DNA of 58,251 nt, counting the filler, from Sluysia triapertura (taxonomy: Eukaryota): assembly GCA_046118255.1 (NCBI GenBank). It is 4 parts of 4 records of this genome, joined end to end, with 100 filler letters (N's around TTAATTAATTAA, not from the genome) between each part and the next. Parts side by side here need not be neighbours in the genome. Positions count along the whole stretch, not along the records: positions 13,476 to 30,441 come from JBJNIA010194600.1; 3 more parts are not named here. One strand, given 5' to 3'. Positions 1 to 58,251 of this stretch are shown in pieces; positions within the stretch are counted from its first letter, which is position 1; each line of letters starts with the position of its first letter. The notes under the pieces were generated by a model. It searched no databases, had not been told where the DNA came from, and saw only the letters and a list, made by a program, of their open reading frames with translations. Position numbers and translations under genes: made by a program.

Positions 1-410
1 ATTTTGAACAAAAATTATATTTCTCAATTATTTTAAAGATATTGTACACTTTACGATATTGTTCGAAGATCTTAGATGCTTATCAAGGCTTCAAAAACAT
101 TCAAAGGTTCATAAGATCTTAAATAACCTAAAGGTTCTAAAGGTTCCAAAGGTCTAAAGGTACCTTAATGCTTCCAAAGGTTTTTCAAGTCCATCTCAAA
201 CTTCCTTAAGGTTTCAAACCCCTACATAGGTCTTTGGAACTCTAAGATATTCTTCAACTGTTAAGATTATTATAAATGTTTTCTTTTTTCATGATTCTTA
301 TTTCAACGATGTTTATAATACTTCATCTGTTACTTCTCATCATTTCTTCCTTCATTTGTAATTCTATGTTTTTTACTCGTCTCTTAATCCAAAGTTGGGC
401 AATCCCAACA
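1..410 (-). repeat. LTR-like repeat family A, copy 1 (truncated by contig start)
   Basis: Reverse complement begins TGTTGGGATTGCCCAACT and aligns with 7787-8150. Confidence 0.85.
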
Positions 411-2621
411 GTGATATTGGATTTAGTGTATAATATTGAGTTTTATTAGTTTTTAATGATGAAGTATTGCGAAGCACGTCAATGTAGATAACGTAAAAAT
501 TAGTTATTTTACTTAATTTTTATAATTTAAAATTAAAGTTAAATATGTTAATAAAGTATATATCAAATTGATACTTATAGAGAAATCAATTCAAATATGT
601 TATTGAATGCGACGTGCAACGTACGGTTGACTCACAACATACTAATGCAGAATAATATTGTGAGAAATATATTTATTATTTTATAAATTTTATCTTTAAA
701 CTAAGTTGACAAATTATGTTATTATAATAGCAACGTAACAATGATTTTAAATTTTTATTAGATGATATTAAGAACATAAGTGGATTGTTTACCATAATTC
801 CCGTTATCTTTAGATAATTAAAATGAGACTGAATTTGAACACAGACTGAAATTGCTGTCGAAATTCAATCAGTAAAATTAGTCGGCTTATTACCGACTAA
901 AGAGAATCGAGAGCTTTAATTTCCATCTTGTTCAATTTCTAATTTTAATTTCCTACAACATCATAAACTGCTATATAAACAGTTACATTTTTACGTAGAG
1001 ACAGAAGTAAAATCGACAGAGACAAAAGTTAGAGTTGAGATAACATAACTTTCTAGCTGAGGGACGTTGCCTTAATTCATCTGTGGTTAACGGTGATTAT
1101 TAAGACTTATTCTTTAGTAATTGATTACCATAAATATTTAAAGTTAGAGATCTGGGGTTAGTGATTTATTTTGTATTGAGATATTTTGCATTAATGTGGA
1201 TGAGAAAATTTAAATAAGTTGTGTCATTCCTAGTTAAGATTCGTCATTGAAAAGTGATTTATATTGTTATGAAGAATAATTCATACGATTATTGTTATAA
1301 AGTATAATTTGTATTTTATACTTTGTAAATTTATAAAGAGTTATTTATATATTTTGATTGTAATCTTGTGATAATATAAAGAATATATCTTTAATTATTT
1401 TTTATATAATATATTAATTATTTGATAATTTGGGAAAATAAAAGTATTAAAAGACAACATTTTATTTTTTTTGTTATTAAGTTAATTGTTAATTACGGTT
1501 ACTTGATTTGTAGTTTTAACAAAATAAACTTTCATTCGATCAATCTTAATTAAATTCATAACTTATTCTTAGCTTTATTTGAATTCTTCCCAATTGTGCA
1601 TATTTCTTTTGGAATTATTAGATTTTTTCCAAGCTTTATTATTGTCATGTAAAGCCAATAAAAAATAATATAAAATTAGCTCTTAACAAATATTTTATGT
1701 AAATAGAACACTTACTTGTACTTTTACGCTTTTCGCAATCTGCCACAGAAACGCGTGTCACGTGAAAATACATATTTAGCAGATTTGTGCTAGAAGGCAG
1801 GTATAGTATAAATACGAAAAACATTGCATATATGGTGTTTGTGTTGCTATACAACGCCTTGCATTTTTTCTTGCCAGAGGTTCTGTTTGTCAAGTTAATC
1901 GGTCTTTTGCTTATTTTACTTAATTACCAGTGTCGCTGCTCGCTTAAGCCCGCAGCGAAGTACACCCACACTAAGTGTTAATAAAATGATCCATCTCATA
2001 AATTATTAATCTTTCGTGGATTAGTTACAAAAATTAAAATTACATTAAACACTTCCAATATTCAAATTTATTAGTAAAATAATGTTTCTATTTACTAAGT
2101 TACTCAAAAATATAATTTACAGAAATTACAAAAAAATTATGTTACTAATTAAAATATTAACTACAAGTTTTACATTATAATTCAAATTTTTCTTGACTAA
2201 TTTTTAACAAAATTGAACACATACAATATAAATAAGCATATATTATTTGTGCTTACAAAATAAAGTCAAAATTTATATAATTAACTTAATTAATGCGATA
2301 AAGTATTAAGAACTGATAAAGTATGTGGAAGTACAGATCAGAAAAAGAAATAAAATGAAAATTCCTTATTTTAGAAATATAAAATTCAGTACATTTTAAA
2401 ATTTAATGCATAATTTATGAAAAAAATTTAGAATATTTCCTAAATGCTCCAGTAACTTTTACAAGATTCGCAGCTATATTTAAAGAATAGTTAACCAACA
2501 CATTTTAAAATATTTTTACATACATCCAAAATGTAATTTGTAATAAAATATGAATAAATTTTTCTGCATTAGAAATAAAATCAGATTTCAATGGAAATAA
2601 TAACTCTACTAACAAAAAAGT

Positions 2622-2830
2622 GTACAGAGTAGCGCAAAAAGCATGTATTTCATTTAACATTTCAAAGAGCAATTGTCTGGTTGTTGAGAATCTGGAATAT
2701 CCCGAACTTATATTTCATAATTGTGTGTGCTATTAAGAAATGTCTATGCTCAGAAACCATATCAGCATTGTTGCAACCGAAATTTCACCTGAACATTGTA
2801 TTCGCATCTGTATTCAATTTGGAAAACAAG
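2622..2830 (-). mobile_element. Possible 3' end of a Tc1/mariner relic
   Basis: TACAGAGTAGCGCAAAAA resembles a TACAGGGTG-type TIR; the minus strand shows NVQVKFRLQQC, similar to a transposase C-terminus. Confidence 0.35.
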
Positions 2831-3074
2831 AATATGTATTGAAAATAATACAACTCAGTTTGAACATTTGAAAAGCTTAGTAATGTAAATTTCTATAATT
2901 TATGCTTTATGCAAATAAATCTTTATTAAAAATAACAAGTTTTAAAAAAATATTATACATATATATTAAAAACGATTTTTATTGTCAAAACCACCAAAAT
3001 CATAGTGATGTGATAAAACAGGTATATAATTAATAATTATTTTACATAAACAAATCTATCACAAAATTGAAAAA

Positions 3075-3418
3075 TCACAAATCAATAATTTTTCCGGTGC
3101 AGCATTTACAATGAATAATTTTATAATTGATAAAATCATCATCAGTACCAATAAAAGTTGCATGATTAAAAGCAGTCAGTGTGGTATCGGAATGATTTTT
3201 TGTAGAAGAATCATTGATATTTGGATTTTTCGTAAAATTATCGTTTTGTATACAATTATAATAAGATGGATTTTGTTGCATATGGTGAAATGCATCATTT
3301 GTTGTAGAAAGAAACCCATCGTTATTGGAATGCTTCAAATCTTTCAACGATTCCAGACAATTTTCAAGTAATTCATCAAACGTTTTAGAAACTGACTGAG
3401 TGGTGCCTGTTGTAGAAT
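3075..3418 (-). CDS. GOLGA2: Golgin GM130 (GOLGA2-like), terminal exon
   Basis: AG acceptor at 3420-3419 after a (TTA)n tract. Phase 1 matches the upstream donor at 10087 (AAA G|AT TCT = K-D-S). Ends HCKCCTGKIIDL*, resembling the Cys-containing C-terminus of invertebrate GM130. Confidence 0.7.
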
Positions 3419-3419
3419 C

Positions 3420-3461
<42 letters not shown>

Positions 3462-5699
3462 TTGAGAATTATAAAATGATGCAACACAATAAAATATAAA
3501 ATATAATTTCAAATAAATCAAAGCACCTTAATAATCTTAAAATAAAATTATAAAATAAATCTAAAATATCTTAATCATTTTAAAAGATATAAATGATTTG
3601 CAATTACATAATAAACAAAAGAAATTAAAAATAGAATGCAAGAAACATAATCAAAACTTAATTATGAATGCGATCTAACGGTGGAATCAGAAAGGAAATG
3701 ACTAGCAAGAACAAACTCAAAGCAACAAATAAGTGCAAAGTAAATATGAATTAAATTTTGATCAAACCAATATTATAAAAGAAAATTAAATAATTAAATT
3801 AAATATATTAAATAATATATTTAAGTACTTTCGTTAATACATTTTATACTATATCTAGATTTTTATTAAGGATTATTCGCGTTACAATTCTCTCAAGTAT
3901 ATTACTTTCAAACTTTTAATATTATTTTTAATATTAGCTTTTAATATTATTTTGAACTAGCTCTGGAAGTCAAAGTTAGACTAGACTTTTAATTTGAATT
4001 CTCCTTTTTAATCTCTAATTGGTTAAGATTTATTTACAAAAAATACAAGTCTAATGATTACATAAAAGTACAATAGGAGACCACATGAGAAATTTTCCTT
4101 CAAAGAAAAACCTTGAATGCTTTATTTCAAAATTTAATTAACACAATGAATATTTTACGTTTGGATAAATACACTCACAAAATGACATTAAATCAAAATG
4201 CATTTTAATTTATCAAATTGGAAAATTATAAAAATTAATCGCAGATGAATTGCAATTACCTCTGCACAATTATTATTATAATTATAATTATGGAATAAAT
4301 AGTGAAAGACTCCTCTCCATATATTAGTATGTATATAATTACCAGCTGGACAATCATTTCCATAATATTTATTAAAGACTATTTTTATACTGTACATACT
4401 CTTATACTAAAATTACTATACATTACATTTATTATTACGTTCCGAATTTATTATTTTCATTTACAAAGTAGAATGAGTTAATTTTTTATAGAAACTATTG
4501 TGTTTTATATTGACTATATAATTTGATTTAAATTAAGTACATATTGATAAAATTGGCTATATAATAGAATTAATTAAAGGGAGAAATTAACCGCAGAATA
4601 AAAGGAAGAAATTAAATGGTCACAATAAGGACTGTACAAAAAATAAATTCAACCATAGACAGAAAATAAGAAAAATATTACCGTATTCTAATTTTACGAT
4701 AATCTGGAACTAAAATTGAAATCGCAACTATGTGATATTTTGAAGTTATTGCGATCTCTCTTAGACTATTTTCTGCTGAACTAAATCATCATATATTTAT
4801 ACAACAGAAAATATAAGTTTTTTAAATCATTTTTTCTATTCTTGAATCATTTTTCACAATAAATATTACTGTTAATGAGTTCACTTCGTGAGTATAAATA
4901 CTAAGATTTAAATTAAGATTTACTACTAAACATTGTATTTCTAATTCTACCGTAAATTACAAATTAAGAACTAATTTCCACGACAACAATTATTTTGGTC
5001 GACTTTCTTTAACTACAACATAGTGATCATAATACGACAGAATAAAATAAGAAAAGAGAAATAAATTGAAAAATTTATAAGACTATCACTGCTATGAATT
5101 ATGTTATGAATTTTAATGTTAGATTTACAATTACATCTTTGGCATAAGTTAAGTTTACCTTTTTTGTTTAAAATTCTCAATTGTGATTAATTGAAAATTA
5201 TACAAGATAATTTTAGATGTTTCTTTGTAGTAAAATCTTAGTAGGAAATTTATCTTTGAGATATCTTAAAATAATATTCTAAGTAATATTTGTTAGTTAT
5301 TTTCTATCTTTATGAAGATAAAATAGTTTATAAAATTGAATGGTTTATGATAATGGTTACGGTTTATTTCAACCTTAATATCGATTAATCGAACGTCGTG
5401 GGAATTTATTTCAATTCCTTAAAACAATTTTAATTCATCCATGAATGATCTTTGCTTTAATTTTACAATAATCTCAGTTTTTTACTACGTGTAAATAGGC
5501 ATAAAATTTAATCATTTATTTGAAATGGGGAAATGATCTACCCAGTTATAAATAAAAATTAATAAAGATAAATATGATTCCTGTAAATTAATAACTTTAT
5601 ATAAAAGAATTGTATAAAAATTAAATAAGGTAAAATATTCATAAAAATGATGTTTTGCTTCAAAATAACTGTCAAAAAATCGACCCTTTATTAAAAACG

Positions 5700-6750
5700 C
5701 TGAGAACTCATCGCGTCTAACACTTTTCTGAAACTTTTATCATTTTTAACAATAATTTCTTAACAATAATGAATGTGAAAAATTATAAAAAGCAAAAGGA
5801 ATACTTCGATTTGAAGCTGTAGATAAATCGGAATATAAAGCTTCAATTACTTTTTCATATTTGATTGGGATAATGAATGTGATTTTCAGTCTCGTTAATC
5901 GATCCTTTAATACTTGGAACATCTTTAGTAATCAGTGTATGATACATTTATAGTTGACATTTTTACGATACATTTTTATAGTATTTCGTTCATTTTAGTT
6001 AGATATTGATTCATTTCACAGTATCTTTTGTTTTTAAGTCAGATTTAACAAGTTGAAAGTCCATTTTAACTAATTGATTATTGTTTGTGGCACAAGAATA
6101 GATATCATTACGAAATGTCGGTGGTTTCTTTTGGGCTTCCTTTCATTAGGTCGTTATCGTGCAGAAATGTATTATTGACTATTAAAAAAGTCCTAAACAT
6201 GTTCGACAAAAAGTATGTCAACGCTTAGTTTCATTTATTAAAGTTGATGACAAATAAAGCACTGTAAATTTGATTCAATAAATTCAGTATAATCATATCG
6301 ATGAGGTCGATTAACTTAATGAGACTGATGACAATACCATCAAAGAATAGTATAATGAATTTTTCATTTACATTCACTACATACACTCTGAGAATCTGAC
6401 TGAGAATATTGAAAATTAAGAACTAATGTTCCAGTAAATTGGGTATCATCTTTAAAAGCTGGTGATAAATAAAACTGTTGATTTATTTACAATCAATACT
6501 GATGTTTTAAAACATCAGGAAATTCAGGTGGTATTTTTATTAATTCATGTAATGCTACATTTTAAATATTGCACAAAATCAAAATATTGATTTTTCTTAT
6601 TTGAAATTTGAATTGGCAAGTATTGTAACCAATTCAAACTTCAGTAGTTTGCACATAATGATATCTGAGAATTATCTGAACGGCAATTCAATAATTAAAA
6701 GTATCAATTCTGGTAGTGTTAATGGCAAGAATGATAACTGTCTACATGAT
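5700..6750 (-). pseudogene. Decayed LNX/PDZRN-type RING-finger gene copy nested in a GM130 intron
   Basis: 6339-6194 translates WYCHQSH*VNRPHRYDYTEFIESNLQCFICHQL** [frameshift] HTFCRTCL, matching LNX 'CxxCGQxH...HLYNYxxEVDDDLxCHICLQPL...GHTFCxxCL'. Outer limits approximate. Confidence 0.6.
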
Positions 6751-7786
6751 GATGATGATGATGATGATGACAGTAATAATTTATAATAATGATAATGACG
6801 ATCATGATAAAAGTATTATTATTATAAAGACATAATTATGAAATAAAAATATTATATCTTGGCAATTTTACAAAAAAGAATCTTATAATATTTATGTTAA
6901 AGAATTACTACTTACTACTTACTATTTAAAACTTCTTACATCTTATCTTAAAGAATTAGAACCTATTATAGCATATTTTTGAATATTTTTACAATGTTAC
7001 AGAAAGATATCAAAGTAGTGAATTGTATTATAAACATAAAAAATGGTATTATAAGTACGAATTAAAAGTTTGTTGATGATTTAAGATTGACAAATATTTT
7101 AAGATATAATAAGAATGACATAAACTGATGTTTAAAATTTATTGTAAGATATGTAAGATTTAAATTGAGAAGTTGTAATAATTGTGATATGTTGAGTTTG
7201 TAAATGCCTTGGATTAAATGTTTAAGAATGTTTTTATCTATAATAAAATTGTAAGTTATGGAGTGATACACCAGAGTCAATATAGTTTATAAAGCGAATA
7301 TTCTTAAAAGTACATGAAAAATAATTGTAAAGTTACATATTTGAAAATAAAATAATTTCGATAGGACTTAAATTAGAAATTTAATTTAGTAATTTAAATA
7401 AAGTTTAAAAAAATTTCTACAATTTCAAATAATCACTATAATTATAATAATTAAAATAATAAATAATCTATAATTTTTACAAGAATATATTAATAAGTTG
7501 CGCCATAAAAATTAAAATATACACATAGATCATATGCATAACCAAATTTTACATATAAAACGTTTATTTGTCATTATAATTTCAACTAATAATAAGACAC
7601 ACCAATTTCCATTGGACTTTCACTTCTTACAGTGTCCAAAACACATGTATGGCGAGACAAAATTATATATCCAATCATATATAAACGATTTAAATGCTTC
7701 TTAAAATTGTTTGTATATGTTGAAATATGAACAGTATACAACCATTCATTTATCATTATGCTATGGTAATATTAGACCCCTTCATT

Positions 7787-8905
7787 TGTAGGGATTGCCC
7801 AACTGTAGATCAGGAGATGAGTAAGAACTATAAAATCAAGGAAGAACTGATACAAGTGATGGATTGTAATTATAAACATTGTTGAAATAAGAATCATGAA
7901 AAGAAAACATTTATAATGACTAAAGAATATCTTAAGGTTCCAAGGACCTATATAAGGGTTTGAGACCTTAAGGAAGCTTGAGATGGACTTGAAAAACCTT
8001 TAGAAGCATTAGGAACCTTTGAACATTAGAACCTTTAGATCATTTAAGACCTTAGTAACCTTTAAGTTTCTTGGAACATCGATGAGCATTTGAAATCCTT
8101 TAGTAATCTTATAAAGTGTTTAACATCTTTGAAATATTTGAGAAATAAAATCAGTTATTGGTATTAAGAATAAATCTAGTATAGTAATAATTAACAAGGA
8201 GAAATAGAAAATGGAATCAGAGAGGTGAAGGTGATAACATCTAGAGCTTCCTGAATGTCTTATAAACAATTGAATAACTTTATAGTCTTAATAAAACCTT
8301 TAAATATAGAATAAGATTAAGTCTAAAAATAAATTAATTAAAATCGTAATTAACTTAATTAAGAAAAAGTACGTTTTTGAATAACTTTTGATTAAGGAAT
8401 GCTATGTTGAATTTGAAACTGTGTATGCATTTCTTTTGAAAAGAACCTTTCAGTGAAAGTATGGTTTGACCAAGTTCATACAAGGAATGTCTTAATATTG
8501 AGCAAAGTCAAATTTTAATTAATTCTTAATTATGCAATGTTGAATTTTTTATACTTAGAATGATGCAAATATAATGAACTGAATATGAGATGATTGCTAT
8601 GAAAAAGGAGAATCTAGAAGTGAGTTTGAAGTATTTGTAGAGTGGTTTGTTTGAGAATAAGAATCAAATTTTTCTTATTTTTCATTAGAAAATGGATGTG
8701 AAAAACCAGAAATCGATTAAATTCTGAAAACTAAAATTAAATTACTTATTTTTTATGTATGTCAACAATAATAATGATTGTTATTTTAATGTGAGAATTA
8801 ATTTAAGTAAAAGTAGATTGAGTAAAGGAAAATAATAAATAATCGTAAATCAAATTTTTGTGTTCTGTATCTAATAAAGTTTGACATTCTGTACCATGAA
8901 AGTGT
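7787..8905 (+). repeat. LTR-like repeat family A, longest copy (in GM130 intron)
   Basis: Starts TGTAGGGATTGCCCAACT; internal GAACCTTT-type subrepeats; AATAAA near 8873. The 5' half matches 1-410 and 46415-46977, the 3' half matches 38970-39455. 3' end not defined. Confidence 0.85.
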
Positions 8906-9544
8906 CAAAGTTATTATTAATTCTCAAAGAATGTTGCAGTGATGTGTGAGAAATTGTTTAATAACAAAATTGGAAATTATTGGATGATGATAAAATATTA
9001 ATAGAAAAACTTAAAAATTTTACTACACAACGCAACAACTACGACAATAAAACAATAATAACAATTAGTAATTTAAATAAGATCAATGTTTTAAGTAATT
9101 TTTGAATTCATTTTATAATTAAAAATAATATTTTTTGGAGGATTTTATTAAAATAGGTTTTGTTCTTGTGTTCTGCTGAAAAATTTATATTTGATAATAG
9201 TTAATATTTTTCTTAATGTTGCGTTACCTCTGGTTTCTTTTGATAGATTGTTATATGCTTGAGACTATTATAAACGTTATTGTTAATCTCGTCATTTTAA
9301 TCATTTTTAGTACTGCTTAGAGATTTATAATAATATTAATTTCTAATTGATTTTTATTTAACCAGTAAATTGTTGTGTTATTGATTTGATTTCCAAGAGC
9401 TTAATTTTTGGGTGAATAATTATTGATATTAAATAAGAGAATTATTGAAAAGCTATATTTGATCTAGTGAATACTTAAATTATTAAGATTCTTTTTAAGC
9501 TAATTAAAATAATATTGAGCTATCATAGCTAGTAATTTTAAAGA

Positions 9545-10048
9545 CGCAACACATCATCACAAATGACAATTCGATTGAAAAATGGATCAGATTTGTCAGA
9601 AAGCAACAAGCTTCCAAACACTTGCTTCTTTTATTCAGTTCATGTAGAACTCACCCAACTTTTCACTTTACCGATTTGAACTAGATGAATTAATATTATT
9701 TGTTTTCTAACACCAAACGTCAACGTTAATTCATAGGAACTCTGAGATAGGTAAGACTCAATAATGACTTTTAGTTTGGCATCATTTAACTTTGATTCCT
9801 CACAAACGCGTAGATCAAAGTTTCCCTACAAAATTTTTCGAACTAATATGATGCTGTCTGTTGCACAGTAACACTATAGACAAATACATTATTGTTTTGC
9901 GCGATCTGTGATGTCGGATCCCACGTAAAAATTCATACTTTATGATAGTATGAATTTCCGAGCGTTCAACAAAATTTTATTAGAGCTTACAATGATTTAT
10001 TTTAAAGAGGCGAATTATGTAACGGAACGGTATAATCTCGGGCCCATA
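9545..10048 (-). mobile_element. Degenerate mariner (DD34D) 5' half in a GM130 intron
   Basis: Frameshifted translation gives EIHTIIK-YEFxRG, KLKVIIES..SQSSYELTLTFGVRKQIILIHLVQIGKVK, WVLHELNK (WVPHEL motif) and SDPFFNRIVICDD (RIVTCDEKW motif). Confidence 0.85.
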
Positions 10049-10087
10049 TCAAATAATCTTTTTAAAGTGGCAATATTAACTACAAAC

Positions 10088-10361
10088 CTTTTAGCAATCG
10101 AATCTGTTGATCCAATTTCGATAATTTGACATCAACTAATCTATGTTGATGTTCAAGTTTTGCATATAATTGTTCTTTCGCTTCATTACGTTTCTTCAAC
10201 TTAGCTCGTTGACATTGATATAGTGTAATGTAATCAACAATAGTATCTGTTTCACAATCTAATTGTGCAACAACTCTTTCCAATTGCTTGTTATCTTGCT
10301 CCAAATCATGTGCCTGATCTTTAAATCGCTTATTTTCTGCATACATTATTTCATATGCTCT
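10088..10361 (-). CDS. GOLGA2: Golgin GM130 (GOLGA2-like), internal exon
   Basis: AG at 10363-10362, GT(TTGT) donor at 10087. Encodes RAYEIMYAENKRF...QLDCETDTIVDYITLYQCQRAKLKKR, the conserved GOLGA2 'QLxGETDTIGEYIALYQxQR' motif. Confidence 0.9.
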
Positions 10362-11507
10362 CTACAAAATAACAATTAATAACAATTAATAACAATAATA
10401 ATAATAATAATAATTCATTAAATGTATAGTAAATTATAAAAATATCTTAATAATCTTAAAATGAAATAAATCTAAAATATCTTAATTGTAAAAGAATATT
10501 TCAATAATTAAAATAATCTTAAAATATCTTGAGACAAAAGTAAACTTAAGAAAATAAAAATAAACTTGGAAAATCAGATTTGTATTATCCGCACTTAATT
10601 AACAAGTTGGGAAAATTACTAATTAGAAAATCGAAAAAAACACGGTTTTTTTAAAATGGAAATGAAAAATCTAAATCTAATAAATGAATGCTATAAGTAA
10701 ATGAATTGTAATATGGTTAAACTAATGTGAATAAAAAATTAATTGATATGTTAATGAAATATATTAAAATCACTTATAAGATATTAACTATAGTAAAGTT
10801 ATAGAATCTAATTAAAAATAGGCAGTTATATAGTATTGGTATAAAATATTTAAAGGGTTATTTCTTTATAGTAAAAAATAGACAACAATAAATGTCAAAT
10901 ATACCGAACTATATATTATACATTGTCATTGTACAATTACGATTAATCGACATATTTTACAAATTGGTACTGAAAAAATCATTTGAGGATTGCATTCGTT
11001 AATATACTTATTCGATTTAAAATATTAATTGATATTAAAGCAAATCCTATATTATCATTTAGAATAAACAGTCATACGTACTATTAGATTTATAAATAAA
11101 AGAAATTATTTGCTACATTTAATATTATGCACTCGACCTGAATTGAATTTAAATATCTAATTAAAATCATAGTTATGCGTGTGGTCACAGTTATTTCTTT
11201 TGTTAAATTTAATTTAGTCCAACAAGAGACAAACTTAAATTAAAAAATAGACTAAACATAAACACCTATTTAACATAAACTTATTTAACTTTTTTTAAAG
11301 ATAAACCTTCATAATAAAGGTGATAATTAAAGAATTCATAATGCAACAATAAAATATTGCAATACTAAATTTATTGTTTTATAAATAATCTAAAATTAAT
11401 TTTAATAAATTAATAAAAAGAAACTTTAATGACAAAATATAGAACGCATTTCAAAGCAATCCTTATAAAGAATTGAACCAAATAAAAATTTTGTATAATA
11501 ATAATAC

Positions 11508-12071
11508 TTTTAATTTCGAATATTCAGATTTGAAATCTATTTCGTCAGTATTAATATTAGAATCATTTTCTTTTGTGTTATTTTGCTTTCCATTTTTTAT
11601 AATAGAAAGATTGGTTTCCCGATCTTTACATTTTTCAATTAATTCATTTCTTTCAACTTCTAATTGTCTTATAGTTAATTGAGCAGCTTGATTATCAACA
11701 TTAATAACTTTTTGTGGAAATTGTTTTTGAATTTGAGACTTCAACAAACTGTTTTCATTAATCAATTCCATAATTCGATTCTCAGCACTAGATAAATCAT
11801 TCAAAGAATATTGTTTAATATCACTGTTTAGCGTTTGTGTAGTACGACTATTAGTAACTGAATACTCTTCTGGAATAACACTTCGGGACACGATTTCTTC
11901 GGTTAATTGATAATAATTTTGTGATAATTTTTTAATTTCTTCATCTTTACGATTTAATTGAGTACGAGATTCGTTTAATTCTTCTTCTTGTTCTTCAACT
12001 CTAAGAACTAATTCTTTGTTAACATGCTGTTCATGTTGAAGATTAGTTGATAAATCCATATTTTCACTACT
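11508..12071 (-). CDS. GOLGA2: Golgin GM130 (GOLGA2-like), internal exon
   Basis: AG at 12073-12072, GT donor at 11507, phase 0/0. Begins SSENMDLSTNLQHEQHVNKEL (GOLGA2 'NENMEITSALQSEQHVKREL'); coiled coil. Confidence 0.88.
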
Positions 12072-12833
12072 CTATAAAAAAGAGTTCAATAGCATGAGTA
12101 AAAGACATGGAGAAACAAATTTATACATTATTTATACATTAACGTAAAATCAATAATTATTAATATGAATAAAATGAAAACTTAAATTAACATAACCATA
12201 ATAAAAGTACTCCAAAAATAAATTGATAATGAACTGCTCATAGCAAACATTTCTAAATATTTCTAAATTCTTGTTTAAATAAATTGATTGTTTCCGAAAA
12301 ACTCAAAATAACTTCAAAATATTATTGTAATAAAATAAATACATTTAATGTGCAATACATTCGTCATAAAATACATTTCTGCACTAAAATATCAAGTTTT
12401 TTTTAGTTTATAAAATGACTGAGCAGATTTCTATACGTTGAATTTATAATAAATATACTTTATTACGTTCAGCCTTAAAAGTATATTTGTATATAGAAAT
12501 TTAAAACTTTAACTTTATTTAAGCATTAAGATTTACGTTTCCATCTCAACCACCAAAAATGAGTTCGTAACCGACTAATTATAAACCCCGATGTATTGCC
12601 ATAAAATTACCCATAGCAACTTTAACTTTTACACCATTTACAGTAATTCAATAACATAACAATAAAATATTACAAACATAAACAAGTTATACAATAAACA
12701 AAGCATAAAACATTTTACAAATAATTTTAATATTTAAAAAATAAAATTCATTAAATTAAATAATTTTTAAGTAATAAAGCAGAATACTTTTTATTGCAAT
12801 AACAATAACATCATCATCACGATCAACAGCAGC

Positions 12834-12869
<36 letters not shown>

Positions 12870-12893
12870 AATAATAATAATAATATAACTAAC

Positions 12894-13222
12894 AACTTTT
12901 ACAAAAGCTTCTTGTAATTCAACCAACTGTGATTTAAGCTGCTTATTTTGGCTCATGGCCCTACTAAGAGCAGTTTTATCACTTTGAATTTGATTCAATA
13001 AAGTGTTGTAATCTGTCTTAGATGATTCTAGTTCATCATTGCGTTCTGATAAATATTCGTTTTTATCTTGTAAATCTTCATTCATTTTCGACAGCCTATC
13101 ATTATTAAATATAGTGGATTTCAATTTATCTGATAATTCTTGAATTTGAGATTCATATTGATTTAATTGGTTTTTAAGTTTATCTTTTTCATTCTTCAAA
13201 AATTGAATCTCTTTTTCGTTAT
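12894..13222 (-). CDS. GOLGA2: Golgin GM130 (GOLGA2-like), internal exon (5' part of gene not in this contig)
   Basis: AG at 13224-13223, GTTAGT donor at 12893. Encodes QSDKTALSRAMSQNKQLKSQLVELQEAFVKV (GOLGA2 'SRALSQNRELKEQLAELQxxFVKL'). Confidence 0.9.
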
Positions 13223-13340
13223 CTAAATAAATATATTAAACTATGATCAAATAATATATGTACACATTAAAATTTTTAAACATTAAAACTATTGTTACAT
13301 GCAAGTTGCGAAATGTCATAATAGTTTGTTTAAAATATAC

Positions 13341-13374
<34 letters not shown>

Positions 13375-13375
13375 T

Positions 13376-13475
13376 NNNNNNNNNNNNNNNNNNNNNNNNN
13401 NNNNNNNNNNNNNNNNNNNTTAATTAATTAANNNNNNNNNNNNNNNNNNNNNNNNNNNNNNNNNNNNNNNNNNNN
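13376..13475. other. Assembly linker (N44-TTAATTAATTAA-N44)
   Basis: Six-frame stop spacer between N runs; artificial. Confidence 0.98.
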
Positions 13476-14330
13476 ATATTAATTTATATTGCGCTCATAT
13501 CTACTGCAAAGTAAGTACTCAAAAGCGCTTAATGTTTCTGAAATAGAACAACTTTGCCTTTTTCTTCTATATTTCACAATCTTCCAGTAATTTAACATTC
13601 TCTGGTAGTACTGGTTGTATATTTTTGAAACATAAACGGTGTACAACCTATAACCTAGGTCTTATTATCACTGTGGATTCTGTATAGATTATTATTATTA
13701 TTATTATGTCTCAATGAAATATTCATCTTGCTTTCTAAATTGTTTATTATTTCTAAGAGATATTCAGGACTTCCGTAATGTAAGCATTTGTAAATTATTG
13801 TCATGATTTTGAATTCTCTTGCTTTTATTGGCAACTAATGTAATTCTTTAAGATAAGGTTTTACATGAGTCTTGCTGCTTGCTTAATTATTAATGGTAAT
13901 GTTTTCACTTTTCTATATAAAATTGAAAACAATAAACCATTGTTAAAATCAGTGTTATTAGTTATTAATAAATGAACAATTAGTTTAATAATATTATTAA
14001 TAAATTTATTATTAATTTATTAATAGATTTTCGAATATTTGATTTTTTATTTAATTGATATTTATACTTTTTGACAATACATTTAATATTTTTTCCATGT
14101 TCATTTTTGAATCTATATAACAGTCTATATTTCGTACTTTTCGTTTCGCATCTAGTATCTTACCACCTAAAATTAACTTTATTTCATTTTATTAACTTTT
14201 CTTCACTGATTGCCAAACCATTTTATTAATTAATATACTAGTTCTTCTGTTCTTTGAATGGTATTTTCTATGATGTTCATTTCAAATTCAGATATATATT
14301 TGCACATCATAAATTTTAATAAACTGAAGT
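13476..14330 (-). mobile_element. L2/CR1-clade LINE, 3' portion of ORF2 and 3' tail (degenerate)
   Basis: IYDVQIYI (YADDTQxY), KVRNIDCYIDSKMNM, LIVHLLITNNTDFNNGLL, IIKQAARL, HVKPYLKELH*LPIKAR.EFKIMTIIYKCLHYGSPEYL; 3' terminal AAGCGCTTTTGAG...GAGCGCAATATAAAT motif. Confidence 0.85.
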
Positions 14331-15510
14331 TTTATTTTAATTCTTATTTGTATTTGCTGTTTTGCTGTTTGTACAGTGATTATTCTTTAAATGCTACTTT
14401 TGTTATTATTTTGATATTTCTAGTGAAAATAGTATGTTAGTAACTAAGTAGAATAACTTTAAGTTAGATACCTAACAATTACTTTTAATTGTGTAACTAA
14501 AAAAATATACTAAACATGCAAATTATAATTTTATTAATTTTACAATATAGAGGTAATTAAATTTTAAAAATATCAAAATTTAAGTGTCTCCAGTCTGCAG
14601 CGTATGTATACTTGTAGCTTTCTTTCATTTGTCGAAATAAATTTTTAGCCTCTTATTTAGTACGAGTCCGGCACTTCAGGCCTTTCTGGACTCATATTGA
14701 ATTTATGAAATCAATCCCAAGCAAGATATATTTTAAAAATAAATATTCTTTTATACTTTTAATATTATTCTAATTAAAATTTTTAATTAAGAAAAATCAA
14801 AACACAATTACAAGTTAAGTATTAATTATTAAATCAATGAAATTTAATTTTAATCAAATGACTTGAATAACTTAGAAAACCGTTGCAATTTCAAATATTT
14901 TCTTTTTAATTATTAAGTTCAGAATTTTCATGAAGTGGTTCAATCACTGAAGTTATTTAATTCATTATTTTCTCGATTTACTCAGGTAATATCCTCATAA
15001 AATCTGAATTTAGTTTGATTAAATATCCCAAAGAGTTTTAATCTTAAAATAATATTTGTTCCTTCTTCTATATTTAGTTCTTATATTTTACTAACGCCTA
15101 TTAGTTACTGTGATATTATTAAATTTTAATTTATATAATTGTTTTGATGATATAAAGACAATTTAAGAGAAAGATATAACAAATTTAGACAGAGTTACAT
15201 AGGGTGCCCCAAAAGTTACCGAACCGCAAACTTAAATAAAAATTAGATATCAAAAACTTCAAATGTAATTTATTTTGTCATTTTATGTTATCTTCGCTAC
15301 TGTTCATTTCCTTCTGCGAATAGTAGTCTTTGGAATGACTTGTTGCGCAGTCTTATTGACTTTATTCTGATATCATTGTTCAACGAGCGCTTATGGACCC
15401 TCATTCTTAAAAATGGGAATGTTAACAGATAGAGTTGTGTTTATTGTGACAATGAGAATTCCCATCGTATTGTTTAAACGGAAGTCAATGTTTCTGGAGT
15501 CACAGCCTGA

Positions 15511-15669
15511 TGTTGGGGTAAAAGGCCTAAAAGTGCCATTTGGGAAAATTGAATATAATAAAAATGAAATTGTTAGATGGGGCTGATAGCTCAGTGGTAG
15601 AGCAGTCGGACTGCGCAGACGATGGTCCCGGGTTCGATCCCCGGTCAGTCCATTTTACGAAGTCTAACA
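15511..15669 (+). mobile_element. tRNA-bearing solo-LTR-like element, copy 1 (Helenus-like)
   Basis: Begins TGTTGGGG and ends TCTAACA; flanked by direct repeat CTGA (15507-15510 / 15670-15673). Inserted in a transposase frame that becomes contiguous when it is removed. Homologous to 35459-35601. Confidence 0.85.
15580..15652 (+). tRNA. tRNA-like sequence (Cys/Ala-like) inside the LTR-like element; probably not a decoding tRNA
   Basis: 73 nt. Acceptor stem GGGCTGA/TCAGTCC, D arm GCTC-AGTGGTA-GAGC (A box), T arm CCGGG-TTCGATC-CCCGG (B box), followed by TTTT. The anticodon arm is irregular. Confidence 0.7.
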
Positions 15670-17039
15670 CTGAGCTGAAATCGGCCCTTTCTTCTTTGAA
15701 GGAACTGTTAATGGTGAACGTTACCTAGATATACTGAAGACTAAAGTGTTTCCTATTGTTATTGAGTTCCCCCATTTCGGTTATCTTCAATTTCAACAAG
15801 ATAGAGCAACTGCGCACTCTACCAAAGATGTTCGACAATGGCTTGGTGAAACATTTCCTGAACGTTGGATTGGACAAATCGAATGGTCTGCCAGATTCCT
15901 GGATCTGACACCGCTTGATTATTTTCCATGGAGAGTTCTAAAGAACACTGTTTATGCTAAAATTGATCAACTAAAATAAAGTATTAGCACGAATTGAATC
16001 AAATTTCAGAGGAAACTTGCCAGAAAGTATGTCGCAGTGTTGTCAAGAGTTGTCGTGCTTATATTGAAGTTTAAGGTGGATATTTTGAACATTTGTAAAT
16101 ACTAAATATACGTATTAAATTTGTCGTTTTGTTTTTGATATCTAATTTTTATTTAAGTTTGCTGCTCGGTTACTTTTTTGGATCCCTTTTATTAAGATTG
16201 TCATAGAAAACTCGATAAACGTAGTTTCAGACAATTCCTAGTGCGTAACAAATAATAATAAAAACCCTCAAATTAAAATAAAGTAAATTATAAATTAATT
16301 TAATTAGTTAGGAAGAAACCAATTAAATTATACGTTAAAGTTGATCATTTATGATTACAGATACGCTCATAAGTTATGCACTGTAACCAAACACTGTTAA
16401 AATTTATTTATAAATATATTTTAAATAATATGTAGAGTATAAATAAAAATCGTACCTAAATTGATTTGAAAATAGAGTTATTTAACTATATTGATTAATA
16501 TGAAAATATTCACGGAATCAAATAAAATTAATGTTTTAGAAATTATTTTCATTTTTGCTTCAATTAATAAATATATTTAAATATGTATTAATAAGTGAAA
16601 TGTATTAGATAAAATTTGGAATGTGTTTTACTATGAAAATAAAATATAATTTAAGCATTATTAAATATTAAAATTATAATATTAATATTAAATATTAAAA
16701 TTATAAAATTACATCCTGACTTGATATGGGCCTGTGTAACATAGGGTATTCTAATTTTAATATGTAGATATAAATATCCGCGACAAACCACCCCCACGTT
16801 TCCCTGGAGATGGGTGGGTTTGTTTGGGTTACTGGGTTACTAGTTTATTCGAGCGTACGTAATTTGTATTTTGTTAGAGTGAATATTACAGTAAATTTGG
16901 ATTGTTCCTAGTTTATCATTTATATACTACTCATTTGTGTATAGAACTTATTGTGTATAGAGGTTATTGTAAATCCACATTCATGGAACGAAATGGAAAA
17001 TTCACATTTTAAGTAGTCAAAGTTGATTTTAATGGTCTG

Positions 17040-18335
17040 CTAATGCCACCATTTAATCCGACAACAATCCAAATTTATACAAGAATGTGATTGAAGAGCT
17101 GTGGGTGATCCCGGATTCTTTATTTCAATATTACCTATGTCTTTTCTTTTTAATGATTTAAAAAACATTAAACAAACTTTATTAACTAACTTAATTACTA
17201 ACAAATAAGGCTTAAGGCCTGAACTATTTAATATTATCAACATTAACAATAAATACCAATGAACACAATATATTAATTTAAAACAATTAGTATAAGTTAA
17301 CAAAAATACTCCATTAAATGACAAATACAGTGTCTTATAAAAAACAGTTAGAAAACTTCGTCGAAAACCGGAAGAATTATCGTAACCAAAAGATAAATCG
17401 ACTACATAATTAGTGTTGACATTTTCGATATTACAAGCTATTTGAAGATAAATGTTTTTTTTCTCTTTCATTAACTCAAAACATCTTACATCATGGTCAT
17501 CTATATTCGATTTAGATAATTTTACGATAAAACGTCCAGCTTTCGGTATGCTTTTGTAAAAAATAGAATAACGTAAGTCGTGAGCTAATTCAAACGCGTT
17601 GTTGTAATAGCCTAATGAACAAAATGATGGCTTATATCTAACATTACAATATAATTTATGACATAACTTTATTTGAAATAAACTATCAGTTAAGTTGAGT
17701 TTAAAAAACAAAATATTATTCAAAACGAATAATTTAAATGTTTTAAAACATTTTATATTGTTTGATATTTTATATTTAGTAAATAAAATTTGTTTACTAT
17801 TAGTTATCATTCTGTCTCTTCGTTCACGCAGTACTTCTATTAAGCCATTCCCTTGTGTACTGTGTATATAAACTAACAGTAATCGCCTTTGATCAAAGAT
17901 TTGATAATTAGCAATGTCATTCATGCAAACTAAATAATCATTTCCACATTGATCGGCTCGCTCTTGCACCTCGAAACATACAGAAAAAGTAGACAGTTTT
18001 TTTATAAATTCACTAAAAGCTGCTTGATTAAATGAATTGTCTGAAGTATTCAACATTATTTTATAACGAGCTCCATTGTTTGGTACATAGCATTCCAGAT
18101 CCCCAGTGTAATAAACTAAGGGTTGTTAATATTTTAAAAGAAAATAATTACATTTATCTTCTTTAACTTGGATTTTTGCTTTAACATTTTCAACAGTATC
18201 AGTTGATTTAACTTGCTCTAATAATAATAAAAAATTGTTATTATTTTTATTAAAATTACTGTCATCTTCTGATTTTCCCAATATTCGTTCTACTTCACTC
18301 CATAACTTTCGGATATATGTAATAGATTTACTCAT
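17040..18335 (-). pseudogene. Intronless ubiquitin-like + internally deleted HECT E3 ligase ORF interrupted by one TAA
   Basis: ORFs 18126-18335 and 17040-18056 are in one frame. UBL: [18 protein letters not shown]...*QPLVYYTGDLE. HECT start: FIVKLSKSNI...GYDNSSGFRRSFLTVFYKTLYLSFNGVF. HECT end: IEIKNPGSPTALQSHSCINLD. Confidence 0.65.
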
Positions 18336-18549
18336 ATTGATAGTTAAAGATATCTAAGCAATCGTTGCTTATTTTCGTTAGCTTTAATCTTTTAATTGAT
18401 TATTATAATTTATTTTTATGATTATGTAGATTTAGAAATATGCAAATAAGCATCATATATTTCAAGAACTGTTTCAATGCGGGCTTGTACTATTGGTTTT
18501 CTAAAACATATTTCCGGGCAGTAAAAATTATTTAAACTACAAACATTTA

Positions 18550-19449
18550 TCATACTAACACCTTGCATTGTGATTTATCATATCGTAAACTCAAAGAATC
18601 AGTACTAGTCATGCGTACAATGTTTTCCATTTGAATAAAAATAAAAATAAATAAAATAAAATAAAAAAAATTAAGAAGGCATTTTTCAATATTTTGTCTT
18701 TCTTTTTCAATTAAATTAGTTATTCGCTTAGTAAACATATTTTTCATTTCAGCTTCCTCTTGTTTAACATTTTTTTTAAATGCATTGATATTAAGGTTTT
18801 AAAACGATCTAGAGTAAAAGTATTGAGTTTCTTTATACTTTCCATTTCTGTTTCCAATGATTTTATAAAGTCATATTTAGTAGCAGTTAACTCAGATTGT
18901 ACTGATAATTTTACAAATTCCAATTGTTCTAAAGTTCCGGTCACTTTGTAAAGTTCCGATGTTAAATTTGCTATTTCTTCTTTAATAGGTTCCATTGCCT
19001 CTTCGAATATATTTAACGATTTGTATTTTCTAAATTTCTCATCAACTTCCTCACGTTTTTTTATTTACTATTGAATTTTCTTTCATTAATTCTCTAACAA
19101 AATCAAATATTTCTGCATCGCCTTTTTTGTTCGTTTTTCGAATACTATCAATAACTCCTTTTGCTAATTTTTGAAGTGCAGTTTTGATGTTTTGTAGAAT
19201 TTTTGATAACATTTTAACTTCTTCAAATTCTCTTGAGCTTTTGTCTAATGTTCTTTCTGTCCTATCTGATTCATTTTCAATAATTTCCAAATTTGACGTA
19301 TTCATTCGGAATTCTTGTCTTAACTTACTAAACAATTTGTCAACTGAAATTCTTTTGTTTATAAATATATACAACAACGATAAGAGTAAAAATAGTAATA
19401 ATAAGAATAAAAGAGGAAAAGGAAAAACAATTAATGATAATGATAACAA
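18550..19449 (-). pseudogene. Frameshifted coiled-coil ORF of unknown family
   Basis: Three consecutive E/K/L-rich ORFs (19051-19449, 18744-18995, 18550-18747) join at poly-A runs. Confidence 0.45.
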
Positions 19450-19547
19450 TTGTGTATTTATAATATTTACATATATAAAGTCAGTGATATTTATAATGAA
19501 ATTTAATATGAAAGTTATTATAAAAGTTATTACGAAAGTTATTATTT

Positions 19548-19702
19548 GTTAAAATTTACAACTTTAATTCGAATTTGGGAAAGACATTAATCGTAACAAT
19601 AATAATAATAGTTCATGATGGTTAAAATTTGTAACTTTAATTCGAATTTTGAAAAGATGTTAATCGTAATAACAATAATAATAATAGTTCATGATAGTTA
19701 AA
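19548..19702. repeat. Tandem duplication of a ~73-76 bp unit
   Basis: GTTAAAATTT..AACTTTAATTCGAATTT..AAAGA..TTAATCGTAA..AATAATAATAGTTCATGAT occurs at 19548-19620 and 19621-19696. Confidence 0.9.
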
Positions 19703-20269
19703 TGAGATGATCGTGTTTATTTTTGAATGAGTTTAATAGTTCGTTTAGTAGTTTGTGTATGTGTGTATCGTTTTTAAGTGATGATTTGTGATGAACTGAG
19801 TTATAGTGGATGTTGTGTGATGAATTGTGATAGATACCGTATGACGAGTTCCCTACAATCCATGCTATTGGTAACTTTTTATTTTATTTTATTTTTAAAT
19901 ATTAATCTTAATTAAGAATATTTTATTAGAATTATTTGTAATAAGATTGAGTTGTAATTAATTTAATTTTTTTAGGTACGGCCTAATAAAGATTTATAAT
20001 AATATTAATTTGTAATCGATTTAATCATTTTTAGTAGTGCTTAACAGAGATTTGTAATAATATGAATTTGTAATTGATTTTTTTTATTAGTAAATTATTT
20101 TGTTGTTGCTTTTAATTTGATTTTCTTTTAAAACAATTAGTTTTGGTGAGAATAATTATTCTTAATAATAAAAATGAAAATTGTTGATAATTGATATTTG
20201 ATTATTGAGTACATAAACAATTTTTTGTTAATTAAATTAATATCGATTTAACGTAAATAATATTTTGAA

Positions 20270-20826
20270 AGACTCCCAACAGGAGTTGAGGATGAAGTTT
20301 TATTTAGAAGTGAAGATAAATTAGTCGAAATAATGGTCATTTATTAAGTTTTACTAAAGCAAATACTGCCAACCAAATTGCAATATTTAGATTCATGAAC
20401 GATCCAGATTATGCCTATTACAATTATCTAAGAGATGTAACTATTACAAATGATGCTTTACATGATCAATGGCTAAATTATAATTTACTGTTACAAGAAA
20501 GGTCATCAAATTCTCAATTTATTGATTCCATCATGTTACACCAATTTTACTTACGACGTCAAGACAATACAAATGAAATTAAAAATATTATAGTTCTCAG
20601 AGTCTCATTTTTATCTACTAACTGCCACATCAACACATGATAATTCATGGTGCAATGTCACGAACACAGAGAATATATATATAATAGTTTAAAGGTACGA
20701 TCTTGTATATCTTATATTAATTTCAATTTTTATTCTTATTTGTTTTCTTCAGCTAATTATGATCTCAAACTGTATTATTCCAATATCAGTCCTCCGGTAG
20801 GCGAAGGAATGTTTCTATTCGAATAA
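20270..20826 (+). pseudogene. Unidentified gene fragment with one canonical intron
   Basis: ORF 20395-20640 plus a frameshifted extension; clear GTACGA...TTTTCTTCAG intron at 20695-20752. Confidence 0.35.
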
Positions 20827-23594
20827 ATTTACATTCAAATTCATATTAATATGTATTTACTTAAAATTTATTAAATTAAATTATGTTAAACATTTAATAA
20901 ATTTCTTCTAGTTTGTTATTATTTATTTTTACCTATTAAACATAATTTGATCAATAAAATTTTTATAAAGTTTTCGTTAATAATTAAATTTAGTAAACAT
21001 CTGTTGATAATTAATACTAATAAACACTATCTTAATAATCATCCACCAAACTATACATAATTCCATTAATTTATACATTCCATACATACATAAACAGCAT
21101 AAAATACATAAAAATTATTACATATTTCCAAACTTCAATAAATATCTTTCATTCATTTAGATACATTTAATATCACTTTATATTATTCTGATACACTAAA
21201 TACAAAACCATTATACTTAATATAACATCATCTTTGTAATTTCAAATCATAGTCAATTAAGTAAAGAAAAGTTTTCGACCAAAATGATGTATGCCGCATA
21301 AACATTAATAAGTGTAAACGCAAACGTAAGCATACATCAAAGCAAAATAACGCATTCCTTATAAAAACTTAACACAATTTTACACAAAATATCAAATCAT
21401 CAAACAATACACATAAAGCACAAATACAATTTTTATATCATACACCTTAAAATCTAACAGTTTCTAATTAAAATATGTTGAGGATTGTCGCTGACATTAT
21501 TTTTGTTACATCGTTGTTCCTTTTAATTACAAATTTTATATTTTTTTTATATTATGAGTGACTAAAATTATCTTAAATTGAGATTGAATAAAGATAATAA
21601 ATCAAAATTTGATAACACAATAAATAATTTAGTAAAAATAATTTTGGACTAAAGAATTGTACTGAAAATTAACATTAATAATAATAATAATCCGTACTAT
21701 TATAATTGAATTGTAGTAACTAATAATTTGTATTTTGAAATTACACCAGTAATATAACGTGTATATTAACGTCACCATCTGTTAAATTACGAAATATATA
21801 TATCATCGCTTGGAATATTATAAATACCGATAAAATAAAGTAGACAACACACGAAACATGTTATTTACGTTAAACATTTAGCAATAATACGCTCTATTCG
21901 ACAATACTTTATACTTGTAACTACCGAAGAAATTCCAACATAAATGTCTTAATGTAGTGAACTCCACATTTTCAATATCATATTGTTATCATAACTTATA
22001 TATTAATAACTCATAATAATTTCATATTTTCGTAATTCTATTAACTACATAATTCTATTATAATTTTATTCTCACAATTGTTATTAATTTCTGTATGTAT
22101 GCATGAATTTTATTCTAATGAATTGTTCCAATGTTAGTGCTAAGCCCTTCTATAAAAATCTATAAAATTAATAATAATTAATTACTGAAGAAACCTAAAT
22201 TAAAAAAATCAATTTATTGTACAAAAATAATTATGATGAGAAAATGAAAATAATGAAGATTATATCTTTATTTTATTTATTGCAAGTAGCAGAATCATTT
22301 TTAGTAGATGATATTGATTATACTAATGTTCCGATACAACCTAACAATATTCTGAAACCATTTGTAAATAATTCAACGGAGAATCATAAATATGAAACAT
22401 CAAAATGTCATATGATACTAAAATGATGTATAAATTAAGCGACTATTCATCAAACCTCGATATATACGTACGTATTTTATTATATATTGTTGTACTGTTT
22501 GTTACTTTTTTATTCAATAGATTCTTCGGTAAAATGGTTAATTTGTTTATTTTAAACTTTTTCGTCGTAAAGGCCTTACGCCTAGTGTTTTCAATAATTT
22601 TGTTAATTTATTTGTTTCAAAATATAATTACAATTAAAAATGTAATTCTAGCTAAAAATGAGTTTAATTTACTAAAAACATAAAGTTAAAGCCTTTCGCC
22701 AAACTTAGTAAGTTGATTTTTTGATCAAAACAAAAAGAGTTATTCATTAATTAAATTCTAACGTCATTAATCTGTATAATTTTAATAAAATTACGATCTG
22801 CTTAAATATACAATATTTGATAAGTTGATTCGAATAATTTTCAATAAATTTATTATTAGATTGACTTATTTCCTTTTCTTTTTGTGAACCAAAGGGATTG
22901 AAGATAGAGTTTTTAAAGTAAAATAAAGCTGTAAAAGTTAAATAAAAATATCATCGAATAAAATAAAGATGTGAAATAAACTAAGTTCTTTTGAGAAATA
23001 AAATAAACGTAGTAAAGCTCTACCAAATAAATTGATGGTCGAATACGATTCATAAACTAAGTTTAATCCATTCTAGGTAGAAATAGAATTTTAAATCAAG
23101 AAAACTTATAAGATAAATTATTTGTTAAGCGCTTCCATCTCGAACAACTGAGACGAACATAAGATTAACGACGTGAAGGATAAGTATTTAGACTAAATTA
23201 AACTTTTAAAACGTTAAGTGAATTAATATAGTGTATAAGTATTGATACACGATAAGGACAGTTACGATAAAAATAACTCACCGTGAGGAACTATTTGACA
23301 TACTAACATATTATCTATAAACCGCATTTTATAATTTTTTACATTATTTTTTATTACTATTACTGTTATTTTATTATTAGTACTACCTTAATTATTATTA
23401 CTATTTACAATCAATAGTCTGACAAATCTCCCAGAAGGTAAAGATTTTACAAATTAAAAAAAATATCACCATTAATAGTAAATGATTTTTTTGAAATTAA
23501 TTAATCGAATCACTAGATACCAAAACAAAAATTCAATGATATTAATGTTCAAAACCAAAAAAGATTAAAAATTAAAACCAATAATAAACTGAAA

Positions 23595-23993
23595 ATGGAT
23601 AGAGCTACTGCGACAAAACGTCTAGGCACTTTGAAGCATTTTATATTGAAAAATATTTATTTAGATGAAATTATTAAGTATTTGAGTGACTGTACTGATA
23701 ATTGTCTTAAATTAAAATGCTGGCAAGATCGTCCACTAAAAATTGATAATAAAGTCCAATTAATTTTAAGTGCAAACGATCTTAAAAATAAAGATATAAA
23801 TAATGATTTTTATGATGTCAGTAGTGGTGTTCATTATGGTGAAAAATCTTGTGAAGGTTTAAAAGTTCTTTTTTATCGAGCTCTTAGTGATGATATGAAA
23901 TTTCGTATTAAATACATTAAATGTGATATACAACAAAGTACACGAAATTTATGTCAATTAATAAAGTGCTTTAGAGTAGGGAAGTTGTGGTGA
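23595..23993 (+). pseudogene. Intronless ORF with degenerate nuclear-receptor C4 zinc finger
   Basis: DVSSGVHYGEKSCEGLKVLFYRA...CDIQQSTRNLCQLIKCFRVG matches the NR DBD (DxSSGxHYGVxSCEGCKGFFRR...CxIxxxTRNxCQxCRLxKCFxVGM) but several Zn-binding Cys are lost. Confidence 0.8.
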
Positions 23994-24949
23994 ATAATTA
24001 CGCTCTTGACGGTTATGCAATTAGAAAACAGGTCATGGGTCGGATAATGGCAGATCATGCAATGGTATTCAAGGATTCCTAACGTTTATGTCACTTTATG
24101 GTTTCAATATTCGATTAAAATTTAATTAATTAATTTTGTCAAACATTACGAGTTATTGAACAGTTAATTTTCATTTTGGCAAACAATATCGCTAATTGTT
24201 ATCCTATTGTAAGTAAAAAGCAGTTAATTTACATAAATGAGATTTCTTGCACATATTTTAACATAAAAATTTTATCGTTTACAATTAAAAAAACGAAAAA
24301 ATCTATAAAATTTTTATTTTGCACGGTTTGAAATAACTTTATCGTTTATATAAATATTTTATTTTCAAATAGAGACTTTATTTTTTGATTACTAAGGGTT
24401 CGGGAAGCGGGATTTTTTAAAAATTTAAAATTATAGTTTATATAACCCTAATTTATCATTTCAATCTTTAAGAAAAGAGACGAGTATTGAACTCAATCTC
24501 CAAGTTAAATTTATGAGAGAATTTAATATTAAAAAGTGAAATAAACTAGCATACTTTAAAGATACAATAATAGAGAATTTAATTTTAAACAAGAAAGACA
24601 CTGGTAAAAGTAAACGAATGAGCTAAAGAGTCATTTGATAAACAGTTAGATTTTAGAACTCGGTCATTAAAATAATTATAAATAAATTTTGAGTAATTTA
24701 TATAAAAGGAATTAACAAGTATATATAGAGATATGGTTGAAATAACCATAAACAATTAAAGTACTACTATAAAAGTTATAATCTTTTACGAAAAAGAATA
24801 AGAATTATAAATTAAACATTTACCCACAAGTTGGAAGTTATTTTACATTTGTATAAAAGTTGAAAATTTAACATTAAAAGATAAACTCGAAAATAACTAT
24901 AAATAATAAATCTTGAGAATTAAAGTCAAAGCTTACTATTAATATTTGA

Positions 24950-26300
24950 AATTAAAAGAGCATGCCATTAAATATTATTTTACACAGAGATCAACGAATT
25001 TACCTAGCCATGAATGCCAAGTTGACATCAAATATAGAAATTGCTCAGTGATATTTGGCATAAAGAAAGATATTACAGGAAGAGAAATAAACGTAGTAGA
25101 AAAAACTAAATTGTGAAATTTGCGTCCTAAAAGCACGGTATTGAAAGCTTATTAAAAGAACTCTGCTACTATTGCAAAGCAATTGACCGAATTCTAAAAG
25201 TACATGACAGAAAATTAAACAAGAATTTCATTTGAAATGACCACCGCTAACAAGTACTCTAACCATTAAAAATATCATTAATTATTTCCAGAAACCAATA
25301 ATAATTCATGCGTTACAGGACAAAACGATCAATATAGAAAAGAATGTAATTCCATACGAAACACGATTTTGGAAATAGAAAAGTGTATTAAGCAATTAAG
25401 CATTAATCTTTTAGGATATAAAATAAATCTATCACAGATCATAAGGCATTGATATACATACTAAATATCAAAACCCTAACCAGTAGACTGTCGATCGAGT
25501 TTAGTGTTGATGAAATATCAAAATAGAATATAAAAATGGTACGCATAAAAAAGCTGACTTTGTCTAAACTTGAAAACGTTAACAAAACCGGAGAGTTATG
25601 TGCAGAAGCAGACGTGAAAATGTGTGAAGAAATCGCATTTGATTGGCCACTAACTAGATATTAGAAAATGGTTTATTAAAATGTGTATCAAATTATACTA
25701 AGAAAAGGTTTTATCAGAATCTATTAAGGTGGCCCTAATGAGTTTTGCCTATAAGTAAAAAATTAAAACTAACCAAATTTGTGCTTCTTGAAAAAAACAT
25801 TGGAGTTAAACCTAACTCACTAAAACCAACTACTAAAAGAATAATAGGTACACATTAATGTTTTAAGATTGTCAAACTATTATCTACAGGGAACTCCTAA
25901 AATTGCTCACATATGTAATAAAACATCGTCAGTGTCACTGGCCATAATTATCAAATTCTTTGAAATTTGACTTGTTGAACGATTTAATGTGTTTCAGTCT
26001 TATGCTAATTGAAACAGAATGGAATATACATATTCGATATATTTGACCACTGAAGAAACTCTTACCTATTTAATCTCTAGTGGTCATTAAATTAGTACAA
26101 ATCTCAATCCCAATATTTGGAATCGCAAAATTATTAAATTAAATTACCCTCCAATTTCAGTGTGTAGATTAAACGAGGCCTGGATTAGAGATATAAACCA
26201 AAGAAATAGTGAAATTCAAAAATATATTGGCCACATTAAAAATACAAAATATAAAGCGAAAAGTAAAATAAGATTTGTCAACTAATAGTAGTACTCTAAA
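24950..26300 (+). mobile_element. Highly degenerate Ty3/Gypsy pol remnant (RNase H core ~25400-25570)
   Basis: ITDHKALIYILNIKTLTSRL and KIEYKNGTHKKAD match Gypsy RNase H/connection motifs (TDHKxL...RLARW; IxYxxGxxNxxADALS). Outer limits approximate. Confidence 0.7.
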
Positions 26301-26869
26301 TTTGTAACCGGTGGTATTTTAACTTCTTTGATTATATTAAATATTTCATTGAAATTATATTATACATTTCGATTAGTAGCACCACAAGTTTGAATGTTTT
26401 TAGCTCGTTTTTATCGTCATCATAATTCGACTGCGTCATAAATATTAAATAAGCTCAAATTTTTACTTGCTTAAAATTGCCTGTAGTCTTCAACACAATT
26501 ATAAATTTACAATATATTTGTTTGAAACGGGACTTTAAAATTTGTAAACTTTGCTCATCCGTCTTTAGCAAAGATAAATAAAAAGAACCGTGTATAATTT
26601 TATTTGGTATTTACATTGATCTTTCAGTTACTCAAAATCATTTAAGTGTGAATTATTTAAAATAAATATTTTAAAATTTTTTGAATAAAGTTTACGAATA
26701 ATCTTGATTTAACCAATTGACAATTACACAAATACAATTGTAATAATATCTGACATGAAATGAATAAGTCAAAAGAGCAAAATAAAACTTTGCTACTTAT
26801 ACAAACATTTAAAATAATATATAAAATTACAAAATATGAAAGTCATTGTGGAAAAATGAGAAATATAAA

Positions 26870-27545
26870 AATACATTTCTTCATAAATTTCAAACACAAC
26901 TCAAACACATTATTTCACTAAAATAATCATTGTCCATTCCATTACTGTAAAACTCGGAGCCGAAATGTTTTGCATCATAAATTTCTCCAAGTTCTGTCTT
27001 CCAAGTGTTGCAAAGTGTGATCTCAAAGAGCAATATCTGGACTAACTGGTATGTAGCCAAATTTTCCATTAAATTCTGTTAATGCATTCCGAATGACTTT
27101 TGAGATATTGTATTGCCATGAAGAAAACTTACACTTTTTATATTCATAAATACTGGCCAAATTTCTAACATTTTTGGCGTATTCAATTTAAGTGAAGACA
27201 AAGTATGCCAGACGTACCCTGTCATTTTCATCCACTTTGATGGATTCAACAGTCAGTCTTTATAATAAAAATGCAACTGAGATTCTTAGAACTTTCTGCT
27301 ATTTTTTATTATCTTTCCAAAGGGTTTTATGTAATATACAATTGTCTGCTTATTTTCAAGCATTGACTATTTCTCTACTTCAAAATTCCAAACCTCATTT
27401 TACAATTCTGAGCATCACCAGATTTGGGCTTCTGTAAGTCGTAGGTTCCTCATTTAAATTTTTGCAACCACTTTTCAAATGTTCTTCACTGGCTTTGGAA
27501 CCAGCTTTATACTCGAAAAGAATGTAATGTTGAATATAAACCTCA
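26870..27545 (-). mobile_element. Degenerate mariner transposase relic downstream of pbx
   Basis: Fragments HYILFEYKAGSKASE (HTH start), RTFEKWLQKFK, FLHGNT (xLHDNA) and PVSPDIAL*DHTL (YSPDLAPSDYHLF), with many stops and deletions. Confidence 0.75.
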
Positions 27546-27733
27546 CCATAAAAGCATCTAAAAATACTAAATAATAAAATATTTAAATTTGCTACCGTAG
27601 TAAATTTAAATATTTCCTAGTCCTTCGTTTTATGTTTGAAGTTGCTCATAAATTTCTTTACAATTTTTGTAAACGTTTATTTATTAAATACCACTCGAAC
27701 TACTTGTCAAAATGTTAGAACCACAAAAAAACA

Positions 27734-28954
<1,221 letters not shown>

Positions 28955-30371
28955 AGAGTAATAATTACGCACAATATAACCATCAACTAATTAAAATGGC
29001 AAACATTTAAATGACTTGCATTTTTTAATTTATTTTGATAATAAATTTGATAGATTTAAACAAATATTCTTTATTACGAAGAAAATTATTTACAAATAAT
29101 TTAATCAGAATATTAATAAGCTAATTTAATTTTATCAAATTTAAAATTATTTTTAATTATTTTAGGATTTTCTATTTTTTTATTATTTTTATGCATGATT
29201 TATTTTAATTATAACTTTTTTCTTTATTATTACTACTGTCCTCTTAATCTGTTTTTGATGTTAATTTCTCATGAAAATTTATTATCTTAGCTCATCAGTT
29301 TGTAAACAGAAAACCGCCTTCGCTTATATATCACATTTGATTGTTCATATACAATAAACTAAACGAATGCATCTACTCTCATAATATAGCGATTATTTTG
29401 TTGTTAAATTATGTATAAGTTTTGTCCTCTGTTTATGTCTATCAATTCAATAAATAATTTCTTTCAGGCTTGTCAATTAACATTTGTTAATATTCTCCAA
29501 AACAAGCAATTGTGCTTATAAAATTTAAGCATGATAAAGTGTATTAATTATTACTTAGCTTTTTAATTGATGTGTTTGAATAATATCATGTACCTTCTTT
29601 AATTTGATATAATTTTTCGAATATTTTTTCTAAAAAATTTATATAATTAGAAAATAAAGCATGATACTATATATAATAATTAGAACAAAAATTTAGTAAA
29701 ACAAAATAACAAAAATTTTTATCTAAGAAATAAATCAAACATGCAATGTCATGCAATTTAAACTACTTTTACTTCGAATTATTAAAGTTGAATTAAAAGG
29801 GACGAAATAATTTAGCTTAAACGAACAAATCGATATAACTGAGACATGTTATTCAATCTAATTAGCAAAATGGGTTTATTAAGATACTCATTACTGCAGA
29901 AACAAAAACGATTATTTCAAAATCTCATTCGACGTAATTCTTTTGTAACAGGTTGTGTCCGTATGTAAACTGATAAATCCTTATTTATATTTTTCATTAG
30001 TTTCATTAATAATTAAAATAAAACATATTTTAATATATTAATTGAAAATTTATTATTATAATTTTGTAAAAAAATAATATTAATAAATAATATTTCAAAT
30101 ACACAATTAATTAAATAATTTAAATACGATATATTTTAGAAAAATTATAAATTTTCAATATTACATGTAATTGTAAATTGTAAATTGTAATAAATAATAG
30201 TTTAATTTAATTTAGTTTATAACTGTGCATTCTATATAGGAGATATTCATTTTGATTTCTGGATTTTTATTATCTCTAAAATATAATGTAATCATTGATA
30301 AATATATAGCTGATAAAGATTTGGTAAATATGGGTTTGATCCTAAACCTTTACTAAATTATAAAGTAATAC

Positions 30372-30441
<70 letters not shown>
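30372..30441. repeat. (AAT)n microsatellite at contig end
   Basis: Pure AAT run up to the linker; similar runs at 3421-3461 and 13341-13373. Confidence 0.95.
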
Positions 30442-30541
30442 NNNNNNNNNNNNNNNNNNNNNNNNNNNNNNNNNNNNNNNNNNNNTTAATTAATTAANNN
30501 NNNNNNNNNNNNNNNNNNNNNNNNNNNNNNNNNNNNNNNNN
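30442..30541. other. Assembly linker (N44-TTAATTAATTAA-N44)
   Basis: Identical 100-bp spacer. Confidence 0.98.
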
Positions 30542-32899
30542 AATTGAAACTAACGTGACTTCTATTGATAAGATTTTTTCTCAAATGATAATTATTTTGC
30601 TCAATAGTCTTGTTAAAAAACTTTTAAAAACAAAGTTGTATTACAAAATAACAATGTTGTAAAAAAATGTGTTTAAAATGTTGTAATGCTTTAATTTATA
30701 TATTGTTTTAACCTGACCTTGAGAGGTCAGATTAAAACAAAATTATCAAGATTTAAATTAAAAAATTTTTAAAAATAGTAATCACGTTAGTATTTTAAAT
30801 AAAATATTTAAATATGAAAATTCTTACTTTTAATAGTCCACTTAAAATTATTAACTGATTAAATAAAAATCCGAAAATTTTTACGAAACTAATAAATAAT
30901 TAATTATAAAAATCCAATAAAACGTCATGAATAATTTTTACATAATAAACATAATTTAAGATTAAAGTATGTTGCGAATTGTTTGAGCTGAATGCAGAAG
31001 TTTGCTATGCTAGAGATGGTTGAGATATTAGTTGATTTGTTGTTGTATATGAGTTAATGAAGTGTTGTGATTGTCAAATGTTGTTTTTATGATGTTTGTG
31101 TTGGTATAATTCGGAAGTAAAAAGTATGACTGTTGGGAAAATTGCATCTTAATGAAATTTGATTTAGGTTTAGTATTTTGATTGGGTTTGAATTATGAAT
31201 GTTGACCACTACAAGTTATAAAGTGAACACATTTATGTAATAAATTAAAATTAGATTGTCTTAATTTTTTTTACAAATATTTTGTCATAATTAGTATTAT
31301 AAACTGACTGATCACATTTTTCAATTTTACCTTTACTTACTTACCGAATCACGTCATCGTTTTTGTTAGAAATTAGTATAACCGGAGTACTTGTTTCAGC
31401 TAATGTTTATTCTTACTATTTTAAATGTTTTGTATTATTATCATTCTTTATCATTTTTAAGTGAAAATATTTTGCCCTTAATTGTATCAAAATTAACCAT
31501 TTTTAAGTATACTAAACTACATTCACGGTTTTTCACATCGTAAATAATAATATATTTTCCATAAAAAACTATATCTTTTCCAAGTTCCAGAAAGGTATTT
31601 TTAACATTTTCTTTGTATCTTGGTCAAAGGTTATTTCTGTGTTCTTAATTTCAATTATATAAGTATTGATGTAGATGTTTTATTACCTTAGTTTATTAAA
31701 CTCCTAGCAAATATGTAATTTCACGTTTTCCTGAAGTCAATGATTTATAATCGTGCATGACACTGCTTCAGGATTTTTCTCTTAATTGCAAATACTTATG
31801 TAAGACTTCCCTATCCTTGACAAATTTTCTATGAATGTTAATTTATTTTTTAATTATTAATTTAACACTTGTCTCTTGAGTTCTTTAAAATGTCAACACT
31901 CATTTCAATTAAATAAATAAACAATACAAGTCCTAAGTTCTATTACGAAAAAATTATAGAATAAATTATCACACTACTTTTATGATGCAGAACAAAATAT
32001 AATATATGAAGTATATAAAGTATTATATAAATTATAGTAATTATATATATCAATTAAAAAGTAAGTTTTTTTGCTTAATTTAATGTTAATTTTAAAAATT
32101 TAAATGTTAAGCCAGATTTAATATCTGGGTGTTAAACATTAATAGATTTTAAGTATGTTTTTGATCCTAAATTATTATAGGATATACTTAAAACAGTAAA
32201 CCTTACGTATTCATGAAAACAAAAGAAATTAGAAAATCATAATCTGTAAATCAGCGATCGTATCTTGTTGATTGTACCAATAAATCTTCTAACAACTTAT
32301 GTCTTTAATCTGAATTGTCGAAAAATCGTTTGGATCAAAATATACGAGAATATTAGTTTGAATTCACGAGTTTTTTGAGCGTAATTTCTTTGTTGAGTGT
32401 GATTATTTAACAATTTTTCTTTTTATATATTTCTATTAATTACCGTTAATATAATAATAAAATTACCATAAAATACCATAAAATATAAATCAATGTAATT
32501 CTGTTTTTCAATAAGCTTTTATCAAAATTTTATTGTTGATTTTATTATTTAGAAAACTTTATTACAGATTTTATTACCTTGATAAATATTTTAATACTAC
32601 TTCAATAATTTAATATTTTAATAAATTTTTTATTATTATTTCAATAAAAGTTTTACAATTTTATTTTTCTATTCATTTTTACAATAATTAAATTTAAAAA
32701 AAATTTATTTACAATGGAATCAATTTTTATTACGACTATCTGTATTAGATTTAGAAGAAAATTAAAATTTATTCACTATACATACACAGTATTTACACTA
32801 TCAATAAGTATCAATAACTAATACTTATCGAATCTTACTTCTTTTTGGCCGAAATTCTCCATATTCATAAGTACCATGAGAAGTTAAACTTATAGCATT

Positions 32900-34800
32900 T
32901 TCTTGTGTAATTTCAAGGTATTTTTCTATTGTTAGTTGCTTAAACAATGAAATATGACTGTTATGTTCACACCACCTAATTGATAATTTTCCAATGCACG
33001 TTCATTGCTTTAGTTTAAATATAACCTCTTGATAAATATGATAAATGGGATCAGATTACTTAATAAATTTATTTGGATCCGCATTTGGACATTTTTCTAC
33101 ATCCATTAATGTAAATTTTGATCCAAATGTTATGTTTTCACAATCAAATAACTTAATAAATTGTGCCAACATATTTATATTATTATGATTATTATTGGTT
33201 AGTTCAATTTTCACGCTTTCATTTATATTTAGATTTTTATTATCGTCATTGTCATTATTTAAATTAGCATCAAATTTATTTTAGTTTTGACAACACCAAC
33301 ATCTTGAATATCATCCATCCTATTTGAGTTACATTATCTGCCAGAATATCTTTACCAAAGACTTTTGTAATAGTATTTGTATTTGGCTTAGTAGGCACAC
33401 AATCACAATCAACAATATGTTCATCGCCATTGATTTTATCATTTTTAAATATTAATGCTGTATCATTGTTTAATATATTTAACAACATATGAGTTAATAA
33501 TTTGTCGGAACTTGTATCGTATGTCTGTTAACTCCATATGAAAGTATGAGGCAAAGTTGTTTTATTATTTTTATTTCGACAATAATGCCATACTTCTTTA
33601 AGTAAGCTTTTTGAATGTACAGTTTAAGAAAATGTACATTACCTTGTAATAATTGTATTATTTTTTCACTAGTACCATTGGCATCTATCGGTACTATATT
33701 TACATATTCAATTATATCTCCCGTATTTGTACATTAGTATTAATTAATTCGGTACTAATCTTGACATCATCAATAATATCAACATCCATTTATTATCAGT
33801 TACTTCTTTCTTGATTATTATCCTTTGTTAATAATGTAAAAAGTTACTCGTGCCAATTTTATTATCTTGAGGTGTTTAATCATTTAAATTTTGCCTTTCA
33901 ATTGTAGAGTCAACTGTTTTATTACTTCTTTTAGATTTTTATTTTGTTCATTAGATGAATTAACTTGATTGCACAATACTTGAGAAACTGGACGTGTATT
34001 ACATTTTCGTTTATTTCTATTTTCTGAGTTACTTCTGCTTCTATTATTATTATATGAATTTCTATATCAACAATTATTGTCTGTTTTCTTCCAAATAGCG
34101 CATGGTTTATTTGTATATGTACTTTATTTTGTTGCCTTGCTTTATTATAAATTGTGTATTGAGACTAAAATATTTTGTTATTCATATTGTACACCTTATA
34201 ATTATACAACTTCTTTCTATCATTGTTAAAACGTATATTAGTAGAAAAATTAATGCATTTAAAATTATTTTGATTATTCGAAAATTTATTCATTTGTCTA
34301 TTTGTTTTAGTACGATTTATAGACTCATGGTCATCATACTAGACTGGTGCATAATTCCTGTTCTACTTTCTATATGTGATACTAAGTCATCTAAAGTATT
34401 TAAGTCTAACATCCATAGTTGTGTTAACACCAATCAATAAATTTTTCAGTAATTATTTCAATTTTTTCTTCGTGTGTAAAACTTCAGTACACTTTATTTG
34501 CTAATTGTTTTAAATCAAATAAAAATTTTGTGACTGTTTCTTTACTGCCTTGTATCCTGCTTCGAATCTTTAAGCTACACTGATTCCTAAAATCACGAAT
34601 TAAATTTTGCATGGATTTTTATTGATATAGGAAATGTTCAAACTTTTTAAGTGAAGCGGATAGCGTTTACCCTAGGCTTCCTTATCCCATAAACATTTAC
34701 ATAAAGCTGATACTGATTGACAAAGTTTGATATAGTGTCTGGATTTTCTTCAAAAGATTCCAGTTGGAGGAATAAATATCTTATTGGCTCGATATTCATT
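32900..34800 (-). mobile_element. Degenerate LTR-retrotransposon gag(-protease) region
   Basis: MNIEPIRYLFLQLESFEENPDTISNFVNQYQLY and RIQGSKETVTKFLFDLKQLANK (retrotransposon gag 'RxQxxxExVxxYxxxLxxLA'); many stops and frameshifts downstream. Confidence 0.5.
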
Positions 34801-35458
34801 TCGTTTTTCCTTGAAGTTTTTGACGTATAATGTTAAATCGGAAATTACAAACATATTTTTTGACTAAAACAATTCTATATCATTATAATAAAACTTTACT
34901 GGGGTGACCTCCCAAAATTAGTAAATAAAAATAAGACTTGAATATATATCAAATACATATATAACTAATTGCAAAATTTACATACTTGAAAACATTGTTT
35001 CCGTCTGATAGATTATTGTGTTGCTTTTAGTTTTATTATTCGGACCTTATTTAAATGCTTTGAGGAGGTATAGTGCCTGATGAAGTCGCTCTTTTGTTTA
35101 TTTCCTTGATCTGATTCGCACTTATTGAAAATATTTACAATGTCGTGATAATTTGTGAAATTTTTCCTTACTAAAATTCTTTCAGCAAATATAAACTTAA
35201 TAACTCACGGGTTCGCCTCTAATCGATGATTTATATCCTAAAGGAAGACAAAGCTACAGGGTTTGAATGTATGGAGGGTCTACGTGTAAGAAGATTTCTA
35301 AAACACTGAATATCAAAAATGCACGAAAGAGTATTTTCTAAAGACTGTTATTTTCACATAATTAGTCTTTCAATTTTAATGGTAAAATTTATTAAACGTT
35401 GACAACATTGTTAGTTAATTCCAATAGTAATCAAAATAATTAACTAAGATTATGTATA

Positions 35459-35601
35459 TGTTAGACTGACCGGGGATCAAACCCTGGACCTTCTCTGCGC
35501 AGTTCAAATGCTCTACCACTGAGCTATCAGCCCCGTCTAACAATTTTATTTTATTACAGTCAATTTTACCACATGGCTCCTTAGGCCTTTTTACCCCTAC
35601 A
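35459..35601 (-). mobile_element. tRNA-bearing solo-LTR-like element, copy 2
   Basis: Minus strand reads TGTAGGGG...GGGCTGATAGCTCAGTGGTAGAGC...GGTTTGATCCCCGGTCAGTCTAACA. TSD TATA at 35455-35458 / 35602-35605. Lacks the CATTTTACGA-containing segment of copy 1 (deletion between two AGTC repeats). Confidence 0.85.
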
Positions 35602-37371
35602 TATATATTTTGTAAAATAAACGCAATAACAAAAATTTATATAATTGTACAAAATGGTTTTAATAACTACAAAATTTAGTGACTAAATGTATGCAATTTA
35701 AATCAACAAAACTAACTCTTAATGTACCATGATCAAATAATAAAATAATCAAAGTATACTGAAGCAATAATATGTTAATATTAAGGTTACCCCCAAAAAT
35801 GATTTTAAGTCTGAAATTATTCTAGGCTGTTATTCTTAATATTGTACGGGAACTTACGATTGCATAGAAACAAATTTCAATATCGAAGAAGTCTTGCCCA
35901 AATAATAGTTTAAATATGATTGCCGAATGAAAACGGAACGATATCAATTGAAGAAATATACCAAGTATGGAATATCCAAAATCGTCAATCAAAATCTTCA
36001 GTGAACAATTATTAATAGCTAAAATATAACGTCTGAGTAAAAGTAGAAATGATCTGATTCATTGTATTTCTGTAAATTGATGGTGCATGATTAAAATAAA
36101 TATTTATTTAATTATTTGGATTGCGTGATTAAAATAAATATTCTATTCCTTTAAAAATTTAATTGTTTGAAGATTAAATATTTTCATTGATTGTTTGATA
36201 AAAAGATAAATATTTCATTCATCTTATAGAATTAGAAATTTAATTGTTTTTAGAGACTTAATTATTTAAAAATAAGACTACCAGAATTAGAAATTTAATT
36301 GTTTGAAATAAAAGACAATATTAGTGAACGTAATTTAATTTGATAATTTATTTATTAACAAATCTACAGTTTCTTAAATTTTACTTTTATATGACTAGGT
36401 TTATTAATATCGCTTGATTTTTCATCAAATGTAGTATTGTGAATCATCCTTCGATTCTTTATTATTTGAAATTTCAATATAGTCTTTAGAGCCATTATGC
36501 AAGAGAAAGTTAGTGCAGAAAGTTCAGAAAGACTCGATTTGCCTATAGAGAAATTTCATTATTATTTTATTCTATTTATTTGTTAAGTTATTTTAAAGTT
36601 TAAAGATTCTTTTTTTGGGCTGTTTAAATGTTTGTGATTATGGTTTTATAAATTTAGTTTGCTATGTGTGAATTTTATTATTATATATAATTTTATTATT
36701 ATGATGTTATTAACTTCAAAGTTACAAATCTTTAAATATTCAAAATTGTAAAACTTAAAAATTAATAAACGAGACGCCCGTATTATAAACAACTAAAAAG
36801 AATAAATAGACCATCAAATTACTAACCCTTTTCAGATCACCTTAATATATATTTTAGTCGACTGCTAAAGAATAAACCTCATTCTCATTGTTTTCCACAT
36901 AGTCCTTAAGGCTAAAAGTCTTTAATTCCTCCTTTGTCTTTTTGGTCTTCTTTTTTCTACAAAAATATGACTGCTTTTTTAGCAGTTTGAAAATCTTTTG
37001 GGAAATTGGAAATTGTACAAGACTGAATGTAGTGTCACACTTTAACACGACATACATATCATGCATCATCACTATCAACTACATCACAAACATTAATCAC
37101 ACTACATCATATAACATATATCGTACATCACATCCACTATCACCATCGACTACATAGAACTCATCACAAACAGATCACATCAAAATAAAACAAGTTTAAA
37201 CATCCGCAGTATCGCATCTTATCTCAAATAGATTACAAACACATAATAAAATCTTTTTATTAAAATCATTTTTGTAATACTCTCTAAAAAACGTAACGCC
37301 TATTGCCACTCCATCAACACTATTGCACTACTTTTTAGTGTACTTTTTATTGAATTTTTATAAGGAGAAAA

Positions 37372-38650
37372 TTGGTTAATGAATTTATTAAACTTCTATA
37401 CCTTACTTTTATCGTCATTTATCATTGTATTATTAGGATTCAGAGAGTTTGCTTTAATGCAAGAACTTTGTTTATAGAAAGTGTTGAAAAGTATTTAAAT
37501 ATTTCCATTTATCCGAATGAACCAAAAAAAATATTTTTGTCTATTTTACTATCTACACTTCGAGTCGGAAAAAAGTTAATTGTAATAAGTGAACATTTAA
37601 TGGGTTGTTTAAAAGATTGTATTTTATAAACCTATGTTACAACTAGGAAGAGATAAAAATCCAGATGGTGCATTGAAAAGTTTGTTTGTGACTTCAAATA
37701 TATACGTTCGTCAACAATGCAATCAATAAATTTACATGAAGATATTCTTAATCTCCTTTCATTATATTATAACACATTTGGTGTTAATGAAGTTAAAAAG
37801 CCAATATTTGAAGTACTGTAAATTTCTATTAACTTTGAACTAAAACTATTTGGACATAATAACAAATGATGTCACTTTTAACAGAATTAAGTAACGTAAA
37901 ACCAGTAGTAATTGTAGTATTTAATTTAGTCTATGAATATAGAACTAGCAAACAAGAAAAGCACATCCTTAAAATGGCTGAACAATTGTTAGTACAATAA
38001 CCAGATGAAGTGTTGAAGCAACTTTATTCAGATTTATCTCCTTACGCGAGGATAATAACTTTAGCTACTATTTTACATCTCGTTTGGTAAAGTCATAGAA
38101 TTGGATTGATGTTAAGTTTTTAGAAAGAGCTCATGTTTGTAATAATTATGCGATATCACCAAATAATGTCATAGGCATTTCTAATAAATTTAATAATATT
38201 TAAATAACTTAGATTTAGATACATATTTTTGTTATAGTGTGCACTTGTCTTAAGAATTTCAAGTACCTTTTATTAGCTTTAATATATATTTTTGGAAATG
38301 AAAATACATGTTCAGCAAAAGCCGAATTTTATCCAAGACCGGAAATCATCCATTTGACAAACCTACTGGCGTCATGTATTTTTATTACTTCCGAATTATT
38401 TTTTTTTGGATTCTGGGGTAGTGAAATCCGAATACGGAATTTAGAAAATGATGATTGTGTTTGTTTAGGTTCTGGACTTTTAACCGCTGTTGAAGGCACG
38501 TTTAAACATTTCAATGTGAGATTTAATCAACAAATATTAGCTACTTCTCATTTTGATTTATCCATTAACATCGATTTGCACTGTAAGATTTTTGTTTCTA
38601 GTTCTCATTTTAACTTAATAAATGCGAAAAGTTTTTATTTTGGTTTTTAA
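37372..38650 (+). pseudogene. Decayed ORF(s) of unknown family
   Basis: Protein-like segments with sparse stops (e.g. SRWCIEKFVCDFKYIRSSTMQSINLHEDILNLLSYYYNTFG; MSLLTELSNVKPVVIVVFNLVYEYRTSKQEKHILKMAEQLLVQ*PDEVLKQLY). Confidence 0.35.
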
Positions 38651-38969
38651 TTTTCATGTTTTCAGGCCTTGGACAAATTGTAATTCAAAATATTTTAAAA
38701 TATATGAACCTTTTTATTCCCTTTTTAGTTTAACCATAACTAATTGTAGCCAGCTAGATAATAATGAAATTAAACCGGATTTTTCAGAATTAAATTATTC
38801 ATTTCGATATTAGCTTACAAGTCAACATTAAAAATTTTACCTAAATCATCGAGCACATTAATAACTCTTTACTGGTTGTATCGAAAAAACTTTAAGTATT
38901 TCCTAATCAATCCTGAGTTTTACAATCGAACAATCTAACACAAAAATCGAGAGTAGACTGACAATTACA

Positions 38970-39455
38970 TGGTCTTTCAAACTTTATTAGTTACAAAACA
39001 CAAAAATTTGATTAATCTACTGAATCTATTTTTATTTAAATTACTTCTCGCATTAAAAAAACAATATTGTTAACAAACAAAATTAATGAATTTAATTTTA
39101 GTTTTTAGAATTTAATTGATTTTCACACCCCATTTTCTAATGAAAAATTTTTAAGGTTCTAATTCTAAAGTGAACCATTTTACAAACATTTTAAGCACAT
39201 TTCTAGATTCTCTTCTTTCGTAGCAATCATCTCATACTCAAATCATTATATTTTCATCATTCTATGTATAAAAAATTCAAAATTTCATAATTAAGAATTA
39301 ATTAAAATTTGACTTTCTCAATATTAAGGATTTTGTTACACAAACCCTGTTAAACTTTACCTTCATCGAAAGGTCTTTAAATTTAAAGGTCTTCAAATTT
39401 AATATAGCATTCCGCATTCAAATTTTATTCACAAAAACGTACTTTTTAATAATTA
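38970..39455 (-). repeat. LTR-like repeat family A, 3' part
   Basis: Reverse complement aligns with 8360-8905 (e.g. AAAGTCAAATTTTAATTAATTCTTAATTATG, TATGAGATGATTGCTA, TTTTCATTAGAAAATGG). Confidence 0.85.
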
Positions 39456-39499
39456 TTTAATAAAGCTGTACCATATAATTTTATTGTTCTTATTTTGTT

Positions 39500-40690
39500 T
39501 TGGTGGGGAAGATTTGTGAAATGTTTGTGGATGTGTATTATGTAGCGTGAGTGATGAAGTGTCGTTCGTTTTATTTGTGGAAGCTTGTCTGAATGGGGTT
39601 TGTGGGAGTTATTTTAGTGGTGTACTGTGCAGTGGCTTACGACACAGTATGACGCGCTCTTAAATGTTTTGTCTTGTGCTCTTGGAAGTGTGCTGCAATA
39701 TTTTGTAGTGTTTATCGTCGTTTTGTCCTACGTGAATTAGTAACGGGTGGTTGTCTTTGTTGTTTATTGATTTATTATTTGCTAGAGAGTATTGGTTAAA
39801 ATCTGAGCGTATCTGTGTAGACTCTTATTCAGTTGATAGATTTAGTTTATTAGTTGATCTTGGTCGGTTTTTTAATATATTTGTTTTGTTGGGTTGTGTT
39901 TGATGGCATAGTGTGACATGTATTGGAATTAAGGGACCAATAAACATGTTTTTGTTATTGAGTCTTTTTATGGTATTGTTTCGGTTTAAGTTGTGATCTT
40001 TTTAGAATTGATTTTGTACCGAGCTGAATACAAGTATGTTGTTGGTCCTTGATTGGTTTAATGCATTGATTTGCATAAACTCTGCCCATCTGTTTATTGA
40101 GTTTATAGTTGAATGATCATGTTTGGTACGAGTTGATTTAGCCGCTTGTGCGTTACAATGTTGTTGGAATGTTGCAGGGTTATAATGGTTGAATGTAGTT
40201 TGGAGTTGGATTTTATTGCTTATATTTTTAATCTTATCATTAAATGAAGATTTGAAAAGGGTTGGTTCTCTCATGGGTAATGTGGTGTTGATGTATTGCA
40301 GTAATGCGGTATTTAATAGGGTATTTACATTATATTTGTTATATCTTAGGATCTTTGTGGGTTTTTGGCAGTTAGATATGTCGTGTATTTTATTTTGGCG
40401 GTTGTTTGTGTTGCGTATTTTATTTATATCGATTTTTATACTTATACTTATACTTATACTTATTCTGTGCCTCTTTAGGTGTTGGATTACTCTGGGTTTT
40501 TGAGACATTATTAACTTTATTTACATTGAGATTTTGCTTATGTTTCACTTTATTATTTTTATTTATTTTTATCAGATATTTTTGTTGAGGATTTATTTTT
40601 ATTAAAGACAGGTGCATTATGAGCACCATAAAAATAAACGGCATTTGGTGTGTCAAGAGTGATTGGGGACATTTTATCGGTTTTCCCCGG
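39500..40690 (-). mobile_element. Possible Penelope-like RT relic, strongly strand-skewed
   Basis: LPKTHK followed by LPMR resembles the PLE RT motif LPKIHK...PLRPI; the rest is unreadable. Confidence 0.3.
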
Positions 40691-40982
40691 AGACCATTTT
40701 AGTTTTATTTATTTTAGAATTATAACATTTGTTTATTATTTATTGAATTATTATTATCAACTGAATTACAATTAATTTTATTATTTAATCTATTATAAAA
40801 ATTCTTATAAAATTTTAAACAAGTATGATTACACAAATGGTGCACGTATTAGGTGCATTATTAAACAAAATATTTATAATATGATAATATAACATAAGTT
40901 TATTTATTATCCACAAAATTGAATTTTTAATCACTCTTGACATATAGTTATAGTACATGATATTAAATAAATAACTTTGACA

Positions 40983-42760
40983 TCATAGACGATTCGTCGT
41001 TCCAAATGGTACAGGATTACTAGGCCATAGAATAATATTGAAGTTAGTTGATAGCATTTCTTTATGAGTAGATATAACATCCTTCTGATTTTCCACATAA
41101 GGATGATCCATGGTTCTACCATTCTCTAATACATACATGTTAATATTGTCTGAAACCATTGCATTAGGAGAATTGTATTTTAAGACTATATAACGAGGTT
41201 TACGAAAAATGAATGATAACAAATATTCAACATAATAAGAATATTGCGTGAAACTAATAAAAATCAAAGACACACAATCTCTCTAAAACTATTAATTTAA
41301 TTCGAATTAATGTTATTAATTTTATAAATTTTAAAAATCAGCATAAACATATTACTCAATTTATTCATATACTCTAATTTTAAATCGATATAAAGGCCTT
41401 CATAATTCCTAAGGATTAAAATGTTTAAGATCAAAAACTTTAAAATTCAAACTAAAAACATTAAGCTTGAAAATAAATTTAAAACTAATAGGTTTTAGAG
41501 ATTTTAAAATGGTCCATATACTTTGAGATGTAACATTTTGAGATGTTTTCTTTAGACTCATCTGCGGAAATATTCGTCTCGATTTAAAATTTCGTTTCCT
41601 TTCTTTGATTTCTATCCGATATTGCCAGTAATTATTGGTTAAAAATCGACGAACGCGTAAAGTTTCTTCTGTAATTTGACGTGATTCTAATTTATTAATC
41701 ACTTGTATATTAAATCTAATAATTGTCTCTAAACCACAATGTGACAAAATTTGTTTAAAATAATCAATCATAAATGGATGCTTTAAAACTGCATAATCAA
41801 CTGACGTTTGATTCGATGCTGAATCACCAATAATTTTGTACAAATAAGCTAAATGAGTTAAATGACTTAAGAGGCTGTTGGAATCACATAATTTTAGAAA
41901 ATTCGACAAACAATTCATAGACGATATCATATCATTGGGTTTACTGGTATAAAGAATTGTTGCTAATAAATTGTTTTGCTTTAATATGTACTGACATAAA
42001 TGGTAAGCGAAACTAAATTTAAAAACTAAATTATGAATAATAATTGCAAAAAATGAAACACTGCATTTGATATATTTTATATAGCCTCTTAGAATAAAGT
42101 ATTACTAATAATACATTTTGATATATTTTAAAATTTAAATACTGCTCTAATAAAAATAACGATGCAGAATCACAATGTTCAATCATTGTGGTAAAAAAGG
42201 TGACACTTGTCACTGCTTAAGAATTGTCGACGTGACAAACTTTACTGATGATTTGAAAACGAGCTTGGGAAGAGCTTTAGAAGAGCTTGGAACGATATCT
42301 CATAAGTTACACGAGCTTGGATTTCTAGGTTAAGACACTGCTCTGAAGTGCAGGGACGATATTTTGAGCATCTATGACCGTAATATAACGTATGCCTTTA
42401 AAAATAAACAAGTGTTTGACAAATTTTACGCTTTTCTAGCGACCACCCTGTAGTTTGTTTATGCGAAAAAATAATTACAGGTAAAAATTTTTCTAAAAGG
42501 TATATAAACATTCGATATGTAGAAATATGCATTTGTTTCAAAGAATCAACGGACAATTTATCATATTTGTTGAACGACTGCTTGAAATTGTTAATCAATT
42601 GAAGATCCCGAAATCAATTATTCCATTTGTTACAATTATTAAATTTAATAATTTTAACCATTTGCTCGATAATTAAACAATTTTTGATTTTCTAATTGAT
42701 CATATGATACACGTGAGCTTTTGTCATTGTTTTATTGCATTAAAAATTCAAACTCATTTT
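40983..42760 (-). pseudogene. Spliced, damaged gene of uncertain identity (possible USP9X/24/34 N-terminal-like copy)
   Basis: Collinear ORFs 42398-42598, 42031-42213, 41409-42010 and 40983-41273 with splice-like ends; interrupted by a mariner end; weak similarity to the USP34/USP9X N-terminal helical region. Confidence 0.4.
42215..42452 (+). mobile_element. 3' end of a Tc1/mariner element
   Basis: Encodes TRAWISRLRHCSEVQGRYFEHL* (typical transposase C-terminus), followed by a TIR ending GACCACCCTG-TA. Confidence 0.75.
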
Positions 42761-42825
42761 TTAATAAAAAATATGTAAATTTATTTAAACTTATAAAAAT
42801 TTTATGTTTGATTCATATACAATGC

Positions 42826-42864
<39 letters not shown>

Positions 42865-44111
42865 TAGTGTTTCATGTGTTATATATTTGTGTATTTACTG
42901 AATAAAAGATTATAAAGTTTAAAGTTTTCCTTTCTTAATTCTGGGATTGAGAAATAAGGTTTAGGGAATTAAGATTATAATTTATATTGGTTACGCACTT
43001 TAATATCGAATAGAAGAGACGAGTATCGAACTATTCTCCTAGACAAAGAACATTTAATGCATTAAAATCGATATACTATAAAATGAAAATTTATTAGGAT
43101 TGTAAAGACTCAACTTTAAGACATTAATAGTAGATTTTTTCGTTTTGCCTTGTACATAAAGCACAGACCAATAAGCTTATTGAGAAGAGGAAATTATAAA
43201 TCCCTACATTAATTATTATTAAGAGTAAATTTCACAAAATGTTAGACTTAAATTAAATTGACACGTGAGACTTCATAAATACGTAATACATACTATTATC
43301 ATAGAGGAGATTTGAAACCTAATTTTAAAGTTTTAAATTTTACAATTATAAAACTGGCATAATCGCAATTTGTGGCTTGGATTATAAATTTATAATCTTT
43401 TCGAATTTAACAATTTATTTTTAACAGTGTCTCTAATATGGCAATAAGCTACATAAGATTGAAAAATAATGCTGAGAACATTCATCGTTAATCGAAACGT
43501 ATTTGAAGATTTTAGTATCAAATCACAGTAGTCAAAAATAAGTAAAAAGTGAGATGAAAAGAGCTATGATAGAAGCATTAGTTAATAGACAAAAATATTC
43601 ATAAATAAATAACATCTACAATTTTTTTACCTCAGGTAATTTTTTAAAATTACAGAGCATTCGAGTTTTAAATTTGAAGTGGACAACACAAAGTTTGGCT
43701 AGGACTTATAATGTAGATTTTCTACTAATTTCGAGATAGCAAAAAATGCTTGAATAACTTAATGAAATAATTATTTCAATAGTTACAAAGTTTTATATTT
43801 AACAGTTTTTTGCATAACAATATTGTAAATTGATATTTTCAATGTATAAGTGATAGAATATATTTAACACTATATCATTTATTTAATTTTTTGTTATTTA
43901 TTGAATTTAAATTATTTTTAAGTTTGCATAAAACAAGTAAAAATCCTCCAACTAGCAATTGCTTACTGTTACACACGAAACAAAAATGTCGATAAAACTT
44001 TTGAATAGACACGCAACCACAAAATATAAAGGTTAATTAGACAATAATTTAGTTAATTTAAATTTCTTCATAATTCCAATTTAATAAATAATTTATTTGA
44101 ATCAAACTTAC

Positions 44112-45590
44112 AATCCTTTTGAGACTGCATCTAGATGTTTATCCACGGACAAACAATATTGATGAAGAATCTAAATTTTAAGATAAACAATAATATTTTT
44201 TACTTACGCGTAAATGGTTAACAGCAATTGATTTTAATGTATCATTTTCACTTTTTATCAAACAAATCAAATATAAAACAATATCAATAAACGATTGAAT
44301 TACTGAAGACGAATCCATATTTGATTGTGACAAATCACTTTCAGAATATTTGAATTCGAACTCTAGTTTACAACACAGCCATACAATACTGAGAACATTA
44401 TATTTTGATATGTCTAATAATGCTATATTATTATTGTTATTATTGTTATTACTGTTATTACTATTACTATTACTATTACTATTACTAATACTATTACTAG
44501 AACTATTACCATTACTATTACCATTAAGTTTTTCACTGCTTTTATCAATTTCAATTAAAAGATAGTCAAAATCAATTGAATCGTCGATAACTGATTTAAT
44601 TGTTTTAATCAATAATTTTGCCGATGATTGAGGTAACAATATTAACTCATTTGAAATTGGCTTCAATAACAATGAAGTGTTTAATTTAACAATATAATTT
44701 AACAAAGACTGGCGCATAAGAAAATAATCCTTAGGAAGAAATTTAGGATCTAACCAATCAATTATCTGAAATTAAAAAACAAATCACAATTACAGAAAAT
44801 TTTAAAATATAACTAAATTCCTTCAAGCTTAATTATATTCTCACGTGAAAAATTTAAATTACAACAAAAATATTCTGATTATTTATTTAAATTTAAAAAG
44901 TACATTAACTAACCATCACTAATAATTTCATGCATAAGAAAAACAATTCGACAAAAGAATCAGTAAATTCCATTTCAAAAAATGACTGTAGAATAGCAAA
45001 ACCTCGAAAATCGCAAAAATAACATATATTTTGTAATATGAGAACTGGTACCACTTTCTAAAAATTATAAAGTAATAAAAATTATCTTACTGGAATTAAA
45101 CAATAAGTTTGCAAAGAAAGTAATATATCCGAATCTATATCACTTTTATTTAAGGTGAATTTGCTTTTATTAAATAAATTAAGACAATATGACATATTTA
45201 AAACTCTGGTTAAACACTTTAAAACCAAAATAATATCATCTAATGACCATTCATAATGTTCGTGACAAGCCATTGAAATAATCCATGACTCAAAATTTTT
45301 TAAAAAAGAATCTGTAATATACTGAATTTTAGTGCTTATTTTATTTGCACTTTCTTTTTGGTTATGAAAACAAGAACAAAGTGATCTAATAATAAAATAC
45401 AAAATTAAAATAATACTGTTCATCCAAGGTGAAAAAATATTCCGATAGATTTAAAACACCTGATTTATCAAGTGTATGACAATCTTAAAATCACCGTAAA
45501 TATTATATAAAACACATATATACCATTATTTAGTTTACTGAAAACTAGAGAACATTTTGAACAAGAACTGTGCACTTTCTGTTCATTCAT
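44112..45590 (-). CDS. USP34: USP34-like ubiquitin carboxyl-terminal hydrolase, N-terminal six exons
   Basis: Exons 45590-45524, 45483-45417, 45385-45091, 45057-44914, 44765-44208, 44170-44112; GT-AG introns of 40, 31, 33, 148 and 37 bp with consistent phases. The protein (CSKCSLVFSKLNN...SLCSCF...EWSLDDIILVLKCLTRVL...VPVLILQNICYFCDFRGFAILQSFFE...IIDWL...MRQSLLNYIVKL) is collinear with the recalled USP34 N-terminus (CENCADLVEVLNE...QCLCCF...WSTDEKEKLLLCVAKIF...VPLHLLRYVCLFCGKNGLSLMKDCFE...IRIWL...FRTYVIRYLCKL). Catalytic domain not seen. Confidence 0.75.
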
Positions 45591-46414
45591 TTCACTTTAA
45601 AACTTTTAAAATGTTTAATATGAAATAGAATGTCTTAGCAAATTTTTTTCATTTCAATTAATTTAAATGCAAAATTACAATAAATTCAAAATATAAATTA
45701 TCATAATTTATAAAATATTATTAAAATCAAGGTCATTATTATTTAAAAAAATAATTCATTAAATAAATTTAAACGTTTATAAATCTAAATAATATGCATT
45801 ATATTCATTTTTTATATAATGCTACATTAAACGTTAATTTTATTTTAAAAAATATTTGTTTAAAAGCTAATAACAATTACATTCCAATTGTCGATTTTTG
45901 ATGACAAATTTTAATTCAAATATCATAATAAATACTAACGAGATTTTTAAAATTATTAGATATGGAAGTCGTATGAAAATATAATTTAGGTTTGAGGATG
46001 CTGTAACATTTCTATTCAATAGTAATTATTTTTGCTCCTGTAAATAATTTCTCTTTTAATTATTATTTTTATCATAAATTGTATTCTTTTATTTTCTTTA
46101 CTTTAGTTTTGATTTAAGAAATTTAAAGCCTGCTTAAGACCTTGGCGAAACTAAAATAATAGATATTAAACGGTAAATTAACCCATAATAAGTAAAACAG
46201 AATATTAATTAAATAAAGCAAAAACCTATAAATCTAACAAAATTCTGGAACGTTAATTAATTAACATTGGTTTGATTTTTATTCTTCGAAATATGTTTTG
46301 TTAGTAGGCTAACGTAGTAATAAACTCTAAAAAATTTTAAGCAAGAATTTTCAAAATAGGTGTAGTTCAAAAATATAGCAAAGTTCAAAAATATAATTCG
46401 TGATAGTATAAAAA

Positions 46415-46977
46415 TGTTAGGATTATCCAGTTAGTGAATAGAATTTAAAATATATAAGAGAAAATGATATACAATAGCTGAAATATGATAATGTAAACAT
46501 AATTAAACATTTCTAGAACAAGAATAATGAATAGAAGTATGTTTATAATCATTTTGAAAGCGAAGAATACTCTGATATTTAGACCTTTGTGAAGACTTGA
46601 GTAAGGCTTGGAATGATGTTTTGAAGTATGATGATACCTTTGAATTTTTGAACCTTTGGATTATTTTAGACCTTGTTAATCTGTTAGAGCTTCTTAAGAC
46701 CCTTGAAACCTTCGAATAACTTTGTAAAAATATTTGGAACCTTTGATATGTTCAAAGATTAAAATTATAGTTAATGATATTAAAGCCAAATTTAATACAT
46801 TAATGATTAAAATAAAAAAAGTAGAAAAAGGAATCAGAATGGTGAAGGTAAAAACATCTAGAGCCTCCTGAGCACCTCATAAAGTATCTAACAACTTTAA
46901 AACCATGATAAAACCTTTAAACTTAGAATAAAATAAGTTAAAATAATTAATTAATTAATTAAAATCTTAATTAACTT
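46415..46977 (+). repeat. LTR-like repeat family A, diverged 5' part (truncated by contig end)
   Basis: Starts TGTTAGGATTATCC; shares GGAATCAGA..GGTGAAGGT, AACATCTAGAGC and ATAAAACCTTTAAA with 8210-8350. Confidence 0.8.
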
Positions 46978-47077
46978 NNNNNNNNNNNNNNNNNNNNNNN
47001 NNNNNNNNNNNNNNNNNNNNNTTAATTAATTAANNNNNNNNNNNNNNNNNNNNNNNNNNNNNNNNNNNNNNNNNNNN
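46978..47077. other. Assembly linker (N44-TTAATTAATTAA-N44)
   Basis: Identical 100-bp spacer. Confidence 0.98.
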
Positions 47078-50000
47078 GGATTATGGGTGCAAATTAATTT
47101 TCATAAATTCGTAATGTTTTCTATGTCTAAGGATTAAATAAGATTTGTATATTATTCTAAATTATTAAGTCATAAAAATTTGTAAAATTACTTCCAAATT
47201 ACTCGAACACGGTACCTATAGTTTTGGTTAATACTCTCAAAAGTTATAATATTCATTTTTGCCTGTAATTTATTAAATTCATGCTATATTCAATTTGATA
47301 ATCAATATAATCAATTTATACTAATATAATAAATTTAATATATATAATTTATATTAAGTATTTATTATTAAATAATTATTAATTTAGATATTTTCGGTGA
47401 GGATTTTATTTTTTTATGAAAGTCATTTTGAAATATGTGATTTTAATTGTTTGGTTTGATATTTAAAATTTATATAATTAAATGTATATAATTAATTATA
47501 TAATTTATATAATTAATTAAATTTATTTAATTAAACCAAATTTCAAAATGATTGGCTATTTTAAATGTATCGTTTAGTCATTTTAATTAGAATATGTTTT
47601 AATTTGATTGCATTTTTGATTTTTATTAATTATTAATTCTATCTAATTTATTTATACGAAATATAGTGATAATTATTTTTGTTTTTATATAAATCTTTTC
47701 CATTTAATATGAAAGTGTATTGCATTTTCATTTTTGTCACTTGATATCGAATATGACAAATATTTATATTTATTACAAATTATTTATTATTTTACATTAC
47801 AAGTGACAAAATATATTTGGCAACTAATTATAAATTATGGACAAATTTTATTTCAATGATTTTTAATTAATTTAAATTTATTTAAAAATTTATTTAATTT
47901 ATGATAGTTTAAAAATAGTATATGAAATCTGTAAATTAGTAAAAAGTATATTGAAAAAGCATTTCCTCAGAATAAAATAAAAGTCTAACCCGAATACTGC
48001 TTAACCTTCATTAGCATTAACAGAAACTTTCTGAATCTGGTTTTAAGACTGAATAATTTTTATACCAAAATAGAAATTAGTTGAAAAATATTAATTTCTT
48101 AATATAAATATGAAATATTTTAATATTATTTTCTTAACAAATTATATTTAGTTATTTATATTAATTGTTTTATTTTTTTGACTTTCTTTTACTAAAAATC
48201 GAATATGTTTTAATTTAACTATTTCTTCAGTTTACTGAAACTTTTGTATCAAAATTGTAATAAAAATAATCATATTTTTGTTATTATTTAAATAATTATT
48301 ATATAAATTTGAATTTTTAATTTTTTATTTTATTAAAATTTGTTTTTTTTTACTATTACTATTTGTAAATTTAATAATGTTAATGATGAATTAAACATTA
48401 AGTTACTAGTTGTATTAGAAATTAAAAATTTTACTTCGCTTTTATTTCAGTGATCACTCTAATATTATAATAATTTTGTGTAATTTTAAATGCATTAGGT
48501 AAATAATTTGTTATAGCTTGTTATAAATTATGCTTTAATTTTATTGTATTAAAAACCTATAAATAAATAAAGACCACCTAAAAATGCCGATTTTATACGT
48601 AATACTTTATAATAATTATTATTATCATACGTTCGGATTAATTTTAATAAATTTGAAAGTTTTTCTACATCTAAAAATAAATAAATGATATTATGTATTA
48701 TGATAAAAATAATAATATTAGCAAATTCTTCAAAAATTAAATGTTCAGTCTTCATAAGTAGACGCATTATCAATTTCGTATTAAATTTATATTTAAATAT
48801 GGTACAACAAACGCCTATAAAAAGCATTTAAGAAAAATATATTCTGGCACAATCCAAAGAATCATTTTCAATCAAACCCGATAATAATGTTTTAACATTC
48901 AAATATATAAAAATCGAATAATCCAAGAAGTCAAAGATAACAAAAATAATTTTTCTTTAACATTATTCTTAATATTTTATTTTAAAATATTTTTAAATTT
49001 TAAATTCCTTTTTTACTACTTTTCAATATTATCGAAAAAATAAATTTTTTTAAATTTTTACTTGACATTTTCATTATAACACAACCTTAGAAAAAAATGA
49101 AATTAAGTTTGAAGAATGTGATTAAAATTTGTTTTAAAATGTTTGAATATATTGAAGGAAGATAATGAATTTTTCAAAAATTCAAAAAAATATATCGAAA
49201 ACAGAAAAAAATGGTTAAAGTATCTTTATTTTTATATCTTTAAATTTTTAATTTAAATCTTAAGCACAGATAATATAAAACGACAAAATAAAATAAAATA
49301 AGACAAGAATTTGTAAATTTTTCTCTCGCGATGGAAATCTTTTAGTGGAAATATTTCAAATGTTTCCTGCAAAAATTTAATTCTACAGAATGACACTTTT
49401 GTTTTATTCTTATGCAAAACGCGAATTAGTAATTATAGTAATTATAGTAAATATAAAGCAATTGTTTCAAACTCTACAGAAGCAGATGAAAGCAAACATG
49501 GTTTCAAGTAAAGAAGTAGCATTTGTTCATTTATGAATCAAAAAGAAAATTCACAATAATTTTAAGAAAACTAAATTGTGTTAATTGACCATTTGGAATA
49601 ATAATAATGATAATAATAATAATAATGTAATATTATTATTTATATAATATTATTACATTCATATATTTACTTCTGATAACAACGACGAAATAAGTACTCA
49701 AGAACTTAAATTACGTCATTCTTTTAGTATTCCTGAAATAGAAATAACTGAGTCTTCCAAATTTTTTAAAAATAAAATCTATATAACTCATTACTTATCT
49801 TTTTCATTATATATTCTACATGAATTGTTATGTCTTTAAAATAATATGTTATGAGAGATCTCACTTTTAATTGAAAACCGATTCTCGCTGACTGAATGCG
49901 ATTTTAGCATTTTTGAATAATACTGAGTAAACTTATCTAATACTATAATTTGTATTATTTGCAATTTATGAATGAAAAATATAGCGATAAGAAAAATCAT

Positions 50001-50142
50001 TTAATATCATAAATAATTAATAGAATAACAATGTTTTACTACAAAACATTAATTTATTTTTTCACAATTTAATACTTTTGTTTAATTAGATAAATTATAA
50101 AGATAATATAGTGTATTTTCATTTTTGTATATGATATTTTAG

Positions 50143-50903
50143 GCTACCTTGTCTGGAATAAGTTTCAGTACCTACTTTTCCGATGGTTGGAACAAACTTG
50201 ACACAGCTGCTATATCATGTTTTGTAATAGCATTTATTTTACGCTCTCTAACATATGCTTCTACAACAAGTGTTGGTCTTCAAAATATAAATTTTCAGTA
50301 TTACCTGATTTTAACTGATCAAAAATTTATAGCTGCCCAAGTGTTCATGGCAGCCAGTCTTTTCTTTTTTTATGTCAGAATCATGTACATTTTCAGTTTT
50401 CACATAGCACTAGGACCTAAACTAATTATGATTAATAAAATGGTTAGTTGTTATATATTTTATATATATTTATTGCATATTTTATAAGTAATAATCTTTT
50501 AAAGTATTGATTTTATTTTGAAATTCGATTTTTCAATGTCATGAATATAAATGATCTATTATTTGAAGTTTTCAATGATATGCTTATTATGTAAATTCTA
50601 TTATAAAGATTATTGTGAAAGATTAAACTTAGATTTTAAAGTACTTTTATTTTAGAGATACTGAATTAATAGATGATATTCTTTATCAATTCCTTTTAAG
50701 CCTTTTCTGTTGTCTATTGGGTCTATTTGATTGGTTATATAAATATTAAGTAATATTTCAATGTTTTTACTTTTTTTTGTAGATCTCAAACGACTTAATC
50801 CCATTTATGATTATACTGATGGTATTTACAATAGGATATGGAGTCACCTCGACATCCATGGCTTTACCACTTGGTTTACAGTTTACAGACGCTATGTTAG
50901 AAA
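50143..50903 (+). CDS. TRPM cation channel (TRPM_PZQ-like), two exons encoding S3-S4-S5
   Basis: Exons 50143-50442 (phase 0/0) and 50783-50903 with AG/GT boundaries. Encodes YFSDGWNKLD...FYVRIMYIFSFHIALGPKLIMINKM|ISNDLIPFMIILMVFTIGYGV, carrying the TRPM hallmarks 'WNxLD', 'LGPK' and 'YGV'. Confidence 0.93.
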
Positions 50904-53900
50904 GTGAGTCTTTTATTTTGCTATATATAAATCTTCAGTTGATGAAAAATGTGAAATATTAAAAGAATATAAGAAAAAATAATAATACAAATTTATATGA
51001 ATCATTATTATCGTTTAAACACATTAAATACACTAAAAAGACAAATTTAGAGTCATTATTTTTGATAATTCAGAAATTACTAAATCTCTTTTTAAAGTAT
51101 ACCTTTTAGATCCAATAATTTTAACGAAACGTCTGAAAATAATATTTCATTTATTTACACAACATAAATAATAAAGGAACAAATAAATTCTTTTTCTTAC
51201 AAAATAATCAATTGGTAATTAGTTTGGGATCCTGTAGAAAATAAATTTTCATATAATTTTTATAAAGATTTTTAAGAACCGATTTTATAATTATTATGAT
51301 ATTATTAAATATTAATTATTAATTAAATTATTAATTAAATAATTTTATTTTCATTCATTATTATAATTGAAAATAATTTCTTATTCTTAACAAACAACAA
51401 AATAAATTTTAGCATGGTCTGCTCACAGTGCACGACTTAAAACGTACTGTAGGCGTGCCTGTAACTAAGTGATAACTCGTAACATATTTTCACGTATTAA
51501 CCTCCTAACCTACATAGGTTAATTGGCTTTATGTTGAATCGAGGGTGTAATTCTTTTCTTATCAGTGGTGTACTCTGTCTTAAACTTAAAATTTAATGAC
51601 TTATTTTTTCCGAAAAACTTATCAAATAATATTGCAATGATCGTTGAGATTTCCTAAAATAATGTTATCGTTTGACTTAGTCAACTTGTCGAAATTTTTA
51701 TTTATATAACTTCTACCAAATTTTTTCATGGAAAAAGTCAAACTGATACTGTAATTAATATTTTTAATAAAATTTTGAAATAATGTTTGTAATGCAAAAA
51801 CAGTTACATAAAAGTGGTGGTTACTGCAAGATGATAATAAATAATATAAAAGAAAAAAACAAAAATATTTGTTACGATTAAAGTCCTAAGATCTTTAAAA
51901 TATAAAGATAAATTAGTTTAGAGCTATTTTAAACCTCATTAAAACGGGCAAAAGATCAGTTTAACTAGATTTTCGGTATATTATAATTTTCACAAAGTGA
52001 ATTTCCTTAAATAAATATTAAACTTACTAAAATAATACTAATTTAAAATCATTTTTCCAAAAAACAATGTGGCGAGTGAATAGAGAGAATTGAAATAGAG
52101 TTTTATAAAATAACTTCTAAATTAATTATTGTATAATGGAATTTATACTGTTTACGCGGTTTATGCACCAATTATTATCCAATGGCATTGAACCATGTTT
52201 GACTTTATTTGTCTATAAATTAAGTACTTGTATTAGTAACTTAACAAAAAATAAAAATTTTAAAAATTATTTAAAACTAATAATTATGATTTAGTTACCC
52301 ACTCATTTTAAAGAGTAGTTAGTATTTGCATAAAAATAGAATTAAAACATTATTATTATCAATTATGAATTATTGTTATATATATGTGTGTGAAAATTTA
52401 TTGTTTTTTTTCTTTAATTAATATACCTTACGTGAGTCCTCTATGACACTGGGCTTACGCACTAAAGGACCAGCGCATAGATGTCAGCGTTGAAAAAAAT
52501 AAATATGGCCAATCGTTCGTTGTACAACAATTAATATTTAAATTTTATTTTCGACCGAAAAAGATCAATTCGATTATTTAATGTTACTGGAAGTATATAT
52601 GCTCTCCTTAAAATAATCTATATATTTTAAAAAAATTTTGACTATAAAAATTAACTTGATACGTCAAGGAATTTTAATGAATTCACAATGTTTAATAAAA
52701 TCGATCAAAAATATTCAATGTCTCATAACGTTTTATAAAACTAATATGCAATTGTTAACAATAGCAAAATTTATTATATACACTTTTTGAACTACTTATT
52801 AATAAAAGGTATTATACTAAAACTTATAAAATAATAACTAAGATATACAACGTTACAATTCTTTATAATTTCAGAATATAAGATATTATTAATATTAATT
52901 TTCAATTAATATTTATCTTAAAGATTTTGGATGATAATTTATATAATAAATAAAATTTATAAAGAACAATTGATTTATTTAAGTTGATTTTATAATTTTT
53001 TATTTAAATGATATCACTTATCAATTTACAAAACTAACGATTTTTTACTATCACGGCAATAAATAATTAAATCAAATATTCTCCAACAATTAATTTTCGA
53101 CAATACTCAATTCTTCTTCAATAGTTAATATTAAACAATATTCTAATAATTAGATCAATTCCTCTCCAACAGTTAATTCTTTTGACTAATTTCATTTTCT
53201 TTAATAGTAAACATAATGTAAATTCGATTCTTGTAAATTTTAAAACTATGTACATAATTAAATTATTTACTCCTAAATAAATGGTGTTAGGAGTCAAAAA
53301 AACACATTCGAATTTTGGACATGCTATCAGACCAAAGATTGCGAATTCTCTTGAAAATTTTATATTTATTTTTAAAGAAAATGCATAAAATTTATTAGAT
53401 ATAAATTTCAGAACAATTTTATAAAATATATAAGTAATAATATTCATAATAACTCCAATAATATTCAATTTGTATATACGAAATATATTTTCTTAGATAA
53501 CTGTGTAAATCTAAATAGAATTTTATATAAGGATCCATCTATCTGTAGAAATATAATAAAAAATATATTTAAAAACTTTTTTCTAACAACAATAATGTTA
53601 TCAATTACAGACAACATCAAATTGGACACAATATTCAGCACAAATCTTCCCAACACGACATCCATGAAATAACCACATTCACATCTTCATCCATCAACAA
53701 CATAAAACCTAATAACAATTTCAATTTTAACAACATCCAACAAAACACCACCATCACATCTATCATCTCACAAAACGTTAGAGTACCTTTTGCAAGGGTT
53801 CTGTCTTAAGAGAAACCTACTTAGCAAAATCGTTAACGTCTGCAGGAGAGTTCGGCTAATTAGAGACGGTTTATGTCACTAGCTGACGACGGTCTAATTA

Positions 53901-54950
53901 GACTTATAAGTAACGCAAAGAAATTAACTGTTAAAAAATAGTCACGATTACGGCAAAATCGGCTGGTAGCAATTAGTAGAAAAGCAAAATAGTTAAAATT
54001 AATAACCTTATTTATACGTTAAAAAACCTTTTTACGGTCTGATTAAAATTATCACGGATTTTATATAACACAAATCAATTTGACTACTGAATAATTTTTT
54101 ATTCTACCCAACTGTGATAAACTTTATAATAAAAATTTGTAACAAGCTTTACAAGAAAAATCAATATAATAATGATAGTATTTTAGAATCTTAAGATTTT
54201 TATCTTAGATTTCAAAATATATAAATTTTAGCTAAAGTTTAAGTCAGCCTTTTTACGGTCTGACATTAGGTTAAATATTTTAAGTCGGATTTTAGTCCTA
54301 TTCAGATTAAAATTAGGACATGCATAAGAACCTATAGAAAATTAAATTACTTTTTCGTGGATGATGATTAAATCAAAGTTTTCTTGATAGCCAAATCTTG
54401 ACGATTTTTCGATTTTAACCTCTGTATCTATTTCTATATATTTTATCAAAAATTAACTTATATGCTGATTTTACGTCCGCCATTTTGTTTGTTTATCATA
54501 TTATTTCATTCAAACAAATGACTCAATTTAAATAACTAATATTTTATTTTTAATTTTGGCAATTTCAACTAATTTTAGATATTTTTGGCTAAATCGGATT
54601 TTAATTTTGTTTAAACAACTAATTTAAATTACTTTATATTTTTACTAAACAAATTATTTATATTTATATAATTATGATAATATTTACATTTTCAGGATAA
54701 AATAAATAATGTCAACAATGAAGTACATAATGTAACAGTAAAATCATTTAATAATAAAAATTAATAAAATAAATCAGTTTTAATTAATAAAATAAATCAA
54801 TTAATATGATGAGTTAATGATAATCTGTCGTCTTTTTTCCGATTGTCTTCTTCCAATCTTCCAATTGTCTTAGAAAACCAACATTACTCCTCCGCGGGCG
54901 AGGATATGTCCAAAAATCTTCAAAAGTCGATGTCTAGGTCAACCTCGGAA

Positions 54951-56021
54951 TTAAACTGACGGCGAGTCTCCGGCTGGCGATAGTCTGGACACCGGACAGT
55001 ATAGCCAGGGAATCTCTTGGTGTGTCGTTGGTTGTTTTTCTGGAATACTACGATGTTCTGGAATAACCGATGATGCAGATATTGAAGTAGATGCTGTGGT
55101 CAACGTTTGGGAGTGACGCTTTCGTGAGATTGGTTCCGGTATTTTGATAGGAGTAGATGATTGAAAAGGAGTGGAAGGAGATGAAGATAAGAAAGAAGGA
55201 GGGAGCTCATTACAATGGGGAATAATCGACGCATCTTCTTCTTGAAAATGGTTTAATAAGGTAATCAGTTCAACTGCTATTTGTCTGCAAGAGAACTTAG
55301 GGCAGACTGGGTATATCATTTTTAGTGTTTGTCGTGCCTTGACAAAATCATCGAAAGTGGAATAAGATATCAGATTATGGTTTGAGAGGTTTATAATCCC
55401 TCTTAACCATCCAAAAGGAATTTTCAGGGACTTAATAACAAATTTTGGATTTAGGGAAACTAAAATCTTATTACGAAAATGGTTAAGGGTTTGACGCTGT
55501 CAATATCCTTAGCGTCTCTAAGATTTGCAGGGGAAATCAGTTGGGTATCCCTTAAGAAGTTCTTAATGCGGGCACCTCGTAAGTGAATTGTTTGCTTATC
55601 GGGGTGCAGGCGACACCTTAATTTGAGATTCGCTATTAAAGTCAAGGGCATAATGGTATGCCACAAAAATCAACCTGTCTTCATTCTCAGCAGATAAGGG
55701 GGAACGTGGGTAAAGGAAGTCCCATTGTTCCATGTCCAACATTCGCCGTATCAGACATGAATAAATTTTTAAGTGATGAATGGAATGGTGGAGGAATAAA
55801 AACGAAAAGTGAGGCGATTGAGGTTGGGAATTCCAGAGTCTCTATAAAAATCCCGCAGTCACGTGTTAAAGCGGAAAAGTGCAAGGACCTTCACTCTCAA
55901 TAAAAGAAGAGCACTGCCAACAGTCAAGGTTACCCTGATTAACCCTCGCGCCACAGCTAGGGTGTCTAAGCTATTTGGTGCATTTGACATTTCCCGCAAC
56001 GTTATATGTGGGTTTTCGGAC
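54951..56021 (-). pseudogene. GC-elevated decayed ORF with zinc-ribbon-like N-terminus and Ser/Pro-rich C-terminus
   Basis: One 357-codon frame with 8 internal stops; HPSCGARVNQGNLDCWQC; ends in ORF 54951-55319. Confidence 0.45.
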
Positions 56022-56578
56022 TTAAAGAAGAAAGATGTCTCCAAATTTAATGTTAGTCAGGAAAAAAGACGGGAAGATAAGTTTGAGCAATATTTATGGG
56101 CAGATATTTAAAAAGATTTAAGTTGGTTGATGATTCTTGTTTTTGGTTCTTGAGGATTGGTGTTTGATGAAATTCTGATAATAAAATTGTATATTTGAAA
56201 AAAGGAAAATACAAAAAAAATAATGAAAAAGTAATTTTTTCTTATAATTGTGACTTAGCACTATAATTAAATAATAATATTTATGAAATTACTATTAAGA
56301 CTTACAAGGTGACTACTGAGTAATTGTTAATTATTAATATTTACAAGATGGCTATTATAAGAAAAAGAAATGAAGTCAAAATATAGTAACTCAGTATAAC
56401 GTAGTAAAATTCTGTTATATTGTCATTTGTTATATTTTTCTGTAAATTAGTCTTGTTCAGTAGATTTAAATTCTTATCTATATTGTCCGAATAACTTACA
56501 GCCTTAGTGGGATATGTGATTCTTATTTTGTTTACCGTAGTAGTAGTGATGGCTGGTTTTGGACTAGGAGTAATTTGT

Positions 56579-57760
56579 CTAAAATTGGTACTCTATATTC
56601 TGGCCAAAATCCGAGTGTATTGTGAATTTCTTTATGACGTAGAATGCAAACCTGGATAAAAGTAAGATTTTTTCAAATGCAAAAAATAGATAAATATCAG
56701 TTTTAGGAAGTATTAGTGCATAATGCTGCTCTTTATCAAATAATTCATCAAAATCCTTTTTAGGTGGGTTCTTTTTGTTTACTTGGTAACAAATTAGTAT
56801 AACATTTTCCGTTAATGGGTTTGTTATTTTTACAAAATTATTTGTTTCCCTATATAGTAACATTGGAAATTTTATAGATATTGATAAATGATCATAAACA
56901 TAAGGTTTTGTTCTAATTCTATAATTGCGCATTGATATAATTTTTGAGTTTTGGTTTGGTTCAAATTTAATTTCTAAATCCAAAGTAATATTAAACAATT
57001 GAATTTCTACAAGTCCATAACACATCATTACCCGATGTCTGATATATTTACTAATGTCCAATCCATGTTTACACCAATTAACCAAGCAACAACTCATAGA
57101 GATATTGGTGATTTTGGGAATATTACTTTGTATATTTGCATACATAATTTGTCGAAGTGATTTAAATGTAATACGTAGTTTTATTATTATTGATTTTGTA
57201 TGTACGTTAATTATACATGTCATGCACATACATGCTATCATAACTGATAGTAAACTTGTTATCCTCCGTACATTAATTGTGAATAATTACCTGTTGCGTA
57301 TTTGTGGACAGGGGAAACCCTGGTCGTGGCTCAAGATTATTTTTTTGTGGAATAGTGTATCGATCATCGTCGTCATTATTTGGAGGTAAACAGGGATATC
57401 TACATCTGTTCGACACAAACATGATAATTACCAGTATAACTATTGATAGAGCAATGATGAATAATATTGCAGCAAAAATTAATATTAACAATGCTGGATC
57501 ATTTCTTAACATTTCTGATAATGATAGATATTTTCAGGTTCCTTTTAGTGCAAAATGTAGTTGTTCTAATTTCGCTTGGGCTAGCGATACTATGTCGCTC
57601 TTCGTTAGTCAAGAAATCGGTACATATGACAATGGGATTTACCAAATTATTAATATAATATTCCTTTACGTTCCAAGAACTAAAGTTAAGTCTAGCTGGT
57701 CAACCTTTAACTTAAAATTCAAAATAATCATTTCATTTGCAATATCACATTTTATATTTA
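56579..57760 (-). pseudogene. Intronless unknown ORFs (220 aa; single-pass membrane protein fragment)
   Basis: ORF 56579-57241 and ORF 57273-57512 (TM segment LLILIFAAILFIIALSIVILVIIMFV followed by NRCR); the latter frame extends upstream through a few stops. Confidence 0.4.
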
Positions 57761-58251
57761 CTTCTTCAGATCTATCAAAACCTTTTCAAATTTCAAAATA
57801 TTCTAAATTCACAATCTTACAACATCAAAACTATACTTACATTCAAACCATTAATGTACATTTCAAATATCATTTAAAATATTTTAACCCACAATTTCAC
57901 AACACTAAAATTACAATTCACATTTCCAACCACAAAATATACATTCCAGATTTTACCTAAAACACATCAAGTTCTCAATCCTTTCAAATTCAATCATTAA
58001 CCTCTTTGAAAAACATCAAACTCATACTTCAATTTCATTTTAATATTCTAACCAAATAGAACTTGGCTCAAATTATTTTACCTAATTCTTAAAAATTCTT
58101 GAAAATTAATGCTAAGAAAAGAATTGTATTACTAAAAATTTAATCTAAAAGAATTTCATTTGTAAAGAATTAAGGAAAAGAACTTTTAAGAAATAATTTA
58201 AAGAAAGAACTAGAAACAAAGTTTATGTATTTCATTTTGTTTTATCTTTAC

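What the first reader, a model, noticed from the sequence alone, without database searches (positions are those of the whole stretch)
15507..15673. A ~150-bp TG...CA element with 4-bp TSDs that carries a complete tRNA-like Pol III unit (tRNA-bearing solo LTR)
Seen: 15511-15669 begins TGT, ends ACA and is flanked by CTGA/CTGA. It holds ~69 bp of leader, a 73-nt cloverleaf with intact A and B boxes, TTTT, and AGTCTAACA. It splits a transposase frame (GVTA*|AEIGPFFFEG), which defines its ends exactly. A second copy lies at 35459-35601 with a different TSD. A SINE has the tRNA at its 5' end, a simple-repeat tail and longer variable TSDs; this has the tRNA at the 3' end and integrase-type termini. 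Established (recalled): Cassandra TRIMs carry 5S rDNA in their LTRs, and Helenus non-autonomous LTR elements carry tRNA-like sequence, with 4-bp TSDs in animals. Inference: solo LTRs of a Pol III-driven non-autonomous LTR retrotransposon family that may be new for this lineage.
Basis: partly seen in the sequence, partly recalled or inferred. Interest (0 to 1): 0.85.

Follow-up and report, generated by a model that had tools for sequence, protein, structure and literature searches.

The report
Solo LTR of tRNA-bearing miniature retrotransposon
The 159-bp unit is a real long terminal repeat of a very abundant, non-coding miniature LTR retrotransposon that carries a tRNA-like RNA polymerase III unit; this type of element (Helenus) was first described in 2024, so this is a new family of a known kind rather than a new kind of element.

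Summary
Window 15511-15669 is a sharply bounded 159-bp repeat (TGTTG...TAACA) flanked by CTGA/CTGA. It holds a 69-bp leader, a 73-nt tRNA-like cloverleaf (Rfam tRNA, 50.3 bits), TTTT and a 13-bp tail.

- The host assembly holds about 13,400 copies of the repeat's 3' end.
- About 1,050 copies run on into TT plus a primer-binding site. About 725 are preceded by the purine-rich end of a ~93-bp internal region. This gives full elements of LTR-PBS-internal-PPT-LTR, about 410 bp.
- In a sample not chosen by likeness to the window copy, 15 of 23 lone LTRs have perfect 4-bp target duplications, against about 1% expected by chance.
- Related copies of the interrupted Tc1/mariner-like repeat lack the 159 bp and carry the target once.
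- The primer-binding site matches the host's own tRNA-Trp(CCA) gene. The first ~45 bp of the internal region is a decayed complement of that tRNA.

These are the defining features of Helenus (Kojima 2024). No string specific to this family occurs in that paper's consensus file.

Pol III transcription is inferred, not shown. No autonomous partner was found, and the host organism could not be named.

The parts
15507..15510 (+). Left copy of the 4-bp target site duplication (CTGA)
   Evidence: Related copies without the insertion carry the target once, as CTGG.
15511..15669 (+). 159-bp LTR (TGTTG...TAACA) of a Helenus-type TRIM. In this assembly it is a lone LTR.
   Evidence: The top 40 genome matches cover 1-159 at 96-100%. 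There are 13,362 LTR 3' ends in the genome. Contigs of an independent run diverge right after 15669 (table 7).
15511..15579 (+). 69-bp A-rich leader. It would be U3 if transcription starts at the tRNA-like unit. It contains TATAATAAAAA at 15554-15564, which is 16-26 bp upstream of the tRNA-like start.
   Evidence: It is the least conserved LTR segment in older copies (0.86). The U3 assignment and the role of the TATA-like stretch are inference.
15580..15652 (+). tRNA-like cloverleaf. The acceptor, D and T arms are intact. The anticodon arm is aberrant (4-bp stem, 11-nt loop).
   Evidence: ARAGORN, Rfam 50.3 bits, cloverleaf-like fold.
15587..15597 (+). A box (TAGCTCAGTGG)
   Evidence: Read. 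Conservation 0.92 in 22 older copies.
15631..15641 (+). B box (GGTTCGATCCC)
   Evidence: Read. Conservation 0.95 in 22 older copies, the highest of the segments not fixed by the way copies were chosen.
15653..15656 (+). TTTT, a putative Pol III terminator directly after the tRNA-like unit
   Evidence: Conserved in older copies. Its function is inferred.
15657..15669 (+). 13-bp LTR tail (ACGAAGTCTAACA), the putative U5 and integrase-recognised end
   Evidence: In full elements it is followed by TT plus the PBS.
15670..15673 (+). Right copy of the 4-bp target site duplication (CTGA)
15250..15979 (+). Decayed Tc1/mariner-like transposon copy that received the insertion. Its TGG codon reads TGA at the target.
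   Evidence: At least 1,321 first-look candidates in the genome, alignment to related copies, weak match to Sleeping Beauty transposase.

Best explanation
Window 15511-15669 is an LTR of a non-autonomous terminal-repeat retrotransposon in miniature (TRIM) of the Helenus type.

**Structure (shown).**
- The full element is about 410 bp: a 159-bp LTR, TT, a primer-binding site for the host's tRNA-Trp(CCA), a ~93-bp non-coding internal region ending in a purine-rich tract (GGGTGAGATA), and a second LTR.
- Each LTR carries a tRNA-like unit with intact A and B boxes. A TTTT run follows it, 13 bp before the LTR end.
- The element inserted into a decayed Tc1/mariner copy and duplicated the 4-bp target CTGA.
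- In this assembly only one LTR is left.

**Mechanism (inferred).**
- An integrase and reverse transcriptase supplied in trans by an autonomous, probably Gypsy-type, element copy and insert it. tRNA-Trp primes minus-strand synthesis.
- The tRNA-like unit serves as an internal Pol III promoter, not as a decoding tRNA. On this model the genomic RNA starts at LTR position 70 of the 5' LTR and must read through that LTR's TTTT. It ends at the TTTT of the 3' LTR. The tRNA-like segment would then be R, the 13-bp tail U5 and the 69-bp leader U3.
For: - **Sharp ends.** All 40 best genome matches begin at position 1; 37 run to 159 and three stop at 155-157, at 96-100% identity. One identical copy sits at another locus with a different TSD, ATAG.
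- **Copy numbers.** There are 13,362 LTR 3' ends, 1,052 LTR-TT-PBS junctions and 725 PPT-LTR junctions. The control pattern gave 0 each time.
- **Full elements.** Copies with an internal region of 88-94 bp were read directly.
- **TSDs.** Perfect 4-bp TSDs flank 13 of the 30 copies most like the window. In a sample taken by contig order, 15 of 23 lone LTRs have them. Two full elements have them as well. About 1% would match by chance at this base composition.
- **Empty site.** Related copies of the target repeat lack the insertion and carry the target once.
- **Primer.** The host tRNA-Trp(CCA) gene (L147:87-158) ends CGGGCTCA. With CCA added, its complement equals the PBS for 10 nt in 33 of 38 junctions, 18 nt in L106 and 39 nt in L146.
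- **Promoter-like conservation.** In 22 older copies the A and B boxes (0.92 and 0.95) are better kept than the leader (0.86) or the anticodon arm (about 0.45-0.77 per site).
- **Published match.** Kojima 2024 defines Helenus by the same anatomy and 4-bp TSDs in animals, with comparable sizes (LTR 104-323 bp, full length 311-1,263 bp).
Against: - No RNA evidence. The one run guessed to be RNA held the mariner flanks but not the LTR.
- The TTTT in the 5' LTR should stop Pol III before the PBS, so read-through has to be assumed.
- Absence of further T4 runs in the transcript body is not significant (P 0.35).
- No autonomous partner with the same PBS or LTR ends was found.
- Eight of 23 lone LTRs lack a TSD.
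- In assembled full elements the two LTRs are hardly more alike (0.80-0.96) than LTRs of different elements (mean 0.88).
- The purine-rich tract is short (8 purines in 10).
- The assembly breaks inside this repeat very often. The ratio of lone to full copies, and the lone state of the window copy, may therefore be assembly artefacts.
Confidence: 0.85

Rival explanations
1. It is the same element family, but the tRNA-like unit is a passenger or serves another role, such as RNA processing, export, packaging or a chromatin boundary. The genomic RNA would then be made by Pol II or by read-through from host genes, not by Pol III.
For: The TTTT directly after the tRNA-like unit would end a Pol III transcript in the 5' LTR before the PBS. 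There is no RNA evidence. T4 depletion in the body is not significant. Kojima 2024 also states that Pol III function of Helenus is unvalidated.
Against: The A and B boxes are the best-kept parts of the LTR across older copies, while the anticodon arm decays. The same layout recurs in independent Helenus lineages. Cassandra is reported there to produce transcripts from its Pol III promoter.
Confidence: 0.3
2. The window copy is a complete two-LTR element that the short-read assembly collapsed into one LTR. On this reading it is not a true solo LTR.
For: More than half of the first 100 listed LTR ends lie at contig edges. Many contigs stop a few bases into the internal region. The assembled full elements all have diverged LTRs, as expected if elements with identical LTRs cannot be assembled.
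Against: LTR ends outnumber PBS junctions about 13 to 1. Lone LTRs with TSDs are also common among copies about 10% diverged from the window copy, where collapse is less likely. High ratios of LTRs to internal regions are normal for Helenus.
Confidence: 0.2
3. It is a tRNA-derived SINE moved by a LINE.
For: It is a short, high-copy unit with a tRNA-like Pol III unit.
Against: The tRNA-like part starts at position 70, not at the 5' end. There is no A-rich or simple-repeat tail. The ends are TG...CA with a fixed 4-bp TSD. PBS and PPT junctions exist. No other sequence context of the tRNA-like head was found.
Confidence: 0.02
4. It is a miniature cut-and-paste DNA transposon of the Ginger type (recalled: TGT...ACA ends, 4-bp TSD, integrase-like transposase).
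For: It has TGTTG/TGTTA ends and 4-bp TSDs.
Against: The two ends share only 4-5 bases in inverted orientation (read). Copies occur as direct repeats around a tRNA-primed PBS and a purine-rich tract.
Confidence: 0.02
5. It is an ordinary tRNA gene family with conserved flanks.
For: The unit passes the Rfam tRNA threshold, and a TTTT follows it.
Against: The anticodon arm has a 4-bp stem and an 11-nt loop. There are about 13,000 copies, with precise insertion ends and TSDs.
Confidence: 0.02

Closest known systems
Helenus (TRIMp3), Kojima 2024, Biology 13:119 (PMC10886601)
   Same: Two short LTRs with a tRNA-like unit (A and B boxes) followed by a T run near the LTR 3' end. TG...CA ends. A PBS one to three bases after the 5' LTR. 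A short non-coding internal region ending in a purine-rich tract. 4-bp TSD, as in all animal families. Many lone LTRs. A tRNA-like part that is not a working tRNA and is not complementary to the PBS.
   Different: Strings specific to this family are absent from the published consensus file. The LTR count (about 13,400) exceeds the largest published family (5,575). The primer is tRNA-Trp, listed for only one published family (Helenus-2_SyJa). About half of the internal region is a decayed complement of the primer tRNA.
Cassandra TRIMs of plants (as described in PMC10886601)
   Same: A TRIM whose LTRs carry a Pol III-type small-RNA unit.
   Different: Cassandra carries 5S rRNA-like sequence and is found in plants; other TRIMs with 5S-like sequence have 5-bp TSDs there. 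This element carries a tRNA-like unit and has 4-bp TSDs.
PbTRIM of ants (Zhou and Cahan 2012, PMC3532108)
   Same: An animal TRIM with LTRs of 152-184 bp, 4-bp AT-rich TSDs, abundant solo LTRs and a tRNA-complementary PBS.
   Different: No tRNA-like unit is reported in PbTRIM LTRs. Its PBS matches tRNA-Leu, and the elements are 480-781 bp long.
tRNA-derived SINEs (SINE2)
   Same: A short, high-copy retroelement with a tRNA-like Pol III promoter.
   Different: SINEs carry the tRNA head at the 5' end, a LINE-type tail and variable TSDs, and have no LTRs, PBS or PPT.

Membership tests
Helenus (TRIM with tRNA-like LTR) | Two direct LTRs around a short non-coding internal region, within the TRIM size range | tested here: met
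   Full copies have LTRs of about 155-166 bp and internal regions of 88-94 bp. There are 1,052 5' junctions and 725 3' junctions.
Helenus (TRIM with tRNA-like LTR) | tRNA-derived sequence with A and B boxes inside the LTR | tested here: met
   ARAGORN and Rfam tRNA at 50.3 bits. The boxes are conserved in older copies.
Helenus (TRIM with tRNA-like LTR) | PBS just downstream of the 5' LTR, complementary to a tRNA | tested here: met
   The complement of the host tRNA-Trp(CCA) 3' end plus CCA matches for 10 nt in 33 of 38 junctions, 18 nt in L106 and 39 nt in L146.
Helenus (TRIM with tRNA-like LTR) | Polypurine tract just upstream of the 3' LTR | tested here: inconclusive
   A conserved GGGTGAGATA abuts the 3' LTR in 725 junctions. 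It has only 8 purines in 10, which is weaker than the G-rich tracts of published families.
Helenus (TRIM with tRNA-like LTR) | 4-bp TSD (animal families) and TG...CA ends | tested here: met
   13 of 30 and 15 of 23 perfect 4-bp TSDs, plus the empty-site comparison.
Helenus (TRIM with tRNA-like LTR) | tRNA-like part is not the primer for its own PBS | tested here: met
   The tRNA-like 3' end (TCAGTCCA) does not complement the PBS beyond TGGTG (read). The primer is tRNA-Trp.
Helenus (TRIM with tRNA-like LTR) | Transcription from the Pol III promoter (the TRIMp3 concept) | not testable with these tools
   No RNA run held the LTR. This is also unvalidated for published Helenus.
Helenus (TRIM with tRNA-like LTR) | Mobilised by an autonomous Gypsy-type element sharing the primer type | tested here: inconclusive
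   No non-TRIM element has the same PBS (that pattern would have passed only about 42% of other families). Other LTR ends followed by the canonical tRNA-Trp PBS exist but could not be fetched.
tRNA-derived SINE | tRNA head at the 5' end, LINE-type or A-rich tail, variable TSD | tested here: not met
Functional tRNA gene | Canonical 5-bp anticodon stem with a 7-nt loop | tested here: not met
   The Rfam alignment shows a 4-bp stem and an 11-nt loop. This region is the most variable among copies.
Ginger-type DNA transposon (recalled) | Terminal inverted repeats of tens of bases | tested here: not met
   Only TGTT(G/A) is shared between the two ends (read).

The most novel reading that the evidence does not exclude
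This would be a recently active, very high-copy Helenus lineage in a host group outside the published range. Its genomic RNA would be made by Pol III from the tRNA-like unit, reading through its own TTTT in the 5' LTR. Its minimal internal region would have been built largely from a read-through copy of the primer tRNA-Trp during reverse transcription. If so, it would be a good system for the first experimental test of Pol III-driven LTR retrotransposition in an animal.
Probability: 0.3. Interest if true: 0.6.

Novelty: new member of a known kind. Interest (0 to 1): 0.42.

Why it matters
- **A second route for tRNA-like repeats.** Helenus-type elements show that tRNA-like Pol III units can spread through LTR retrotransposition as well as through SINEs. 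That kind was named only in 2024 and has not been validated by experiment.
- **Size and age of this family.** It has about 13,400 LTRs, more than twice the largest published family. It includes identical copies at different loci, and it occurs at 98-99% identity in three differently labelled organisms. It is therefore likely young enough to test.
- **Practical effects.** It will inflate tRNA gene predictions with about 13,000 false tRNA-Arg(GCG) calls. It is also a major cause of contig breaks in this assembly.
- **The internal region.** The finding that it is largely a decayed copy of the primer tRNA's complement is a small new observation on how minimal TRIMs may arise.

Tried and rejected
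- **Shared internal sequence among young copies.** The 30 copies most like the window share nothing next to the LTR beyond AT-rich flanks. The sequence after the LTR in L008 is unique and then runs into another old repeat. The internal region was found only by the junction pattern.
- **First primer search.** A pattern built from the 12-nt consensus PBS found no tRNA gene. The consensus differs from the tRNA complement after 10 nt. The 18-nt variants led to tRNA-Trp.
- **T4 avoidance.** The putative transcript body has no further T4 run, but this is not significant (P 0.35).
- **LTR pairs.** LTRs of one element are barely more alike than LTRs of different elements, so they cannot date insertions here.
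- **Autonomous partner.** One search found only TRIM variants. One search gave leads only.
- **SINE sharing the tRNA-like head.** None was seen.
- **Host identity.** Sequencing runs carry coded names. The protein atlas search with a PBC exon gave nothing. I did not use the large protein searches because they give no organism names.
- **RNA evidence.** None was found.
- **Pfam on the transposase remnant.** No hit; only a weak match to a solved structure.
- **Genome letters.** C32 and the partner leads could not be read.
Full report
**1.

One search shows CTGA at 15507-15510. The unit runs from 15511 (TGTTGGGG) to 15669 (GTCTAACA), and CTGA follows at 15670-15673. The neighbouring bases differ, so the repeat of the target is exactly 4 bp.

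ARAGORN finds one tRNA in the piece, at 15580-15652 with anticodon GCG. Rfam's tRNA model matches it end to end at 50.3 bits against a gathering score of 29. Read from the sequence, the unit holds:
- a 69-bp A-rich leader;
- the 73-nt cloverleaf, with A box TAGCTCAGTGG (15587-15597) and B box GGTTCGATCCC (15631-15641);
- TTTT (15653-15656);
- a 13-bp tail.

The Rfam alignment shows intact acceptor, D and T arms. The anticodon arm has a 4-bp stem and an 11-nt loop, so a decoding tRNA is unlikely.

**2. It is a sharply bounded, very abundant repeat**

A search of the host genome (619 Mb in 263,945 contigs) gave 2,047 first-look candidates. All 40 that were scored begin at position 1; 37 run to 159 and three stop at 155-157, at 96-100% identity. 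One is identical to the window copy but sits in other flanks.

A 27-base pattern for the LTR 3' end, allowing up to 3 mismatches, occurs 13,362 times. The control pattern occurs 0 times.

Contigs of an independent public run diverge right after 15669 (325 loose ends).

**3. The target duplication is real**

- Among the 30 copies most like the window, 13 have perfect 4-bp direct repeats.
- I took a second sample by contig order, not by likeness to the window copy. It held 28 complete LTRs: 15 lone LTRs with perfect 4-bp repeats, 8 without, 2 followed by the primer-binding site and 3 preceded by the internal region's end.
- At about 25% GC, a 4-base match is expected by chance about 1% of the time.
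- The 28 duplicated targets are AT-rich (16% GC) and share no fixed sequence.
- Three related copies of the interrupted repeat lack the 159 bp. They read ...CACAGTCTGGGCTGGAATCGG..., colinear with the window once the unit and one CTGA are removed.
- The interrupted repeat is a decayed member of the Tc1/mariner group. It has a weak match to the Sleeping Beauty transposase catalytic domain (E 0.0012) but no Pfam hit.

**4. It is an LTR: full elements exist**

Two of the first 30 copies ran on into TTTGGTGAGCCCA. The LTR end plus that string occurs 1,052 times with up to 2 mismatches, against 0 for the control.

The fetched loci show the whole element: LTR, TT, TGGTGAGCCCAC..., an internal region of 88-94 bp ending in ...GAATTGGGTGAGATA, and then a second LTR starting TGTTGGGG. 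The junction of that internal end with the LTR start occurs 725 times, against 0 for the control. Two of the full copies with readable ends have 4-bp duplications, ATAA and ATAC. The internal region has no coding capacity.

**5. The primer is the host's own tRNA-Trp**

A first search based on the 12-base consensus failed. Variants with a longer match (L008, L106) looked like a tRNA-Trp site. A pattern for the tRNA-Trp T arm and acceptor end then found two variants in the genome, ending GGGGTCA and GGGCTCA.

L147 holds a complete tRNA-Trp(CCA) gene ending CGGGCTCA. With CCA added, its complement equals the element's site for:
- 10 bases in 33 of 38 sampled junctions;
- 18 bases in L106;
- 39 bases in L146.

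Beyond the first 10 bases, the internal consensus still aligns to the tRNA complement as far as the anticodon. The score is 37, against 24.9 ± 3.6 for shuffles, and 1 of 500 shuffles reached it. About half of the internal region is therefore a decayed copy of the primer's complement. I read this as a trace of plus-strand synthesis running far into the primer tRNA. That reading is inference.

**6. What the tRNA-like unit does**

In 22 older copies, conservation differs by segment:

| Segment | Conservation |
|---|---|
| B box | 0.95 |
| A box | 0.92 |
| Leader | 0.86 |
| Anticodon arm | about 0.45-0.77 per site |

The LTR ends are also well kept, but part of that comes from how the copies were chosen.

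This pattern fits selection on Pol III promoter elements in the source copies, not on decoding. A TATA-like stretch lies 16-26 bp upstream of the unit.

On the Pol III model, the RNA starts at LTR position 70 and must pass the TTTT of the 5' LTR. It ends at the TTTT of the 3' LTR. The tRNA-like segment is then R, the tail U5 and the leader U3.

None of this is shown. No run on record as RNA held the LTR, and the one run guessed to be RNA held only the mariner flanks. The lack of other T4 runs in the body is not significant.

**7. Comparison with what is known**

Kojima 2024 (PMC10886601) named TRIMs with a tRNA-like sequence in their LTRs Helenus. The paper reports:
- a PBS, a PPT and many lone LTRs;
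- 4-bp duplications in animals and 5-bp duplications in fungi and plants;
- tRNA-like parts that mostly cannot be working tRNAs and do not match the PBS;
- probable mobilisation by Gypsy elements in animals;
- an untested Pol III role.

Published consensus sequences show the same layout of tRNA-like unit, T run and short tail ending in ACA, and often TT before the PBS.

All the defining features that could be tested here are met, except that the purine tract is weak. This is therefore a Helenus-type element.

Nine strings specific to this family do not occur in the paper's consensus file. The file is line-wrapped, so a single miss means little, but nine misses together do. No later paper extends Helenus.

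Arthropod hosts in that paper are chalcidoid and cynipid wasps only. The present host cannot be named with these tools. It is an animal, with PBC-domain (Pbx/Extradenticle) exons in the window, and its DNA is about 25% GC.

**8. Age and spread**

- The window copy belongs to a young subfamily, with at least 40 copies at 96-100% identity and one identical copy elsewhere.
- Most of the family is about 10% diverged from it.
- Related subfamilies with other leaders, or with damaged tRNA-like parts, are 75-85% alike.
- Contigs from runs labelled as three different organisms hold LTR pieces at 98-99% identity. Two of them lack the mariner flanks.

**9. Caveats**

- The assembly breaks inside this repeat very often, and many contigs stop just inside the internal region.
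- Elements with identical LTRs probably cannot be assembled. The full copies seen are all old, with LTR-LTR identity of 0.80-0.96 against 0.88 between elements.
- The ratio of lone to full copies is therefore biased, and the window copy could be a collapsed full element.
- About a third of lone LTRs lack a duplication. Assembly chimeras or recombination between copies could explain this, but I did not test either.
- No autonomous partner was found.

**10. Verdict**

This is a new, very large family of a kind described in 2024, and Pol III drive is still unproven.

Noticed in passing
window 28332-28972 (- strand): Two open stretches match the Pfam PBC domain (E 3.4e-17 and 2e-10). They are exons of a Pbx/Extradenticle-type homeobox gene, which shows that the host is an animal.
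   Followed up: partly
window 17040-18056 (- strand): A 338-aa open reading frame in about 25% GC DNA, where stop codons are frequent, so it is unlikely to be chance. It has no Pfam match.
   Followed up: partly
L146 (G000:C178197:4600-4820), - strand: A diverged relative of the LTR is followed by TT and a 39-base perfect complement of tRNA-Trp plus CCA. This is far longer than a normal 18-base primer site, as if plus-strand synthesis had copied the primer down to its anticodon stem.
   Followed up: partly
G000:C118396:392-412 and L147 (G000:C261660:1776-1847): The host has two tRNA-Trp-type 3' ends, ending GGGGTCA and GGGCTCA. The TRIM uses the GGGCTCA form. Several other LTR-like ends are followed by the site for the GGGGTCA form. 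L148 (the GGGGTCA place) is not called a tRNA by ARAGORN and has CCA encoded, so it may itself be a retroelement primer site.
   Followed up: partly
G000: C29988, C131737, C192765, C209924, C259702 and others: A recurrent variant in which the tRNA-like 3' end (GGTCAGTCCA) is joined directly to TTTGGTGAGCCC. It has lost 17 bases, including one T of the T run and the LTR tail. It occurs in at least 8 copies, so it may be a subfamily.
   Followed up: no
G000, first 100 places: More than half of the listed LTR ends lie within about 130 bases of a contig edge, often with the contig starting near LTR position 86-88. This repeat is a major cause of breaks in the assembly.
   Followed up: partly
L003:1428-2079 (- strand): Fragments of an LTR-retrotransposon pol gene (Pfam Integrase_H2C2 and RT_RNaseH) lie next to an LTR copy in the opposite orientation. 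Autonomous LTR elements therefore exist in this genome.
   Followed up: partly
G000:C190082:455-485, C11142:2839-2869, C21925:1314-1344, C221888:8498-8528: LTR ends that are not of the TRIM are followed by the canonical tRNA-Trp primer site. The one in C190082 ends ...TTCTAACA, like the TRIM's ...GTCTAACA. These are candidate autonomous partners.
   Followed up: no
window 15250-15979: The interrupted Tc1/mariner-like copy is itself decayed. It has a TGG-to-TGA change at the insertion target and lacks about 18 bases present in related copies just downstream. The family has at least 1,321 first-look candidates.
   Followed up: partly
runs X2 and X3: Two differently labelled organisms hold the LTR at 98-99% identity but almost none of the mariner flanks. 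The TRIM family is therefore shared among close relatives, or has moved between them.
   Followed up: no

Follow-up and report, generated by a model that had tools for sequence, protein, structure and literature searches.

A repeated chimeric reading frame in a probable planarian genome derives, by homology, mostly from a CYHR1/ZFTRAF1-like E3 gene

What is the long open frame on the minus strand at 17040-18335 of the Sluysia triapertura window (the whole 58,251-nt stretch of DNA analysed, filler included), and is it the disabled fusion of ubiquitin-like and HECT parts that a preliminary description took it for? The contig piece holding the frame spans 13476-30441. Separate contigs are joined in the window by N-padded linkers (13376-13475, 30442-30541 and 46978-47077) that carry stops in every frame, so that this ORF and the golgin gene at 10-13 kb are not necessarily neighbours. 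GC content of the ORF region is ~25%, and its layout is the following:

17040-18335, minus strand: chimeric reading frame, 431 codons, with one internal TAA (codon 70) and a TAG at the end
18116-18151, minus strand: candidate intron, an AT-rich GT..AG stretch of 36 nt containing the TAA, proposed from size and borders
16920-17039, minus strand: continuation past the TAG in the same frame, about 40 codons

Shuffling the same DNA 2000 times gave a mean of 38.8 stops and a minimum of 19, against one internal stop in the ORF; being far more open than the shuffles, the frame is real and derived from coding sequence. Its 361-codon part is the longest stop-free stretch in the window. Translation bears out the coordinates first given for the single TAA (18128-18126) and for the Cys codon (17081-17079, aa 419). 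That the gene was recently disabled does not follow, because the TAA sits in the intron-like 36-nt GT..AG stretch, about the size of host introns: candidate introns at the exon borders of a PBX gene on the same contig measure about 37-48 nt. The TAA is also located in a segment without counterpart in P0002, the closest homologue described below. As for the continuation at 16920-17039, by eye only, it resembles the last helix of a HECT domain; Pfam and PDB sequence searches of that continuation gave no match. A word-based homologue search with the 361-aa frame as query returned 0 matches among 1271 candidates, and no relative was found in viral contigs (464 pattern matches, 0 confirmed).

The search that placed the protein was a phmmer run of the ORF over 1.84 billion proteins, with 22 matches. 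Of these, 21 align over a short ubiquitin patch (four of these sequences were read), and the sole other one, P0002, is also the best (E 3e-11). It is a 484-aa protein with TRAF-zinc-finger and Sina-RING Pfam matches below cut-off, and among Atlas clusters it lies nearest to ZFTRAF1/CYHR1 with PF28124 (score 0.97); the CYHR1/ZFTRAF1 label is reached through P0002 and not by a direct profile match of the ORF. Three parts of the ORF align to P0002 in order, each with 0/300 shuffles scoring as well, and the remainder (aa 36-85 and aa 316-431) has no match to it. From the N-terminus onwards, the parts are:

18231-18326, minus strand: N-terminal helix, CYHR1-like (aa 4-35 against P0002 6-32)
18159-18215, minus strand: ubiquitin fragment (ubiquitin residues 16-34), inside the ~50-aa segment without P0002 counterpart, from PDB, Pfam and shuffles
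17919-18080, minus strand: RING-start remnant of CYHR1 type (aa 86-139 against P0002 47-100), from the alignment
17409-17858, minus strand: C-terminal domain of TRAF-C type (aa 160-309 against P0002 224-385), 30% identity, pairwise E 1e-9
17043-17390, minus strand: open tail (116 codons) without P0002 match, hydrophobic over aa 350-381
17304-17375, with the Cys at 17079-17081, minus strand: HECT-like motifs in the tail, not significant against shuffles

Set beside CYHR1/ZFTRAF1 (RING, TRAF zinc finger and CYHR1_TRAF_C, PF28124, as represented by P0002), the ORF shares the helix, the first RING half and the C-terminal domain, in order and at ~30% identity. It differs in that five of the eight RING ligands are gone (three kept, three replaced, the last two deleted), the TRAF zinc fingers (about 141-223 of P0002) are missing through an in-frame deletion, a ubiquitin fragment is inserted, a hydrophobic tail replaces the acidic one, and the sequence is repeated instead of single-copy. 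A second homologue, P0024, confirms the RING part only, and the C-terminal match of P0002 is not common to it (232/300 shuffles). The structure predicted for the ORF from a 3-row alignment has a mean pLDDT of 32, and the TRAF-C fold is unreadable from that model. Judged by these alignments, a CYHR1/ZFTRAF1-like gene supplied over half of the ORF, and the E3 behind it is of the RING/TRAF type and not HECT. A RING needs two zinc sites, and since most of the ligands for them are lost, the ligase part would be gone; on sequence grounds the ORF product cannot be a RING ligase.

Ubiquitin similarity is confined to aa 41-59, where 13/19 residues are identical to ubiquitin 16-34 in the PDB sequence search and where none of 2000 shuffles equals the patch score (taken against 8 ubiquitin units from stored proteins). 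The Pfam ubiquitin profile matches the ORF at E 0.0078 with 16.4 bits, short of the 25.4-bit cut-off, and only its model positions 14-33 are aligned. Elsewhere, the piece QPLVYYTGDLE after the stop is equalled by 207/2000 shuffles; for ubiquitin residues 1-12 and 59-72 the ORF offers no counterpart (560/2000 and 688/2000 shuffles), and residues 52-71 find their best place before the patch, out of order (34/2000). The similarity is thus a fragment of ~20 residues and not the whole beta-grasp domain of ~72 aa. What was first described as a ubiquitin-like part survives as this patch, without the whole domain or the second piece, and the profile evidence by which that description would have let its ubiquitin claim stand or fall is divided: a Pfam match exists, and it lies below the cut-off.

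The tail is where HECT similarity had been proposed. Its 116 codons are stop-free, as in none of 2000 shuffles. No HECT match to the ORF came from Pfam (PF00632), PDB sequences or phmmer over the 1.84 billion proteins, the Pfam outcome being the one that the preliminary description had itself named as speaking against it; the control locus L001, one member of our custom profile, reached 317 bits with Pfam HECT. The custom profile comprises 14 domains (20 of 119 metagenome loci with a long enough open frame, near-duplicates removed) and is narrow, its members having been picked by a NEDD4-type motif. With filters off it gives the ORF an E of 0.03-0.06 and negative bit scores. Its best places in the whole ORF are precisely the two motifs named earlier, in the right order and frame. 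The N-lobe motif is matched by 135/2000 shuffles (102 with a shorter cut; p about 0.05-0.07), the cysteine motif (SHSC) by 386/2000 over 10 columns and 1197/2000 over 14 columns, and both in order by 203/2000 (joint p about 0.1). The motif scores are 15 and 11, against 93-109 and 74-76 in real HECT domains, and the two motifs stand ~95 residues apart in the ORF versus ~275 in the profile. The HECT-like span, put at ~160 aa before, is about 115 aa from the first motif to the TAG. We also considered whether these could be exons of an ordinary spliced HECT gene and rejected it: there is no HECT signal in the frame, and the other tail frames are full of stops. The HECT motif was not found in viral contigs either.

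Plant UPL5-type ligases combine UBL and HECT, and in the ORF, likewise, a cysteine motif close to the end is preceded by a ubiquitin-like patch; the ORF differs in having no detected HECT domain, no whole UBL and a CYHR1-derived core. The UPL5-like layout with a catalytic SHSC is not supported, given no HECT signal and a cysteine motif within the reach of shuffling. The original proposal, an intronless ubiquitin-like/mini-HECT fusion with catalytic cysteine that was recently disabled, is therefore highly improbable in our estimation: the ubiquitin patch is real and the motif order is as described, whereas the protein lacks a whole ubiquitin-like domain, a HECT signal and most of the HECT length (~350 aa), and its middle comes from CYHR1. 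An active mini-HECT is very unlikely. A milder proposal, unlikely as well, takes the tail for a heavily deleted HECT remnant, an N-lobe start joined to a C-terminal end, within a CYHR1, ubiquitin and HECT fusion. Such a tail, in our view a doubtful one, would lack the E2-binding N-lobe and would not make an active ligase, so that the proposal differs from the explanation favoured below on the tail only. The placement of the two motifs and the N-lobe score speak for it, as does a tail open beyond chance, which must come from coding sequence or be selected; the joint shuffle result, the low motif scores, the lack of any match in Pfam, PDB or phmmer and the short spacing (measured with a narrow profile) speak against it.

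In whose genome the frame sits, and how often, was read from a host gene and from read contigs. Three further features matter here:

27740-28954, minus strand: host PBX/extradenticle gene with short introns, used to place the host
18550-19350, minus strand: coiled-coil coding stretch upstream of the ORF, in three frames and in the same repeated region, with weak coiled-coil Pfam matches
19437-19702, no strand assigned: very high-depth AT-rich repeat upstream of both frames, extending over at least this span and containing a tandem duplication of 73 nt (19548-19702)

For the PBX exon at 28954-28634, identity to a cluster with Schmidtea mediterranea PBX is 82% along 90% of the exon, versus 58-60% for parasitic flatworm matches of similar coverage; named parasitic flatworms score far below that cluster, and the host is probably a planarian (triclad). 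Read contigs from four of six runs (X1-X4) were compared over 16500-19700, with 32 of the 1815 pieces listed. The flank contig of run X1 (16500-17035), at depth 11.4, shows no difference from the window, while the four listed contigs of this run inside the ORF have depths of 215, 342, 247 and 230 with 27, 1, 17 and 4 differences, respectively, and no gaps. These depths are 20-30x the single-copy flank (in run X1 only, and contig depth is not copy number), and they drop to flank level near 16.9 kb. Most simply, the ORF is repeated, in tens of copies and at least two subfamilies. The coiled-coil stretch is covered over 18678-19188 by one run X1 contig of depth 270, and the repeat at 19437-19702 reaches a summed depth of up to ~300,000 per bin against the 11.4 of the flank. 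Runs X2-X4, labelled as other organisms, carry the same differences at ~1/100 to 1/400 of the X1 depth, leave 16821-17034 uncovered and include a few pieces gapped inside the ORF. Most simply they are a trace of the same DNA, and we did not count them as cross-species conservation.

The ubiquitin segment stands out within this pattern. A run X2 contig joins 18119 to 18234, weakly (depth 3.4, with 21 letters on its shorter side), and a loose end in run X1 at 18230 has 14 letters in common with 18099-18112, a hint that the segment is a later insert missing from some copies. Summed contig depth at 18194 in run X1 is 44,297, ~4,000x the single-copy flank and far above the remainder of the ORF; sequence close to ubiquitin apparently travels with a far larger repeat family.

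Differences between copies allow a look at selection. Among the 165 found, 40 were listed, 33 of them inside the ORF, a small and selected sample. These 33 comprise 8 silent changes, 25 changing ones and 0 stops, where random changes would give 26% silent, 69% changing and 5% stops, and they spread over codon positions as 12/9/12. The listed differences, few and selected as they are, show no amino-acid constraint, which argues against a constrained protein. Even so, the frame has remained open while identity dropped to 30%, a large piece was deleted, an insert came in and the tail was replaced. This leaves two options, earlier selection or selection whose only target is an open frame.

Other parts of the window contain further traces of repeats and host genes. 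On the plus strand, a 158-codon frame at 23517-23993 closes with a match to the C4 zinc finger of nuclear receptors (Pfam zf-C4, E 5e-10); several of its cysteines are lost, and it looks like a decayed host fragment upstream of pol-like scraps. The latter, at about 24900-26300 (plus strand), are short frames whose words we take by eye to be the RNase H-like and integrase-like ones of gypsy pol; the three pieces scanned gave no retroelement Pfam match, and these scraps lie on the opposite strand to the ORF. A 106-codon frame at 20320-20640 (plus strand) has a weak SURP-module match (E 0.32) and is possibly a further host gene fragment. At 15201-16187, 57-nt inverted repeats 873 nt apart flank a transposase-like frame (15674-15979), presumably a decayed Tc1/mariner element, into which a tRNA-like SINE head is inserted at 15580-15652 (the only Rfam match, a tRNA-like one) that recurs at 35494-35552. 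A 58-nt tandem unit occupies 19934-20273 together with a dispersed repeat also found at 9296-9545.

Starting from the homology, the losses, the insert and the repetition, which the data show, we favour, with moderate confidence, a reading in which a repeated element carries the ORF as chimeric, ligase-dead cargo of CYHR1 descent that works like the accessory ORF of Burro elements. The starting point would be a CYHR1/ZFTRAF1-like E3 gene of the host (with RING, TRAF zinc fingers and TRAF-C), captured into a repeated planarian element, perhaps from RNA through template switching in a retroelement. Within the element, the gene would have lost its RING ligands and, by an in-frame deletion, its zinc fingers, and would have gained a ubiquitin fragment early in the frame and an unrelated hydrophobic tail. 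The chimera would then have been amplified along with the element, in whose lineage selection presumably held the frame open. If made, the product may be a ligase-dead TRAF-C adaptor or decoy, perhaps tethered to a membrane. It is more likely, though, that the sequence now drifts with little constraint than that it plays such an adaptor or decoy role. Of the chimeric E3-like cargo of a mobile element envisaged at the outset, the mosaic of host ubiquitin-system pieces and its repetition stand, and the HECT identity gives way to a RING/TRAF one with the RING destroyed.

Several points weigh against cargo. Nowhere in the 17-kb contig piece is the ORF linked to gag, RT, integrase, a pair of LTRs or any other hallmark of an element, and no Burro polyprotein is among the phmmer matches; the silent share of the listed differences is about that expected without selection (26%); the C-terminal match of P0002 is missing in P0024, the cargo reading does not account for the tail, and a tandem array of host genes may underlie the repetition instead. 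Host genes alone, in the form of a lineage-specific family of duplicated, fast-evolving CYHR1/TRAF-C paralogues whose TAA is spliced over and which owe nothing to a mobile element, would account for the candidate 36-nt intron over the stop, the long open frame and the lack of a linked element enzyme. We hold this to be improbable, as copy differences fall evenly over codon positions, the ORF adjoins an extreme-depth repeat and a broken coiled-coil frame of its own depth class, and the ubiquitin patch is far deeper than the rest of the ORF. Less easily set aside, if still unlikely, is that the frame stays open for RNA-level reasons only, e.g. to avoid nonsense-mediated decay of the element RNA, and that the protein has no function. 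An open frame with neutral-looking differences is what it predicts, although the 33 listed ones are a small, biased set in which the lack of stops, where 1.6 would be expected, is not significant. At the other extreme, and improbable too, a giant retroelement would have captured CYHR1, dropped the ligase parts and grafted on ubiquitin and HECT pieces, its expressed decoy jamming host TRAF/ubiquitin signalling.

For the cargo reading, the closest known parallel is Burro/GYPSM1, giant gypsy-like planarian retroelements with thousands of copies, whose motifs include an Smc coiled coil, RING, MATH_TRAF_C, a Ubi2/SUMO-like and a BCL-2-like one; a Dugesia tigrina element has MATH_TRAF_C in an upstream accessory ORF (PMC6431247). 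Burro is abundant and PIWI-silenced, and the available portions of the reports describing this hold no cargo information (PMC8532177, PMC11410931). As with Burro/GYPSM1 and the D. tigrina ORF, the host here is a probable planarian, the sequence is repeated and a tandem repeat lies nearby; likewise, a separate TRAF-C-type ORF stands beside coiled-coil, RING-derived and ubiquitin-like sequence (PMC6431247). The minus-strand order, with the very high-depth repeat, then the coiled-coil frames, then the TRAF-C frame with ubiquitin and RING remains, appears to fit the Burro front end, as a resemblance. Differences are plain as well: gag, RT, integrase, env and an LTR pair are unlinked here, and the two are likened by description, not by sequence. 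No CYHR1 donor is named in the accessible part of PMC6431247, and the ORF has a ubiquitin fragment in place of a Ubi2/SUMO-like domain. The BCL-2-like motif that follows TRAF-C in Burro was not recovered in the ORF tail, and a BCL-2 origin of that tail finds no support, with 855-1593 of 2000 shuffles scoring as well in a comparison with two BCL-2 proteins (from 5 loci), a weak test. That the ORF may belong to the Burro family itself we put at about an even chance.

Capture by a Helitron or Pack-MULE would likewise patch together pieces of host genes, in which traces of introns may persist (PMC6431247, as far as its accessible part goes). The present case differs in that the candidate 3′ hairpin is neither more stable than chance would give nor of high depth: we rejected a Helitron end at 16780-16842 (hairpin before CTAG), where stability does not exceed that of shuffles (z -0.23) and depth is ~20.

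Gene capture by mobile elements is known in planarians, and the CYHR1-derived chimera most likely adds to it. CYHR1-derived or HECT-bearing planarian cargo was not found in our literature search, and the primary Burro description may already list the ORF. The ORF is a traceable example of how a host gene is captured and reshaped in a planarian repeat. If it only drifts, it amounts to a note for repeat annotation. The interference of Burro with host ubiquitination and apoptosis was deemed "worthy of experimental confirmation" (PMC6431247), and that idea would be easier to test on a compact accessory ORF whose donor is known and whose catalytic parts are clearly gone. Were the decoy reading true, a TRAF-C accessory ORF of Burro type would have its donor named, and planarians would offer a small, testable case for the proposal that such elements meddle with host ubiquitination and apoptosis.
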